The notes under the pieces: model-generated
The model's input: the letters and a program-made list of their open reading frames with translations, nothing else
What the model was told of the DNA's origin: nothing
Database searches by the model: none
Shown: positions 1-64,000 of the stretch, one piece after another
Layout: every line of letters starts with the position of its first letter
How positions within the stretch are numbered: the first letter of the stretch is position 1
Made by a program: the position numbers and the translations under genes
Assembly: GCA_963695345.1 (NCBI GenBank)
Contig: OY968769.1
Span: forward strand, 2,208,001-2,272,000
Direction of reading: 5' to 3'
Origin: an uncultured Methanomassiliicoccales archaeon
GTDB lineage: Archaea; Thermoplasmatota; Thermoplasmata; Methanomassiliicoccales; UBA472
DNA: 64,000 nucleotides

Positions 1-235
1 CCCGGTGAATGTGGTGGAAACCGGCATAAAGCAATACGAGTTCAACTATACGTTCCAGGTGCAGATCGCCGGGGATTACCGGCTCTTCTTCATTCTCTAC
101 CTGGACGATGAACCGGTGCTTCCGGAAAATCCCATGGTCCCCTACCGCAATTACGTGGGCACGGAAGCCTTCCGAATAAACGATGCCCTGGCCAACGATG
201 TGATGAGCCTGAACCTGATACTGAACGTCACTTGA
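1..235 (+). CDS. C-terminal fragment of a DUF1616-like membrane protein (runs off window start)
   Basis: Ends YTFQV..GDYRLFFILYLD...SLNLILNVT, paralleling the C-terminus of 15079-16086 (YNFS..GSYKIWFVLQVD...SLNLNLNIS). Confidence 0.65.
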   Translation, partial: PVNVVETGIKQYEFNYTFQVQIAGDYRLFFILYLDDEPVLPENPMVPYRNYVGTEAFRINDALANDVMSLNLILNVT

Positions 236-456
236 TCCGCACCAACGAGAAGGCATGGCAGGATGTCGATCCCTTGATGCGGTGTGGACGCCCTCCAATT
301 CCCCATTCTTACGGTAATCATTGACCTGGATAGATAGTCCCATCGATCGGTTCAAACGGCGTCAAGATGAAATTAATGAAGGCCGAGCCCTCTTGATTGC
401 AGGGCTTAACAAAACAAATAAGGGGATTGATAAGGTTTGTTGATCTTCCGGAAGGA

Positions 457-726
457 TCAGTTCAACGGATGAACGATCTCGAGGATCTGGAACACCACGG
501 TAGCCGCGAACACGATAAGAAGCGGAATGACCACAGCGTCCAATGTCGCCAGTATCCTCTTCGACCTCTTCGAGGAGGCGCTTATGAGCTCCCTTGACGA
601 CAGAAGCATGACCAGGAGAATGGCGATTAGAGCACCGCCGACGCCCCCACTGAGGACTGCCGTCATCGAAATTGCGCTAGATGTTGCGCTCGATGCTAAC
701 GTTGATGCTGCCATCACTAAGCTCAT
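457..726 (-). CDS. Small (89 aa) membrane protein with Ser/Ala/Thr-rich N-terminus and two hydrophobic helices
   Basis: Two TM segments (GGALIAILLVMLLSS; VVIPLLIVFAATVVFQIL); TATA-like TTAAATAG about 25 nt upstream on - strand; U-rich tract downstream (~407-423). Confidence 0.65.
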   Translation of the reverse strand: MSLVMAASTLASSATSSAISMTAVLSGGVGGALIAILLVMLLSSRELISASSKRSKRILATLDAVVIPLLIVFAATVVFQILEIVHPLN

Positions 727-855
727 AACATTCTATAATGAGGCAATTTGTTCTATTTAATCTTAACTCACTCTCTCCAAAAAACGTAGGTCGAGATGAT
801 AGGAAAGATATCAGACAACAATTGCTTATATAGATTTTCGCTCATGGAGCCCTGA

Positions 856-2364
856 ATGATCGGTCGTAGAACCCTCTTAATCATCATATCAAACGTCGGC
901 GCCGCGGCGCTTTCCTTCATCGGGCTATTGTTCATGACGAACTACCTGGGTAAGGATGTCTACGGCAACATCGCCTGGGTCCTGGCAACGACCGGTACGT
1001 TGAACATCGTGTCAGACCTCGGTTTCATGAGCGCCCACGTCAAAAGGGTGTCCGAGGGGCAGGACGAGAACGATTGTTTCTCCACGTATTTCGTGATCAA
1101 GTCATCCCTTACCGCCTTCATGGTGGTCTTCACCTTCGTGGCTCTGGTCGTTTGGACCGATATCAGCAACACCGCCATAACACCCGAGGCCTGGAACCTG
1201 GTCATCTTATTCCTCCTGTACTGGGTGATGTACGACCTGGCCCATGTCGTGGTGCAAACATACAACGGCAGGAGGGAGACGACCAAGGCTCAGATGATCC
1301 TGCTCACCGATCCCCTGATACGCGTTCCTTTCATCATCTTCATATCCATCAATCATGGTAGCACGTTCGAGCTGGCGTTCTCCTATGTCTTCGCGTCGTT
1401 CGCGGTCCTGCTGGTGGCTCTGTTCTTCATGAGAAGGGGCACCCTCCGCTGGAAGAAACCGACGCTGTTCCGTTCCTACATCAAGTTCGCCCTGCCGATC
1501 TCACTGATCTCCATCGCCGGGGCCATCACCGTCAACCTGGACAAGATACTGATCGGCGTCTTCGATTCGCCGGCTAACGTCGCCTTCTACTCCTCCTCGC
1601 AGACCATATTGGCCACGGTGGGCGTGATAGGCACGGCGGTGGCGACGCTGGCTTTCCCCTCGTTCTCCTACTTGCATAGTAAAGGGGACCTCGAGACCAT
1701 CAAGAAGACCACCTATGCGGCGGAACGGTACATCGCCATGATCGGGATCCCGATCGTGACCCTGGTCGTCCTGTTCCCTACTCAGATATGCGTTACGGTC
1801 TTCGGGGCGGACTTCCGCCCGGCCGGACAGACGATGCAGTTCCTCGGGTTCACGTTGGGAATGACGATGCTCAACCAGGTGTACACGTCCCAGATAATGG
1901 GCGTCAACCGGCCGGACATCACCGCCAAGATCATTCTGGGAACGTTCTTTTTGAACCTCGGCCTGATGCTGGTGTTCATTCCGCACGACCTGTTCGGGTT
2001 CCATATGCTCGGCCTGTCGTACGCGGGGGCGGCGATGGCCAACGTGATCACCGCGACGACGGTGTTCCTGACGGTGCGCATGGTGGTGAAGAGACTGACC
2101 GGTACCGGTACCGAGCGGAGGATGTGGAAGCATCTGGCGGCAGCGGCGTCGGCTGGAGCGGTGCTCGTATTGCTGAATACGATCTATCCCCTCGGAGGGT
2201 TCATTTCCCTGGCGATCTTCTTCCTGGTCCTGGAGGCGATCTTCTTCGGAATGCTGGTAGCGCTCAAGGAATTCACCATCTGGGACCTAAGGCAGATTCT
2301 GGACCTCATCAATCCCGCCAAGATGCTGAAGTATATGGGAGAAGAGATGAACAACAAGAAATGA
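856..2364 (+). CDS. Oligosaccharide flippase, Wzx/MOP (Polysacc_synt) family
   Basis: About 12-14 TM helices, SDLG motif in the N-terminal region, LDKILIG motif; TATA (cttatata) ~30 nt upstream. Confidence 0.9.
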   Translation: MIGRRTLLIIISNVGAAALSFIGLLFMTNYLGKDVYGNIAWVLATTGTLNIVSDLGFMSAHVKRVSEGQDENDCFSTYFVIKSSLTAFMVVFTFVALVVWTDISNTAITPEAWNLVILFLLYWVMYDLAHVVVQTYNGRRETTKAQMILLTDPLIRVPFIIFISINHGSTFELAFSYVFASFAVLLVALFFMRRGTLRWKKPTLFRSYIKFALPISLISIAGAITVNLDKILIGVFDSPANVAFYSSSQTILATVGVIGTAVATLAFPSFSYLHSKGDLETIKKTTYAAERYIAMIGIPIVTLVVLFPTQICVTVFGADFRPAGQTMQFLGFTLGMTMLNQVYTSQIMGVNRPDITAKIILGTFFLNLGLMLVFIPHDLFGFHMLGLSYAGAAMANVITATTVFLTVRMVVKRLTGTGTERRMWKHLAAAASAGAVLVLLNTIYPLGGFISLAIFFLVLEAIFFGMLVALKEFTIWDLRQILDLINPAKMLKYMGEEMNNKK

Positions 2365-2670
2365 CCGTTCATCGTGAACGGCCAGCACCCATCGAACTTG
2401 TACTCGCCCTGCTTCCGTGTAGCACCATTTTTCCCGCAGGGCCGTTCTCTCCATCCAGTATCGAGACAAATTGTACCTTGATGCGTCTTTGGCTGTCGAA
2501 GCGTTACTGTGTTCGTAAACATGATATGAGTTCATTCTAACGAGCGGAACCTATCACCGGTGAACGCTTCTTGCATCCGTTACGTTTTCATCAGGAAAGT
2601 GCCTTTCATCCCATCTCAACTTCTGAACGAATCGTTATTCTGATGAGCCCGACCGAGCTTGGGGGCTGTG

Positions 2671-2800
2671 CATAGTATAAGAATTTGGTGATTTCATTTG
2701 TTAAACTAATATCAAAAAAGTTCATATTTTAGAAGGCCAAATGTCATTCAGTTCTTAATATGATGACATATTTCAATATAATTTTGTTTATATCTTATCG
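2671..2800 (+). promoter_or_regulatory. AT-rich promoter/operator block, copy 1 (homologous to 22900-23024 on -)
   Basis: Shares TATAAGAA, CATT(T/C)GTTAAACTAATAT, TTCATATT, TATGATGA and an identical 20-mer ATATAATTTTGTTTATATCT (contains TATA-like TTTATA) with copy 2. Confidence 0.7.
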
Positions 2801-2832
2801 TTTTCTATCTTAAATCATGGGCGGGCAAGCGA

Positions 2833-3060
2833 AAGAGCTCTCGTTGAGGGTTAGTCCGTTCATTCCGTCGGATGGAATTCCGTCGGATCAGTTGCGATCG
2901 ACATCGACTGGATCCATTTTCGATCCAGGATGTTCAGGCTGTATTTCCCAGGGCGATTTCTTTCGATCGCCTGTAAACACGAGGAAGAACAGCTGACGAT
3001 CATCCAATCGTCAGGATGTGCCTCGATCAGTCTGCTGTAGTGAAACGTAACGAAGGAGCT
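2833..3060 (+). ncRNA. Candidate structured cis-regulatory 5' leader RNA, copy 1
   Basis: Hand alignment with reverse complement of 22635-22865 shows 6-7 conserved stems with compensatory/G-U changes, ending at SD AAGGAG. Confidence 0.65.
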
Positions 3061-3067
3061 GATAAAC

Positions 3068-3283
3068 ATGAGAATGGTATCATCAGGGAAGGACAAGAGC
3101 AGGATGGGCGTTGCGACGGCCTTAATAGTCGCGAAGGAACCCACAGCGACGGTCGATCAGTCCGTTTTGTGTCAAGGGGCGAACAAAACCAGGGACCGGG
3201 CATGGACGATCGGCGATCAGGCGATGAAAAAGAACTGTTACGAGAACGTCTCAAGCCAAAGCGGGGGCTGTTCCATATGGTAA
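3068..3283 (+). CDS. Conserved leader/upstream small protein, copy 1 (71 aa)
   Basis: SD AAGGAG; MRM..KDK..GV..TA..A.EP.A..S..ANKTR.R.WTI shared with 22355-22627; stop overlaps downstream ATG at 3277. Confidence 0.65.
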   Translation: MRMVSSGKDKSRMGVATALIVAKEPTATVDQSVLCQGANKTRDRAWTIGDQAMKKNCYENVSSQSGGCSIW

Positions 3284-4684
3284 GGATCAGGTTCAACGGC
3301 AGGTCCCTCACGCTGCTGTCGATGATGATCGTGGGGGCGATGATCGGAACATCCCTCCTGGGTGCCGCGTCGGTTCAGGGTGCCACCGCCCCGGTCGTGC
3401 CCCTCGGGGACGGGACGTCGGTTTCAGTGTCCTACACCATTTACAAAGATGGCAGCGGATACACCTGCGCGAAGAACGCGATAACCGCCGCAATCGATTT
3501 CCGGGACACCAACTCCCGAACGGTGATTCAGAAGGCGATCGACAAGCTGTCGGGCGGCTATGTCTACATCAAGGCAGGAACGTATGACATTTCCAAGACC
3601 ATCTACACGAACAAAGTGTCGATCGTCGGCGACGGGAACGGGACCATACTCAAGATCGGCACCACCGTTCACAGCGCAGGCCTGCTGGTGACGAACGGCT
3701 ACTACAAGCTCGATGGCACCTACATGTCCAGCCGTCCGACCGGCATCACCATCAGCAACCTCCAGGTCGACGGCAACCGGGCCGTCAGGACCAGCGGGAC
3801 GATGGAAGGCATCGGCATGATAAACACCCTGAACAGCAAGATCTTCAGGGTCTACGTGCACGACGTGATCGCTGGGACAGGGCATCTACATGTCCAACTC
3901 GCAGTACTGCAGCATTAAGAACAGCCAGGTCTACAACATCGGGGATACGACATACGCGCACTACGGATCGGGAATCGCGTTCGGCGAGGCTTCATCTTCG
4001 AAGATAGCATCGGCGTACATCACCATCGACAAGGTGCGGATCACGAAAGTGTCGATGTCCTGCATCGACCTGGAGCCGGCCAACCACGTGACCATAACCA
4101 ACTGCGTTTTCCGTGAGGCCTCGACCTGGAACGGGCACGCCACCCCGGTGATAACGGAATATGTGATATCCGGATGGGGGGCAAATGATTACATCACGGC
4201 CACCGGCAACAATATGTACGGTGCATTCGGGGAGTTCATCGTCCTGACGCCGAGCAACCATTGTGTGATCAGCAACAACGTCATCACCTATACCGCCGGG
4301 AAAACGGCCGCCATATACTCCACCGGGTCGTACGACAATGTGATCAAAGGGAACAAGATCACGACCATCCAGAAGGACGCGATCGTGGGAGTGAACTGCC
4401 GGTCGTTCTTGGTGGAAGGCAACACGATCGACGAGGCGGCCACGGGTCAGAACGCCTACGGGATCCGGTTCTTCGAATCCGGCGGCACATCGTCCGACAA
4501 CCAGATCAAGAGCAACACGGTCATCGGTTTCAAGTACGCCATCACGGCCAACTACGGTAGCGACTACTCGACGATCACGTACAACACCGTCAAGTCAAGC
4601 TATGTCGGCCTGATGCTGACCGGAACGCACAATGTCAAGATCGGCAACGTGCTGAACGGAGCGCTGGAACGGATATCCGCGTAA
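3277..4684 (+). CDS. Secreted right-handed parallel beta-helix (pectate lyase-like/NosD-like) protein; frameshift near 3880
   Basis: Signal peptide (LTLLSMMIVGAMIGTSLLGAASVQGA); IQKAID..GGYVYIKAGTY Pectate_lyase_3-like start; repeated N.I.GN.I beta-helix rungs; ORFs 3016-3918 and 3890-4684 join. Confidence 0.8.
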
Positions 4685-4932
4685 GCTGAGTGGAGAGCAT
4701 TCGGAGAAAAAACGCCAACAACGACCGGTCCTGCGGTTCGCGGGCCCGGTCTTACTTTTTCGACCTGGATCATCGACCAGACCATGTTCTCACGGAATTG
4801 GGAACATTGGAGCGCCTTTCATTCATTGTTTTCGCACTTTCATGGGGCGCGATGGCTATCCTACCGTGTCGTTCGTCAGGAAACAGCATGGGTCGGGAGA
4901 TTTACTTAGCCTTTTGACCGGCCGTTGACCCA

Positions 4933-5595
4933 TCACCGGAACGGCGTCTTCCAGCTCGTGTTCAAGGTGTATTTGTTGACCGGCCTCGCCTTGATGAACT
5001 TCGCCGGGACGCCGCCCACCATGGTCCATGCCGGAACGTCCTTGGTGACAACGGCTCCGGTGGCCACCACCGCACCTTCTCGCACGGTGATGCCTGGTAG
5101 GATGGTCACTCCGGCCCCGATGTAGACCCAATCCTCTATGGTGACCTTGCCTCTGGTCGCTCCGAACCCTGGGTCGTTGATGTCGTGCTCCATGGTGAAG
5201 ATCTTGAGGTCATCGCCGATGTTGACGTTGTTGCCGATGGCTATGCCCGCCCTGAAATCCAACGACGCATCGGTTCCGACGATCGAATTGTGTCCTATGA
5301 TGAGATTCCGAGTGCTGCCCCGGAATTTGCAGCCCCGGTTAATGTGGGAGGACTTGGGCATCCTGACCCGGAAAACGTACCGGTACAGGGTCGACCGCAG
5401 CCAGTGTCCATAGAGGTAACCGGTCCCGTTGCACAGGACGCACTTCAGGTTGACGAAATAGTCTCTTGTATGGGCCGCTATGGTCGCCAACTCATCATTG
5501 GATTTTAGAAATGACACGATCCTGTCCTGAAATGGGTTGCGAACTGACAATGGAACAGCCCTCTTGGGTAAGGCTAACATCCCCTTCAATTTCAA
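4933..5595 (-). CDS. Hexapeptide-repeat O-acetyltransferase (WcaF/maltose acetyltransferase-like)
   Basis: IGNNVNIG, VTIEDWVYIGAGVTILPGITV..GAVVATGAVVTKDVP..VGGVPAK. Confidence 0.9.
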   Translation of the reverse strand: MKLKGMLALPKRAVPLSVRNPFQDRIVSFLKSNDELATIAAHTRDYFVNLKCVLCNGTGYLYGHWLRSTLYRYVFRVRMPKSSHINRGCKFRGSTRNLIIGHNSIVGTDASLDFRAGIAIGNNVNIGDDLKIFTMEHDINDPGFGATRGKVTIEDWVYIGAGVTILPGITVREGAVVATGAVVTKDVPAWTMVGGVPAKFIKARPVNKYTLNTSWKTPFR

Positions 5596-5683
5596 TATTT
5601 CGCAATTATCATATTATCGGGTTTGAAAGAAAAATACACTTGTAATAATATAATTAATCACGAGCCAGGTGGAACGATCAGGA

Positions 5684-6700
5684 TCACTTAGTCCTGATAT
5701 CCTTTAGCGGGATCTCCTTGCCATCCCGGTCGTACTCGGCGACGATCCGTGGCGGCCTCCGGAAGTACTGGGGCATTTCGCCCAGGGTGGAGAAGCGGAA
5801 CTGGTTGTCCTTGGCATAGGCGAGGGCCATCTCGATCTTGTCGAGGAGGGTCTGGCAATCCTTTTCCGTATCTGCGTACGGTGACGCTCCTGGCATGACC
5901 TCCATCGAATGGAACATCATGGTCAGGGTGACGTCCTTCTTGTCGGCATGCTGCTTAACGACCTGCCTCATCACCTCGACCATGCCCTCTCCGGTGTTGT
6001 TGGAGGGGCGGAGCCACTGCAGCCGATAGAGTCGATCGGTCAATGAATGGAGGGCTGTTGAATGCCATTTCCTGTGCTTCTCCGGTTCCAGGATGGTGAC
6101 AGGGACCTCGAGCACGCCGCGGCCGTTGGGCGCCAGCATGTCCGTCTCCATGGGGTAGTATGGTTGGTCGGGGGCATTGAGGTAGTTGGCACGGCCCTCC
6201 TTGTAATTCCAGTCGATGTTCGGGGTCACGGACGAGTCGACCTTGTAGTTGAGCTCGTCGAGGATCCTAAGAGTGTTGAGCCCTGCTCCGAAGCGGCCGG
6301 CGCGGAAAGACAGTGGTTTGTAGCCCAGGCGGGTGGCGAACAGCGCGGTGAGGTTCACCATCTTCTGCCGCTCGATCTCGTAGGTGTACGAGGATTGCAT
6401 GTTGTCGGTGGCCATGTTCGCCATGCTTCCCTGGTGACCGAGGGGGTCGATCATGTCCCCGTGCATATGGGTCCCGAGCTCGCAGTCCTTTAGGTGCTTG
6501 AGCACGGAGAGGCAGGCGTCGTCCCTGATCACTTCGGGCGAGAGAAGATAGGTGGGCTTGGCTCCGTACTTGGCGAACAGCCTGCCGAGCTTGTCCGGGA
6601 TACCGGTCGTGACGGAGGAGAAGCTTTCGTTGGCGGAGACCTTCCAGTCCTTACCCTTGTCTATCTCGGTATCGATGGTGATGAGCAGATGGATGGCCAT
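5684..6700 (-). CDS. Polysaccharide deacetylase-like (WalW/CE4-like) protein
   Basis: ITIDTE, ELGTHMH, SFRAGRFG, VDSSV, EVPVT, MFHSME motifs. Confidence 0.8.
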   Translation of the reverse strand: MAIHLLITIDTEIDKGKDWKVSANESFSSVTTGIPDKLGRLFAKYGAKPTYLLSPEVIRDDACLSVLKHLKDCELGTHMHGDMIDPLGHQGSMANMATDNMQSSYTYEIERQKMVNLTALFATRLGYKPLSFRAGRFGAGLNTLRILDELNYKVDSSVTPNIDWNYKEGRANYLNAPDQPYYPMETDMLAPNGRGVLEVPVTILEPEKHRKWHSTALHSLTDRLYRLQWLRPSNNTGEGMVEVMRQVVKQHADKKDVTLTMMFHSMEVMPGASPYADTEKDCQTLLDKIEMALAYAKDNQFRFSTLGEMPQYFRRPPRIVAEYDRDGKEIPLKDIRTK

Positions 6701-6922
6701 TTGTTCCCGTCCGGGACGAGTTGAGCGCCTTCATGGGTTATGAAATATTGGGTATCGAAATGTTCTGCAAAGAATGACAAAGAAAGTGGTTGGTTCTCTG
6801 TAAACCATCTTCTTATTCTAGTACGGACTGAAAATTGTTGTCGGTACTCTCATGGCTGTTTAGCAGCAACCCGCGCAATCTTAATAATCAACTCATCCCC
6901 TCGGATATGAGTAAATGGTACA

Positions 6923-8929
6923 TTAATAATGGATCGATATGGCGCTCGATGAGTAGATCTTATTCAGGTCAATAACAAGGTTGTGGATTGTTGTGGTGTT
7001 CACATAGTTCAAGTTCGAATTAGACTTCAATTGACTTTCATAAGTCATTCCCTTAGAAAGGTAAATCTGCAAATTACCTCTACTGGCTAACTCTCCATCA
7101 CGAATTAAGATCAGATCAGATGTATTGTTCCTCATGATTGTTGTGATTTTCGAATCTATCTCAATTATTTGAGTGGAATTGTATCCTTCTGTATTCTGGA
7201 GATATCTGAATGAAGCATAATCCGATATGACCAATCCCGTGGAGATATTTGTCGCTGTGAACAATCCTTGGATTTCATCCTGGGATAGATAGGTCGTATA
7301 GAAAGTCCTCTGAACGAGGGGGTTGTCAGAAGAAACGAAATCGTTCGAAATGGAGGTCAGACATAGAAGGAAGAACAGTCCGGTGACAAGGTAGACTCTT
7401 CGGCGTTTGGATTTTGTAACTAATACGAATAGACCAACAGCGGAGGCAAAGACTATGAAATATGTAAAATACTCACCGAATCTCATGATGAAGGTTTCAT
7501 AACTTCCTTGACCGATCAATAAAGTTGGACCCGGAAACACAAGTGGAACGGCCAGGATTGCAGAAATGCAAATTCCCCTCAAGATAGAATTTGAATTTCT
7601 CTTGGATAGAGCATAGAATAGTCCGATTATCATCAACAATAAATAAAACGAGTATTCAATATAATTGAATAGTTCAGTATAAGGATTGGCAAGCAATGCT
7701 TTTCCAATGATCTTGCTTGGAACAAATACGAAAGTATCTCGAACAACCGCCGAGAATAGATCCTGTGCTGAGTATACCCAATATGCTGCAGTAATCACTC
7801 CAGCAAGAATCACGAATCGATAATTCATGACTAGTTCTTTTTCCGTACTTTCACTCTTATAAAATATTATTAACAATATGAATATAATAATCATATAGGG
7901 TATTGAAACGGTATGGTACATGACAACCGCCAATACAAGGAATAGAGCTAACATAAGCTTCTGCGGATTCTTATTCCCTACCAATAATATTAAGATCAAT
8001 ATCATGAAGAACGGCGTTACAGTTCTCGGAATCGACGACATTCCGTATATTATCGAATCAGGGAAAATACTAAGCAATAAGCAAGCAAGCAAAGCAATTT
8101 TGACATTTCCAGTTATCTTACGTGTCAAATAGTATGCTGCAATAATGTAGAATACAACAACCACTCCACCCGTTATGAACATGGTATATCTGACCGGTAT
8201 GTCTATTCCAATGATCATTTGTTCAGAAGATACCAGAATATGCCATAGTGGAAATGGTTGATAGATCCCAAAATTCTGTGATATTGACCCAGAATTAAGA
8301 ATATCGGTTATAAGACTAATATGAACTAATGGATCTGTCCTGCCAATGAAATAGTAATAATTGATATTCTCGCTAAATATTATCAATAGGCTCAAGAGCG
8401 CGATCTCGCTGAGAACGATGTAAAGATTCCTTTTTTGAACTTTCAGCGATATGGCCTGAGAAAAAATAATGGAAGCCATTACCGAAACTACAAGGTAAAA
8501 TATGTCAGATCTTATGATGTTATTATATAATATTATTATGCAAATACTAAATAAATTAAAAAATATTATAGAATATATTGTAAAATATATATTTTTTGAT
8601 TCAATATTATTTTCAACTCGATCATGTTTAAGATATACATTAATAAGGATTGGACCAATAATTAAGGGAAATGCAAGATATATCCCAATTACAGAATAGT
8701 TCGGCATCCCAAGAATCGTTGGTATGATTAAACCTAATATTCCGATCAGGGGGAAAACATATAGAACCATTCTAATCAGAAAATCCTCATTTTTCTTCAT
8801 GTTACTCACAGAATATCTGACGCGTGCTCCAACAAAGTTCTTCAGATAGAAAAACAGTTGTTTTTGATAACAATAAAAAAAAGAAACAGTGAGTGGGCAT
8901 CCGAACAGAATGAGTGGCGAATCCCTCAT
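6923..8929 (-). CDS. Polytopic GT-C-like membrane protein (DUF2206-like); true start probably ~8800 (MKKNED)
   Basis: About 13 TM helices, G.TDP..H loop, Y..FPLWHIL, HTVS, soluble C-terminal domain ending KIYSS. Confidence 0.7.
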   Translation of the reverse strand: MRDSPLILFGCPLTVSFFYCYQKQLFFYLKNFVGARVRYSVSNMKKNEDFLIRMVLYVFPLIGILGLIIPTILGMPNYSVIGIYLAFPLIIGPILINVYLKHDRVENNIESKNIYFTIYSIIFFNLFSICIIILYNNIIRSDIFYLVVSVMASIIFSQAISLKVQKRNLYIVLSEIALLSLLIIFSENINYYYFIGRTDPLVHISLITDILNSGSISQNFGIYQPFPLWHILVSSEQMIIGIDIPVRYTMFITGGVVVVFYIIAAYYLTRKITGNVKIALLACLLLSIFPDSIIYGMSSIPRTVTPFFMILILILLVGNKNPQKLMLALFLVLAVVMYHTVSIPYMIIIFILLIIFYKSESTEKELVMNYRFVILAGVITAAYWVYSAQDLFSAVVRDTFVFVPSKIIGKALLANPYTELFNYIEYSFYLLLMIIGLFYALSKRNSNSILRGICISAILAVPLVFPGPTLLIGQGSYETFIMRFGEYFTYFIVFASAVGLFVLVTKSKRRRVYLVTGLFFLLCLTSISNDFVSSDNPLVQRTFYTTYLSQDEIQGLFTATNISTGLVISDYASFRYLQNTEGYNSTQIIEIDSKITTIMRNNTSDLILIRDGELASRGNLQIYLSKGMTYESQLKSNSNLNYVNTTTIHNLVIDLNKIYSSSAISIHY

Positions 8930-8956
8930 AGGGTCGTTCGGAAGATGAAAAGGTCA

Positions 8957-10298
8957 CTATTCTAATAATTTGTTTATTACAAATTTACTTTTACCCGCTT
9001 GGGTCTTTTTAATATCCTCTACTATATTAATTTGAACATTCCATCCAATTGCAAATGCCTCGAGTCCTTTGGATACTCTATCAAGTTTGGTCGAATCGAA
9101 ATTCTTGTGAACAACGATATTGATAGTGATGTCATACTTTGTTTGCTGGACCAATTGAATTTCCAATATTTGATCCGTATGCCCTATTTCTTCTAGAACA
9201 GCATATAAAATTGCTTGGCCATGGAGGTACTTACCTTCAGGCGTAATTAGGAACTCCTTTTCACGGCCTACGATATTGCTCATCGTTCTGTGTCCTCTCC
9301 CACAGGGACAACATTCATCATGGAAATGTCCCATATCACCTGTGTCATATCTGATGAAAGGAAAGGCGAAGTTGTGAAGGCTTGTAGCCAATATCTTGCC
9401 TTCACCCTCTTCGACCCGATCCCCCCTTTCATCTACTCCTTCCAGTACGCTCCTTTCCATATCGATATGTAATCCCGAATGTTCTTGACACTCGTATGCG
9501 CTCACGCCACCATCATTCAACCCATAACCATCAAAAACTTCACATTCAAAAACTTCTGATATCTTCTTCCTCATATGTGGAAGAAGCTTTTCCGCGGTGG
9601 TAAAAACAGCTTTGGGGGAGCGAATGGAAATATTGTTTATCTTAACATGTTCTGCAAAGGTAAAAATGGCGGATGCATAACCTCTGATGAATTGGGGTTT
9701 GAAGGAATTGATAATCGTAGCGTATCTCTCGGGCTTCATTCTCATCGATGTCTGGGGGAAGTTTTCTCAGGTTCCGGGAAAACTCGTGGAACTTGTGGCC
9801 TAGATTACTATATCCACCAAAATCAAGGGATGTCCCCGCAAGGAAAACCATCCTATCTCCCAATCGGTAACCTCCATAGCCCCATCCTCGATATAGAAGA
9901 GCGCCTCCAAGAAAACGATCGTTTGTTGATAGTCTATACGGTAATGGAACCCCCGTTGATCCTCCAGTCATTAGGTCACGATGTTTGATGGTTGAAAGAT
10001 TTCTCGGTTTGAACTCATCTGGCCGGTCCTTGATTATTTCCTTCGTAAGGACGGGTAACTTTTCCAAATCATCGATTGTTTTGATGCTCGAAGGCTCAAT
10101 TTTCAGAGATTTGAATAATTCGCGGTAATACGGTACATTTTCGTTGCAGAACGCTATCATTACCCGCAATTGCTTTTCCTGTTGATCCTTCAGCCGCTCA
10201 TATGGAACATACTGATTCTTCATTACTGTCTGGTATTTGGATGAAAAATCTATGCACCCGATTTCATGGGCTAAAATGAAAATCGTCCTTTCAAACAT
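8957..10298 (-). CDS. CapK/phenylacetate-CoA ligase family adenylating enzyme (frameshift near 9740)
   Basis: LPVLTK, TGGSTGVP, YGLNDGG, FPFIRYDTGD, GR, GKSKFV motifs across ORFs 9642-10298 and 8957-9745. Confidence 0.85.
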
Positions 10299-10510
10299 GC
10301 CGCTCCCTTTTCATGGCAGGTCGTCGCAATTTTCTTCACCCAATAACTTTTTCTTCTGACATTTGAGTCGGGATTCTGGTAATAAATGAGAAGAAAAAAT
10401 GCAAGGAGTATTTACAGGAATGCAGAGAAGGTTCAGGTTCTTTCCCAGTACGTAATCTGTTTAAGGAATTTGTGAATGGCGAATACCTTCCGACAGGAAA
10501 TTGAATTTCA

Positions 10511-11608
10511 TCAGACATCAATACATTCCTTTTCTGTAAATGGACCAGTCCAAAGATCTGGATTATCTTTCATTTCCTTAATGCTAGACGGATAATTTTC
10601 AATCAACCATATCATAAAAGCAGTCAAATCAATTTTTTCATTGACAATTCTTTCTCGAGATAATTCCCCCCTTTTCTTGCTATCCTGATCTTTCAGGATT
10701 TCTTTGGCTTTATTCAATGCCGCTTCTTCATCGATAAAACTATGGAGAGCGCCATATTTTTGTTCAAGCTCCTTCAAGCACCCCATTGTCCCGGCAAGCG
10801 ATGAAATATAAATGGATGGTGTGCCAAGTAGGGCTGATTCCGATGCCATCGTTGCCCCTTCTCCGATATATAGTGAAGCATTGGCTAAGATATCGTGCAT
10901 ATTATCGGGAGAGGTCCGAATTTGATATTTCATTAAGTCCTGCGGTAACTCACTTTCACCCGTGATGAGGACATTCCCATACTTTTCTAGCTCCTTTACC
11001 AACTTGACCTTACTACATATGCCTTGGTGTCCGATGTCATGGCTCGCATTCCAAGAAACAAAACGAACCACGATGAAAGGTTCGTTTATATCAAGATCAA
11101 GCCCTTGAATCACACCTTTTTTCGGTGTAAAACGTCTGGGATGCAGTGAGGCCAGTTCCATGTAGCTATTAAATCTAATTTGTTTCTTACCAAGATTCCC
11201 ATTGTAGCATGACGGTGTACAGACTGCATTAACAAAGGGTAGGTATAGTCTGATCTGCTCAGTGCTATGTTCTGTATCTTCGAAATTGATACATGGTTTA
11301 CCTAGCATTGATGCTACGTGAGCTGCGCGTATTGATCCGAAGCCCATGAGAACATCAGGATTATATTTTTTAACAATTTTTATGTATTTAATATCATTAA
11401 ATGGAATCCCAAATATCTTTCCGGTCAAGGAATGACCGTAGTTGCCAGCGTTTGAATACTCTAAGTTATACTTGTCAAGCAGATCGAATATGATCTTTTT
11501 TTCACTTGCTGTGACTAGTACTTCGTGACCTCGCTTCTTCATATCCTTTATGAAATGTTTGAAATAATGTACATGAGCCGGATGATTCATATCCACTACG
11601 ATTTTCAT
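10511..11608 (-). CDS. DUF354 family GT-B fold protein
   Basis: VDMNHPAHVHYFK, FEDTEH, RFVSWNASHD, GATMASESALLGTP. Confidence 0.85.
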   Translation of the reverse strand: MKIVVDMNHPAHVHYFKHFIKDMKKRGHEVLVTASEKKIIFDLLDKYNLEYSNAGNYGHSLTGKIFGIPFNDIKYIKIVKKYNPDVLMGFGSIRAAHVASMLGKPCINFEDTEHSTEQIRLYLPFVNAVCTPSCYNGNLGKKQIRFNSYMELASLHPRRFTPKKGVIQGLDLDINEPFIVVRFVSWNASHDIGHQGICSKVKLVKELEKYGNVLITGESELPQDLMKYQIRTSPDNMHDILANASLYIGEGATMASESALLGTPSIYISSLAGTMGCLKELEQKYGALHSFIDEEAALNKAKEILKDQDSKKRGELSRERIVNEKIDLTAFMIWLIENYPSSIKEMKDNPDLWTGPFTEKECIDV

Positions 11609-11732
11609 TGGTCACCCAGAAAGGAAAATTATCTTCTTTCAAATCCTTTAATAGCGATATTTGTTTATAGATATTTGAACCAATTTACCATTCTTACCAT
11701 ATGGGTAATTTATGGCGAATTAAATTCGTTTC

Positions 11733-12758
11733 CTACTCTCCCAGAAAATCGAAAATGAAATCGCTGAATAATCGATATGTATTCATTGGCATCTTTTTGA
11801 TTACGATATTGCCCATTTTAATCATCTTGCTAGATCTATCAAAGGTAGAAGGATTATTTCTGTCGGATGAATAGACCAGGTCAAATTCCCTGGTTCCCCA
11901 TTTTCTTTTAAAGTTCATCAATCCGCTGTTATGTTTTGATGTTCGGCCGAAATCAAAAGTATGATAGCCCAGCAGACAAGCATCCTCTATGCATTTCCAC
12001 AAGAATGCATTGTATGGATGCATTTGAAGTTTGTTTGGATCCGCACATCCATAGCCGTAAACTACTCTTCCCCCGTAGAATTCCATCAAACCGCCACCGA
12101 TAATTTCTCCTTCGAGTTCTGAGACATAAAGCCTCAAATTGTTGGGGAATTCATTGATAAGATTCTTAAAGAACCTGGGGGGATGGCTAGGCACACCCAA
12201 TGCCTTTTTTGTTAGGCAATTCAAACGATAAAACTCATCAATATCCGAAGGTTCATTGGACTGCCTGACCCGAACTCCTAATTTTTCGGATTTCTTTACC
12301 GCCCATCTGACGCTTCCCTTATCTAGCTTGTTCCAAACCTCTTCTTTAGAAATTGATAAATCCAATTCGTGTGCACAAAATTCGTTAGAGTTATGCAGGT
12401 GGGGATGAACAATACGGTCCTTGAGGATGATGTGCCCTCCCGTTTGTCTGGTTGAAATTTCCATCGCAGTCTGTATAGCTAAATCTTTCTGGTCCATCTC
12501 TCCGATGTAGCTGGCACTATGGGCGAATGGTATAGAGCACAATTCACGTTTATGTCTCAAGTTTGGAATCTTGAAAAGTGGTAGGAAACCAATGATGTCT
12601 CCACTGTCATTTAAAATGAAAACATGGCATGGTTCAATCTCCAAAGTATGAGCGAGGAATCTTGACCATCCAGGCGTGTGATAAATCGTGGAATCGCTTC
12701 TTGCCGATAGGAAATTTATCCACTTTTGCTCATCGACAATTCCCTCAATGATATCCAA
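11733..12758 (-). CDS. FemAB-like/GNAT (Acetyltransf_6) polysaccharide-modifying protein
   Basis: TIYHTPGW, SIPF, RWAVKKSEKLG, FDFGRT...GLMNFKRKWG. Confidence 0.85.
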   Translation of the reverse strand: MDIIEGIVDEQKWINFLSARSDSTIYHTPGWSRFLAHTLEIEPCHVFILNDSGDIIGFLPLFKIPNLRHKRELCSIPFAHSASYIGEMDQKDLAIQTAMEISTRQTGGHIILKDRIVHPHLHNSNEFCAHELDLSISKEEVWNKLDKGSVRWAVKKSEKLGVRVRQSNEPSDIDEFYRLNCLTKKALGVPSHPPRFFKNLINEFPNNLRLYVSELEGEIIGGGLMEFYGGRVVYGYGCADPNKLQMHPYNAFLWKCIEDACLLGYHTFDFGRTSKHNSGLMNFKRKWGTREFDLVYSSDRNNPSTFDRSSKMIKMGNIVIKKMPMNTYRLFSDFIFDFLGE

Positions 12759-12856
12759 TTCTATCTCTCCAATTTACTATTCAATTCCTTTGGATTGCCA
12801 TAATCCATTGAAACCTCTTTTCTTGAAGGGCTAGTAAGAAACTGCATTCGCCTACA

Positions 12857-13591
12857 TTAACGGAACGCTCTTTTTCCCAGGTTGAATACGGCATCCTTCA
12901 GCCTGTAGTTCAGGGCTTCCAATGGAGTTGCCGCCCATCTTTCTGGGTGGCAACTGATATAGGCTTTTGATCCTTTTTGAATTCTGAGGATGATGTCTTG
13001 AGTACTTTCTACCATTGGCATAATGCACCTTCTGATCTGGTCTCGGTTATTGTCCTTACCATTCCATCTGCCTCCGGTATCGGTATAATACTCTAGATCC
13101 GTCAGAATGTTCGAATATGCTTCTCCTTCCAAGGAGTAGTTCGAAAGGTTGTCGTCTTTCCAGAAATCAATATTGTTATGTGCTGAAATCGGGCTTCCAT
13201 GCATGCTCGCCGTCTTGATTTCGCATATGGACCTTAATTGTTCAATATCCTGCTTGAATAGTTTCCTAGCTATCTGGATATCTCCTTTGGCTTTTCTCAT
13301 GACTTCATAATGGAATCCGATTTCATGATTCATTTCTGAGATTTGACGGATGATATCTGCATCGAAAGAGGCAGGTACGCAGCGGAAGTAGTAAGTCGAC
13401 CTCACATTCATTCTGAATTCTAATTGGGCGATCCTTAGGGCGTTCCGTGGTTTCCTATCCACGTCGTGCCTTAAGATTATCTTCGTATTTTGAGGACGAT
13501 TAAGACTATTAAGAAATCGGCAGTCTGTTTGTATCATCCTCACTGCCTTACAGAGGTCTTCATATACTTTCAATGTGAAATCTGACATCAT
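12857..13591 (-). CDS. Polysaccharide deacetylase-like protein
   Basis: ILRHDVD, STYYFR, HEIGFHYE, MHGSP, HPERW. Confidence 0.75.
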   Translation of the reverse strand: MMSDFTLKVYEDLCKAVRMIQTDCRFLNSLNRPQNTKIILRHDVDRKPRNALRIAQLEFRMNVRSTYYFRCVPASFDADIIRQISEMNHEIGFHYEVMRKAKGDIQIARKLFKQDIEQLRSICEIKTASMHGSPISAHNNIDFWKDDNLSNYSLEGEAYSNILTDLEYYTDTGGRWNGKDNNRDQIRRCIMPMVESTQDIILRIQKGSKAYISCHPERWAATPLEALNYRLKDAVFNLGKRAFR

Positions 13592-13717
13592 CTGAAACCT
13601 TCTAGTCTTTGCTGAGTATCCTCAGCCTCCTTCTTTTTCGGATTATGCGATATTCCAGATGCATATAACCGATTTACGATTGATCCGCATTTTTTTTACG
13701 TTCAGGAATGGCATTTA

Positions 13718-14677
13718 TCACACATTGTGTTTGTCATTAATGTCATTCTCAGCCACGTTAATGATCATATCGAAGAGCAGTATAGTAGCTCCGACCAATG
13801 GAAGACAGAGGAGCGATATGGTTTGAGTTTCATTGATCATCAAAGCAACTCCGATCTTATCTTCCAACAACATTAATATCGATGCCAATGATCCCGCAAT
13901 AATCATTGCGGAACCAACAAGAGGAACAAGGAATGCTCGTGTACTGTTACCGTCTGCCCTCTTTATGGCCAACCTTGTAATGAAATTTCTAACAAGAAGT
14001 TTGGATATCCTTGCCATATATACCGGGTATCTTATTTTTGACTTCTCTGTTCCATAGCGTGCAGGAATCGGTATGTCCAGTATCCTGCATTGCTTGGCAT
14101 GCAGCCTCATGATCATATCATTGCAGTAACCATACCAGGCGAATATCTGATTAGGGTCAATTCTCAATAGTGCCCTTCTCGAAATAGCCGTGTACCCGTT
14201 CTGAGGATCAGAAACGTGATAGCAGCCGGAAGCGAATTTTGTGAGCAAGGTTAGGGTCGTGTTGCCCATGAGGCGCCAGGGGCACATCCCTTTCTTGAAA
14301 TTGGAATCCAGGAGGCGGTTTCCTTTCGTATAGTCAGCATTACCTTCAACGATTGGATCCAATAGTGACTGGAGATGGAGCGGGTCCATCTGGTTGTCTC
14401 CAGCCATTACTGCCGTGATGTCGATTCTATCATCGAGAGCTAGGTTGTAACCCCTGACAATCGCCGATCCTACCCCGCCATTTTTCTGATGAACGGGGAC
14501 TATTCTCCGGTCTTTCTCAGCCAAGGCATCGATTATTCTGCCAGTACTATCAGAAGAACCATCATTCACGGCATAGATCCGGTCGACATATTTTGGGATG
14601 GTGGTGAGCGTCTCAGTAATCAACTGTTCTTCATTATAGGCCGGTACAACAACAGCGATCCGTTTTTCGCGATACAT
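13718..14677 (-). CDS. Glycosyltransferase family 2 (DPM1-like) with C-terminal TM helices
   Basis: VVVPAYNEE, VNDGSSD, MAGDNQMDP, KGNR, DPQNGY. Confidence 0.9.
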   Translation of the reverse strand: MYREKRIAVVVPAYNEEQLITETLTTIPKYVDRIYAVNDGSSDSTGRIIDALAEKDRRIVPVHQKNGGVGSAIVRGYNLALDDRIDITAVMAGDNQMDPLHLQSLLDPIVEGNADYTKGNRLLDSNFKKGMCPWRLMGNTTLTLLTKFASGCYHVSDPQNGYTAISRRALLRIDPNQIFAWYGYCNDMIMRLHAKQCRILDIPIPARYGTEKSKIRYPVYMARISKLLVRNFITRLAIKRADGNSTRAFLVPLVGSAMIIAGSLASILMLLEDKIGVALMINETQTISLLCLPLVGATILLFDMIINVAENDINDKHNV

Positions 14678-15078
14678 TATCCATCCTCATTTTGTATGGT
14701 TGTGGAATGTTGCTGATGGTCCAGGCATCGGTTCGATAACGAATCCGTACGTTATTGGTCCTAGATGAGGCAACGATTCTGGATTAACGGGGTGTATTCA
14801 AAGAAATATTGTCTTAATTATCATGATTTGAAATGTCAGTCTGGCATTCATGTCGATTATCGATATATCATTTTCGAGGTTATTCTCAAAGCTAGATAAA
14901 TGTTCATTTTCGAGTCAAAAACGCAAATGCCAGATTATGGGAACAAGGACGCTCATACAATCAGTAGTTTATCTAAAAGGTTAGTCGAGACAATTCCTAG
15001 GGTTCTTTAAGAGGTCATTTTTATCATCGTAACAATGGCGATAAACGATAAATACCGACACTGACTTCCTGGGCTATC

Positions 15079-16086
15079 TTGATTGAGGAAATTAGGCCAG
15101 AGATAAAGCGTTCTTGGGATCTCGCGCTCATATGCTTGTTATCCCTGTTGTTAGCGGGTTTCATTTATCTGATCCCCGATTTTCCAGCCCGTATTCTAAT
15201 TGGAATACCGTTCATAATTTTCTTTCCAGGTTACGCCCTGATCGCGACCCTCTTTCCGGAAAAGAAGTCATTGGATACCATAGAGCGAATTGCTCTCTCT
15301 TTCGGCCTTAGCATCGCCGTCGTACCATTGATTGGTTTCGGGCTCAATTACACTCCTTTCGGGATCCGCCTCGATCCGATCCTGTGGTCACTGATCCTAT
15401 TCAACATAGTCTTGAGCCTTCTCGGTATCTGGAGACGCAGGGTTTCCTCTGATCCGTTCTTGCCGTTCAACCCGACGCTAGTTTTCGAGGGGGCAAAGGA
15501 AGGTTTCAAAGGCAAGGCCAAGAACGACAAGGTCCTCACGATCATCCTTGTTCTGTCAGTTCTTTCCTCGGTCGTAGCCGTTGTATACGTCGTCGCAGTG
15601 CCCAGGCAGGGAGAGCAGTTCACCGAGTTCTATGTTCTGGGTCCGGGAGGCAAGGCGACCGACTACCCCCACAACCTATCAGTAGGTCAATCGGCTTCTG
15701 TGATACTGGGCATCGCCAACCACGAATTCCGCACCGTGAACTACACGGTAGAGGTATGGCTGGCTAACGAAACCTTTTCAAATAATGTGACCGTTGTCAA
15801 CCATTTACTGTTTGTGAGTGAGTTCTCAGTGATATTGGACCATGTTTCTGCCAATATCAACGGCAATTGGACCCCGCAATGGCAGCAGACGTACAACTTT
15901 TCCTCGCCGGTCGAAGGGTCCTATAAGATATGGTTCGTGTTGCAGGTCGATGGGCTGGCATTTCACGGTGTGCAGGACCAAGATTACGTCAACACTCCCG
16001 CCCAGACTCGATTCATCAACATGGTTAATTCCAAAGATTATTACAGTCTGAATCTGAACCTGAACATATCTGGTGTGCCAACCTGA
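15079..16086 (+). CDS. DUF1616 family membrane protein
   Basis: FFPGYALIATLFP, ERIALSFGLSIA, FTEFYVLG..GKA.DYP, GIANHE. Confidence 0.9.
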   Translation: MIEEIRPEIKRSWDLALICLLSLLLAGFIYLIPDFPARILIGIPFIIFFPGYALIATLFPEKKSLDTIERIALSFGLSIAVVPLIGFGLNYTPFGIRLDPILWSLILFNIVLSLLGIWRRRVSSDPFLPFNPTLVFEGAKEGFKGKAKNDKVLTIILVLSVLSSVVAVVYVVAVPRQGEQFTEFYVLGPGGKATDYPHNLSVGQSASVILGIANHEFRTVNYTVEVWLANETFSNNVTVVNHLLFVSEFSVILDHVSANINGNWTPQWQQTYNFSSPVEGSYKIWFVLQVDGLAFHGVQDQDYVNTPAQTRFINMVNSKDYYSLNLNLNISGVPT

Positions 16087-16273
16087 TCAGGCACACAATC
16101 CGAGAGTTAAATAAATCCCAATCCATCTCCCTCTTGCCGTTTGGGCTTCCTGGGCGGATTCAGACGATGCCCTGAAAAATCATGTCATAGCAGAAAAACA
16201 TCAATTGGACATCACGCTTTTTGAGTAACCACGATGCAACGTTCATATCCAATCACTGCGGTTACTCCGGACG

Positions 16274-17371
16274 ATGCTCGTTTGCTTGATCCTCGGCACC
16301 CGTCCCGAAATTGTGAAGATGTCACCGATCCTGAGGGCCTGTGCCGAAATGGGTGTGGACAACTATTCGATACACACCGGGCAGCACTACTCCTATGAGA
16401 TGGACCGGATCTTCTTCGAGGAGCTCGACCTGCCCGATTGCAAATACAATCTGAACGTGGGTTCGGGTCCGCACGGTTATCAGACCGGCAAGATGATGGA
16501 GATGATCGAGAACGTCTTCCTGAAGGACCGACCGGACATCGTCCTGGTGCAGGGAGACACGAACACCGTGCTCGCTGGAGCGCTCGTCGCCTCCAAGATG
16601 CTCATCCCCATAGGGCACGTCGAGGCCGGCCTGCGCAGCTACGACCGCTCCATGCCCGAGGAGATCAACCGCATAGCGGCCGATCACGTCTCCAGTCTAT
16701 TGTTCCCTCCGACGGAAGCGGCCAAGGACAATCTGGTCAATGAAGGGATACGTTCCGATATGATCACGGTCACCGGCAACACCATAGTCGATGCCGTGAA
16801 GCAGAACCTGCACATCGCCGAGAGGAAGGCGCGCGGGAAAGTTGATTCGATGGGTCTGTCCGATTCAGGATACATCCTCTCCACCTTGCATCGCCAGGAG
16901 AACGTCGATTCGGAGGAGAATCTGGCCGATATCCTGGAAGGAATATCCTCGGTGTCGAAGTCCACCGGACTTCCGGTCATCCTGCCGTTGCATCCCCGGA
17001 CAAAGAAGAACATGGAGCGCTTCGGCCTGAAGCCGGGGGACAACATCAAGGTGATCGAACCGCTCGGTTTCCTCGAGTTCCTGCTGCTTGAGAAAGGAGC
17101 CAGGCTCATCATGACCGACTCCGGCGGCCTGCAGGAGGAAGCCTGCATCTTGAACGTACCCTGCGTTACCCTGCGCAACAACACCGAGAGGCCGGAGACG
17201 GTCACGGTCGGTGCGAACATGATCGCCGGCACCAAGGCCAGCGGCATCGTTTCGGCGGCGGAGACCATGCTCGATAAGAAGGTCGGATGGGCCTGCCCGC
17301 TCGGCGACGGTCACGCGTCAAGGAAAATAATCGAACGCTGTTCCGAGCTGATCGGACGTTCCTCGGGCTGA
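16274..17371 (+). CDS. wecB: UDP-N-acetylglucosamine 2-epimerase (non-hydrolysing)
   Basis: GTRPEIVK, HTGQHY, VQGDTNT, HVEAGLRS, MPEEINR, TDSGGLQEEA, TERPE. Confidence 0.95.
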   Translation: MLVCLILGTRPEIVKMSPILRACAEMGVDNYSIHTGQHYSYEMDRIFFEELDLPDCKYNLNVGSGPHGYQTGKMMEMIENVFLKDRPDIVLVQGDTNTVLAGALVASKMLIPIGHVEAGLRSYDRSMPEEINRIAADHVSSLLFPPTEAAKDNLVNEGIRSDMITVTGNTIVDAVKQNLHIAERKARGKVDSMGLSDSGYILSTLHRQENVDSEENLADILEGISSVSKSTGLPVILPLHPRTKKNMERFGLKPGDNIKVIEPLGFLEFLLLEKGARLIMTDSGGLQEEACILNVPCVTLRNNTERPETVTVGANMIAGTKASGIVSAAETMLDKKVGWACPLGDGHASRKIIERCSELIGRSSG

Positions 17372-17676
17372 ACCGTCCGCTTTCAATAGACCAACGGAGA
17401 CTAAATCATTGCTCTAGAGAGCGCAAGATCGGTCTGAGACCGCCTCTAGAAAGGACGTTTAACTATTCATCGGTCCTGATCGATAAATCTGTTGAACCTG
17501 GCGTATGGGCCGACCAACTGGAATCATGTCAGATGGAGAGATAGAAGGTTTCCGATTGTTCGTTCGATATATCTCGAAATTCGATAGGTTATCGTGCCAA
17601 AACACCTATTCATCATTCTCCAACCGCACTGTTAGGACAGATAAGTTTAATTCACCTAGGTCATTTCCAACTATAT

Positions 17677-18660
17677 ATGGAGTCATCAGGCCCGGCAGAA
17701 ACTGGTCTAAATAGACCGGCTGATGTGGCGGCAAGCGAAGGCATCGCTTCGTCAAACAGCCGTAACGAAAAGATTGCTGTCGTAGTACCTGCTTATAATG
17801 AACAGATCACGATCGGAAGCGTCGTTCTCGAAGCGTCGAAATATTGCGAGAGGGTCTATGTCATCAATGACGGCTCAAAGGACCTGACCTCCGAGATAGC
17901 GAAGATGGCCGGCGCGTTCGTTCTGGAAATGGACAAGAACAGCGGAAAGGCGAAGGCGTTGGTCAAGGGCTTGAGGAGAGCGAGGGCTGACGGCTATTCT
18001 GTCGTAGTGATGATGGACGGGGACGGGCAGCACAAGGGAATCGATATTCCGGCTTTGATTGCTCCAGTCATAAACGACAACGTCGACATGGTCATCGGTT
18101 CTAGGTTCCTCCAGGAAAACAAGATACCGGCCCACCGCCAGGCCGGCCAGAAGGTGCTCAACACCTTCACCAATATGGGGTCCCAGGGAGCGCTCACCGA
18201 CACCCAGTCCGGCTACCGGGCGCTTGGCCCGAGGGCGCTGGACAACCTGGATTTTGAATCCTCCGGATATTCTATTGAATCGGACATGATCACCTGTTTC
18301 ACCGAGCGCAACCTCAGCATCGTCGAGGTGCCGGTATCGGTGAGGTACGATGTGCCGAACGGGCACAAGCAAGGTTCGACCTCGATGGGTTTTACGTTAT
18401 TGGAGAACGTCATCACCACGGTGGCGTACAAGAGGCCATTGCTGGTGTTCGTCGGACCCGGGTCCATGCTGGCCGGGATAGGGATATTCCTGGCGTTGAC
18501 CGCATACTTCAATTTCTACATCTTCTCCTCATGGTGGCTGCAGCTGCTGCTGGCGGAGTTCACCATCGCGTTGGGCTTCCTGATGGTCGCCTTCGGATTG
18601 ATGCAGAACTCTCTCGCCATGGTCCTCAGGATGAACCGGGCGAATGATAAAAAAGAATAA
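17677..18660 (+). CDS. Glycosyltransferase family 2 (polyprenol-phosphate glycosyltransferase-like) with two C-terminal TM helices
   Basis: VVPAYNE, NDGSKD, GKAKA, MDGDGQH, IGSRF, DTQSGYRA. Confidence 0.9.
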   Translation: MESSGPAETGLNRPADVAASEGIASSNSRNEKIAVVVPAYNEQITIGSVVLEASKYCERVYVINDGSKDLTSEIAKMAGAFVLEMDKNSGKAKALVKGLRRARADGYSVVVMMDGDGQHKGIDIPALIAPVINDNVDMVIGSRFLQENKIPAHRQAGQKVLNTFTNMGSQGALTDTQSGYRALGPRALDNLDFESSGYSIESDMITCFTERNLSIVEVPVSVRYDVPNGHKQGSTSMGFTLLENVITTVAYKRPLLVFVGPGSMLAGIGIFLALTAYFNFYIFSSWWLQLLLAEFTIALGFLMVAFGLMQNSLAMVLRMNRANDKKE

Positions 18661-18826
18661 TGGTGCACGTTCAAACCATCGAAATTGTTCTTCCGAAGAT
18701 GGAGGCCGCGTTTCCTGGCAGACTGGAACAAAATCCCTAATTTTCACACACCATACGACATCGAGGTGTTACAAAACAAAGCATATAAAGCAAATCATTC
18801 CTCACCTTCTTTGAATTGGTGAACCA

Positions 18827-19951
18827 GTGTTTTACTATCATATGGACCCGAGCGTCACTAATATCAAAAGCGTCCGTGACAAGATCATTGCCCAGGCCCA
18901 GGGATTGATCGCCAACGGGATCGATGTCACCATCGTGATCGGTCAAGAGGACGAGCGTGTCTCTCGCGAAATGAAGCAGACCAACAATATCAGAACCATT
19001 TATTTAAATAAAGTAACCAAGAATAAATACCTTGGATATTTCACCGATTTTGCAGATCTGATGCGGTTCACCATGAGCCTCAATGAGAACGATATCCTAT
19101 ACACAAGATATTCGCCTTTTTCACTGTTCATTGTCCCCAGAAATTGCACCATCATCACAGAGCATCAGACCAAGGAGTCGATGGAATACAAGTCGAACTC
19201 ATTTCTCCCGTTCATGATGGAAAGATGTTTCGGGAAGCTAAACAGGAGAATGCGCGATTACTATGTCGCAGTGACTGGGGAGATATCCGATTTCGAATCC
19301 CAGTACGGTGAAGCGGGCCATATTGTGATACCGAACGGGATATCCCTGCAAAACATTCCAGTGATAACCAGAAAGGCGGCGGTCGGCGAGGAGTTCCATG
19401 TAGTCGGCTTGGCAAATGTCTCCCTATGGCATGGATACGATCGCATGATCGAAGGTCTGAACAGATACTCCGGCCCGGTGAAAGTCTATTTCCATATCAT
19501 AGGGGAGGGTCTAGAGCTTCCCAACCTGAGACTCCTGGCCAAGAAATATGGGCTGGAAGAGCGGGTGATATTCCACGGCCATATGAGAGGAAATGAATTG
19601 AACAGCATCATGGACAACTATCACATCGCCATCGGGGCGCTGGGCATCCACCGGATAGGGATCAGGGAGGCGGCGACATTGAAGAGCCGAGAATACTGTT
19701 CCAGGGGCATTCCTTTCATCGAGGATACGATCGATGGCGATTTCAAGGATTTCCCCTATCGATACCAGATAGAACCCGAAGAGAGCCCTATCGACGTCGG
19801 CAAACTGATCGAATTCTTCAATGGATTTGCATCGGATGACTATCCTCGAAAAATGAGAGAATATGCGGAACAGAACCTGACCTGGGAAAGTAAAATGAAA
19901 GTGCTGAAGACGTTCCTCACAGAGATCCGTTCGAAGAACGGGTCATCCTAG
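18827..19951 (+). CDS. Glycosyltransferase family 4
   Basis: IPNGI, WHGYDR, IIGEG, LKSREYCSRGIPFI. Confidence 0.85.
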   Translation: MFYYHMDPSVTNIKSVRDKIIAQAQGLIANGIDVTIVIGQEDERVSREMKQTNNIRTIYLNKVTKNKYLGYFTDFADLMRFTMSLNENDILYTRYSPFSLFIVPRNCTIITEHQTKESMEYKSNSFLPFMMERCFGKLNRRMRDYYVAVTGEISDFESQYGEAGHIVIPNGISLQNIPVITRKAAVGEEFHVVGLANVSLWHGYDRMIEGLNRYSGPVKVYFHIIGEGLELPNLRLLAKKYGLEERVIFHGHMRGNELNSIMDNYHIAIGALGIHRIGIREAATLKSREYCSRGIPFIEDTIDGDFKDFPYRYQIEPEESPIDVGKLIEFFNGFASDDYPRKMREYAEQNLTWESKMKVLKTFLTEIRSKNGSS

Positions 19952-20050
19952 AGGCAAGCCTAACAGAATATCGGCCTTCTTTCTTCCTTCTAGTAAGATA
20001 TCCATCGGGCGGACCGCTCTCCGTCATTCTGTCCGTGGGCCCTTCCTTCA

Positions 20051-20743
20051 TCAGTCCGTGTTCAGAACATTGACGTGGTGTGAGATCTCGTAGTATAGGA
20101 TTATCGTCGAAATGTAGCTTACCAGGAACATGAATATGGCGACATGCCAGCCCAGCACGCCCGGGGCATGGTAAACGGTCCAGTAGCTTTTTGGATATGA
20201 GAGGACCAGGAAACAACTGTAAGCCCATACCGCCGTGCTTAGAAACCAGGCGACCAACACCAATATCCCCAAGACGCCAAACCGTTCCGATCTCGGTTGA
20301 CCATACGGAGTGTTACCGACCTCTATCCCATCTGGCCCCACGGCCTGGCATTGCTGGGACCGCTGCAGCTCACCTTTGGCCTTCGCTGCACGTTTTGATC
20401 GAGAGTAGCTCCACATTATCACGTACAGAATGATGGATGCGAGGCAGACCCCCACCATCAATATTCCTGACCGAAGGAAGGTGAAGAACGGAACGTAGTC
20501 GATGACAAGGTCATTCAAATGAACGAGAGATGGATTGAACGTAAGTCTGAACGATATATAGACCAGGAACAACAGACTGTACACTCCAGAGGCGAAAAAG
20601 ACAGCCTTCGTTATCTTGAACCATCTCGACTCATGTCGGTTAACAGTTCCTTGACATGCGTTACCCAACGAGCTTCTCCCCGGTCTCGCAAACACATCAT
20701 AATAATTCAAGTTTTCATTTAGTGCGAGGCAACTTTCGGGCAA
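20051..20743 (-). CDS. Uncharacterised 4-TM membrane protein (paralog of 63459-63992); start uncertain
   Basis: Shares G.YSLLF..Y...R.TFNP..VHLNDL.IDY.PFFTF and LGWHVAI.MF..SY.S with 63459-63992. Confidence 0.6.
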   Translation of the reverse strand: MPESCLALNENLNYYDVFARPGRSSLGNACQGTVNRHESRWFKITKAVFFASGVYSLLFLVYISFRLTFNPSLVHLNDLVIDYVPFFTFLRSGILMVGVCLASIILYVIMWSYSRSKRAAKAKGELQRSQQCQAVGPDGIEVGNTPYGQPRSERFGVLGILVLVAWFLSTAVWAYSCFLVLSYPKSYWTVYHAPGVLGWHVAIFMFLVSYISTIILYYEISHHVNVLNTD

Positions 20744-21022
20744 CCTACTTTTTCACACGGATCCTAATTGAGATTGGGTTGACGATTTCGCAGGCGGAAT
20801 GGATCGAGAGGATCCGTCCAGAATGCGGCCACCATCCTATTTCAGCATCAACTCCGGACAATAGAGAAAGAGATGGAGGAGACCTTGGCCTTCTAATCTA
20901 TTGGAGAAAATAAAGAATATAAGATGTTTGAAGGACGGGAACCGTCCAATTCACGACCACTTCACCGATGCCGTTCTCGCGGTCATCGGCTACGGTCACG
21001 GTCGTTGCGCACTGGTTACCCA

Positions 21023-22355
21023 TTACGCGTGCGGTGCCGCGTGGACCTCCGTGCTAAGGGCTCCTATTCCGACCGCGTTGACCGCGGCGATCTTGAAGTA
21101 ATAGGTTACCCCGTTAGTCAGATAGGTGTTCGTGTACGACGTGCCAGGACCGATCGTCGCGACCAGGGTTTCCGTTCCGGAAGACCAGCCGCGGTAGATC
21201 TTATAGGCGGTGATCGCCGATCCGCCGGTGGACGGTGCGGTCCAGGTCAGCTTGACCGCTGTGTTGGAACCGGTCGCGGTTATCGATGTTACCTTGCCCG
21301 GGACACCTGACGTTGGTGTCGGTGTCGGTGTCGGTGTCGGGGTTGAGGTGGTCGGTATTGAAGAGCTGCCGCAGTTGAGGACCGTTCCCGTCTTCTGGAT
21401 CATGCTCAGCCCTTCATAGTTGCCGACTCCCTTGCAGTTTATGCAGGAGACGCCCGGTACCTGGAATCCCTGGAACCGGAAGCCGTAGCCGTAGTAGGTG
21501 GGGCACTTGGGGCGCTGTCCGTTGTAGTTGGCAACGCAATCGATCAGCTTGATGTTCTTCGGGGACGAACCGTACTCGACGTGGAACCCGGAACACCAGT
21601 TGTAGTTCGCTGAGCATCTGGTCAGGATGATGTTCTCCACACGGGTGCACTCGACCAGGTCATATCCAACAATCCAGGCATTGACCCAGCCGATGTTGTC
21701 GCCGCCGTTGTGGCTGGCATCGCAGTCGGTAAAGGCAACGTTCCTGATCAGGCTCTTACCGGAATAACTATTGTCATCGCCGAACAGCAGGAATCCATAG
21801 GTCTGGGAGTATGTGACGGTGCAGCGGGTGAATTTCACACCATCGATCATGCCGTTTGCGCCAACGTACAACCAGAACCCGGCGTTCATGTCTCCCGTCA
21901 AGGTCGTGGCGTGAACATCGGTGAAGACCCAGTTCCCGCAGGTCCCTCCAGCCTTATATCCGTATATCTGGAGGTGTCCCGTGAACTTGAACGATTGCAT
22001 CGTAACGTACGAGACTCCCTTGATGTAGAAGTTGTGAGACGAGGTCGATTTGAAAACGGTCGAATCACCATCGCCTTTCAATGTCGTTCCTGTGCCGAAG
22101 TATACGTGGGCCGTGATCATGTAAGTTCCGGCTGGAACGTATGTCACCTTATTGATATTCGACAACGCCCAGTTCAAGGCGGCGGTGAACGATGCCGCGC
22201 TGTATACTGTTCTTCCTGATGAGTCAACGACCACGTTGGATGAGACCTTGTAGTCATATGCTCCGGCGGCGCTGACATCGCTGGCCATCGATGGGAAAAG
22301 CGGATACCGTCAGTCCCATGACGACCAACACGAGGAGGCAATTCCTGAGCTTCAT
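21023..22355 (-). CDS. Secreted beta-helix protein with Pro/Thr linker and C-terminal fibronectin type III domain; frameshift in signal-peptide region (~22295)
   Basis: ATG at 22355 gives MKLRNCLLVLVVMGL, matching paralog MKLRTCLLMFIVIGL at 34573; FN3 motif LTWTAP..GGSAITAYKIYRG..YYFKIAAVNAVG. Confidence 0.8.
21314..21340 (+). repeat. (GGTGTC)x4 tandem repeat encoding a TPTPTPTP linker on the - strand
   Basis: ggtgtc ggtgtc ggtgtc ggtgtc seen directly. Confidence 0.85.
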
Positions 22356-22627
22356 TACGCTACCCCGTGGTCATTGCCCGTGCATTTCTCATTCCGAGGA
22401 CCAGCGTACTTATCCGCCATGGTACCATTCTGCCGATCGTCGATGCGGCTGGCCTGGCGGCTGCTAGTGCCCGATATGGTCCAAGAATACCTGATTCTTG
22501 TTTTATTCGCCATACAGTTCATCCCTGACAAGGCAAACGCCGCTCCGGGTTCCGTTGCGGCGAAGATGGCCGTCCTGGAGACGCCCTTCCCTCGCTTGTC
22601 TGTCTTCGATGGTAGTCCCATTCTCAT
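22355..22627 (-). CDS. Conserved leader/upstream small protein, copy 2 (90 aa)
   Basis: SD AAGGGAG; MRMGLPSKTDKRGKGVSRTAIFAATEPGAA..S..ANKTRIRYSWTI; TAATG overlap with downstream gene. Confidence 0.65.
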   Translation of the reverse strand: MRMGLPSKTDKRGKGVSRTAIFAATEPGAAFALSGMNCMANKTRIRYSWTISGTSSRQASRIDDRQNGTMADKYAGPRNEKCTGNDHGVA

Positions 22628-22634
22628 GTTTTTC

Positions 22635-22865
22635 AAGCTCCCTTTCGTTACGTTGCACTCAGATAGACTGAGAAGAGACAGTTTAACCAGACGACACGAT
22701 GGTCGCCGAGGGTCTGCCTCATATGCCGGCGATTGGAAGAATCGCTGTAAGGCGTACAGCCTGAACATCAGGAATCGAAAATGAATTCCACGATGTCGAT
22801 TGCAACTGAACCCGACGGAGTATCACCGACGGCAGAGTGAACAAAACCCCCGACGAGGGTTCTTC
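22635..22865 (-). ncRNA. Candidate structured cis-regulatory 5' leader RNA, copy 2
   Basis: Homologous to 2833-3060 with covarying stems. Confidence 0.65.
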
Positions 22866-22899
22866 CATTTGTTCTCTCATAATTAGGCAATTGTTTAAT

Positions 22900-23024
22900 G
22901 AGATATAAACAAAATTATATCTAAATCATTCATCATAATAAATAACATCATAATATTTGCACCAGTAATATGAAATATATCCATATTAGTTTAACGAATG
23001 GATTCGTTACCTTCTTATAACATG
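22900..23024 (-). promoter_or_regulatory. AT-rich promoter/operator block, copy 2
   Basis: Reverse complement carries the same motifs as 2671-2800, including ATATAATTTTGTTTATATCT. Confidence 0.7.
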
Positions 23025-23537
23025 ACCGGTTGCCGCGACCTCGGCATCGCGAGCGTTTCCCTCTTTTTGTTACGTCGAAAACGACGAAATGGCAGTCCGA
23101 TTGAGGACGGTTTATGTACGAACTTCCACATCGGAGCGCCTGAGTCCACATACCAAGTTTCTGTAATGATCCGTGGGTCGCACTGCCGCGGATATCTTGG
23201 AATCATGGGATCTGCCCGGCGCCGAGACTTCAGTTCTACGCCCTTTGAGCGGATGATCCGATAAGGCTTGATACTATTGTGTATAGTTCAAGCGATCCCA
23301 TTTTGACGCATCCAGATGAAAAACTATCGTCCTACCCCTGTTAACAATATGGCAGGCGATCGTGGACACCCGACCAAAATGAATGATCGTGAGCAATAAG
23401 GTACCTGGCCGTTCACCTATTTGCAATCCTTACGGGTATATACCGATATGATTCCTCTCGATTCCAGATGCCAAAAATCCACTCAATGACAAAGTTACAT
23501 CAATTAATTTATATCATCGTCATGAATAGAGAATGAC

Positions 23538-24479
23538 ATGGAGACGAAATCCATTCTCGTCACCGGCGGGACAGGTTTTATCGGGACTAACTTGGTCAAC
23601 GAGCTACGTTCCCGGGGAAACCAGGTCATTGCGTCCGATCTACTGAACTGCGAACGCGATGGCTTCATCAGGGCCGATGCCAAGAACTATAGACAGTTGG
23701 AACGCCTGTTCGAAAAGAACAAATTCGATTTTGTTTATCATCTGGCCGCGGAATACGGCCGATGGAACGGCGAAGACCACTATGAGAACCTGTGGGAGAC
23801 GAACGTCATAGGCACCAAGCACATGCTGCGCCTGCAGGAGAAGAAGAAGTTCAAGATGATCTTCTTCTCCAGCGCCGAGGTCTATGGCGACTTTTCCGGT
23901 GTCATGACCGAGGACGTCATGGAGAACACCCCGGTGAAAGAGACGTACCAGATGAACGATTACGCCATCACCAAATGGGCGGGAGAGCTGATGTGCATGA
24001 ACTCGGCCAAGATGTTCGGCACCGAGACCGTCCGGGTGCGTCCGGTCAACTGCTACGGACCCGGGGAGCACTACACCCCTTACCGTGGTTTCATTCCGAA
24101 ATTCATCTATCATTCTCTGTTCGACAAGCCGTACGTCGTGTTCCGGCAGCACAAGCGTATCATCGACTTCGTCGAGGATACCTGCAGGACGTTCGCCAAC
24201 ATCTCGGAGAACTTCATTCCCGGAGAGGTCTACAACGTCGGCGGCAAACAGGAATGGGAACGGAACATCCAGTGGTACTCGGATGCGATCTTGAAGGCGG
24301 TCGGCAAGGACGATTCAAAGGTCATCTATAAGGATGCGGAAGGCTTCACGACCGACATCAAGACGATAGACAGTAGCAAGGCCATCAAGGATCTGAGGCA
24401 CGATCCGAAGGTTACTCCCGAGGAAGGGATCAAGCGGACCGTGGACTGGATGAAATGGTATTACAGGATCGGTGTGTAA
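23538..24479 (+). CDS. NAD-dependent nucleotide-sugar epimerase/dehydratase (extended SDR)
   Basis: GGTGFIG, HLAA, SSAEVYG, YAITK. Confidence 0.9.
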   Translation: METKSILVTGGTGFIGTNLVNELRSRGNQVIASDLLNCERDGFIRADAKNYRQLERLFEKNKFDFVYHLAAEYGRWNGEDHYENLWETNVIGTKHMLRLQEKKKFKMIFFSSAEVYGDFSGVMTEDVMENTPVKETYQMNDYAITKWAGELMCMNSAKMFGTETVRVRPVNCYGPGEHYTPYRGFIPKFIYHSLFDKPYVVFRQHKRIIDFVEDTCRTFANISENFIPGEVYNVGGKQEWERNIQWYSDAILKAVGKDDSKVIYKDAEGFTTDIKTIDSSKAIKDLRHDPKVTPEEGIKRTVDWMKWYYRIGV

Positions 24480-25475
24480 ATGCACTCATTTAACGAATTC
24501 GAAGGAAGAACCATACTGGTCACAGGCGGCGCGGGATGCGTAGGGTCTAATCTGGTTCGTAGGCTCTCGGATCTGAAGGCAAAGAAGGTCATCATACTGG
24601 ACGATCTCTCATCATCCTATGAGTGGAACGTCCCCCAGGCGAAGAACGTCCACTTCGTGAAGGGCAACATCCTCGACGACGAGATGCTGCGCCGGGTCTT
24701 CAAGGAACGCCCGGAATACGTCTACCACCTGGCCGCGCACTTCGCCAACCAGAACTCGGTGGACAATCCGGAGAAGGACCTGATGGTGAACGGACTGGGC
24801 ATATTGAAGGTCCTGGAGCACGCCCAGCTGGTCGACGTGAAGAGATTCGTTTACTCTTCCTCCGGCTGCGGTGTCTACGGCCTCGAGAGCAAGCAGCCGT
24901 TCAAGGAACAGGACATCTCCATCAATCTCCACACTCCCTATCAGGTGACGAAACTGCTGGGCGAGCTGTACACCAACTACTTCCACAATCTTTACGGGAT
25001 GCCGATCGTCAACGCCCGCTTCTTCAACGTGTTCGGTCCCGGGGAGGTCCCCGGCAAGTACCGGAACGTTATCCCGAACTTCATGTACTGGTCCATGAAC
25101 GGGAAGGCCCTCCCCATCACCGGTGATGGATCGGAGACCCGGGACTGGACGTTCATCGGGGATATCGTGAACGGACTACTGGCCATGGGACTGGAGGAGA
25201 GGGCGATCGGGGAAGCGATCAACCTCGGCTCGAGCAAGGAGCACACCGTCCGCGAGATGGCCGAGATGGTCAACCGCCTGTCGGGGAACAAGGCCGGGAT
25301 CAAGTACACCGAACGCCGGGACTGGGACGTCAAGACCCGGCTGCTTTCCTGCACGGACAAGGCCCGGGACATCCTGGGGTACAAGCCCGAGACCACCTTT
25401 GAGCAGGGTCTCGAATCGGTCCACAAATGGTTCACCGATAACTGGGAAAGGATACAGAAGAGCGCGGAGTTCTAG
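24480..25475 (+). CDS. NAD-dependent nucleotide-sugar epimerase/dehydratase (extended SDR)
   Basis: GGAGCVG, HLAA, YQVTK, RFFNVFGP, GDGSETRDWT. Confidence 0.9.
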   Translation: MHSFNEFEGRTILVTGGAGCVGSNLVRRLSDLKAKKVIILDDLSSSYEWNVPQAKNVHFVKGNILDDEMLRRVFKERPEYVYHLAAHFANQNSVDNPEKDLMVNGLGILKVLEHAQLVDVKRFVYSSSGCGVYGLESKQPFKEQDISINLHTPYQVTKLLGELYTNYFHNLYGMPIVNARFFNVFGPGEVPGKYRNVIPNFMYWSMNGKALPITGDGSETRDWTFIGDIVNGLLAMGLEERAIGEAINLGSSKEHTVREMAEMVNRLSGNKAGIKYTERRDWDVKTRLLSCTDKARDILGYKPETTFEQGLESVHKWFTDNWERIQKSAEF

Positions 25476-25480
25476 GTAGA

Positions 25481-26671
25481 ATGCGCATCTTGGTCGTTCA
25501 AGAGTCGGACTGGCTGGACCGAGGGCCTCATCAGAGCCATCACCTCCTGGAGAGGCTGGTGCAGAGAGGTCACGAGGTTAGGGTGATCGACTACGAGATA
25601 GGCTGGAAGAAGAACGTCGGCCAAGGTGTCTATTCGTCCAGAATGGTAAAGGAAAACCAATTCAAGGTCGTCCCGCCCGGCGTCACCGTGATCCGGACGC
25701 CGATGATAAGAATGCCCTTCCTGAGCTATGTCTCGGTGGCCGTATCCCACTGGCTGGCGATAGGGAAGGAGATCCGGGACCATCGGCCGGACGTGATCGT
25801 CGGCTTCGGCCTGCTCAACGCCCGATTGGCCATCTACCTGGGCAGCCGGCAGGGGATACCGTTCGTCTATTACATCATCGATGAGCTGCATCGCCTGGTG
25901 CCCGAGGCCATGCTGCAGCCGATCGCCAAGCACATCGAGAGAAGGAACGACCAGCTTTCCTCCGAGGTGATCTCCATCAACGAGGCGCTCCGGGAGTACT
26001 GCGTGGAGATGGGCGCGGACCCAGCAAGGACGACGTTGATCCGGGCCGGGGTGGACTTTAAAAGGTTCGCGGAAGCCGACGGAACAGAGGTCCGCAAACG
26101 CTACGGGTTCACCGAGGACGACACGGTGATGTTCTTCATGGGCTGGCTCTACGATTTCTCGGGGCTTGACGAGGTGGCGCTGGAAATGGCCAAGTCCGGG
26201 AACAAGAACCTGAAGATGCTGGTCCTGGGCAAAGGGGAACTGTGGGACCGCCTTCAGGAGATCAAGGTGAAGGAAGGCCTGGGCGACCGTCTGATCCTGG
26301 AAGGCTGGAAGCCGTACACCGAGATCCCGGAATACCTGGCGGCGGCGGATATCTGCGTTCTTCCGGCCAAGAAGATCAAGATCATGGAGAACATCGTCCC
26401 GATCAAGATGTACGAGTACATGGCGGCCGGGAAGGTCGTTTTCGCCACGGACCTGCCGGGGATCCGGAAGGAGTTCCGCGAAGGCAATGGCGTGATCTAC
26501 ATCAATCAGTCGCGGGAGTCGGTGCCCCTGGCAGAGGACCTGATCTCCAGGTCCGCGGTGAGATCCGAAGGTCTGAAAAGCCAATCCTACGTCAAATCGA
26601 ATGATTGGAAGATCATGACCGACGAGTTCGAACATCTGTTGCAAGAAGTGATAGGCTCCAAGAAAAAATGA
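25481..26671 (+). CDS. Glycosyltransferase family 4 (paralog of 57119-58315)
   Basis: QESDW, FMGWLYDFSG, PIKMYEYMAAGK. Confidence 0.9.
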   Translation: MRILVVQESDWLDRGPHQSHHLLERLVQRGHEVRVIDYEIGWKKNVGQGVYSSRMVKENQFKVVPPGVTVIRTPMIRMPFLSYVSVAVSHWLAIGKEIRDHRPDVIVGFGLLNARLAIYLGSRQGIPFVYYIIDELHRLVPEAMLQPIAKHIERRNDQLSSEVISINEALREYCVEMGADPARTTLIRAGVDFKRFAEADGTEVRKRYGFTEDDTVMFFMGWLYDFSGLDEVALEMAKSGNKNLKMLVLGKGELWDRLQEIKVKEGLGDRLILEGWKPYTEIPEYLAAADICVLPAKKIKIMENIVPIKMYEYMAAGKVVFATDLPGIRKEFREGNGVIYINQSRESVPLAEDLISRSAVRSEGLKSQSYVKSNDWKIMTDEFEHLLQEVIGSKKK

Positions 26672-26723
26672 GCCTAACGTCGCAATGGACGGGCGAATTC
26701 CCGAAACCTCTCTTTTCAATTAA

Positions 26724-27939
26724 TCATCGTTTTTCGAACAGCCCAAGGTATGTCCTTGCCACTATGTCCAAGGTGAATCGATCCTCCACGATCTCCCTGG
26801 ATTTCCGTCCCATGGATTTCATTGACGGATTCCTCAGCAATTCCTCGATGCTGCCTGCAATCTGATCGATATTGCCTGGCTCGACGAGTTTCCCGTTCAC
26901 TCCGTCCTTGACGACATGGTTCGCCGCCCCGACATTGGTCGCGATGATCGGCAGTCCGGCCGCCGCATATTCCAGAAGGTTGTACGCGAACTGTTCCATG
27001 TATGAAGAGGAGATGCCGATATCGCACATCCTCAGGATCTTGGGGATCGCGCTGGCATCCTGTCTTCCCAGGAGCAATACGGAATCCTGAAGTCCCATCT
27101 CTTTGACCTTGGAGGTTATTACCTCATATCTTGGTCCGTTTCCGATCAGGACCAACACCGGGTCCATGCCATCGTCCTTGACCTTCTTGAGCGCCAGCAA
27201 GAGGTCGTCGTGGCCTTTCTCCAATAGCATGAACGCAGAGTACACTATCTTGGGCCTCTTCGGATCGAGACCCGCGAACTTCTTCATCACATCATCTGGT
27301 AATACGACATTTTCGGACAGGCGGTCAAATACGGCATAGTCTAGCCCATTCGGTACCTGTTCGACCTTGTTCTTGCCGAGCGGCAGGCGCGACACAAACT
27401 CCCTGGAGGTGTCATTGAGGCAAATGATCCTGTCCAGCAGCAGAACGGACATGAAGATCATGATGCGGCCCGAGGTGGACTTGAAGACGTAGGATGAATT
27501 ATAGGTCAACAATAGTTTCGGCCGGTTCCTCATTCCAAAGCACGCGAGGAAGGCTGTCAGGCCTTGTCTGAATCCGCTGCAGAGGATCGCTTTGGTTCTG
27601 TGACTTCTTCATGAATCGTCTCAGACTGCCAGCGTTCTCGATCTCATTGATCAGGTTCTCATCCGCTCTGGAGGCATCGAAGATCTCTACGTCAACGTCC
27701 CCCTCGCGCAACTTATCGATCAATCCCGGGATCTGTTCCGTATGGGGCCCAAAGGCGAATATCCTCCAGCCCGCCTTCCTCATCGCAATGCTGAGATTGC
27801 AGAGGTGATAGGCGAAACCCATATTCTGTGAATATGCCAAAACAATGGCCGAATTGTCTGGTTTTCCCTGTTCCACGATCTTCCCCCGGTCTTGGGCCAT
27901 CGGAAACGAATCGACTCGATGTATTAAAAGCTGAAGCAT
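26724..27939 (-). CDS. Glycosyltransferase family 4 (frameshift near 27530-27600)
   Basis: VPNGLD, KGHDDLL, EQFAYNLLEYAAAGLPIIATNVG; N-terminal part in ORF 27499-27939. Confidence 0.8.
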
Positions 27940-28175
27940 CGAAATGCAAATGACAAGAGTTCAAGACTGTCATGAGATAGTTCTGACATCCATTGTGTTA
28001 AAAGCCGTTTAGAAGATTAGATGTCTATTCGAACTCATTTTGCGATGGAGGCGCACAAGAAAATGACACAATGGCCTCATCGTTTTTCTTTGCAGGACCA
28101 CATGTGTCTTTCCTACAATATCAGACATCCTGATGATAACTAAAATATGCTACCGTACGATTAAGGAACGAGAGA

Positions 28176-29171
28176 ATGAGCGCAAAAGAATCGTATATCG
28201 AGTTCACCAGGACTGAGGAGCAATTGCCCATTTTTTCAAAAAGCTGGTGGCTCGACGCCGTTTGCGGTAATGATCTGACCTGGGACGCGATAATGGCGAC
28301 GGACGAGGACATGAATATGGTCACCTTCCCATATTGTTGTACGAAGAACCGTTTCGGTCCAACGACCATAATAATGCCCGGGCTGACGCAATTGCTAGGG
28401 CCCTATTTCAAGATCAAAGAGAACACAAAAATGTCCAAGATCCAGGGGATCAAGAAAGAACTGTGTTACTCGGTGATCGACCAGCTTCCCAAGTTCAAAT
28501 ATTTTGATATGAAATTCCACAGGAATTTCACGAATTGGCAACCATTCTATTGGAAGGGATTCGAACAGACGACGAAATACTCCAGCCGCATCCAGAAGGA
28601 TCTACCGGTAGATCAGGTGTTCAACGGCATAAATAAACGCCTGAAGGTCTACATCAGAAAGAACGAGAACAATATGAAGATCGAGGTGGGCAATGACATC
28701 TCTGATATCTGGGATATCAGCAGGGATACCTTTGACCGAAAGGAAAACACCGTCCCGTACAGTCTGGAGTTCCTGAAGCGCATGGATTCCGCGTGCAAGG
28801 AGCATGATTGCAGAAAGATCCTGATCGCGAAGAACGAATCCGGCAATATCATGGCCTTCACCTATACTATCTGGGACAGTGAGGATGTTTATCTGTTGCT
28901 GGGCGGACGAGATCCAGAATATGACAAGAACAATGTGAAGGCCAATCTAGTGTGGGAATCCATAAAGATGGCGCTCTCCATGGGTAAGAACTTCGATTTC
29001 GAGGGAAGCATGCTGGAGGGGGTTCAGGGCAACAATAACCTTTTCGGCTGTACCGTCGAACCATATTCATCCATCAGGAAATCAATTCTAACTTCATATG
29101 ATCAAACGATCCAATATGCCGTTAAGAAATTGCTACCCATCCCGGTCAATAGCATGAAAGCAAGGGATTGA
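28176..29171 (+). CDS. FemAB-like/GNAT polysaccharide-associated acyltransferase
   Basis: PIFSKSWWLDAVC, TQLLGP, WQPFYWKGF, FDFEGSM. Confidence 0.8.
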   Translation: MSAKESYIEFTRTEEQLPIFSKSWWLDAVCGNDLTWDAIMATDEDMNMVTFPYCCTKNRFGPTTIIMPGLTQLLGPYFKIKENTKMSKIQGIKKELCYSVIDQLPKFKYFDMKFHRNFTNWQPFYWKGFEQTTKYSSRIQKDLPVDQVFNGINKRLKVYIRKNENNMKIEVGNDISDIWDISRDTFDRKENTVPYSLEFLKRMDSACKEHDCRKILIAKNESGNIMAFTYTIWDSEDVYLLLGGRDPEYDKNNVKANLVWESIKMALSMGKNFDFEGSMLEGVQGNNNLFGCTVEPYSSIRKSILTSYDQTIQYAVKKLLPIPVNSMKARD

Positions 29172-29431
29172 TAGGAAAATGGGTTCCGCGACATCATCCT
29201 ATCGTAATATCGATAACGCCGGAGGATAGGCGGCGAAGGTCCTCGTCCAAACAAGGAACGTCTATTCGGTCCAATCAGGCTGGACCGACATATCTTCCTA
29301 AAGACGTTGGGAAACCCAAATATTGCCCGATCAAGGACCGCATCGGGACGGAAGCATTTCAACGATCCTTCTGAAGGATCGAGAAGCGGCGATTCAGTCA
29401 TCGTTCTACTGTCTTGATTGAGGATATCGAT

Positions 29432-31373
29432 TCAACGCTGGATGACATATGATTGAACGGCGCCGTCATCGTATATCCTTTCCTCAGGGTTCAACTGCAA
29501 TATTATATTTGATGTTGAATTGTTAATATCGATCTTGTAGCTGTAGAGCACATTCTTTACCGAGCTGAATAGCAACATACCTCTGTTCTCGAGCTCGCCC
29601 GATCTCAGTATCACATAACCGCTGCCGATATAGGTGATGTTACCGCCAGTCAGGATCCTGGTGGAATAATCGCTCAAATGGTACAGATCGCGGACCGTAT
29701 AGTCATCTGAATAAAGTGGCTGAGAGTAGTTGCCAAAGGTCGCGACGCTGCCGAAGGCGGTAATTTCCTGAGCGTTGAAATAATCAGAGCTGGTCTCCTC
29801 ATTCCATGGCAAAGATGTGTCCTTAATGGCGCCCGTCATGGCAAAGAAGCTGCTAACTGAGATGATTGCCAATATCATGACTACGGAGATCACTGGGCGG
29901 ACCGATGCTTTGATCAGGGATTTGTTCCCTACGACGAAATACATTATGCCATAGCCCAGGATGATGGCGACGAACGGAGTAACCATCAGAGGGAGCCTGT
30001 AGGTCAACAGAACCCCCGATCCTGGAAGGATCTGAAGGACCCCTGGTATGAACATGGGCAAGAATATCAGGCCGGCCAAGGCAAAGACGTACTCCTTGGA
30101 ATGGCCTTTCCGACCTTTCTTCAAGATGGACCATGCTCCGATCAGGACGAAGAATACCACGAATATGAAAAACAAATTTCGAAGAATGATTAAGAAGGTC
30201 GCCTCCGGAACCTGCAGAGACCGATCCAGTGTCCTGGAACAATGGACTCAGATAGTACGTCAGCAGCAGTCTTGTGGTATCATAGGATGCAAAGAACAGA
30301 TACGCGATTATCGTGATGGTGAACAGGATAAGGAACGTACTCGAAATGCGGGATGCCTCTTCCTTTTTTCCCAATGTCATCCTCTGGATCAAGTAGACCA
30401 CGAACAATATCGGGATAACATAGACCACTGTCACCAGATGTGTGAAGATCAAGACCCAGCTCATTATTATTGTCAATAACGTAAAAATAAATCTATTGTT
30501 TTCGGTCTTGTTGAAGATCAGATATAGAATGAGGATGAAGAATATGAAAGCCAGAGACCTAGTGATGGTATAGCTGCTGTAGAATATGATCTCGGGACTT
30601 ATGGCGAAAAGAAGGGCTATCAAGAGTCCGATGGTCGTGGAATTGAAGATCTTGCTTGAGATCAGATAGGCCAGGAAGATCCCGGTCAGCCAAGCCAATG
30701 CCATAAGAATGAACAGGGCGGGGCCGATCTCCAGGCCGGTCAACAGGACCCCTTCCGAGATCAAGATGTGGAAGATAGGGAAATTGATGTAGGTCAACGG
30801 AAGACCGTTGATATTTCCGTCGTTCAGTACCGCGGAAATAAAGTGCATATGGGACAGGGTATCCGTGAATCCAAAATACAGGGAATATTTCAGGGTAAGG
30901 CTCCACGCAAGAGTCAGCGAAAGGGCGCAGATTTCAGCCAGGACGACCTTACGGCTTATGGACGTGTTCGAGATCATGATCTGTAACACGGTAACGAGAC
31001 AGATCGCTGTCAATAATACGAAAAATATTACATTCCTGGAATCGAACGATAATAGGGCAACAATGCTCCACAGGAATAGAATGGCATTGAGCAATACTAG
31101 GTGGCCAAGACTTACGCGTTCACGTATCACGGCCATTATTCTTCCAAAATTGTACGTTTGGTTATTGTTGGCGTCGACCTTCCTGAGCAGGTATAGGCCC
31201 GCTAGGGCCATGGGGACGAAGATCACAGAACTGCGCAGTGTGAAATCTATGCTCTGAAAGATAACCAACTGGACCGTGAATCCGATCAAAGAGAAAATCA
31301 GAAGCAGGTATGGAAAGTAGTCAATGATTTTTCTCGTTGTGGATGATTCAAGAAATGACTCTTCGGATTTCAT
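29432..31373 (-). CDS. Polytopic GT-C-like membrane protein (DUF2206-like), frameshift near 30175
   Basis: GFTDTLSH, Y.NFPIFHIL, THLVT, RIYDDG; homologous to 6923-8929 and 51359-53275. Confidence 0.7.
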
Positions 31374-31869
31374 ATGGGCCTAATTGGGAATACGAATCTC
31401 ATTATTCAAGTTATCTCCATTAAAAACGGTTTTGTCTATTTAAAGGCCGACCTAGCCAAACGCGCTGCCAGACAGTAATTTTAACGATAGCAACTAGGTA
31501 GAATGCCGATATGATGGATGTTCTCCTTGAACATCCTATACGTGACCCTCTTGCTCTGGCCGGTCAAGGCAAGGTCAGGTCGTTACCCACCTGGATGCCC
31601 CCAATCTAGAAAAGACGGTTTCATTGCGCACAATATTATTATTGCTTCCAGATATCCCATCCCTCGGCACGAGGCTATCTCAATTCAAGGTCTTTGTCGG
31701 ACAAGACTTTGGGCTCTGGATGGAGTCTATTCATGCCGAGACATAATTATTATTTGCCATTTATGATTAAGAGTCGGATGGTTCTATAGAACCATTCACT
31801 TGGAATTATTGCGAACTAACAAGAATATTTAAATAGTAAATTTTGATTATTATGGTTCCAGTGGACAAT

Positions 31870-33167
31870 ATGGAAATTGATCACCCATTCTCAATTCAAT
31901 CTGGATGGGTGGACATCACACCAAAAATAGCGGTTCCATTGGCTGGATCGCATTTTCCTAACTCCAATTTCGATTCCATAATGGCTCCCATAGAAGCTAA
32001 TGTCGTTATCATTCAAGTCAATAAATGAATCAACAATCAAAGAGTGATTCTAGTTTCTATCGACGTGTTATTTATTGGCCATGAGTTCAAAGATGAATTG
32101 GTATCAAAGATGGGGGGTCTGGTTAAACCCGCGGAGATGGCTATCTGGGCAACTCATAACCATTATGCCCCGCCACTCGATCCTGGCAAACCCAAATTGG
32201 GGCAGTGGAGTGAGCAATATTTTCATTATGCTACCGATCTCGTTTCCAAGTTGATCATTAGATTAACACAAGAAGAGCCGAAAGAGGGGTACCTTAGTTA
32301 CGGCTACTCTCAAAACGATAGATTGACGATCAACCGTAGGAAAAAAGGATTGTATCTCGAGAGAAAATCTCCAATTTTCAGGCCCCATTGGGGCATGCTA
32401 ATGTTGCCAAATGAACGCAAATATCGGAATGGCAAAATATCCACGATATCGATCCGCGACGTTCAGGGAAAACAATTGGCGTTGATATGGAATTTTGCTT
32501 GTCATCCAGTGAGTTCGCCTGGAAAGAATGACGTGAGGTCTGATTATCCAGGCGAGATCAGGAGATTGCTGAGAACTCAAACCCATTCCGAAATCCCGGT
32601 CGTCTTTCTCCAAGGGTTTAGTGGAGATCTAAAACCTCCATCGTTCGAAAAAGTTCCTAGGAACAGTGGATTCAAGAGAAAAATATCCTATCACATGATG
32701 AATATCATTAATGGCAAAAGCTTCAGTCATTTCGACGAACAAGAATGGCCTGGATATATCACATCAATATGGGATGCGACAAAGGCTGCTTCAGATAGAT
32801 TCCAATCAAGTGAAGTTAGAGCCCGTCTTGGAGTTGAAATCGAAAGAAGTTCCCCTAAGCAAACTTGGACTAACAAGTGAAAAGAACTTGAAATTGACTT
32901 CCATTAAAATTGGTGCTGTACGAATTATTGCATTCTCAGCTGAACCAGTTGCAGAATGGGGTCCAATAGTAGATCAGGCATTCCCGGGCGAAATACTGGT
33001 TACCACTGGTTGTTTTGAGGACGTTGGATGTTATCTGCCAGTGGAGGACATGATTAAACGAAGGCGGTTATGAGGTTGTTGAATTCCAGGATAGATTCAA
33101 CATCTCTGGCCACTTCAAGCATGGCATGGAACAAGAGATAACCACTTCGCTACATGAATTGAAATGA
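31870..33167 (+). CDS. Neutral/alkaline ceramidase-like amidohydrolase; interrupted (in-frame TGA 32026-32028, frameshifts ~32830 and ~33060)
   Basis: VDITP..PLAG, LVSID, ATHNHYAP, NRR, WNFACHP, SDYPG, FLQGFSGD, SAEP, YLP...GGYE. Confidence 0.65.
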
Positions 33168-33359
33168 TGGGATAATGCACTTCCATCAGGGGCAATACGG
33201 GCGAGCCGACCGATGCCAACTTTCAGCGAAAGAAATACAATCTCGGCCATGGGCAGAAGCTTAGCCACCACATTGGGAGATCACTGACAGGATGATGCCT
33301 GCACCTTGAGTTGACAGAAAAGAAGTCAAAGTGGCTTGGAATTCTTGATCCAACCCCTT

Positions 33360-33911
33360 TCAAAGTTCAATATCTTGATGCTCGTGATTCTCATTCTTCC
33401 TTTCGAATCCGAGTTTCAAAATTGCCTTCTGCGACGCCTCATTACCAGAATCGGCTGTGATCAGGATACTATCAAATGATGGCCCGTATTCCTCACAGAT
33501 CATTCTTAAGGCCTTAGTGTAGATTCCTCTTCCGCGATAATATTTCGATGTTCTGCAATGAAATATCATTCCGTAATTGCCTTTTCTTTCAATTAATTTC
33601 ATATTATTATACGGAATGTATTTGCTTAGGTCACAGAAGCAGTATACCCCTACGATTTCCTCATTTACGACTGCAAAATTAATTATCGCGCCATGATCTT
33701 TGTGCTTCAGGGCGATGTTCAATGATTTGACAATGTCATTGCTCACTTTTTTATTTTCAATATCGGTTTGAAAAGATATTTCACTGTTTGGAATCCTATC
33801 GGTGTTATTTGAAGTGGTTTTCATTGATATTGGAGAAATACCACTATCGATTCTATTATGATAGAATACATCAATCATTCTGAAATCGACTACCGTTCTG
33901 ATAAAATTCAT
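33360..33911 (-). CDS. GNAT family N-acetyltransferase
   Basis: CRT..YRGRGIY, N.ASQKAILKLGF. Confidence 0.8.
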   Translation of the reverse strand: MNFIRTVVDFRMIDVFYHNRIDSGISPISMKTTSNNTDRIPNSEISFQTDIENKKVSNDIVKSLNIALKHKDHGAIINFAVVNEEIVGVYCFCDLSKYIPYNNMKLIERKGNYGMIFHCRTSKYYRGRGIYTKALRMICEEYGPSFDSILITADSGNEASQKAILKLGFERKNENHEHQDIEL

Positions 33912-34572
33912 AACCTGGCCGAATAACAGACCTTATTGATTAAAAAGCTTTTTAAAAAACGCCATCTTCATTTTCAAGCGAGATATCATGCTCAAATAAA
34001 CATTCAAATTCGTTGTTGGCAGAAAGAAACCAAAACTAATTAACAATTGATAATATTTATGGTCCAAACAAAAGAGAAGGTGAAAAACTATCAGTGAATG
34101 ACCGCAGATAGGTCCGGATCACGCCAACCAGACATTCCTTTCCTAATGATCTTGGAGGTCATCGTTTAGACATCAGAATTTAGGTCCCTCCCTTCTCAGG
34201 GCTTGAACCATCCGGCGACCATCTATTCCCACTCAATTGCATCCACGATTCACCGTTCGGTTCTGCCTAACGAATAGGGCGTGAGACCTACCCGGGAAAC
34301 GGTGTCCAGCCGATTCTGGACGGTATCAATTCTGATAGCCGGGACTAAACGTTTGACTACAATAGAGGGGTTGTCTTCTTACCTGCGAACATGCAAGCCC
34401 CTGCCGTTAGGTATTAGAATGACGACCCTGACCTTAGTTAGTGATCCTTGGCCCGATCGCAGCGCCGACCGAAGCCAAGGAAACAGTATCCGTCACCATT
34501 TGGATATTGACACCTTGGTCACCTTTTCATCGATTTCATATTTCTTAGGATATAAGGAAAGGGGGCGCGGTC

Positions 34573-37500
34573 GTGAAGCTTAGAACCTGCCTTCTGATGT
34601 TCATCGTCATCGGATTGATGTTCCCCGGCATCACCGTCACGGCGGACGATGCCGTCGCCGCCGGGACCTATGATTATAAGGTCTCATCGAACGTCGTTCT
34701 TGATTCAGGAGGAAGCGCCGTCTATACTGCTGCCTCCTTCACCGCCGCTTTGAACTGGGCGTTGACCCATGTGAACACCAGGACCTACGTTCCGGCCGGG
34801 ACGTACACGCTCACGGCCCACGTCTACTTCGGTACGGGAACCACCCTTTTCGGCGATGGGGATTCGACCGTCTTCACCGCGACCGCCTCCCGCTTCTTCT
34901 ATATCAAAGGGGTCTCTGACGTCACCTTATCATCCTTCAAGTTCACCGGCCACCTGCAGGTGTACGGGTATAAGGCCGGGGGCACCTGCGGGGACTGGAC
35001 CTTCACCGACGTTCACGCCACACAATTGACCGGGGACATGGAATCGGGTTTCTGGATGTACGTCGGGACGAATGGCATAATCGACGGCATCACCTTCACA
35101 CGTTGCTCCGTTACTTATTCCCAGACCTACGGATTCCTGCTGTTCGGCGATGACAATAGTTATTCGGGTAACAGCCTGATCAAGAACGTGGCCTTCACCG
35201 ATTGCGATGCCAGCCACAACGGCGGCGACAACATCGGCTGGATCAACGCCTGGATCACCGGATACGATCTGGTCGAGTGCACCACCGTGGAGAACATCGT
35301 ATTGACGAGATGCACGGCGACCTATAACTGGTGCTCCGGGTTCCACGTCGAGTACGGGGCGAAACCGAAGAACATCGTGCTGATCGATTGCGTCACCAGC
35401 TACAACGGGCAGAAGCCCAACTGCGAACAGTACTACGGCTACGGGTTCAAGTTCCAGAACTTCCAGGTACCGGGGGTCACTTGCACCAACCTTGTCGGAA
35501 CCGGCAATCACGAGGGGTTCACGCCGATCTCGATGACTGCGTCAAGCCTGAACATGAAGACCTGGGTCAACACCGTCAGCGGCAGGGCGTCGTCCGGATC
35601 ATGGTATCCGGCCGGAGCCCCGGGGCGAGCACGGACCTCATCTTCACGAAGCTGGGCTCGAACGCTAACTGCGTGATCGATACCTACTACAAGTCAGTGA
35701 AGCTCCTCTACTACTATGGCGGAACCATCACCTATGCCACACCGTCATCGGGCACGGTGTCATCGGCACCGACCAACCTGGCCTCGACTTTGACTGCGGG
35801 AAAGGTCGCCCTGACCTGGAGCGCACCGGCCAGCAACGGCGGGTCGGCGATAACCTCGTATAATATTTACCGGGGCACCTCCGCCGGAGGGGAATCGGCC
35901 ACGGCGATAGGCACCAGCACCTCCCTGGCATACACCGACTCGAACGTCGTTGCAGGAACGACCTACTACTACGTGGTAAAGGCGGTCAACTCCGTCGGTA
36001 CCTCGGCCGCCAGTAACGAGGCGTCCCGCTCGGTCCCGGGAACGGTGCCGTCGGCACCGACCAACCTGGCCTCGACATTGTCCGCGGGTAAGGTCTCGTT
36101 GACATGGACCGCTCCGGCCTCGAGCGGCAGCAGTCCCGTGACCGGATATGTGATCTATCGCGGCACCAGTTCCGCCTTAACCGACCAGGTCTCGATCGGT
36201 TCGTCGATCACGACCAGCTATCTCGATACCGCGTCATTGATCGGTACCTACTATTACACCGTCAAGGCTGTAAGTTCGGTCGGTTCCTCGCCCGCCAGCG
36301 CATCGATCTCTATGACGGTTGAAGTACCAAGCACCGTCCCAGGGACGGTCAGCGGAGTTAACGCGGTCGGTTCCATCGGACAGGTTACGTTGAATTGGAT
36401 AGCACCATCCAACGGCGGGTCGGCAATAACAGGCTACAAGTTGTATCGGTCCACCGTTTCCGGTTCCGAAACACTGGTGGCAACTCTCGGAGCTGTCCAT
36501 ACCTATGCCGATACCGGTCTCATCAACGGCGGGACGTATTACTATAGAATATCGGCGGTCAACGCCATTGGGGAAGGTCCATTGAGCTCAGAGGTGACGG
36601 TTACCGTTTCCGCTCTGCCTTCATTCATCTCCGTGCCCGAGAATGAACTGACCGTGGGGTCCGTATACTCATACCAAGCTCTGGCGTCCGGTCAAGGAAT
36701 GACCTATTACCTTTCATCGAATGCCACGTTCCTGTCGATCGATTCCGGCTCGGGGACTATCTCCGGCACGGCGGACATGAGGCACGCTTCTTATTATGTT
36801 CATATCACAGCCACTGGTTCCAGCGGCGCGGCATGGCAGAACTATACCCTGTTCGTCAACGAGACGATGCCGCAGATCCTGACGACGGACATATCCTCAG
36901 GGAGTGATCGGAGAGGATTACTCTTACCTCATCGTAGCATCGGGAAGTAACCTTACCTTTTCCATGGATACTAATGCCACGTTCCTGACCATTGACCCGA
37001 TGACAGGCGAGATAACCGGGTCCCCGACGTCATCCGGTTCCTGGCCATTGAGCGTGACCGCTTCAAATTCAGCCGGAAACGATGTTCATACCTATTCGTT
37101 CAACGTGGTCGAAGGCTCACCCGCGTTCATTTCGGTTCCTGTACTTAACGCGACAAATGGAATATGTGTATTCATACGTCCCGGACACCTATTGGAAAGC
37201 GGCATCATACTCGATGACGACGAATGCCACGTTCTTGGTCATTGACAGCGTCCAAGGGATAGTATCGGGCATTCCGGACAGAGCTGGCGACTATGCTGTG
37301 AACATTACCGCGACGAATTCCTACGGGTCAGCTGTTCAATCCTATGTATTGCATGTGGAGGAGGCGATCCCGGTCGAACCGGTAACTCCCGATGAGGACG
37401 ATCCCGTCATCGTGTTCTCACCTCCCTCGTTCATCTCCGTCCCGTTAAGAGAGCTTGGCGCCGGAACTGACTACTCCTACCTTGCATTCGCCTACGGTCA

Positions 37501-38113
37501 AGGGCTGACCTATTCCCTTTCATCGAACGCTACCTTCCTTTCGATCGATGCCAATTCGGGATACATATCCGGTACTGCGGATAGCGAGCGTGCTTCCTAC
37601 TACCTGATCATCTCGGCTTCTAATTCCAGCGGCACCGCATGGCAGAATTTCACACTGTTCGTTAACGTGACGATACCGCTGATAGTGACCATGGACATTC
37701 CTGAGGTATTGATCGGCGATGACTTTTCCTGCGTTCTTGAGGCGAATTGTAGAGGTCTTGCATTCTCGATGTCGACAAATGCCCCGTTCCTGACGATCGA
37801 CACCGTGCAGGGCGTGATATCCGGTACGCCGGAGAAGGCCGGCGACTACATTGTCAATGTGACGGCGACGAACTCCAACGGGTCCACGATGCGGTCGTTC
37901 GTGCTGAAGGTCATGGACAACGTAATGAACTTCACGTCGGGGACCATCATCTCTACATCGTCGATCATTGGACCCATTGAGAATGGGGATGGAGTGGATT
38001 CGGTCTCATCAACCATCATGCATAAGGTCCTCATCGTAAGCGGTTTGGGGCTTGTGTTATTCGCCATGGTGATGGCTGTCAAGAGGACCTTGAAGGATTC
38101 CAGGAAGTGGTGA
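34573..38113 (+). CDS. Large cell-surface protein: signal peptide, beta-helix domain, 3x FN3, several putative-Ig/cadherin-like repeats, C-terminal TM anchor (about 3 frameshifts)
   Basis: N-terminal domain closely similar to 21023-22355; FN3 repeats APTNL..LTW.AP..GGSAIT.Y.IYRG; repeats TNATFL.ID..SG.ISG.P; C-terminal VLIVSGLGLVLFAMVMAVKR. Confidence 0.8.
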
Positions 38114-38167
38114 ACGGAATTCAATTGCTGGCCATACATGCTCTGGACGCAATGCTTATTAGAAGCA

Positions 38168-38207
38168 AATAAGAATAAAGAATAAAAGAGGCCGTCCCCG
38201 GCCTCGG
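38168..38207 (-). terminator. Hairpin plus U-rich tract terminator of the pilin-like gene
   Basis: GAGGCCG-GGGA-CGGCCTC followed by TTTTATTCTTTATTCTTATTT on - strand. Confidence 0.7.
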
Positions 38208-38246
38208 ATTGTTGGGATTTACGGCTGGTTTCTATGACCTTGTAGA

Positions 38247-38831
38247 TTATGCGGCAGCACCAACAGCGGAGACAGTCAATAGGTAGGCTCCAGTTGAATG
38301 GTATGTTATTTCCACAAAGAAGTGGGCTGTCTGTCCAGGGACGACGTCTACAGGCGGTGTCGTTGTTATCGTCCCAACTCCTCCAGCATCTGCGGCACCT
38401 GCATGGGACGGATACGAACTCAATGTATCGAATTGCACATCCAAGAACGAAAGGCCATTGTAATAGATGTCGATGTCCACATCTCCTTGCGTCAATTCGT
38501 AGTTCGCCGATGACTTAGTGATGGTAAAGGTCGGCGTAACTTCCTTGTATGCGGCAGAAGACTCTAGCACGACCTCCATCCCATAATGCTTCCCAACGAT
38601 CAAATTGTCTGTAGCCGGGTAGGCAATTCTTCCACCATCGGTCCAATCATTCTCAGTAACAGTTATGCCGGTGGAATCGTTAACAACCCAATTGTTCCTC
38701 ACCGTTTGCGGTTGCAGAATAGTTGTCATAACAACTGCGCCGACAAGAGCGCTAACTGTTAAGATTATTCCAATTATCGCTAATGGCGACAAGGCTTTGC
38801 CTAATATTTTCATTTGTTTCGTATTTACCAA
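38247..38831 (-). CDS. Putative type IV pilin-like protein (class III signal peptide)
   Basis: Basic N-terminus, KA/LSPLAIIGIILTVSALVGAVV resembling archaeal pilin [KR][GA]|xSPhh; strong SD GAGGAGG; beta-rich globular domain. Confidence 0.55.
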   Translation of the reverse strand: MVNTKQMKILGKALSPLAIIGIILTVSALVGAVVMTTILQPQTVRNNWVVNDSTGITVTENDWTDGGRIAYPATDNLIVGKHYGMEVVLESSAAYKEVTPTFTITKSSANYELTQGDVDIDIYYNGLSFLDVQFDTLSSYPSHAGAADAGGVGTITTTPPVDVVPGQTAHFFVEITYHSTGAYLLTVSAVGAAA

Positions 38832-39015
38832 TCTCCCCCGCCCTCCTCCTCAGAAAGACGTAATTATTGGACTACTTATGCACTATATATTCATTATTAT
38901 AACTAATAACGGTACGATAATACTGAATATAATTGAGTCTAAAGTAATATATTCTATAATAGATAATAAGATGATACCATATCGTTTACCACGAAACTAT
39001 CTGCTGTTAGACACC

Positions 39016-39370
39016 TTAGGTGGGTGGTTTAGGGAACAGGTCTGTTTTTAATGCCTTATCGAGCTCGGCGACCTTCTTCGTGATCTCAATCAGGTATGAC
39101 TCCCTTCCCTGTTCGAATCGGTATACCTTGCGAAACATCTCGATGACGTCAAGCGGGGAGAGCCGGGCGGTCAGCCCGGCCTCCCGGACGCGCTGCTCTA
39201 GTCCGGTGTAAGCCTACAGGGTGAGGAACGAGACGAAGACGCGGCCGAAGGCCGCCTCATCATCCTGGGGGTAGGTGCGGGGGGCATTGGGGTCGGTCTT
39301 GTGAGTGTCGAATAGCTTCTCAACCGCGTCCCTCTGCTTGTGGAGGCGATAGATGTTTCCGGGTGTCCAA
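39016..39370 (-). mobile_element. IS remnant: C-terminal part of an IS1634/IS4-like DDE transposase with internal stop
   Basis: - strand reads IYRLHKQRDAVEKLFDTHK...RTYPQDDEAAFGRVFVSFLTL*AY...ITKKVAELDKALKTDLFPK (Y-R-E-K signature region). Confidence 0.7.
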
Positions 39371-39487
39371 TACCTTCGAGAAATGATCGGTTTCGATATC
39401 GGACTATTGACTAACCTACCGAGTTAAAGTTAATTTGGTCAACTGTCACCAATATGGCAATTTCGGAAATCATCGGACTGGAAACCA

Positions 39488-40519
39488 CTACTGGTCCCGG
39501 TAGGCTGGGAAAAAGTTGGCATCTCTTAAGTTGCCGCCGTTTCCATATGCATACTTGTTATATTTCTCACTGTCATAAATATGCTTTAAAATATTAAATT
39601 GCAGTTCTTTCTTTGAGAAGGTTCGCTTGAACTCTATCAGACCGGGCCTCGAGGAGATCCCCCCTCCAAGATTCAACGCACGGCATCCTCTCTCTTTGTA
39701 GTAATTTGCCATGTCAAATATGAGCTTGTTATTCATCCCAACCCCATTGGAAAGATCACTTCCAGCCAAAAAGTAGGTAGAGATTCCGGAATACTCCAAT
39801 CCAATGACTCCGGATACCATTCTTTCACCATGGCAACATTGCAGCAATTGAGCTCCCTTGATCCTTGACAGTGAGTCAATGAACTTGTGGGAGAACATGT
39901 ATTTCGATTCCGCCTCGGTCCTGATCATAGTGTCGGAGTACAGTTTGAAAAAAACAGATACCTCGTCATTTGACTTGCCCGTGCGGAATTCCATTCCATT
40001 CTTATTAGCGAGTCTGACAAATCTTCTGCATTGCCCACCCATATCCTTCTTCCAGTCGTGTCCCTCCGAAAGATTCATCACGACGATACTCCCAGCCTTC
40101 TCCGAAGGAGCGTAAGGCATTCCTTGAAGATATGCAAGCATCGGATGCATACGAAAAAATCCCGAAACACATCCCGAATCGATCATAGATGATGTGAACA
40201 TCTGACCAAAAAGGGTCCATGTGTTTTCATCCGATGGCCGATTCGACAGCGGTCCCGCATATCCATAGGGGGATACGATATCGAATTCATCAGTTTCAGC
40301 CAGATGTATCCTGCGTACAATGAATGGATTGACAATAGTGACATCATTATGATGAAACACGGCAAGTTTCGGAATCCCGAACATCGGGTTTTTACTATCA
40401 GGTTCATGGAAGCAATTGCAGTAATCGTAAGAAAATGAGAAATCGAACGATGGGAGCTCTCTGATCGCTTCCTCCCATTTTCGTTTATTCTCAATGTCAA
40501 CGATCTCGAAATCAACCAT
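39488..40519 (-). CDS. GNAT/FemAB-like acyltransferase, copy A
   Basis: DIVSPYGYAGP, RMHP, LNLGGG, FKRTFS, FFPAYR. Confidence 0.85.
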   Translation of the reverse strand: MVDFEIVDIENKRKWEEAIRELPSFDFSFSYDYCNCFHEPDSKNPMFGIPKLAVFHHNDVTIVNPFIVRRIHLAETDEFDIVSPYGYAGPLSNRPSDENTWTLFGQMFTSSMIDSGCVSGFFRMHPMLAYLQGMPYAPSEKAGSIVVMNLSEGHDWKKDMGGQCRRFVRLANKNGMEFRTGKSNDEVSVFFKLYSDTMIRTEAESKYMFSHKFIDSLSRIKGAQLLQCCHGERMVSGVIGLEYSGISTYFLAGSDLSNGVGMNNKLIFDMANYYKERGCRALNLGGGISSRPGLIEFKRTFSKKELQFNILKHIYDSEKYNKYAYGNGGNLRDANFFPAYRDQ

Positions 40520-40655
40520 TCCAAAAAACTATTAGAGGTTCGGTTTAAAAATTGTTTGCAGTCCACGGCTCAATGACACGATTCAGTCAATATCCCAAAG
40601 GAGCAAGTTGATAATCTAATAATATCCTGAATGTTAGAATTGGATTGAATAAGGC

Positions 40656-41628
40656 ATGACAGATTCTCTCCATCCTAAAGTCAGTGTGATAATCTCTTGC
40701 TACAAGGGGGAAAGATACTTAGAAAAATTTCTGGATAAGATCGTAGAGCAGACATGGTTCGACAAGATCGAGTTCATCATGGATCATAATTGCCCTTCTC
40801 AAAAGGAGCTGCAGATCATCAAAGATTTTACCTCGGAACATCCTGGACGGCTAAAGCACTTCGTTAGAGAACAAGTGGTCCCCTATGGTGCTTCCTGGAA
40901 TAAATGTATCATAGAATCGTCCGCCGATATCATCGCCAATTGGAATGTTGACGATGTCAGAACCAGGGATTCCATTGAGATCCAGGCAAGACCGATCTTG
41001 GAGGATGAAGCCGATCTTGTTTTTGGGGATTATACAAAGGTCAACCATTTCGGCTCGGAGATCGGAGAAAGAATATCGGTTTCTCAAATTGACCCATACT
41101 ATTACTCGAGAAAGTTTTGCTTCGGTCCTTTCTTAATGTTCAACAAAAATATATGCAAAAAGATAGGTTATTTCGACGAACAATTGAGATCTGGTTCAGA
41201 TTTTGATTTTGGTATCCGGGCCGCCTTATTCTCGAGGATCAAAGTCGATCAACATGACCCTTGGTTATTTCTTGGATGAAAGGAAGGGACTGAGCACAAG
41301 GCCTGACAGCAAGAAGATGATAGAGGATACCGTCATCGGTCTTAGATACGGCAACTATGACGGCCTGTTCTATCACAAAATACCAGAGGCCCTGCGATAT
41401 GACATTACTTCGATAAGATATCTCGATAAGTGTATTCCATTGAAGGATATCATCCCAAATTATGAAATGCTGGTCAAGAAAAGGAAAATGGAATCCATCC
41501 TGAAAGGCCCCAAGTCCTTCATCCTATTGGGACTGGATCAATTTAAGACAACGACATTCATCATAACGCTCAGACATGATAGGCGATCCGCCAGGTCGAT
41601 CCGGAAATGGGGTTCAAAGCCATCATAG
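40656..41628 (+). CDS. Glycosyltransferase family 2 (frameshift ~41245); paralog of 48571-49485
   Basis: PKVSVIISCY, WNVDD, GYFDEQL.SG.DFDF. Confidence 0.85.
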
Positions 41629-41718
41629 TCAATCAGTCTGACAGATGAACCAGTCGACCTATCTTAGATCAACTCGTCACCAACATGGCAATTTCGGTAT
41701 CGAGGGGACTGGAAACCG

Positions 41719-42749
41719 CTACTGGTCCCGGTAGGCTGGGAAAAAGTTGGCATCTCTTACGCTGCCGCCGTTCCCAGATGCGTACTTGTTGTATTTCTCA
41801 CTGTCATATATCTGCTTTGAAATATTGAATTGCAGTACGTTCTTTGAGAACGTTTTCTTGAATCTCTTTAGACCTGGCCTCGTGGAGATCCCCCTCCAAG
41901 ATTCAACGCATGGCATCCCCTTTGTTTATAGTAATTTGCCGTGTCAAAAATGAGCTTGTTATTCACCCCAACTTCGTTGGAAATGTCACTTCCAGTCAAG
42001 AAGTAGGTGGAGATACCGGTAAACTCAAGACCAATCGCTCCGGATATCATTTTGTCTCCATGGTAACATTGCAGCAATTGTGCCTCATTGATCTTCAACA
42101 GTGAATCGATGAACTTGTGGGAGAATCGATATTTCGATTCCGCCTCGGTCCTGATCATTGTGTCTGAATACAGTCTGAAAAATTCGGATACCTCATCATT
42201 TGACTTGCCCGTGCGGAATTCCAATCCATTCTCATTTGCCATCCTGATATGTACTCTGCATTGCCTATCTAGGTCCTTCTGCCAATCATGTCCTTCCGCG
42301 AGATTCATCACGACGATCTCCCCGGCCTTTTGCGAAGACATATACTGCATACCCTGAAGATCTGCGAGGAACGGATGCATTCGGAAAAAGCCCGAAACAT
42401 ACTCTGAATCGATCATGGATGAAGTGAACATCTGACCGAAAAGGGTCCAAGTAGATTCATCCGCTGGCATGTTGGAAAGCGGGCCAGCATACCCATATGG
42501 TGATATTATATCATAGTCGTCATTTTCGGCCAGGGGAATCTTCCGAACAATGAACGGATCGATTATCGTTACCTCCTTGTTACGAAACACCGCCAGTTTC
42601 GGATTCCCGAACATGGGGTTTTCACTTTCAGGATTATTGAAGCAATTGCAGTAATCATGAGAAAACGAGAAATCGAATACCGGGAACTCTCCTAGCACTT
42701 CCTCCCATTCTCGTTTGTTTTCGATCCCAATTATCTCGAAATCAACCAT
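41719..42749 (-). CDS. GNAT/FemAB-like acyltransferase, copy B (frameshift ~41890 in a G run)
   Basis: Highly similar to 39488-40519 along its whole length. Confidence 0.85.
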
Positions 42750-42902
42750 TTTCGCCTGACCTGTTATGAAGTTGAGTTTAAAAATGGTTTGTAGTCAGAT
42801 ATGAAATAAGTTATTCTCAAATTAGGAATTGATGAGCGGCGATGATACGTACGTTTCAGTGACTGGTCTATGTCCATTCTCCAACGACACATCGGTCTCA
42901 TT

Positions 42903-44039
42903 TCATCCTTGACGTCTCTCTCCAAAGTAATCCTTGACACCCTCGGCCACCGCATCGATCTCCTCGATCGTCATCTGCGGATACATCGGCAATGACAGGA
43001 CCTTCGACGATATGTTACGCGTGTTCGGCAGTTCGATCGGATTTCCCTTGAACACCGAATAGAGGTGGGATGGATCGAAGTACACCCTGGAAGAGATCCC
43101 TCTTCCCTCCAGGTACTTCATCAGGCCATCTCGGGTTTCCTTTCCTCCGTTGACCGTTATCGTGAAAAGTTGGTGCACATGGTAGCTATCCTCCGGTATG
43201 GCCGGAACCTCTACCCCATCGATCAATGAAAGCCTCTTTCCGTATTCTTGGGCGACCGCTCTCCGCATCCCGATCAGCCTATCCACCTTGGCCAGCTGGG
43301 ACAAACCCAGGGCGGCATTCATGGAAGGCATTCGCCAATTGTATCCTACATTAACGTAATCGACGAACGTCGGATTCTTGAAGTAATCTCCCTGGACCAC
43401 ACGACCATATGATTGGATCAGTCTGAGCCGGTCATAGACCGGCTTCTGATCGGTGACGACACATCCCCCCTCCCCAGTGCTGAATATCTTGTTATGGCAG
43501 AAACTGAAGATCGCCGAATCGCCGATGGTTCCTATCATCTTGTCCCCCTTCTGGGCGCCGAACGCCTCCGCGGCGTCCTCGATCAACAATATATCATGCC
43601 TTTCGCAGATCTCCTTCAGCTGGAACGCCTGGCATGGAAGGCCGCCATAGTGGATGGGTATGATCGCCTTCGTCCTGGGGGTTATCCTTTTCTCAACGTC
43701 GGCGGGATCCAGACCGAACGTTAGTTCCTCGATGTCTGCGAACACCGGTTCCGCGCCGACGTACATCGGCGCGTACGCCGTGGCGATATAAGTGAACGAA
43801 GGAACGATGACCTCGTCTCCGGGACCGATCCCATGCGCCAGCATCAGCGCGTGTAGCGCCGACCCGCCCGAGTTGAAGGTTACGCAATAGCGTGAGCCAA
43901 TCTTTTCGCAGATCGCCTTCTCGAACAACTCGATCTGGGGACCTATGCACCACTGCATCCCTGACCTGATCACATCGGTGACTGCTTTGACGTCATCCTC
44001 ATCATTGTAGATCTTGAATAATGGAACATTGATGGACAC
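42903..44039 (-). CDS. DegT/DnrJ/EryC1/StrS PLP-dependent sugar aminotransferase
   Basis: NSGGSALH, GDEVIVPSFT, IEDAAEA, FSFCHNKIFSTGEGG, GYNWRM, LSLPMYP. Confidence 0.95.
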   Translation of the reverse strand: MSINVPLFKIYNDEDDVKAVTDVIRSGMQWCIGPQIELFEKAICEKIGSRYCVTFNSGGSALHALMLAHGIGPGDEVIVPSFTYIATAYAPMYVGAEPVFADIEELTFGLDPADVEKRITPRTKAIIPIHYGGLPCQAFQLKEICERHDILLIEDAAEAFGAQKGDKMIGTIGDSAIFSFCHNKIFSTGEGGCVVTDQKPVYDRLRLIQSYGRVVQGDYFKNPTFVDYVNVGYNWRMPSMNAALGLSQLAKVDRLIGMRRAVAQEYGKRLSLIDGVEVPAIPEDSYHVHQLFTITVNGGKETRDGLMKYLEGRGISSRVYFDPSHLYSVFKGNPIELPNTRNISSKVLSLPMYPQMTIEEIDAVAEGVKDYFGERRQG

Positions 44040-44435
44040 AGGTTCGCTCCCCTACGTATCGGAAGTGTATCAAGAACGACGGATATGGTTTTTCTGGATG
44101 CAATCCGGAGGATCGACGAACATGAGAAAAGACGCACTCTCGTCTGGTGATATCTCCTGTCAGCAATTCCTAAGCATTCATTCCACACTAAATGGATCAA
44201 GCAGATTCAGGATCGGATCATTCCCTAACCGGTTACCATTTGGCATGACGATATCCATGTGAAATCACTTTTGTTTTTCAATAGTAACAGCAAACTAAAT
44301 CAATCGGATACCGGATAGCAACTTGAAACGATGTGGATGCAACCTGCAGGTCATGATTTGTTCGGACCTAGGATTTCAAACCTGATGCTGGGGAAGAGAC
44401 CGAATTTCTCCGTGATGGATCCCTGAGGTCATGGC

Positions 44436-45489
44436 ATGGCTTTCGCATCCAGATTCAGAATTGGGGAGCGGTTCGTCGGTAACGGGGAAAAGGCATACAT
44501 CATCGCCGAGGCAGGGGTCAACCATAATGGGGACATCGAACTCGCGAAACGGCTCGTGGACGAAGCGAAGGCAGCTAACGCCGACGCGGTGAAATTCCAG
44601 ACCTGGAAGACTGAACTGGTGATCTCCCGGGAAGCCCCCAAGGCGGAATATCAAAGGACCGAGGTCGAAGAGAACCAATTCGACATGGTCAAGAAGCTCG
44701 AGCTTTCCGATGATGGGTTCCGGGAGATCAATGAGTATTGTCACAAAGTAGGGATCACTTTCCTTTCCACACCGTTCGACGAATACAGCGTGGACTTTCT
44801 GGAATCGCTGAACGTACCGGCTTACAAGATCTCGTCGACTGACACCAATAACCCGTTCATCCTGTCGAAGATCGCGGCGACCGGAAAACCGATCATACTG
44901 TCGAACGGGTATGTCCGACCTTGACCAGATAGATTGGGCGATCTCATTCCTGAGCGGCAAAGGCGTCACTGAACTGATACTTCTGCAGTGCACCACGTCA
45001 TATCCGGCCGAACATTCCACTTTGAACATCAGCGCCATGCCCTTCCTCCAAAAAAGATACGACGTGCCGGTCGGGCTGTCCGATCACAGTCCCGGCATAG
45101 TCGCCCCGATCGTCGCCATCAGCCTCGGCGCCTGCGTCATCGAGAAACATTTCACACTGGACAAGGACCTTCCCGGTCCCGACCACAAGGCGTCGTTAAG
45201 CCCCTTGGAACTGAACGAGCTGGTCACCGCGGTCCGCCTGGCGGAATCGACCCTGGGGAACCCGGAAAAGGCGATAATGAAGAACGAGGTGCAGATCAGC
45301 AAGGTCGCCCGGAGAAGCATATTCTCTTCCCGGGAGATATCGGAGGGAGAGATCATCGCGGAAGCGATGATCACTGCCAAGAGACCGGGCACCGGCATAT
45401 CGCCGATGCGCTTCGAGGAGGTCATCGGCAGGAGAGCGAAACGGAGAATAGCGGCGGACGAGATGTTGGATTGGGGAATGCTCGAATGA
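44436..45489 (+). CDS. neuB: N-acetylneuraminate/nonulosonate synthase (NeuB/LegI family), frameshift ~44905
   Basis: IIAEAGVNHNGD, DAVKFQT, FLSTPFD, CTTSYP, GLSDH, IEKHFTLD..LPGPDH, C-terminal SAF domain KRPGTGI. Confidence 0.92.
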
Positions 45490-46630
45490 GAAGGAAGGTC
45501 GTTTACATCACAGGAACGCGGGCCGACTACGGTCTCATGCGCGCCACGCTCCGGAGCATCGAATCCCGGCCAGAACTGGAACTGGTGATCGTCGTCACCG
45601 GCATGCACCTGATGGCCGAGTTTGGCACGACGATACTCACGATCGAGAAGGATGGTTTCCGGACCATCGTGGCGGAGGCCACCATCGAGAACGACAGGAA
45701 GCGATCGACCGCCAGGTTCCTGGGAAAGCTGACCATCGAGCTGGCTGATATCGTGGAACGGGAGATACCGGATGCGATCCTCGTGCTCGGGGACAGGGCG
45801 GAGATGCTGGCTGGGGCGATCGTCGGAACGTACATGAACATCCCCACCTTCCACATCCATGGCGGGGACGTCTCGTCCACGGTGGATAGCACGCCCGACA
45901 CGCGATAACGAAGCTTTCCCACATCCATCTGCCGGCGACGAAGACCTCGGCGGAAAGGATCCGTCAAGATGGGCGAGCGCGAGGACCGGGTATTCATCGT
46001 CGGCTCGCCGGACCTCGACGAGGTGATGAACGTCACTCCGATGTCCGGGACGGGCCCGGGAAGAGTACGGGCTGGATATCGACGATGAATATGTCATACT
46101 GGTGCAGCATGCCGTTTCCGTCGAGTCCGGTCAGGCAAAGAAGCAGATGGAGACGACGATCGAAGCGTCTGAAGGACCTGAACCTCCGGACCCTGGTGAT
46201 CTATCCCAACGCCGATGCCGGCGGCCGCAGCATGATCGAGGTGATCCATAAGGAGTGCCGGCAGCCACAGTTCACCGTTTTCCGGAGCCTTCCCCGGGAG
46301 CGATATCTGGCACTGCTGGCGAACGCCAAGGCGCTGGTCGGCAACAGCAGCAGCGGTATCGCCGAAGCCCCGTCATTGGGCGTCCCCTTCGTCAACATCG
46401 GCACGAGGCAGGAGGGGAGGGAAAGGGCGAACAATGTCATCGATGCGGACTATACCGAGGGATCGATCAAGAACGCTTTGGAAAAGGCCCTGTACGATGA
46501 GGAGTTCAGAACGGAAGTGGCCAAGCGCTTCAATCCCTACGGCGACGGGAAGACCGCGGACAGGATCGCCCGGATCATAGCCGAGATAGACCTGGACCCG
46601 GCCATCACCCAGAAGAGACTGACATACTGA
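45486..46630 (+). CDS. neuC: Hydrolysing NDP-sugar 2-epimerase (NeuC/LegG family), several frameshifts
   Basis: TGTRADYG, TGMHL, LGDR.EML, HIHGGD, YPNADAG, GNSSSGI.EAPS, NIGTRQ.GR, NPYGDG. Confidence 0.9.
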
Positions 46631-46699
46631 CCAGGACCGCCATTTTCGCGATGACCAGAGAGGGCATGACTTATACCTTCCTTCCCGATATCCCATCAC

Positions 46700-47389
46700 A
46701 TGTGTCCAAGGGTCATCGGTATCGTACCGGCCAGAGGCGGCAGCAAGCGGTTGCCGGGCAAGAACATGCGACGATTCGTGGACCGCCCTCTTATCGGGTG
46801 GACGATCGCCGCCGGGATGGGATGCAAGAGCATCGACACGCTGGTGGTGAGCACCGATGACCGGGACATCGCCGATTATTCTAGGAGCATAGGCGCCGAG
46901 GTGATCATGAGGCCGCCGGAGCTGGCCTCGGATACGTCACCGACCTTCGACGCCATCGAACATGTCATGCGAACGTTGAACGCGAACGGAGAGGACACGA
47001 TCGTGCTGCTGCAGCCTACCTCGCCTTTACGCACTGTGGAGGATATCGATTCCTGCCTCGACCTGCACCGAAAGGGATATCGTTCGGTCATAAGTGTGTG
47101 CGTCGTCGACCACAATCCATACTGGACCGTCAGGATGTCCGAAAAGGGGTTCGAACCGGCCTTCGGTTGGGAACTATTCTCGAAGGGGAGGAAGGACGGG
47201 TTCTACTGTCCGAACGGGGCGGTGTATGTCATATCCTGGAAGGACCTTCGGGAGACTAAGACGTTCTATTCGGAACAATCAATTCTGTATTCCATGCCCA
47301 AGGAACGGGGTATCGATATCGATGAGGAGCTAGACTTCATCCTCGCTGAGTTCTTGGCGTCAAGGAACGATCCCTCGGTCCGAACCTGA
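46700..47389 (+). CDS. neuA: CMP-nonulosonate (acylneuraminate) cytidylyltransferase
   Basis: PARGGSKRLPGKN, VSTDD, RPPELASD, LLQPTSPLR, NGAVY, IDID...DF. Confidence 0.92.
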   Translation: MCPRVIGIVPARGGSKRLPGKNMRRFVDRPLIGWTIAAGMGCKSIDTLVVSTDDRDIADYSRSIGAEVIMRPPELASDTSPTFDAIEHVMRTLNANGEDTIVLLQPTSPLRTVEDIDSCLDLHRKGYRSVISVCVVDHNPYWTVRMSEKGFEPAFGWELFSKGRKDGFYCPNGAVYVISWKDLRETKTFYSEQSILYSMPKERGIDIDEELDFILAEFLASRNDPSVRT

Positions 47390-47405
47390 TATGGGTCGGC
47401 AGCCC

Positions 47406-48385
47406 TTACATTGACCGGGCAAAGTCCCTGGCGTCAAACCTTCCCATCAGATATCGGTGGTCCCCGATCTCCACCCTCTTCCTCTCGGTGGTGATGGCGA
47501 AGGTACAATCGTTTTCCTGAAGGATCTTGAGAGTAGTGTCGTTAAAGCTTCCGAACGGATACGACATCACCCAGTAGTCCGGCTTTTCTCCCAGTACGTC
47601 CCTTATGAGGTCGAGGCTTGATGCAATCTCTTTTCGTTGTTCCGTTTCGGAAAGCGTCTCCATCCACCTGTGCGTCTGGCTGTGCCCTCCGATCTCCATG
47701 CCGTTCCTCGCCATCTCCTTCAGCTGGTCCCGGTTCAGGTAAAAGTCATTGGCCAGGTCCTCGCCGTCACAATCAAGCCATTTCTCTGAGAGCCGGCTGT
47801 ATACTTCCCGCCTCAGCTCGTCACCGAACACAAGCTGCATTGCCTCTTTGATGAACATCTCTTCCCTGGTCCCGTAGTCCCTTTTGTTCTTGTACGCGTC
47901 GAAATTCTTCTTGAGCGTGTCGGAAGCTTCCTCACCCTCGACATCTTGAACGATTCGTATGATATCGGCCAGGATCTCCTGGTAGTCACCCGTCCTGGCC
48001 ATTATGGCGTGGAGGCGGATGGGTATCGAGTATCTGGCGTTTATTGATCGTATCAGTGACTGGGAAGAAGCATCCCGATATCTTCCTCTCCCTAAGGATC
48101 GGGAATACCACCTCATAGTGATCGATGAGCCCGTCATCGAACGTCAATATGCATGAGTTCGGAGGAATGTCCTCCGGCGATCGAGCCCGGTACAGTTCCC
48201 TGAAACCGATAACATTGTAACTTTGCTCGTATCTGGTCCAGCTGTTTGCCGAACTCATCGACGGATAGCCCGTTTATGCACGGATACTTCGGGTTAGGGT
48301 CCCTCACGTAATGGTACATCACGATGGTCGACCGGGCCGATCTGAAGGAACTGGGATATCCCATCTCCGCCCTTGGATAAATCAT
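47406..48385 (-). CDS. Polysaccharide deacetylase (CE4), frameshifted
   Basis: VMYHYVR, LTFDDGLIDHY, EIGGHS.TH, SYPFG across three ORFs. Confidence 0.8.
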
Positions 48386-48570
48386 TCATGCAAGTAAACA
48401 GGAAGTGCGCCTGCCTAATATTGTTTTTTCGAGCTCCAAGTCACTCTTTCCTGGACCCAAATCAACTCTCCTGATTCTGCCCAATACTGCGGTCTGAGAG
48501 ACTATCGGCCCAACGATACTTCCAGTCCATTCTTGCAGATGGCGGCCAGAGACGTCTGTCTGAATCAAGC

Positions 48571-49485
48571 TCAACGAGAGGATGAATACCATCTTTTGTA
48601 TTGGTCGATTTCCATCAATACGTAAGACTTAGGTCCTTTCAAGATCGATTCCCTCATCCTACTCCATATAAGGCTCTCATAGTCTGGAATCAAATCCTTC
48701 AGTGGAACGCGCTTCCCAAGGTATTCTATCGAACTTATGTCATACCGTCGGGCATCCAATATCTTGTGGTAGTATAGGCAGTCATAGATACCGTACCTAA
48801 GACCAATGACCGTATCTTCGATCATTTTCTTTCCGTTGGTCTTTGTGCTCAGCCCTTTTCCTTCATCGAGAAAATAACCCAGGTTCTTGCCGATTGCTTT
48901 GATCCTCGTGAGCAGTGCCGCCCGGACACCGAAGTCATAATCAGCACCCGATTTCAGCTGTTCATCGAAATAGCCAATCTTTTTGCAAATATTTTTATTG
49001 AACATTAAAAATGGACCGAAGCAACACCTTCTCGAATAGAGAAATGGGTCAATTTGAGAGACCGATATTGTTTCTCCTTCTCCGAACCGAAGTGGTTTAC
49101 CTTTACATAGTCCCCAAAAACCAGGTCGGCTTCCCCTTCCAGTATCGGTCTTGCTTGGACCTCGATCGAATCATTGGACCTGATGTCGTCGACATTCCAA
49201 TTGGCGATGATGTCAGTGGACGATTCCAAGATACATTTGTTCCAGGAGGCTCCGTAAGGTACAACCTCATCTCGAACGAAATGTCTCAGCCGTCCCGGAT
49301 GTTCCAGGTTGAATCTCTCGATCGATATCCAATTCTTTCCTAGATGGGCAATTATGGTCCATGATGAACTCGACGCGATCGAACCAGGACTGCTCCTCGA
49401 TCTTTTCCAGGAACCTTTCCAGATATCTTTCAGCTCTATAGCAGGAAATGATCACGCTGACTTTCGGCTGATGAGGTTCCTTCAT
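48571..49485 (-). CDS. Glycosyltransferase family 2 (frameshifted); paralog of 40656-41628
   Basis: PKVSVIISCY, WNVDD, GYFDEQLKSGADYDF. Confidence 0.8.
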
Positions 49486-49697
49486 TCTTATCTAGACCGA
49501 TACTACGTCCAGGACATTAATTACCCTATCATCCCTGGACCTCTTGAGCGTTGATCGATGGGCGAATCATCGCTCCTGCCTCTCACCTGACGAATGCAAA
49601 TATCAAATAAGCGTTCGACTGAATTGAACGGGCCAGATCATTGTCCAATGCTAGTTGTCCAACGATAACATTTGTGAATGGCCGATTTCCCGTTTCG

Positions 49698-51194
49698 TCA
49701 TGGTTTTGCGAAGATGGCGTTGAGCGCATCTGCGATCCTTTTCCCATCGTCATCGGTCAATCCAACGAAGCTGTATTCGTAATCACGTCCTTCGGTCCAT
49801 ATGGTATTGGCGTAGACCTTACGAACGAAATCTTCGATGATCATGGGTTCTCTCTCATGTTTCTTCATTATAACATCCATAATGACCTGTGGCAAGGTGT
49901 TGATGTCCCGGACCACATGGCATAGATTATCGTCACAATAGAAATCATGTCCAAATGCGATCACTGGCTTGTTATGTATGAGGGCTTCCCAGCCCATGGT
50001 GGAATTCAGAGTTATCACACCGCTGGAATTCATTATCAGGGGCAGAGGATAAGCACTGGGCGGCACCAGCGATACATTGCCTAGTTCCTTCATTTTCAGC
50101 AGGTCAAACGTATCGATGTCGCTCCCGCCAAAGTGAGGATGTGGCTTCACGTACAGACTGTATCCTTGTGGGAGCGCTTTCGATATGGTTCTAATCAGGT
50201 TGAATTGATCCAAGAAAGGCTCCCTTATGGTCACCTGCGCGTCATAGACATAGTGAAACGGAAACAGGAAATATTTTTTTGTCGACAATTCATCGTCTAC
50301 CAGAAAAGGTATGATGTTGGCCCTTATCGATTGCATGAAGTGTTGGTAGGTATACTTCAGAAAATTTCTTCCATTGTAGTCATTGAAAATGTACGGTTCC
50401 AACGGAAATGCCTTTTTCACCTTCTTGATGTATGAATCGTAGCGGGCTAAGGAAATCATTCTAGGAATTTTGCTGGGAAATGAGGAGGTCTTCCATTTGT
50501 CGGTGCTGCGCTCGACCTCAGCGGAACCGATTATCGTTTTTCTATTGTACAACAACCTGATGGAGGCAATATCCTCGCCGGAAGAGGCGTTCCATACACA
50601 TGGACGGTTGAAATCCGACATGAACATTACGCCCCGTTTAGGGAATCGACTGTCCGTGAACCCGATGCAATGGATGCCCATCCTGATCGCAACATAATGG
50701 GCGGCCAGGGAAATGATGTCGTCCTCTAGAGTATTTATCAATGTATCAATATTATTTCTAGAATAGTGATCATAGAAGAATCTCACCAAACCACACAATA
50801 TCTGAGTTCTCTGATCATGAGAATGACTGGAGTAGTGCTTGTCCTTGTAGGTATAGTCGAGCTGTAAGAGGAAATCAAGGGATGTTCCAAGGTCTTCCTG
50901 GATCTTCTCGATCTGGCTTTCACTATGCTCAACATTCAGATAGCCTGTTTCATAGATCAGGGTGAGATCCTTCACCAGCGACACCAACTCCCTGAAGCCG
51001 TTGGTTATGGCCCCATATTCTTGTTCTCCGACCACATCTTTCAGTTGCTGTATATGGTGCACCTTAGGATCGATCCTCGAAATAATATATATTTGAGAAT
51101 CCGAGCTAAGATGACGTATCCATGGGAGTTTGCATAATACGTCCTCCCCAAATGGACCCGTCCCAATAATCACCGCAACACTATGCATTGCCAA
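49698..51194 (-). CDS. Capsule_synth/KpsS-like protein, possible ulosonic acid transferase
   Basis: YFLFPFHY..DA, LYVKPHP, VITLNSTMGWEALIHNKPVIAFG..FY. Confidence 0.7.
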   Translation of the reverse strand: MAMHSVAVIIGTGPFGEDVLCKLPWIRHLSSDSQIYIISRIDPKVHHIQQLKDVVGEQEYGAITNGFRELVSLVKDLTLIYETGYLNVEHSESQIEKIQEDLGTSLDFLLQLDYTYKDKHYSSHSHDQRTQILCGLVRFFYDHYSRNNIDTLINTLEDDIISLAAHYVAIRMGIHCIGFTDSRFPKRGVMFMSDFNRPCVWNASSGEDIASIRLLYNRKTIIGSAEVERSTDKWKTSSFPSKIPRMISLARYDSYIKKVKKAFPLEPYIFNDYNGRNFLKYTYQHFMQSIRANIIPFLVDDELSTKKYFLFPFHYVYDAQVTIREPFLDQFNLIRTISKALPQGYSLYVKPHPHFGGSDIDTFDLLKMKELGNVSLVPPSAYPLPLIMNSSGVITLNSTMGWEALIHNKPVIAFGHDFYCDDNLCHVVRDINTLPQVIMDVIMKKHEREPMIIEDFVRKVYANTIWTEGRDYEYSFVGLTDDDGKRIADALNAIFAKP

Positions 51195-51358
51195 TCACAT
51201 TGGGTATTTCATTATACATTTTTTGTCTAATGACATCGATTTTCCAACTATAGACCATTCATTCCTGACAAATGGTCTGTTTTATTACTAAAAGCTAAAA
51301 TATTATACAATTTATCCAACACCTGCAAAGCAATGGATGAACATTGAGCATCTTGTGA

Positions 51359-53275
51359 TTGGTTTCAGCATTTTCAGAGGATAGCATGAAAATTGACATT
51401 GAAATGATCAAAGGTGTGAAGAATTGGAGATTCGATCAATGGATCTCCTATCTAGGAGTAATATTTTCGATCCCGCTGACGGCCTTCATCGTTCTCAAGA
51501 CCGCCAATATCACATATCTGACCCCCGGGGTCATCATATTCATTGTTTGTTTATACTGGATCCTGATTTGTAAAAGGGACAGCCCTGCTGAAACGAAAAC
51601 CAGGACCGAGATGCCTAACCCTCGAGCGTTCCAGGTCCTGATATCTTCATTCTTCATTCTTCTAACGATCTCGATATTGACATACTATACCCGCGCAGAG
51701 GATTATTCCAGGCCAGTATCCTTCTTCGTTCTGATCGCGTTGCTGTGGTTTGTCATATTTCTGGAGATCTTCTTTGTGCCAAGGAAATACTCCTTCCTGT
51801 TATTGATTCAAACAACAGTAATTTTCTACATGATCATTGCCTCTCAATTTGCGCTGTTTCCCGATAGCGTGGTGGGGATCGATCCGATCTACCACGAATA
51901 CATTGTAGGGCAGATAGTGAGCAATGGCCACATTCCATCCGGGGGAATGTATTCGGATATTCCTCTATTTCATCTGACTGTGGTGGCCTCCCTATTGATG
52001 ACGAACATTGCCAGCTACAGTCTGGCATCGATCGTTGTTGTGTCAATGGTGCAATTCATTGTAATTTCCATATTGATATTCAAGATATCGCTGGTATATT
52101 TGAAGGACTTCAGGATCGGTCTGCTGGCTGTCCTTTTACTTTCTGGTTCCAGTTTTGAGATCCTCTACGGTTTCCTGTCCATACCGAACACGATGGCGTC
52201 GACCATCATGTTCGTCATGGTCTATATGTTATTATTCAAAAAACAAAATGGAATGATCTTCAATATGATAGTGGTGCTGATCGCTGCTTTCTCTTTGATC
52301 GTGACCCATACCATGACATCGGTCGCATTGCTGGCATTACTGGTCATTCTATATGGATTCGACCGTAAATATATATTTGATAATCACGGTTTCAAATATA
52401 CCAAGGTCTCCTTTGGGCTGGTCATCCTGTTTCTGGTTACGATGATATCCTGGTGGAGCTATGCTTCTAAGATCGCGTTCGAGGAGATGGTCTCCCTCGT
52501 CGCATGGGGGTTGACAACGAATCCCGTCGTAGGTGAGACTGGATCGGTCACAACCCGCGTGATCATCGCCGAATCTCTCATCAATTATCTCCCGGTATTC
52601 GTTTTCTTATCGCTTTCGATTTTAGGCCTGTTGCGGTTGCTTTCGACCAAAGAAAGGAACTGGACCTTCCTGGCGATACTGGGCATCATTCCATTGGGAG
52701 TCGGAGCCGTTACGTTCGTCGCAATGCCATTCCTGGTGCCTGAGAGGTGGTGGTATCTTGCAGAGATATTCCTGGCACTGCCTTTGGCAATGTCGGTCGT
52801 GATCTTGGTCTCGAAAAGGAAGCACAGGGTAATGTCGCTGATTTTCAGCGGATCGGTGCTGTGCATACTGGTGTTGTGCGCGACGCTAAGCGTCTTCGCA
52901 AATTATGACAATCCGGTGGCCACCCCAAACACGTCATTCAGGTATGCCCTCACAACAAGCGAAATGGCGTCCCACCAGGCCCTGGAGGAGAACTACGTCA
53001 CTATCTGCACGGACAGATACTATGTATGGTGGTATGCGCCGAACGGCATCAATTCCATCGACATCGGTCATTCGATAATGACCAAGAACTTCACCGATAT
53101 CCCTGCCAATGTGCCAATCGTGGTTCGGTCGAATATCATCGACCGCACTGTATTGATCGATTCCGTTCCCCATAAGATAGATTACGATGTCTATGGCGTT
53201 CTATACGATCAAGGCTATCAGAGGACCTACAATTCCGGTAGTGTATCCACTTTCACATCGCCGAGCAGGCTATGA
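51359..53275 (+). CDS. Polytopic GT-C-like membrane protein (DUF2206-like); likely start 51386
   Basis: GIDPIYH, YSDIPLFHL, THTMTS, PERWW, YNSGSV. Confidence 0.7.
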   Translation: MVSAFSEDSMKIDIEMIKGVKNWRFDQWISYLGVIFSIPLTAFIVLKTANITYLTPGVIIFIVCLYWILICKRDSPAETKTRTEMPNPRAFQVLISSFFILLTISILTYYTRAEDYSRPVSFFVLIALLWFVIFLEIFFVPRKYSFLLLIQTTVIFYMIIASQFALFPDSVVGIDPIYHEYIVGQIVSNGHIPSGGMYSDIPLFHLTVVASLLMTNIASYSLASIVVVSMVQFIVISILIFKISLVYLKDFRIGLLAVLLLSGSSFEILYGFLSIPNTMASTIMFVMVYMLLFKKQNGMIFNMIVVLIAAFSLIVTHTMTSVALLALLVILYGFDRKYIFDNHGFKYTKVSFGLVILFLVTMISWWSYASKIAFEEMVSLVAWGLTTNPVVGETGSVTTRVIIAESLINYLPVFVFLSLSILGLLRLLSTKERNWTFLAILGIIPLGVGAVTFVAMPFLVPERWWYLAEIFLALPLAMSVVILVSKRKHRVMSLIFSGSVLCILVLCATLSVFANYDNPVATPNTSFRYALTTSEMASHQALEENYVTICTDRYYVWWYAPNGINSIDIGHSIMTKNFTDIPANVPIVVRSNIIDRTVLIDSVPHKIDYDVYGVLYDQGYQRTYNSGSVSTFTSPSRL

Positions 53276-53409
53276 GCCCCGGTTTGATAATGATACATCA
53301 CCATGATTTTTGCTGGCTCGTGGACATATCATCGGTCAGCGTGAGGCCAAGGAGGTCTGCTCGTTTTTTTGATTTTCTTTTACTTTCCGGTGTATTCTCA
53401 AGAAGGCGA

Positions 53410-54365
53410 TCAGAAAGTCTTGTACATGATAGTCCGCCATGCATGGACCAGAAGATTGAATGCCTTGAATGGTAACAACGAAAACACCAGCAAAGGAAAC
53501 CATTTTTTGATCAAAACATAAGGGTGGTTATTAAGAACCACTCTAATCGCCTCCAGATTCTGGCCAGCATAAAGTTTACGGTACGCAGCGGTTAGTTCCA
53601 AGAAGGCCAAGTATTCTTTCAGATCATTCAATTGTTGTCCGGAAACCATCCCTCTACATACGGCCTCATGGCCAGTTCTAATGAATAATGGAGATATGAT
53701 AGTTCGCGACCTCTTGTCCGATATTCGACCGCTGGCTTCAACATGGATTATGGCACCACAGGTCCAGCTGAAAGCGATATCATACTTTAACGCCACTCTT
53801 CCGAACAGATCATTGTCCCTTCCGAAATGGTCTCCACCTGGAAAAAGGCCAAATTCTTCCAATCTTTTCTTGGTCAGGCAGGTGGAAGAACAGGTCATGG
53901 TTGGGCCTTCCAGTGCAGCATTATGGAAATATCTAGGTATGTAGCCATCCCCTGGCGCTTTGGGAACGGTATTCTCATTTGGAAGTCCATTCGTTCCATC
54001 GGGCATGACGAATTCGACCGCTGTACAATAAGCACCAGCATCTGGATATCGATCTTTCAATCGAACGATGGTCTCCAGATATTGAGGGGTCCATTCATCA
54101 TCGGAATCTAAGAAAGCAATGCATTCCGCTTTTGCCAGCTTTATACCTGCGTTTCTAGCTTCCGTATCTCCGCGATTTTCCTGTTGAATGATCTTAATGC
54201 GTGAGTCCGAATCCCTTTGACAACTGCCATACCGTTATCGGTCGATCCATCATCTACCACGATAAGTTCAAAATTATCGAATGTTTGGACCAGCACTGAG
54301 GTGATGGCTCTGGCGATATAGTCCTCCCTATTATACAGGGGTATAATAACAGAGAACGCGGGCAA
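53410..54365 (-). CDS. Glycosyltransferase family 2 (frameshifted)
   Basis: [24 protein letters not shown]. Confidence 0.8.
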
Positions 54366-54680
54366 ATCTTTACATCATCCCTTATTCATTCAACATGCCA
54401 CGAGATATTTATTTCTTGACTCTTAATTGGTTGTATTTGTTACCAGTCGATTATCAACCTAATTCGACACAAGTGGATTCTAAATATTATAACAAATTGT
54501 TTATACTATTATTATCAACGTAATTGTCCGTTGCCAGTGTGACACTGGTTGCCCAATTGCCTGGAAATCCTACTCTGCCCATCATCGTCAACATAAACGA
54601 TTGAGGGAATCTTAGGACTTAGGAAGAATTCCTAGGCCGATCTTAATGTTCAGTGTGCTGGCCTGACATGGACCGTTTCT

Positions 54681-55811
54681 TCATATACCCGCAGGGTCGC
54701 CTCGGCCACCCGGTCCCAGGAAAGCATCAGTTCGCTGAGGCGCAGGTTCTCCCTCGCCAGGACAGTTCTCTTGGCAGGGTCGAGCAGCAGTTGGATCATG
54801 CGGGAGGCCAAGCTCGTCCGGGTCATTCGGGGCTACCAGCTCTTCCTCCACGCCAATCACTTCAGGTATGGCACCGACACGCGATGCCAGCACGGCACAT
54901 CCCGCCTGCATGGCGTCGACCACGGTGAAACCGTACCCTTCGAGCCTGGAAGGCACTATGCACAGGTCGGCGACGCCGTACAGGGCGTTCAGGCGCTCCC
55001 TCGTAACGAAATCCGTGAAGACCACCCGGTCGCCCATCCCAGCCCGCTCCATTCGGTCCTTCAACTCGGCCACGTTACCTTTTCCGACCACAACGAGTTT
55101 GGCGGTCGTGGACTCGGCAACCTTGGGAAAAGCCTCCAAGAGAACATCCAGTCCCTTGCGGGGATCGTCCAGCCTACCGACGAAGAGGACTATCGGAGAT
55201 ATGCCGCCAAGAGCATTGCGCTCCGCCTCGACCGATTCCTGGGGCGGTATCGTCCTTTGGTCCATTCCGTCGGGGATGACAGATATCTTGGATGGGTTGG
55301 CCTGATAGTGCAATACCAATCGGTCCTTGGTGAATTGACTCACGGAAACGATGTGTTGACTTTTCCTTACCGCCTTTTTCTCCACCATGGACATGAGGAT
55401 GCTCTCCTCCGCGCCCATCCTCACCATCCGTTGGAATGTTCCAAGATCGGAGACCTCGGCCGCATCCCGGACCGAATGATGGGCGGTCAGGACCACAGGG
55501 GTCTGGGCCAGGCGTCTGAGGAACCAGTAGGAGAGCCCGTTGACGTGGACGACATCGAACTTACCCGATGCCTCTTCGGACCTTATCGCCCTCGGCAGGT
55601 CCATCCAGAAACGCATGGTGCTCTTATCTCCATCCTTGGAGTAATCGCTGATCTTTATGCCCGGTACGTACGCGCCCTTACATTCCTGGGGCGTGAAGAT
55701 GACCAGCTCATGTCCTTTGGCCGCCAAGGCCTCGGTCAACCGATAGGCGTAATGCCCCGCGCCACCCCTGATCCTGGGGGGATATTCAGCCGTCACGAAT
55801 GCGATTCGCAT
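54681..55811 (-). CDS. Glycosyltransferase family 4 (3' end frameshifted)
   Basis: TAEYPP..GG, FVGRL..RKG, EGYGFTVVDAMQAG. Confidence 0.85.
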   Translation of the reverse strand: MRIAFVTAEYPPRIRGGAGHYAYRLTEALAAKGHELVIFTPQECKGAYVPGIKISDYSKDGDKSTMRFWMDLPRAIRSEEASGKFDVVHVNGLSYWFLRRLAQTPVVLTAHHSVRDAAEVSDLGTFQRMVRMGAEESILMSMVEKKAVRKSQHIVSVSQFTKDRLVLHYQANPSKISVIPDGMDQRTIPPQESVEAERNALGGISPIVLFVGRLDDPRKGLDVLLEAFPKVAESTTAKLVVVGKGNVAELKDRMERAGMGDRVVFTDFVTRERLNALYGVADLCIVPSRLEGYGFTVVDAMQAGCAVLASRVGAIPEVIGVEEELVAPNDPDELGLPHDPTAARPCQENCPGEGEPAPQRTDAFLGPGGRGDPAGI

Positions 55812-56923
55812 AGGTCTCCTCGAACCTCCTCACGATCTTTTCCTCGTTAAGTTCGTTCGCCACGAATCTATGTCCCTTCGCGGCGAGAACATCCATCTCA
55901 TCCGGTGACATCATCGCTTTTCCCATGGCTTCGGCCAAGGCCATCTCATCTCCGTAGGGTACGACCAGGCCGCACCCCTCCCTCTCGATGATCTCCCCGC
56001 AACCGGTACCGGAACAGACAATGACCGGGATATCACAGAGCAATGCCTCGAACGGCACCAGCCCGAATGCTTCATAGGGGGACGGGTACACCAGGAGATC
56101 GGCGTCCTGATAGGCGGAAGCCACATCACTGATGTTGTCCGGGAAAACGACCGATCCTCCGAGCTCCAGCTTTGCGGCCTCGGCCTCTAGCTCTTTGCGG
56201 TGACCGCCCTCATCGGGTCCGATGATCACCAAAGAGCAGGTCGGTTCTGTTCTCCAGTCTCCGGTAAGAATTGAGCAGGAAGATCAGGCCCTTCAGGCGG
56301 CTTACTCGACCCAGATAGAGGATGATCTTGCGATCGCCCGCGCCAACATTACTTCGGAAAGTACCAACGGGCGAGGTGGTCTTCCTCTCCCTGACCACAT
56401 TGGGAACTATCTCCACCTGGGAGGGGAGCGCTCCCAACTTGACGTACATGGCCTTTTCAGATTCGGACAGGGCGACGAGGCATGACGCGTCCCGGATTAT
56501 GCCCTTCCCCCAAACCCGGTCATAGAGCACCTTAATGGTTCTCTTGCCCAGATCTACAGGCAGCGAACCGTGGGCCTGCAATAGGTAAGGCGTCTCCGAT
56601 CGCTGACATCGTTTCCGGACCAGGATGTTCTGATAGGTCCGGTAGTTATGGGCATGGACCAGATCGAAATCATCGATCCTTTCCTTGAGCCAAGAGCCCA
56701 TCTCGGGCGTGTACTGCAGCACGCCGGCATTGGCCTTGCAGCGGAACGGTATCACATCGACGCCCGGAATGGAATGTGCGAACTCGCTGTCAAAATTGAA
56801 GTCAGTGGTGACCACCGTGATATCATGGCCCTTCTGTTGCAGTGCCTTGATAAGGTTGTACGGAGCGATGACCGATCCACCCATGTTGGGCGAATAGTAT
56901 TGCATCACCTGTAAGATCCGCAT
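55786..56923 (-). CDS. Glycosyltransferase family 4 (frameshift ~56230)
   Basis: AHGSL, YLGRV..KG, GPDEG, EAFGLVPFEA. Confidence 0.85.
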
Positions 56924-57118
56924 CTATCGCCTCATAATCCCTGATTCAGTGCTTGCCCGCATCCGATCATTGGCCATCATCCGAACTTGATGTGCCTAAT
57001 CATACGATTTCGTTATAATATGTTTCCGATTTCGGTATCTCGGGCGATCTTTTTGGTGGACGATCGAGAGTTGCGATGATAAGATTATCAACTATCAGGA
57101 AATATTATCTAACCAAGT

Positions 57119-58315
57119 GTGTCGACCGTGAAATTGCTGGTAATCCAAGAATCGGATTGGACGGGTGTGGGATCTCACGACACCCACCATCTCTTCGAGA
57201 GGCTGTCACTCAAGGATAACGAGATCAGGGTCATCGATTTCGAGATCCGATGGCAGAAGTCGAAGAGCTCGAAGTACTTGAGCAGGAGAACGGTCACCGA
57301 CAACACCGCCAGGCTCTATCCAGGGGCGAAAGTGACCCTCATCCGGCCATCGATGATACGTCTGCCGATCCTCGACTACCTGTCCATCACCTTGACCCAC
57401 AGGAAGGAGATCGCCAGGCAGATCAGGGAATTCAAGCCGGACATCATCATCGGCCTGGGAATCATCAACGCCTCCATTGCCCGGCAATCCGCCCGGGCCA
57501 ACAATATCCCGTTCTTCTATTACTTGCTGGACGAGGTGCACCTGCTGATACCCCAGAGAGTCCTCCAGGGGATCGGAAAGGTGCTGGAATCGGAGAACAT
57601 CAGGAACGCCGACAAGGTATTGGTCACCAATTCGGCGATGAAGGAATACGCGATCGGCATGGGTTCGAGTGCGGAGAGGACCGAGATCATACGCCACGGT
57701 GTCAACCTGGACAAGTTCCGTAGTGCCGTAGGGACCCGTGTCCGGGAAGAGCTTCACTTTGCCGAAAGCGACGTGGTCCTCCTATTCATGGGCTGGCTGT
57801 ACACGTTCTCGGGAATGAAGGAGGTGGCGGAGGGGTTGCTGAAACAGCCCAATCCGAACATCAAGCTGATGCTGATAGGGAAGGGGGAGCTCCTCGAGGA
57901 CCTGAAACGGATGGCCTCGACCAACGAACGGATCGTGGTGGTGGATTGGGTGGACCACGGGAAGATCCCGGAATACGTCGCCGCCTCGGACATCTGCCTT
58001 TTACCCTGCCAAGATGTCCCCGTCATGAAGAGGATCATCCCCATCAAGGTGATCGAGTACCTGGCGTCCGGAAAACCGGTCATCGCCTCCTCCATGGAAG
58101 GACTGGTCAAGGAGTTCGGCGACAGCTCCGGGGTGGTCTTCATCGACGATCCCTCCCAGGTCTTCGCGAAAACGGAGGAGATCCTCAGCGCATCCAATAT
58201 GGAGAGGTCGAAGAAGGCCGCAATAAGATACTCGGATTCGTGCGACTGGTCGCACATCTACGACAATTTCGAGGACCTATTGATCAGGTCGATGGCGGAA
58301 AGGAACTCCCGCTGA
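57119..58315 (+). CDS. Glycosyltransferase family 4 (paralog of 25481-26671)
   Basis: QESDW, FMGWLYTFSG, PIKVIEYLASGK. Confidence 0.9.
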   Translation: MSTVKLLVIQESDWTGVGSHDTHHLFERLSLKDNEIRVIDFEIRWQKSKSSKYLSRRTVTDNTARLYPGAKVTLIRPSMIRLPILDYLSITLTHRKEIARQIREFKPDIIIGLGIINASIARQSARANNIPFFYYLLDEVHLLIPQRVLQGIGKVLESENIRNADKVLVTNSAMKEYAIGMGSSAERTEIIRHGVNLDKFRSAVGTRVREELHFAESDVVLLFMGWLYTFSGMKEVAEGLLKQPNPNIKLMLIGKGELLEDLKRMASTNERIVVVDWVDHGKIPEYVAASDICLLPCQDVPVMKRIIPIKVIEYLASGKPVIASSMEGLVKEFGDSSGVVFIDDPSQVFAKTEEILSASNMERSKKAAIRYSDSCDWSHIYDNFEDLLIRSMAERNSR

Positions 58316-58322
58316 ACCGTGG

Positions 58323-59456
58323 TCAATGTCCCTTGTGATGCCAGGTCCTGGCGTTCACGACCTTGGAATAGCCGAGGACCAGCTTGGCGACGATCTCCGA
58401 CACGTTATCGACATGGTATTCCCTGAGCAATTTCGTACGTTCCCTTCCGTTCGTTTCGACGGACATTTCGATCGATCTTAGGATGGACCGGCTGTCGATA
58501 CCTCCGAGCACGATGGTGCCCTGCTCAAGTGCCTCGGGACGCTCCATCGAGGTGCGCATCGAGACCGCCGGGAAATCGAGCATGTAGGATTCCTCCGGGA
58601 TCGTCCCCGAATCAGAGAGCACGCAATAGGCCTTGGACTGCAGTTTGCAGTAATCGGAGAACCCGAACGGCTCAAGGTTTCTCACCAACGGGTGGAAATG
58701 GATACCCTTCTCGATTATCTTCTTCATGGTGCGGGGGTGCGTCGAGAATATCACCGGAAAACCGTATGTCTCCGCCACCTGGTTGATCGAAGAGACCAAT
58801 TCCATCAATTTTTCATCGATGTCCAGGTTCTCCTCCCGGTGCATGCTGACCAAGAAGAACTCCTTCTCCCGCAGGCCCAGTTTCTCGACTACGGTCGAGG
58901 AAGCGATCTTGGCCTCATTGGCCCTGATGACCTCGTACATGGGCGACCCGGTAACGAACACCGTGTCCTTGTTCATGCCCTCGGAGATCAGGTATCGGCG
59001 GCTGTGCTCGGTGTAGGGAAGGTTCACATCCGAGAGATGGTCCACCACCTTCCGGTTGACCTCCTCCGGGACGTTCATGTCAAAGCAGCGGTTCCCCGCC
59101 TCCATGTGGAAGATCGGTATCTTGAGTCGTTTCGCGGAATACGCCGCCAGGCTGCTGTTGGTATCGCCCAGTATCAATACCGCTTCGGGCGATTCCCTCT
59201 GCATGACGTCGTACGAACGGGAGATCACGTTCCCCACGGTCTCCCCCAGGTTCTTCCCCGGGGTCTCCAGGAAGTAGTCCGGCCTTCTTATACCCAGCTC
59301 CTCGAAGAAGATGTCGTTGAGCTTGGGGTCGTAGTTCTGTCCGGTATGGACCAGGACATGGTCGAACTGTCTATCGAACAATTTGATGATCTCGGACAGC
59401 CGAATGATCTCCGGCCTGGTTCCGACGATGGTCATTACCTTCATCTTGCTGCTCAT
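58323..59456 (-). CDS. UDP-2-acetamido-2,6-dideoxy-L-hexose 2-epimerase (WbjD/FnlC/CapG type)
   Basis: VGTRPEIIRLS, HTGQNYD, HMEAGNRCFD..PEE.NR, SDSGTI.EES. Confidence 0.88.
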   Translation of the reverse strand: MSSKMKVMTIVGTRPEIIRLSEIIKLFDRQFDHVLVHTGQNYDPKLNDIFFEELGIRRPDYFLETPGKNLGETVGNVISRSYDVMQRESPEAVLILGDTNSSLAAYSAKRLKIPIFHMEAGNRCFDMNVPEEVNRKVVDHLSDVNLPYTEHSRRYLISEGMNKDTVFVTGSPMYEVIRANEAKIASSTVVEKLGLREKEFFLVSMHREENLDIDEKLMELVSSINQVAETYGFPVIFSTHPRTMKKIIEKGIHFHPLVRNLEPFGFSDYCKLQSKAYCVLSDSGTIPEESYMLDFPAVSMRTSMERPEALEQGTIVLGGIDSRSILRSIEMSVETNGRERTKLLREYHVDNVSEIVAKLVLGYSKVVNARTWHHKGH

Positions 59457-59465
59457 TCACAGGCC

Positions 59466-60338
59466 TCATTGATAGTGGGAATACCATTCTGGATGCTGGT
59501 TCATCCATTCGTGCATGGAAGCGATCTGCGACCGGTAGTCCTTGGGCACGAAACCCAGGTCCTCCGAGGGGATGAGCCTTTTGTCCGCGTTCGCACCGTC
59601 CACGCTACTAATCACGACATCCCTGGCGAACTCATCCTGGAACATCCTCAACAGGTCCAGTTTCGAAATCCCACCGGGAACCGAGAAATGCACCAGTCCA
59701 TTCGGTGTGGAACTGGATATGATCACATGTTCAATATATTTTGCCAGCTCCGTGGTCATCACTCCCGACCACATCGCTCTCGGATAGCCGGTCACGTTCC
59801 CCCGCTGGCTCATGAACCAGTGGAACAGTCCGGTGCCGTTGATCTTGAGCTCGGGGCCGGTTATGGAGGTGCGGATGGTGACATCCCTCTCATTGACGAC
59901 CTCGCCCAGCGCCTTGGTCCGGTCGTACGCGCTGTCCCCATCGCGGAAATCCATCGTACCATAGGGGCCGTTCCTGCCGGAGAAGACGCAGTCAGTGCTG
60001 AGATGAACCAGCCTTCCGCCGTACCGGTCGCACAATGACACAAGATGATATGGCAACAGGCTGTTGACCTCGATCGCTCTCTTTGTGTCCTTCTCCGCCT
60101 CCCTGATCAAAACCCCGACGCAGTTAACGATCACGTCGGGCAAGAGCTCCGCCACCGCTTTCTCCAACAACTCATGGTCGGTGGCATCGATCGTTATCGT
60201 CCTTTCGTTGAACCTGCTCCTTGAGTAGTTGCTGACGGCGAGGGAAGGGTTGGCCTCCAGACAGGCGGTGACCACGTGCCCGGCCATTCCGGTCGAGCCG
60301 AGGACCATCACCTTGGTCTTATCCTCACATCTTCTCAT
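59466..60338 (-). CDS. RmlD-like NDP-4-keto-6-deoxyhexose reductase
   Basis: GSTGMAGH, HLSTDCVFSG, YDRTKALGE, RTSITGPE. Confidence 0.85.
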   Translation of the reverse strand: MRRCEDKTKVMVLGSTGMAGHVVTACLEANPSLAVSNYSRSRFNERTITIDATDHELLEKAVAELLPDVIVNCVGVLIREAEKDTKRAIEVNSLLPYHLVSLCDRYGGRLVHLSTDCVFSGRNGPYGTMDFRDGDSAYDRTKALGEVVNERDVTIRTSITGPELKINGTGLFHWFMSQRGNVTGYPRAMWSGVMTTELAKYIEHVIISSSTPNGLVHFSVPGGISKLDLLRMFQDEFARDVVISSVDGANADKRLIPSEDLGFVPKDYRSQIASMHEWMNQHPEWYSHYQ

Positions 60339-61332
60339 GCAGTTCTCCCAGTTTCTCTAGCAGGGCCACAGTGCCATCGACGTCCAGTTGTTCGGTGTTG
60401 TCCGAATTGTACTCCTGTGCGTTCTCGACATCGTGGCTCCCCTTCTCGAAGTACTTCTCGTAGTTGAGGTCACGGTTGTCTGCGGCGATCTGGAAATAGT
60501 TGCCCATGTCGTTGGCCCAGGTCATTTCCTCCCGGGTGATCAGGGTCTCGTACAGCTTCTCCCCGTGCCGGGTGCCGATGATCTGCTTCGCGACCTTCTT
60601 TCCCTTGAAACGCATGATCGCCTCGGCAAGCACATCTATGGTGCATGCCGGGGCCTTCTGCACGAAGATGTCGCCCTGCTCACCATGGTCGAACGCGAAG
60701 ACCACCAGGTCGACCGCGTCGTCAAGGCTCATCATGAAGCGGGTCATCTTCGGGTCGGTGATGGTGACGGGGCCGCCCCTTTCGATCTGATGATTGAACA
60801 GCGGGATCACAGAACCGCGGCTGGCCATGACATTGCCGTATCGGGTGATGCTCAGCAACGGTCCGCCGTTACCAACGACCCTGCTTCTGGCGATCACGTT
60901 CTTCTCCATCAGGGCCTTGGACATGCCCATGGCACTGATCGGGTAGGCCGCCTTGTCGGTGCTCAGGAATATCGCTTTCTTGACGTCGTGGTGTATGCAC
61001 TGGTTGATCACGTTGTCCGACCCGTAGACGTTGGTCTTGACGGCTTCCAGGGGGAAGAACTCGCAGGAGGGTATCTGCTTCAGCGCGGCCGCGTGGAACA
61101 CATAGTCCACGCCATTGAACGTATCACGAATAGACGATTCGTCGCGGACATTGCCGATGTAGAATTTGATCTTGGAATCCCGGTAATGCTTCCGCATGTC
61201 GTCCTGTTTCTTCTCGTCCCTCGATACGATTCTTATCTCCTCGATGTCCGTCTTGATAAAACGCCTTAGGACAGCGTTTCCAAATGACCCTGTTCCTCCG
61301 GTGATTAGTAGGACTTTATTCTTGAGATCCAT
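60325..61332 (-). CDS. UDP-GlcNAc 4,6-dehydratase/5-epimerase (WbjB/FnlA/CapE type)
   Basis: ITGGTGSFG, SRDEKKQDDMR, HAAALKQIPSCEFFP, TRYGNVMASRGSVIPLF, GTRHGEK. Confidence 0.92.
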   Translation of the reverse strand: MDLKNKVLLITGGTGSFGNAVLRRFIKTDIEEIRIVSRDEKKQDDMRKHYRDSKIKFYIGNVRDESSIRDTFNGVDYVFHAAALKQIPSCEFFPLEAVKTNVYGSDNVINQCIHHDVKKAIFLSTDKAAYPISAMGMSKALMEKNVIARSRVVGNGGPLLSITRYGNVMASRGSVIPLFNHQIERGGPVTITDPKMTRFMMSLDDAVDLVVFAFDHGEQGDIFVQKAPACTIDVLAEAIMRFKGKKVAKQIIGTRHGEKLYETLITREEMTWANDMGNYFQIAADNRDLNYEKYFEKGSHDVENAQEYNSDNTEQLDVDGTVALLEKLGELHEKM

Positions 61333-61529
61333 TTGGCGACCTTCCGATATCTTGCTCGGGAAAACAACTCAGCATCAAGTATTTATGGATGTTTTCGTTA
61401 ATATTGGCTTTGGGAACGTCTTTCCATTGCGCAGTATTTGATCCCAATCTCAGTGGAATGCTCTTTTCATGATTTTCAGTTCAATTAAAATACGCTCGGC
61501 TCAAATCCATCGGTCAAGGTCGATCCTCC

Positions 61530-62554
61530 ATGGCCGACATCATCACCGTCAAGAATCTCGTCAAGCTCTACGACCCGGACATTCGCGCGGTCGACGACAT
61601 ATCATTCGCCGTCGCCGAGGGCGAGATCTTCGGCTTCCTCGGACCGAACGGCGCGGGCAAGAGCACGGCCATCAAGATCCTGACCACCCTGCTCAAGAGG
61701 ACCTCCGGCGACGTCAGGATCAAAGGCTTCGACATTGAGGACGACGCTCGGGAGATACGCAACCTCATCGGCTACGCCTCGCAGGAGATCGGCATCGACA
61801 CTCGACCTCACCGGCCGGGAGAACATCTACCTGCAATGCCGCTTCTATCACATCCCCAAGGACAAGGCGCAGCAGAAGACGAACGAACTTCTCAGGACCG
61901 TCGGTCTGACCGACGTCGCCGACCGCCTCGCCGGCACCTACTCCGGCGGAATGAAACGCCGTCTCGATCTGGCCACCGCCCTGGTCTCCGACCCGGCGAT
62001 TCTGTTCCTGGACGAGCCGACGACCGGTCTCGACCCCCAATCGAGCGCGGGCGATCTGGGACCACATCCGCGACCTGAACCGCAAAGGGCACGACCATCT
62101 TCCTCACCACCCAGTACATGGAGGAGGCGGACCAGCTGGCTCACCGTCTCTGCATCATCGACAACGGCAAGATCGTCGCCGAGGGCGAACCGGGCAAGCT
62201 CAAGGGCGCAGATCGGCGCTGACATGATCAAGCTGGTGGTAAGGAACGGCGATGACCCGAAGCGTCATGAGCAGGGCGATGGAGATTGTGAGGCAGCTCC
62301 CGGGCGTCAAGGAGGTGCAGGACTGCGCCAAGGGAGGGATCGACTGCAGCGAAGGCGTCGTGATCTACGGCGCCGACGGTAGCAACCTGGTCCCGCTGAT
62401 CGTCCGCTCGCTCGACAGCGTACACATCGAGATCGACAACTTGGTGCTGGCCAAACCGTCACTGGACGACGTTTTCATCAGGTTCACCGGTAGGCAGCTC
62501 CGCACCGACCTGCAGAAGCTACCGCCGAAGGCCGGTTTCCACCGGAGGCGCTAG
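61530..62554 (+). CDS. ABC exporter ATP-binding subunit (DrrA-like), frameshifted
   Basis: Walker [30 protein letters not shown]-terminal PSLDDVF..FTG. Confidence 0.9.
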
Positions 62555-62556
62555 CG

Positions 62557-63356
62557 ATGAGGATGCAGTTCGACTTTCCCGATGGAGGTCGCCGCCATCT
62601 TCAGCCGATGGATGCGCAAGTTGTTCCGCCGGCCGACTAACCTGACGTTCTCCATGATCCAGCCGCTGATCTGGTTCCTTCTTTTCACCCAGGCGTTCCA
62701 GGCAGTGGCCGACATTCCCGGCTTCCAGCAGATACACCGGAACGAGTTCCTACCTGACGTTCTTCTCCGCCGCGGTCATCGTGCAGACGGTGCTCACGTC
62801 CGCCCTGCAGTCCGGCCTGGGCATGGTGGACGATGTCGAGTCTGGCTACCTGGACAAGATGAGGGCGACCCCGGTCCGCCGGTCGTCGATCCTGCTGGGC
62901 AAGGTATTCTCCGATGGTTTCCGCATCGTCATGCAGGTGTCGATCATCATCGTGCTAGGGTACGCTGTTGGGCGTCAACGTAGTCACCGGACTTCCCGGC
63001 ATCGCCCTGATCCTGATCTTGGCCATGTTCTTCGGCATCGCCTGGTCCGGCATCTCCACGTTCGTGGCGCTGACCACCAGGAACTCGGAGTCGACACTGG
63101 TCATCTCGATCATGTTCGTGTTCCCGATGCTGTTCCTCTCTACAGCGGTCATGCCGAAGCAGTTCCTGGCACCCTGGGTGCAGATCTTCTCCAGCATATA
63201 ACCCGGTCTCATACGTGGCCGACGCGGTGCGCGGGCTTGATCATCCATGGCTATGATTGGACGCTCATCGGACAGGCCTTCCTGACCATATTGATCGTCG
63301 GGGCGATCACGCTCACTGCGACCACCATGATGTTCCGCAGGGCATTGGCGAAGTGA
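62557..63356 (+). CDS. ABC-2 type exporter permease (DrrB-like), frameshifted
   Basis: MIQPLIWFLLF, DVESGYLDKMRATP, FPMLFLS, multiple TM helices. Confidence 0.85.
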
Positions 63357-63458
63357 CAGTATTCTCGCATCATTGAGCTCAGGCGAATCGATCATCGTGC
63401 GAACGTTCAAAATCTGATGTCAGAACCACTATGGGAACACCGCCTCGTCACGGTACCG

Positions 63459-63992
63459 TCAGCGTTGGGAGACCTTGTAATGCATAAGGATCATTGAAAA
63501 GTAACTGATCACAAACATGACTATCGCGACATGCCATCCTAGAATGATCGGATGATGACGAGCTACTGTAAAGTAGCTAATGGGATTGGACAGGATAAGG
63601 AAACAAACGTAAGCCCATATCGACGTGCTGATCGACCATGCGACCAACGCCAGCATCCCAATGTAACTAAGCTTTCGCACCAGTGATTTTCCACTTGTAT
63701 GATAACCGTCCCCGCCACCACCCGGTCTCCTGAACACACTTCCGTGCCCTGAGTAATACCTGATCGCCGCATACAAGAGAAAGGAGACGAGACTGGCTGC
63801 TAGCATCAGCACTCCCGTAATATAGAATGTAAAAAAAGGGATGTAATCGATGAAAAGATCATTCAGATGCACAATTTCTGGATTGAATGTTATTCTCAAT
63901 GCAACATATATGAAGAACAATAGGCTGTACAACCCATTGGCGAAAACAAATGCCCCGGCTAACCGGAGCCATATGGACCCCTTTCGATCCAC
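63459..63992 (-). CDS. Uncharacterised 4-TM membrane protein (paralog of 20051-20743); may start outside window
   Basis: Shared motifs with 20051-20743. Confidence 0.6.
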   Translation of the reverse strand: MDRKGSIWLRLAGAFVFANGLYSLLFFIYVALRITFNPEIVHLNDLFIDYIPFFTFYITGVLMLAASLVSFLLYAAIRYYSGHGSVFRRPGGGGDGYHTSGKSLVRKLSYIGMLALVAWSISTSIWAYVCFLILSNPISYFTVARHHPIILGWHVAIVMFVISYFSMILMHYKVSQR

Positions 63993-64000
63993 TGGTATAT

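What the first reader, a model, noticed from the sequence alone, without database searches (positions are those of the whole stretch)
2833..3060. Twice-present, covarying multi-stem leader RNA upstream of secreted beta-helix genes: candidate novel archaeal riboswitch/attenuator/antiterminator
Seen in sequence: 2833-3060 (+) aligns by hand with the reverse complement of 22635-22865, and pairing is kept while letters change (copy1 vs copy2). P1 AGCUCUC-guu-GAGGGUU vs AACCCUC-guc-GGGGGUU. P2 CCGUCGG-loop-CCGUCGG hairpin (central U-U) in both. P3 ACAUC/GAUGU with inner CUGGAUC/GAUCCAG vs GGAAUU/GAUUCC around an identical CAUUUUC loop. P4 long-range AGGCUG/CAGUCU identical. P5 GGCGAU/AUCGCC vs GCGAUU/AAUCGC. 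P6 GAGG/CCUC vs GAGGCAG/CUGUCUC. P7 CUGACGAU/AUCGUCAG vs GGCGAC/GUCGUC (U-A to C-G swap). A conserved CAGUUGC could pair with the conserved AGUGxAACGUAACG lying directly 5' of the SD (AAGGAG/AAGGGAG). The two downstream genes are only distantly related, while the close paralog at 34573 lacks this element, so it is not just a passenger of gene duplication. Established: few riboswitch classes are known in archaea, and Bacillales eps operons use a structured RNA (EAR) for processive antitermination. Inference: a cis-acting RNA controlling surface-polysaccharide-associated genes. I do not recognise it as a known Rfam family but cannot search.
Basis: partly seen in the sequence, partly recalled or inferred. 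Interest (0 to 1): 0.9.

Follow-up and report, generated by a model that had tools for sequence, protein, structure and literature searches.

The report
New structured leader RNA in a methanogen
A roughly 250-base folded RNA sits in front of several surface-protein gene pairs in one genus of methane-producing archaea; it matches no catalogued RNA family, is clearly under selection, and probably controls how much of those proteins is made.

Summary
The two window copies (2817-3067 +, 22880-22628 -) belong to a family: 5 copies in this genome, 17 in 6 of 8 genomes of its genus (Methanomassiliicoccales), plus 2 on metagenome contigs. None was found in 143 other genomes of the order, and no Rfam 15 family matches. 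Nine helices are supported by covariation (93% of cells paired against 34-47% for slid controls; 24 pairs with compensatory changes against 6-11). A pseudoknot between the 5' strand and the P5 loop is likely. The leader is more conserved than four-fold sites of the downstream genes in 26 of 26 pairs.

That ORF is a truncated paralog of the archaellin N-terminus (hhalign 97.8%). Its end overlaps the start of a secreted beta-helix gene.

I found no terminator, no co-evolving SD-sequestering helix and no support for the proposed CAGUUGC/GCAAC pairing. "Riboswitch/attenuator" is therefore only partly supported. Best reading: a lineage-specific cis-regulatory leader that binds an unknown factor. 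The mechanism is inferred, not shown.

The parts
2671..2793 (+). Copy 1: conserved upstream control region ending in the BRE/TATA-like block ATATAATTTTGTTTATAT (2776-2793)
   Evidence: Conserved blocks across 17 copies. The 18-mer occurs exactly 5 times in the own genome, once per cassette. Similarity fades to about 40% further upstream. Promoter function and the TSS near 2817 are inferred from spacing, not measured.
2817..3067 (+). Copy 1 leader RNA, from the predicted +1 to the base before the small-ORF ATG
   Evidence: CM R1 hit of 223.4 bits; structure; coordinates mapped.
2820..2861 (+). Copy 1 helix P0 (2820-2825 with 2856-2861) enclosing hairpin P1 (2837-2842 with 2846-2851)
   Evidence: 4 of 6 P0 pairs and 5 of 6 P1 pairs show changes on both sides.
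2831..2836 (+). Copy 1 pseudoknot 5' strand GAAAGA, pairing with the P5 loop TCTTTC at 2959-2964
   Evidence: 93.9% paired in 17-18 copies. Copy 1 carries the only double change (G>A with C>U). RNAalifold on the 5' 171 columns chose this helix by itself.
2865..2886 (+). Copy 1 hairpin P2 (CCGTCGGA ... TCCGTCGG)
   Evidence: 94.9-97.6% paired; 2 pairs with changes on both sides.
2902..2932 (+). Copy 1 P3 (outer 2902-2905 with 2929-2932; inner 2910-2914 with 2922-2926; U-rich loop)
   Evidence: Inner helix has 3 of 5 pairs with changes on both sides; the outer helix hardly varies.
2936..3033 (+). Copy 1 3' domain. It is closed by long-range P4 (2936-2941 with 3028-3033) and holds P5 (2953-2958 with 2965-2970), P6 (2981-2984 with 3021-3024) and P7 (2993-3000 with 3007-3014).
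   Evidence: P4 covaries between the main type (AGGCUG/CAGUCU) and the divergent type (CAGGCAU/AUGCCUG). A G-U pair in P4 is kept in 16 of 18 copies and fixes the strand. P6 and P7 hold 2 and 4 pairs with changes on both sides.
3039..3058 (+). Copy 1 conserved single-stranded tail AGTGAAACGTAACG followed by the SD GGAG (3055-3058)
   Evidence: From about GTAAC onward the sequence resembles the translation-initiation region of the genome's archaellin genes.
3068..3283 (+). Copy 1 small ORF (71 aa), an archaellin N-terminus-like mini-protein
   Evidence: The ORF is open in 13 of 13 copies examined. hhalign against the own archaellin gives 97.8%, E 8.5e-13. No Pfam or NCBIfam family matches.
3277..4684 (+). 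Copy 1 secreted beta-helix gene, read in two overlapping frames (3277-3918 and 3890-4684)
   Evidence: Pfam Pect-lyase_RHGA_epim on the first piece; Beta_helix and NosD on the second. The copy-5 homolog has both parts in one frame.
22903..23025 (-). Copy 2: conserved upstream control region and BRE/TATA-like block (22920-22903)
22628..22880 (-). Copy 2 leader RNA. Helices: P0 22877-22872/22841-22836, P1 22860-22855/22851-22846, P2 22832-22826/22819-22812, P3 22795-22792/22769-22766 and 22788-22784/22776-22772, P4 22762-22757/22670-22665, P5 22744-22741/22734-22729, P7 22709-22702/22695-22688. Pseudoknot 22866-22861/22740-22735; SD 22641-22638.
   Evidence: CM R1 hit of 233.3 bits; coordinates.
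22355..22627 (-). Copy 2 small ORF (90 aa), the long-tailed subtype of the archaellin-like mini-protein
21023..22355 (-). Copy 2 beta-helix + fn3 gene. The signal-peptide frame starts at 22355 and stops after 33 codons; the 421-aa frame starts at 22288.
   Evidence: Pfam fn3, Beta_helix and Pect-lyase. The frame break is seen by comparison with the G005 homolog.

Best explanation
The finding is one member of a genus-specific family of about 250-nt, pseudoknotted 5'-leader RNAs. Each copy is the middle piece of a duplicated expression cassette. The cassette holds a shared promoter with about 120 nt of conserved upstream sequence, the leader, an archaellin-type translation-initiation region with a strong SD, a 64-90 aa archaellin-N-terminus-like ORF, and a secreted beta-helix protein gene whose start overlaps that ORF's stop. 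Shown here: the fold, its selection, its copy number, its linkage and its absence from Rfam. Inferred: the RNA starts about 3 nt before helix P0 and folds into a 5' domain (P0/P1, P2), a central hairpin P3 and a 3' domain (P4 closing P5-P7), tied together by pairing of the 5' strand CGGAAGA with the P5 loop. I take it to act in cis as a platform that binds a trans factor, either a protein (possibly the cassette's own mini-protein) or a small ligand. That binding would set translation initiation at the SD lying about 20 nt behind the last helix, and/or mRNA life-time. Through the overlapping reading frames it would also set output of the beta-helix protein. All cassettes would then respond together as one regulon.
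For: Family and linkage: there are 5 copies in the own genome and 17 in 6 of 8 genomes of the genus, plus 2 metagenome copies. The 14 strongest small-ORF matches (64.7-123.9 bits) all lie directly behind a leader hit, while weaker matches (55.5 bits or less) have archaellin-length open frames. Structure: 51 nested pairs in 9 helices, 22-24 of them with compensatory changes, 93% paired against 31-47% in slid controls. A conserved G-U in P4 (16 of 18 copies) fits only the sense strand. Pseudoknot: 93.9% paired with one double change. Selection: leader identity is 57-86% against 42-66% at four-fold sites of the downstream gene, higher in 26 of 26 pairs. Paired columns are 69-88% identical and unpaired columns 45-85%. 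Promoter, leader and small ORF stay 52-76% alike where the downstream genes are unalignable at 41-44%. Dispensability for the gene itself: a paralog 77% identical to the copy-2 protein has no leader, and G005 holds a decayed leader (32 bits) without promoter or small ORF in front of an intact beta-helix gene. Position: the fold ends 21 nt before a conserved SD that resembles an extended anti-16S match (read; the 16S 3' end is recalled, not checked).
Against: No regulatory event is shown. No RNA-seq run was listed, so even the TSS is inferred. No leader segment co-evolves with the SD/start region: across 23 sliding windows the lowest permutation p is 0.098, and the P4-3'/SD candidate has a cognate mean of -7.65 against a non-cognate mean of -7.83 kcal/mol, p about 0.70. 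Predicted SD accessibility varies widely between copies (0.17-0.97). There is no terminator-like T-run after the fold. Restriction to one genus and to one gene type is unlike most riboswitches. No partner RNA with complementarity to the conserved single strands was found in the genome beyond 3-mismatch chance hits. The copies are related paralogs and orthologs, so the counts are not independent events. Alignments A4 and A7 were fitted to the model.
Confidence: 0.45

Rival explanations
1. Constitutive stabiliser or translation enhancer. The leader is a structured 5' UTR that protects the mRNA from 5'-end-dependent decay (stem P0 close to the 5' end) and presents the SD unpaired. This would give high, unregulated expression of abundant surface proteins, as described for ompA and S-layer gene leaders (recalled, not checked here).
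For: P0 begins about 4 nt after the predicted +1. The SD and start lie outside every conserved helix. No alternative, co-evolving SD-occluding helix was found. The downstream genes encode secreted proteins.
Against: Nine helices, a pseudoknot and long, highly conserved single-stranded junctions are far more than a 5' stabiliser needs. Junction sequence conservation suggests specific recognition. The TSS is only inferred.
Confidence: 0.25
2. Transcription attenuator or processive antiterminator. The fold decides whether RNA polymerase reads on into the genes.
For: The P3 loop is U-rich, with runs of 4-7 U in most copies, and archaeal polymerases terminate at oligo-T (established knowledge, recalled). 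Folded leaders are used this way in Bacillales eps operons (EAR; recalled).
Against: The U-run sits inside a covarying hairpin loop in the middle of the fold, is not always 5 or more U, and is absent in the divergent copy L029. There is no T-run between the last helix and the SD. The units behind the leader are short gene pairs, not long operons with internal terminators. No Rfam match to EAR or any other family.
Confidence: 0.08
3. Independent or dual-function small RNA. The leader is released (processed or terminated) and acts in trans, and the downstream ORFs merely share its promoter.
For: It has a compact, strongly conserved fold with its own promoter. Multi-copy sRNA families exist in prokaryotes (recalled).
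Against: 16 of 17 genus copies are followed at a fixed distance by the same SD and small ORF. The one copy that lost the promoter and ORF is decayed. No complementary targets were found for the conserved single strands. There is no terminator behind the fold.
Confidence: 0.07
4. Neutral passenger. The similarity is only the residue of recent duplication or gene conversion of the cassette, and the apparent covariation comes from relatedness.
For: All copies descend from one ancestor within one genus. Shuffle controls ignore relatedness (tool note). The cassette does duplicate, with tandem copies in G003 and G005.
Against: The leader is more conserved than four-fold sites in 26 of 26 pairs, and paired columns are more conserved than unpaired ones. 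Slid-partner controls, which keep relatedness, give 6-11 compensatory pairs against 24. The divergent subtype keeps the helices with different letters.
Confidence: 0.04

Closest known systems
Orphan riboswitch candidates and structured cis-regulatory leader motifs found by comparative genomics (recalled as a category; no specific family matched)
   Same: It lies in a 5' UTR on the sense strand and has a multi-helix junction, a pseudoknot, conserved junction nucleotides, covariation support and constant linkage to one gene type.
   Different: No ligand is known and no recognisable expression platform was found. It was found in only one archaeal genus among 151 genomes of the order. The regulated genes encode a surface protein and an archaellin-like mini-protein, not enzymes or transporters.
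EAR, the eps-associated RNA of Bacillales
   Same: A folded leader in front of genes for cell-surface-related functions.
   Different: No sequence or structure match to any Rfam family. The host is archaeal. The units behind it are short two-gene units. There is no evidence for terminators to be overridden.
Long conserved 5' UTRs shared by paralogous genes in methanogens, such as the methanol methyltransferase mtaCB paralogs of Methanosarcina
   Same: A long (over 200 nt) leader kept among paralogs in a methanogen and thought to act after transcription.
   Different: Unrelated sequence and genes. Here a defined covarying fold with a pseudoknot is shown. No expression data exist for this one.
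Stabilising 5' leaders of ompA and of S-layer protein genes (recalled)
   Same: A stem close to the 5' end, an unpaired SD, and genes for exported surface proteins.
   Different: The architecture and conserved junctions are much more elaborate. The stabilising effect is untested.
Bacterial c-di-GMP riboswitches in front of flagellar, pilus and adhesin genes (recalled; functional analogy only)
   Same: A leader RNA tied to genes for motility-related and surface proteins.
   Different: No Rfam hit to those families and no evidence for any nucleotide ligand. The small ORF is only a degenerate archaellin fragment.

Membership tests
Any family of Rfam release 15 | Covariance-model score at or above the family's gathering threshold | tested here: not met
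   There were 0 matches at gathering thresholds in the whole 64-kb window. At E up to 10 on 2700-3350 the only match was a 17.6-bit Pospi_RY hit (E 2) on the opposite strand.
Riboswitch (general definition) | Conserved, covariation-supported aptamer-like fold in a 5' UTR | tested here: met
   Nine helices, 22-24 compensatory pairs, 93% paired against 31-47% in controls. The UTR position is inferred from the promoter and SD.
Riboswitch (general definition) | Direct, selective binding of a small molecule or ion | not testable with these tools
   Needs in-line probing, SHAPE or ITC.
Riboswitch (general definition) | Expression platform: a mutually exclusive helix that hides the SD or forms a terminator | tested here: inconclusive
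   Duplexes of -5 to -15 kcal/mol between the P4-3' region and the SD/start region are possible, but cognate pairs are no better than non-cognate ones (p about 0.70; lowest p 0.098 over 23 windows). Both sides are conserved, so covariation cannot decide. There is no T-run terminator after the fold.
Riboswitch (general definition) | Distribution across lineages, in front of genes that make, move or use one ligand | tested here: not met
   Hits fall in 1 of 34 genera and 6 of 151 genomes of the order, and in the same 6 with the broader 5'-half model R2 among 41 family genomes. The downstream genes are a mini-archaellin-like ORF and beta-helix proteins.
EAR / processive-antitermination leaders | Match to the family model, and location ahead of a long operon with internal terminators | tested here: not met
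   No Rfam match (that EAR is in Rfam is recalled). The units behind the leader are a small ORF plus one or two beta-helix genes.
5'-terminal stabiliser leaders (ompA type) | Stem-loop within a few nucleotides of the transcript's 5' end that prolongs half-life | tested here: inconclusive
   P0 starts about 4 nt after the +1 predicted from TATA spacing and a conserved pyrimidine-A. The TSS and half-life are not measurable here, and no RNA run was listed.
Autoregulatory protein-binding leaders (ribosomal-protein-leader type) | A protein encoded behind the leader binds it and represses its own translation | not testable with these tools
   The small ORF is always present behind the leader, but no RNA-binding domain was detected. 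Binding needs EMSA or toeprinting.
Archaellin (Pfam PF01917), tested for the small ORF only | Homology to the archaellin N-terminus (signal-peptide region and N-terminal helix) | tested here: met
   hhalign probability 97.8%, E 8.5e-13, over 59 columns against residues 1-61 of the genome's own archaellin. Nucleotide similarity runs from the SD onward.
Archaellin (Pfam PF01917), tested for the small ORF only | Full archaellin domain with an uninterrupted hydrophobic N-terminal helix | tested here: not met
   The small ORFs are 64-90 aa against 203 aa. They match 0 Pfam families even at E 10, while the archaellin scores 1.3e-25. In the aligned helix region they carry E, D, R and P where the archaellin is hydrophobic (read).

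The most novel reading that the evidence does not exclude
The leader is a new class of archaeal sensor RNA, either a true riboswitch for a small signal or an RNA-protein switch using its own archaellin-derived mini-protein. It would switch on a whole set of secreted beta-helix surface proteins together, linking surface remodelling or attachment to the state of the motility apparatus. This would be an archaeal counterpart of bacterial second-messenger riboswitches that control flagella and adhesins.
Probability: 0.15. Interest if true: 0.85.

Novelty: new member of a known kind. Interest (0 to 1): 0.65.

Why it matters
Very few structured cis-regulatory RNAs are known in archaea, and by recall almost none outside a handful of widespread riboswitch classes. 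This one has enough natural copies (19 found) to give a well-supported fold with a pseudoknot. It has a clear promoter, leader, SD and ORF layout, and a genus with cultured members by recall, so it is directly testable. The cassette also shows how a new regulatory unit can be assembled. The start of an archaellin gene was captured, truncated to a mini-ORF, joined to a new structured leader and promoter, and spread in front of different surface-protein genes. If the leader senses a signal, it would define a regulon for cell-surface proteins in methanogens found in gut and wetland habitats (habitat statement recalled).

Tried and rejected
**Known families.** Rfam was searched at gathering thresholds on the whole window and at E up to 10 on the locus. 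Nothing usable came back. There are no tRNA or tmRNA genes in the window.

**Leaderless ORF at the predicted 5' end.** An AUG is present there in only some copies; others have AAG, ACG, AGG or GUG. Frames differ through 1-2 nt indels. Rejected.

It is 87% paired with 3 double-change cells. The three copies with GAAAC (c1, c3, G3c) lack compensation, and alternative registers fit only the divergent copies (read). Left as unsupported.

**SD sequestration.**
- MFE folds of 18 copies often pair the SD, but with different partners.
- The cognate against non-cognate duplex test was negative for the P4-3' region and for 23 windows along the leader.

**Trans partner.** Reverse complements of five conserved segments were searched in the own genome at up to 3 mismatches. 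Only chance-level hits appeared.

**Mobile or viral origin.**
- No blastn match in 50,697 phage records or 72,556 plasmid records.
- A conserved 15-mer matched 108 stretches of viral contigs. Of these, 80 were listed as loci, and 0 of those 80 scored with the model. The other 28 were not examined.

**Expression.** No RNA holder was listed for window 2600-4700.

**Wider homologs.**
- Metagenome scan: 120 pattern matches, 2 confirmed loci.
- Genome-contig scan: 26 pattern matches, 1 locus. That locus scores the same as the G001 copy (236.8 bits) and I took it to be that copy.

**Literature.** Four searches returned 3, 0, 8 and 4 papers. I saw only listings and abstract starts. For PMC4153887 I read two passages, which say ncRNAs were predicted with Rfam; its supplementary table was not seen. 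None mentions this RNA. This is a narrow search, not proof that it is unpublished.

**Rows dropped.**
- The decayed G005 copy (L032, 32 bits) was left out of alignments A4 and A7.
- The 5'-truncated L037 was left out of A9 and of the duplex tests.
- The codon analysis used 11 of 13 small ORFs; the two long-tailed ones were left out.
- One search compared 26 pairs within four groups of alignable genes, not all pairs.

**Not done.** Structure prediction of the mini-protein, complex prediction, the protein atlas search and the protein representatives search.

Full report
**What is at the coordinates**

Window 2833-3060 (+) and the reverse complement of 22635-22865 are homologous, and the similarity is wider than reported. 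It starts about 140 nt upstream of a TATA-like block. It then runs through about 250 nt of non-coding sequence, an SD and an ATG, and about 200 nt into a small ORF. The window is G000:C1:2208001-2272000. The same module occurs five times in this 2.56-Mb genome, and the 18-mer ATATAATTTTGTTTATAT occurs exactly five times, once per module. The fifth copy starts about 310 nt beyond the window's end.

**Distribution**

- blastn found copies only in the same genus: 4 of 7 other genomes, and 0 of 33 genomes outside the genus.
- A covariance model built from 13 copies (R1) found 17 copies in 6 of 8 genomes of the genus. It found none in 39 genomes of seven other genera of the family. It found none in 143 non-genus genomes among the 151 genomes and 34 genera of the order that were searched. 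Infernal's stricter filters were in use there.
- A second, broader model of the 5' 171 columns that includes the divergent subtype (R2) gave the same six genomes among 41.
- The two genus genomes without a hit are 93% complete, in 140-190 contigs.
- Two more copies lie on metagenome contigs.
- One database record names the lineage as Methanomassiliicoccales.
- Rfam 15 has no match. There was no match in the phage or plasmid collections. None of the 80 viral-contig loci that share a 15-mer scored with the model.

**Structure**

RNAalifold on the MAFFT alignment of 13 copies predicts 51 pairs in nine helices. Of the 51 pairs, 22 show changes on both sides.

| Alignment | Cells paired | Paired in slid controls | Compensatory pairs | Same in slid controls | Shuffles reaching observed |
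|---|---|---|---|---|---|
| A2, 13 copies, not model-fitted | 92.9% | 30.8-42.9% | 22 | 5-8 | 0 of 500 |
| A7, 18 copies, model-fitted | 93.1% | 34.5-47.3% | 24 | 6-11 | 0 of 500 |

Two divergent copies (75-79 bits) keep the helices with different letters. For example, P4 changes from AGGCUG/CAGUCU to CAGGCAU/AUGCCUG. A G-U pair in P4 is kept in 16 of 18 copies and fits only the strand of the downstream genes.

The 5' strand CGGAAGA is complementary to the P5 loop UCUUCC(G). This pairing holds in 93.9% of cells. One copy (c1) carries a double change, G>A with C>U. RNAalifold chose this helix unprompted on the 5' sub-alignment. I regard the pseudoknot as likely but resting mostly on conservation.

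Single-sequence z-scores are modest, at -2.55 and -2.04.

**Selection**

Leader identity is 57-86%. It exceeds identity at four-fold degenerate sites of the downstream beta-helix gene (42-66%) in 26 of 26 comparable pairs. Paired columns are 69-88% identical and unpaired columns 45-85%. In the most diverged pairs the unpaired columns are near the four-fold level.

Three caveats apply: the pairs are not independent, the leader alignment is model-fitted, and four-fold sites may be partly saturated.

Promoter region, leader and small ORF stay 52-76% alike where the downstream genes are unalignable at the DNA level, at 41-44%. A paralog 77% identical to the copy-2 protein, at window 34573, has no leader. 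In G005 a decayed leader without promoter or small ORF precedes an intact gene. The leader is therefore constrained, but it is not needed for the protein as such. That is what one expects of a regulatory element.

**What lies behind it**

The ATG behind the SD opens a 64-90 aa ORF that is open in 13 of 13 copies examined. The 14 strongest matches of its profile in 47 family genomes all lie directly behind a leader hit. Weaker matches have archaellin-length open frames.

Codon-position differences are 1115, 1077 and 1395, which is only a weak coding signature. The ORF has no Pfam or NCBIfam family. It has 56 "hypothetical" cluster representatives among 5.8 billion proteins.

It is homologous to the first roughly 60 residues of the genome's own archaellins: hhalign 97.8%, E 8.5e-13. 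DNA similarity starts at the SD region. The hydrophobic helix, however, is interrupted by charged residues and the rest of the archaellin is missing. The archaellin genes themselves have different leaders of about 130 nt and no model hit.

The conserved "RGC" near the small ORF's end coincides with a GAGG SD-like motif 9-12 nt before the next ATG (read). The beta-helix gene's start overlaps the small ORF's stop. The beta-helix proteins carry signal peptides and Pect-lyase, Beta_helix or NosD domains, and fn3 in copy 2.

**Mechanism**

The fold ends 21 nt before the SD. The SD and start codon lie outside every conserved helix.

I tested for an expression platform and found none that co-evolves. 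The P4 3' strand region can pair with the SD/start region at -5 to -15 kcal/mol, comparable to P4 itself in most copies. Both sides are conserved, so this can be neither supported nor excluded. There is no oligo-T tract behind the fold. The only U-run is the P3 loop.

No trans RNA partner was found and no RNA-seq data were available.

I therefore commit, at 0.45, to a cis-acting regulatory platform. It would bind a protein or small ligand and set translation and/or stability of the small-ORF/beta-helix message. Rivals are:
- a constitutive stabiliser or enhancer (0.25);
- attenuation or antitermination (0.08);
- a released sRNA (0.07);
- a neutral passenger (0.04).

The fold, linkage and selection are shown. 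The TSS, the binding partner and the regulatory effect are inferred.

**Comparison and novelty**

This is not a member of any Rfam family. It resembles orphan riboswitch candidates in architecture. It fails the tests of wide distribution and a metabolic gene context, and the test for a visible expression platform was inconclusive.

It is best filed as a new family within the known kind "structured cis-regulatory 5' leader". It has one unusual feature: it is fused to an archaellin-derived mini-ORF and spread as a cassette.

The literature searches found no description of it.

Noticed in passing
window 3068-3283 (+) and 22627-22355 (-); L039 (G000:C1:686000-692000): The small ORF behind each leader is a truncated, degenerate paralog of the archaellin N-terminus (hhalign 97.8%). 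The genome also has four tandem full-length archaellin genes, each with its own promoter-like block and a leader of about 130 nt, plus a further archaellin-like match near 543 kb (tblastn).
   Followed up: yes
window 3277-3918 and 3890-4684 (+): The copy-1 beta-helix gene is split into two overlapping frames (213 aa Pect-lyase part and 264 aa Beta_helix part), whereas the copy-5 homolog has both in one frame. This is either a frameshifted pseudogene or an assembly indel.
   Followed up: partly
window 22355-22254 and 22288-21023 (-): In the copy-2 beta-helix gene the signal-peptide frame (MKLRNCLLVLVVMGLTVSAFPI...) runs into a stop after 33 codons, and the mature part (MASDVSAAGAYDYK...) is in another frame. 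The G005 homolog has them in one frame, so the difference looks like a one-base length change. The genome is one closed contig yet scores only 85% complete, so indel errors in the assembly are a possible cause for both breaks.
   Followed up: partly
window 2671-2793 (+) and 23025-22903 (-): About 120 nt upstream of the TATA-like block are conserved in blocks across 17 copies (TATAAGAA, GATTTCATTTGTTAAAYTAATATC, CATATTTT, TTATTATGATGA). This suggests binding sites for a shared transcription factor or a second promoter. The CATAT-type block recalls archaellum-regulator sites described in Methanococcus (recalled only).
   Followed up: partly
window 34100-34560 (+): The leader-less paralog at 34573 is preceded by an ORF-poor stretch of about 450 nt that is unrelated to the leader. 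It could be another long 5' UTR.
   Followed up: no
L032 (G005:C4:27969-28212) and L024 (G005:C4:30369-30624): Two cassettes lie in tandem in G005. One leader is decayed (32 bits), with no promoter block or small ORF, but its beta-helix gene is intact. In the other cassette the small ORF has an early stop after MRMGPS followed by a new ATG. G003 contig 48 also has two cassettes 2 kb apart.
   Followed up: partly
G000:C1:2276304-2277320, beyond the window's end: A second beta-helix gene, 69% identical to the copy-4 protein, lies about 600 nt behind the 982-aa gene of copy 5. At least one cassette may therefore drive two beta-helix genes.
   Followed up: no
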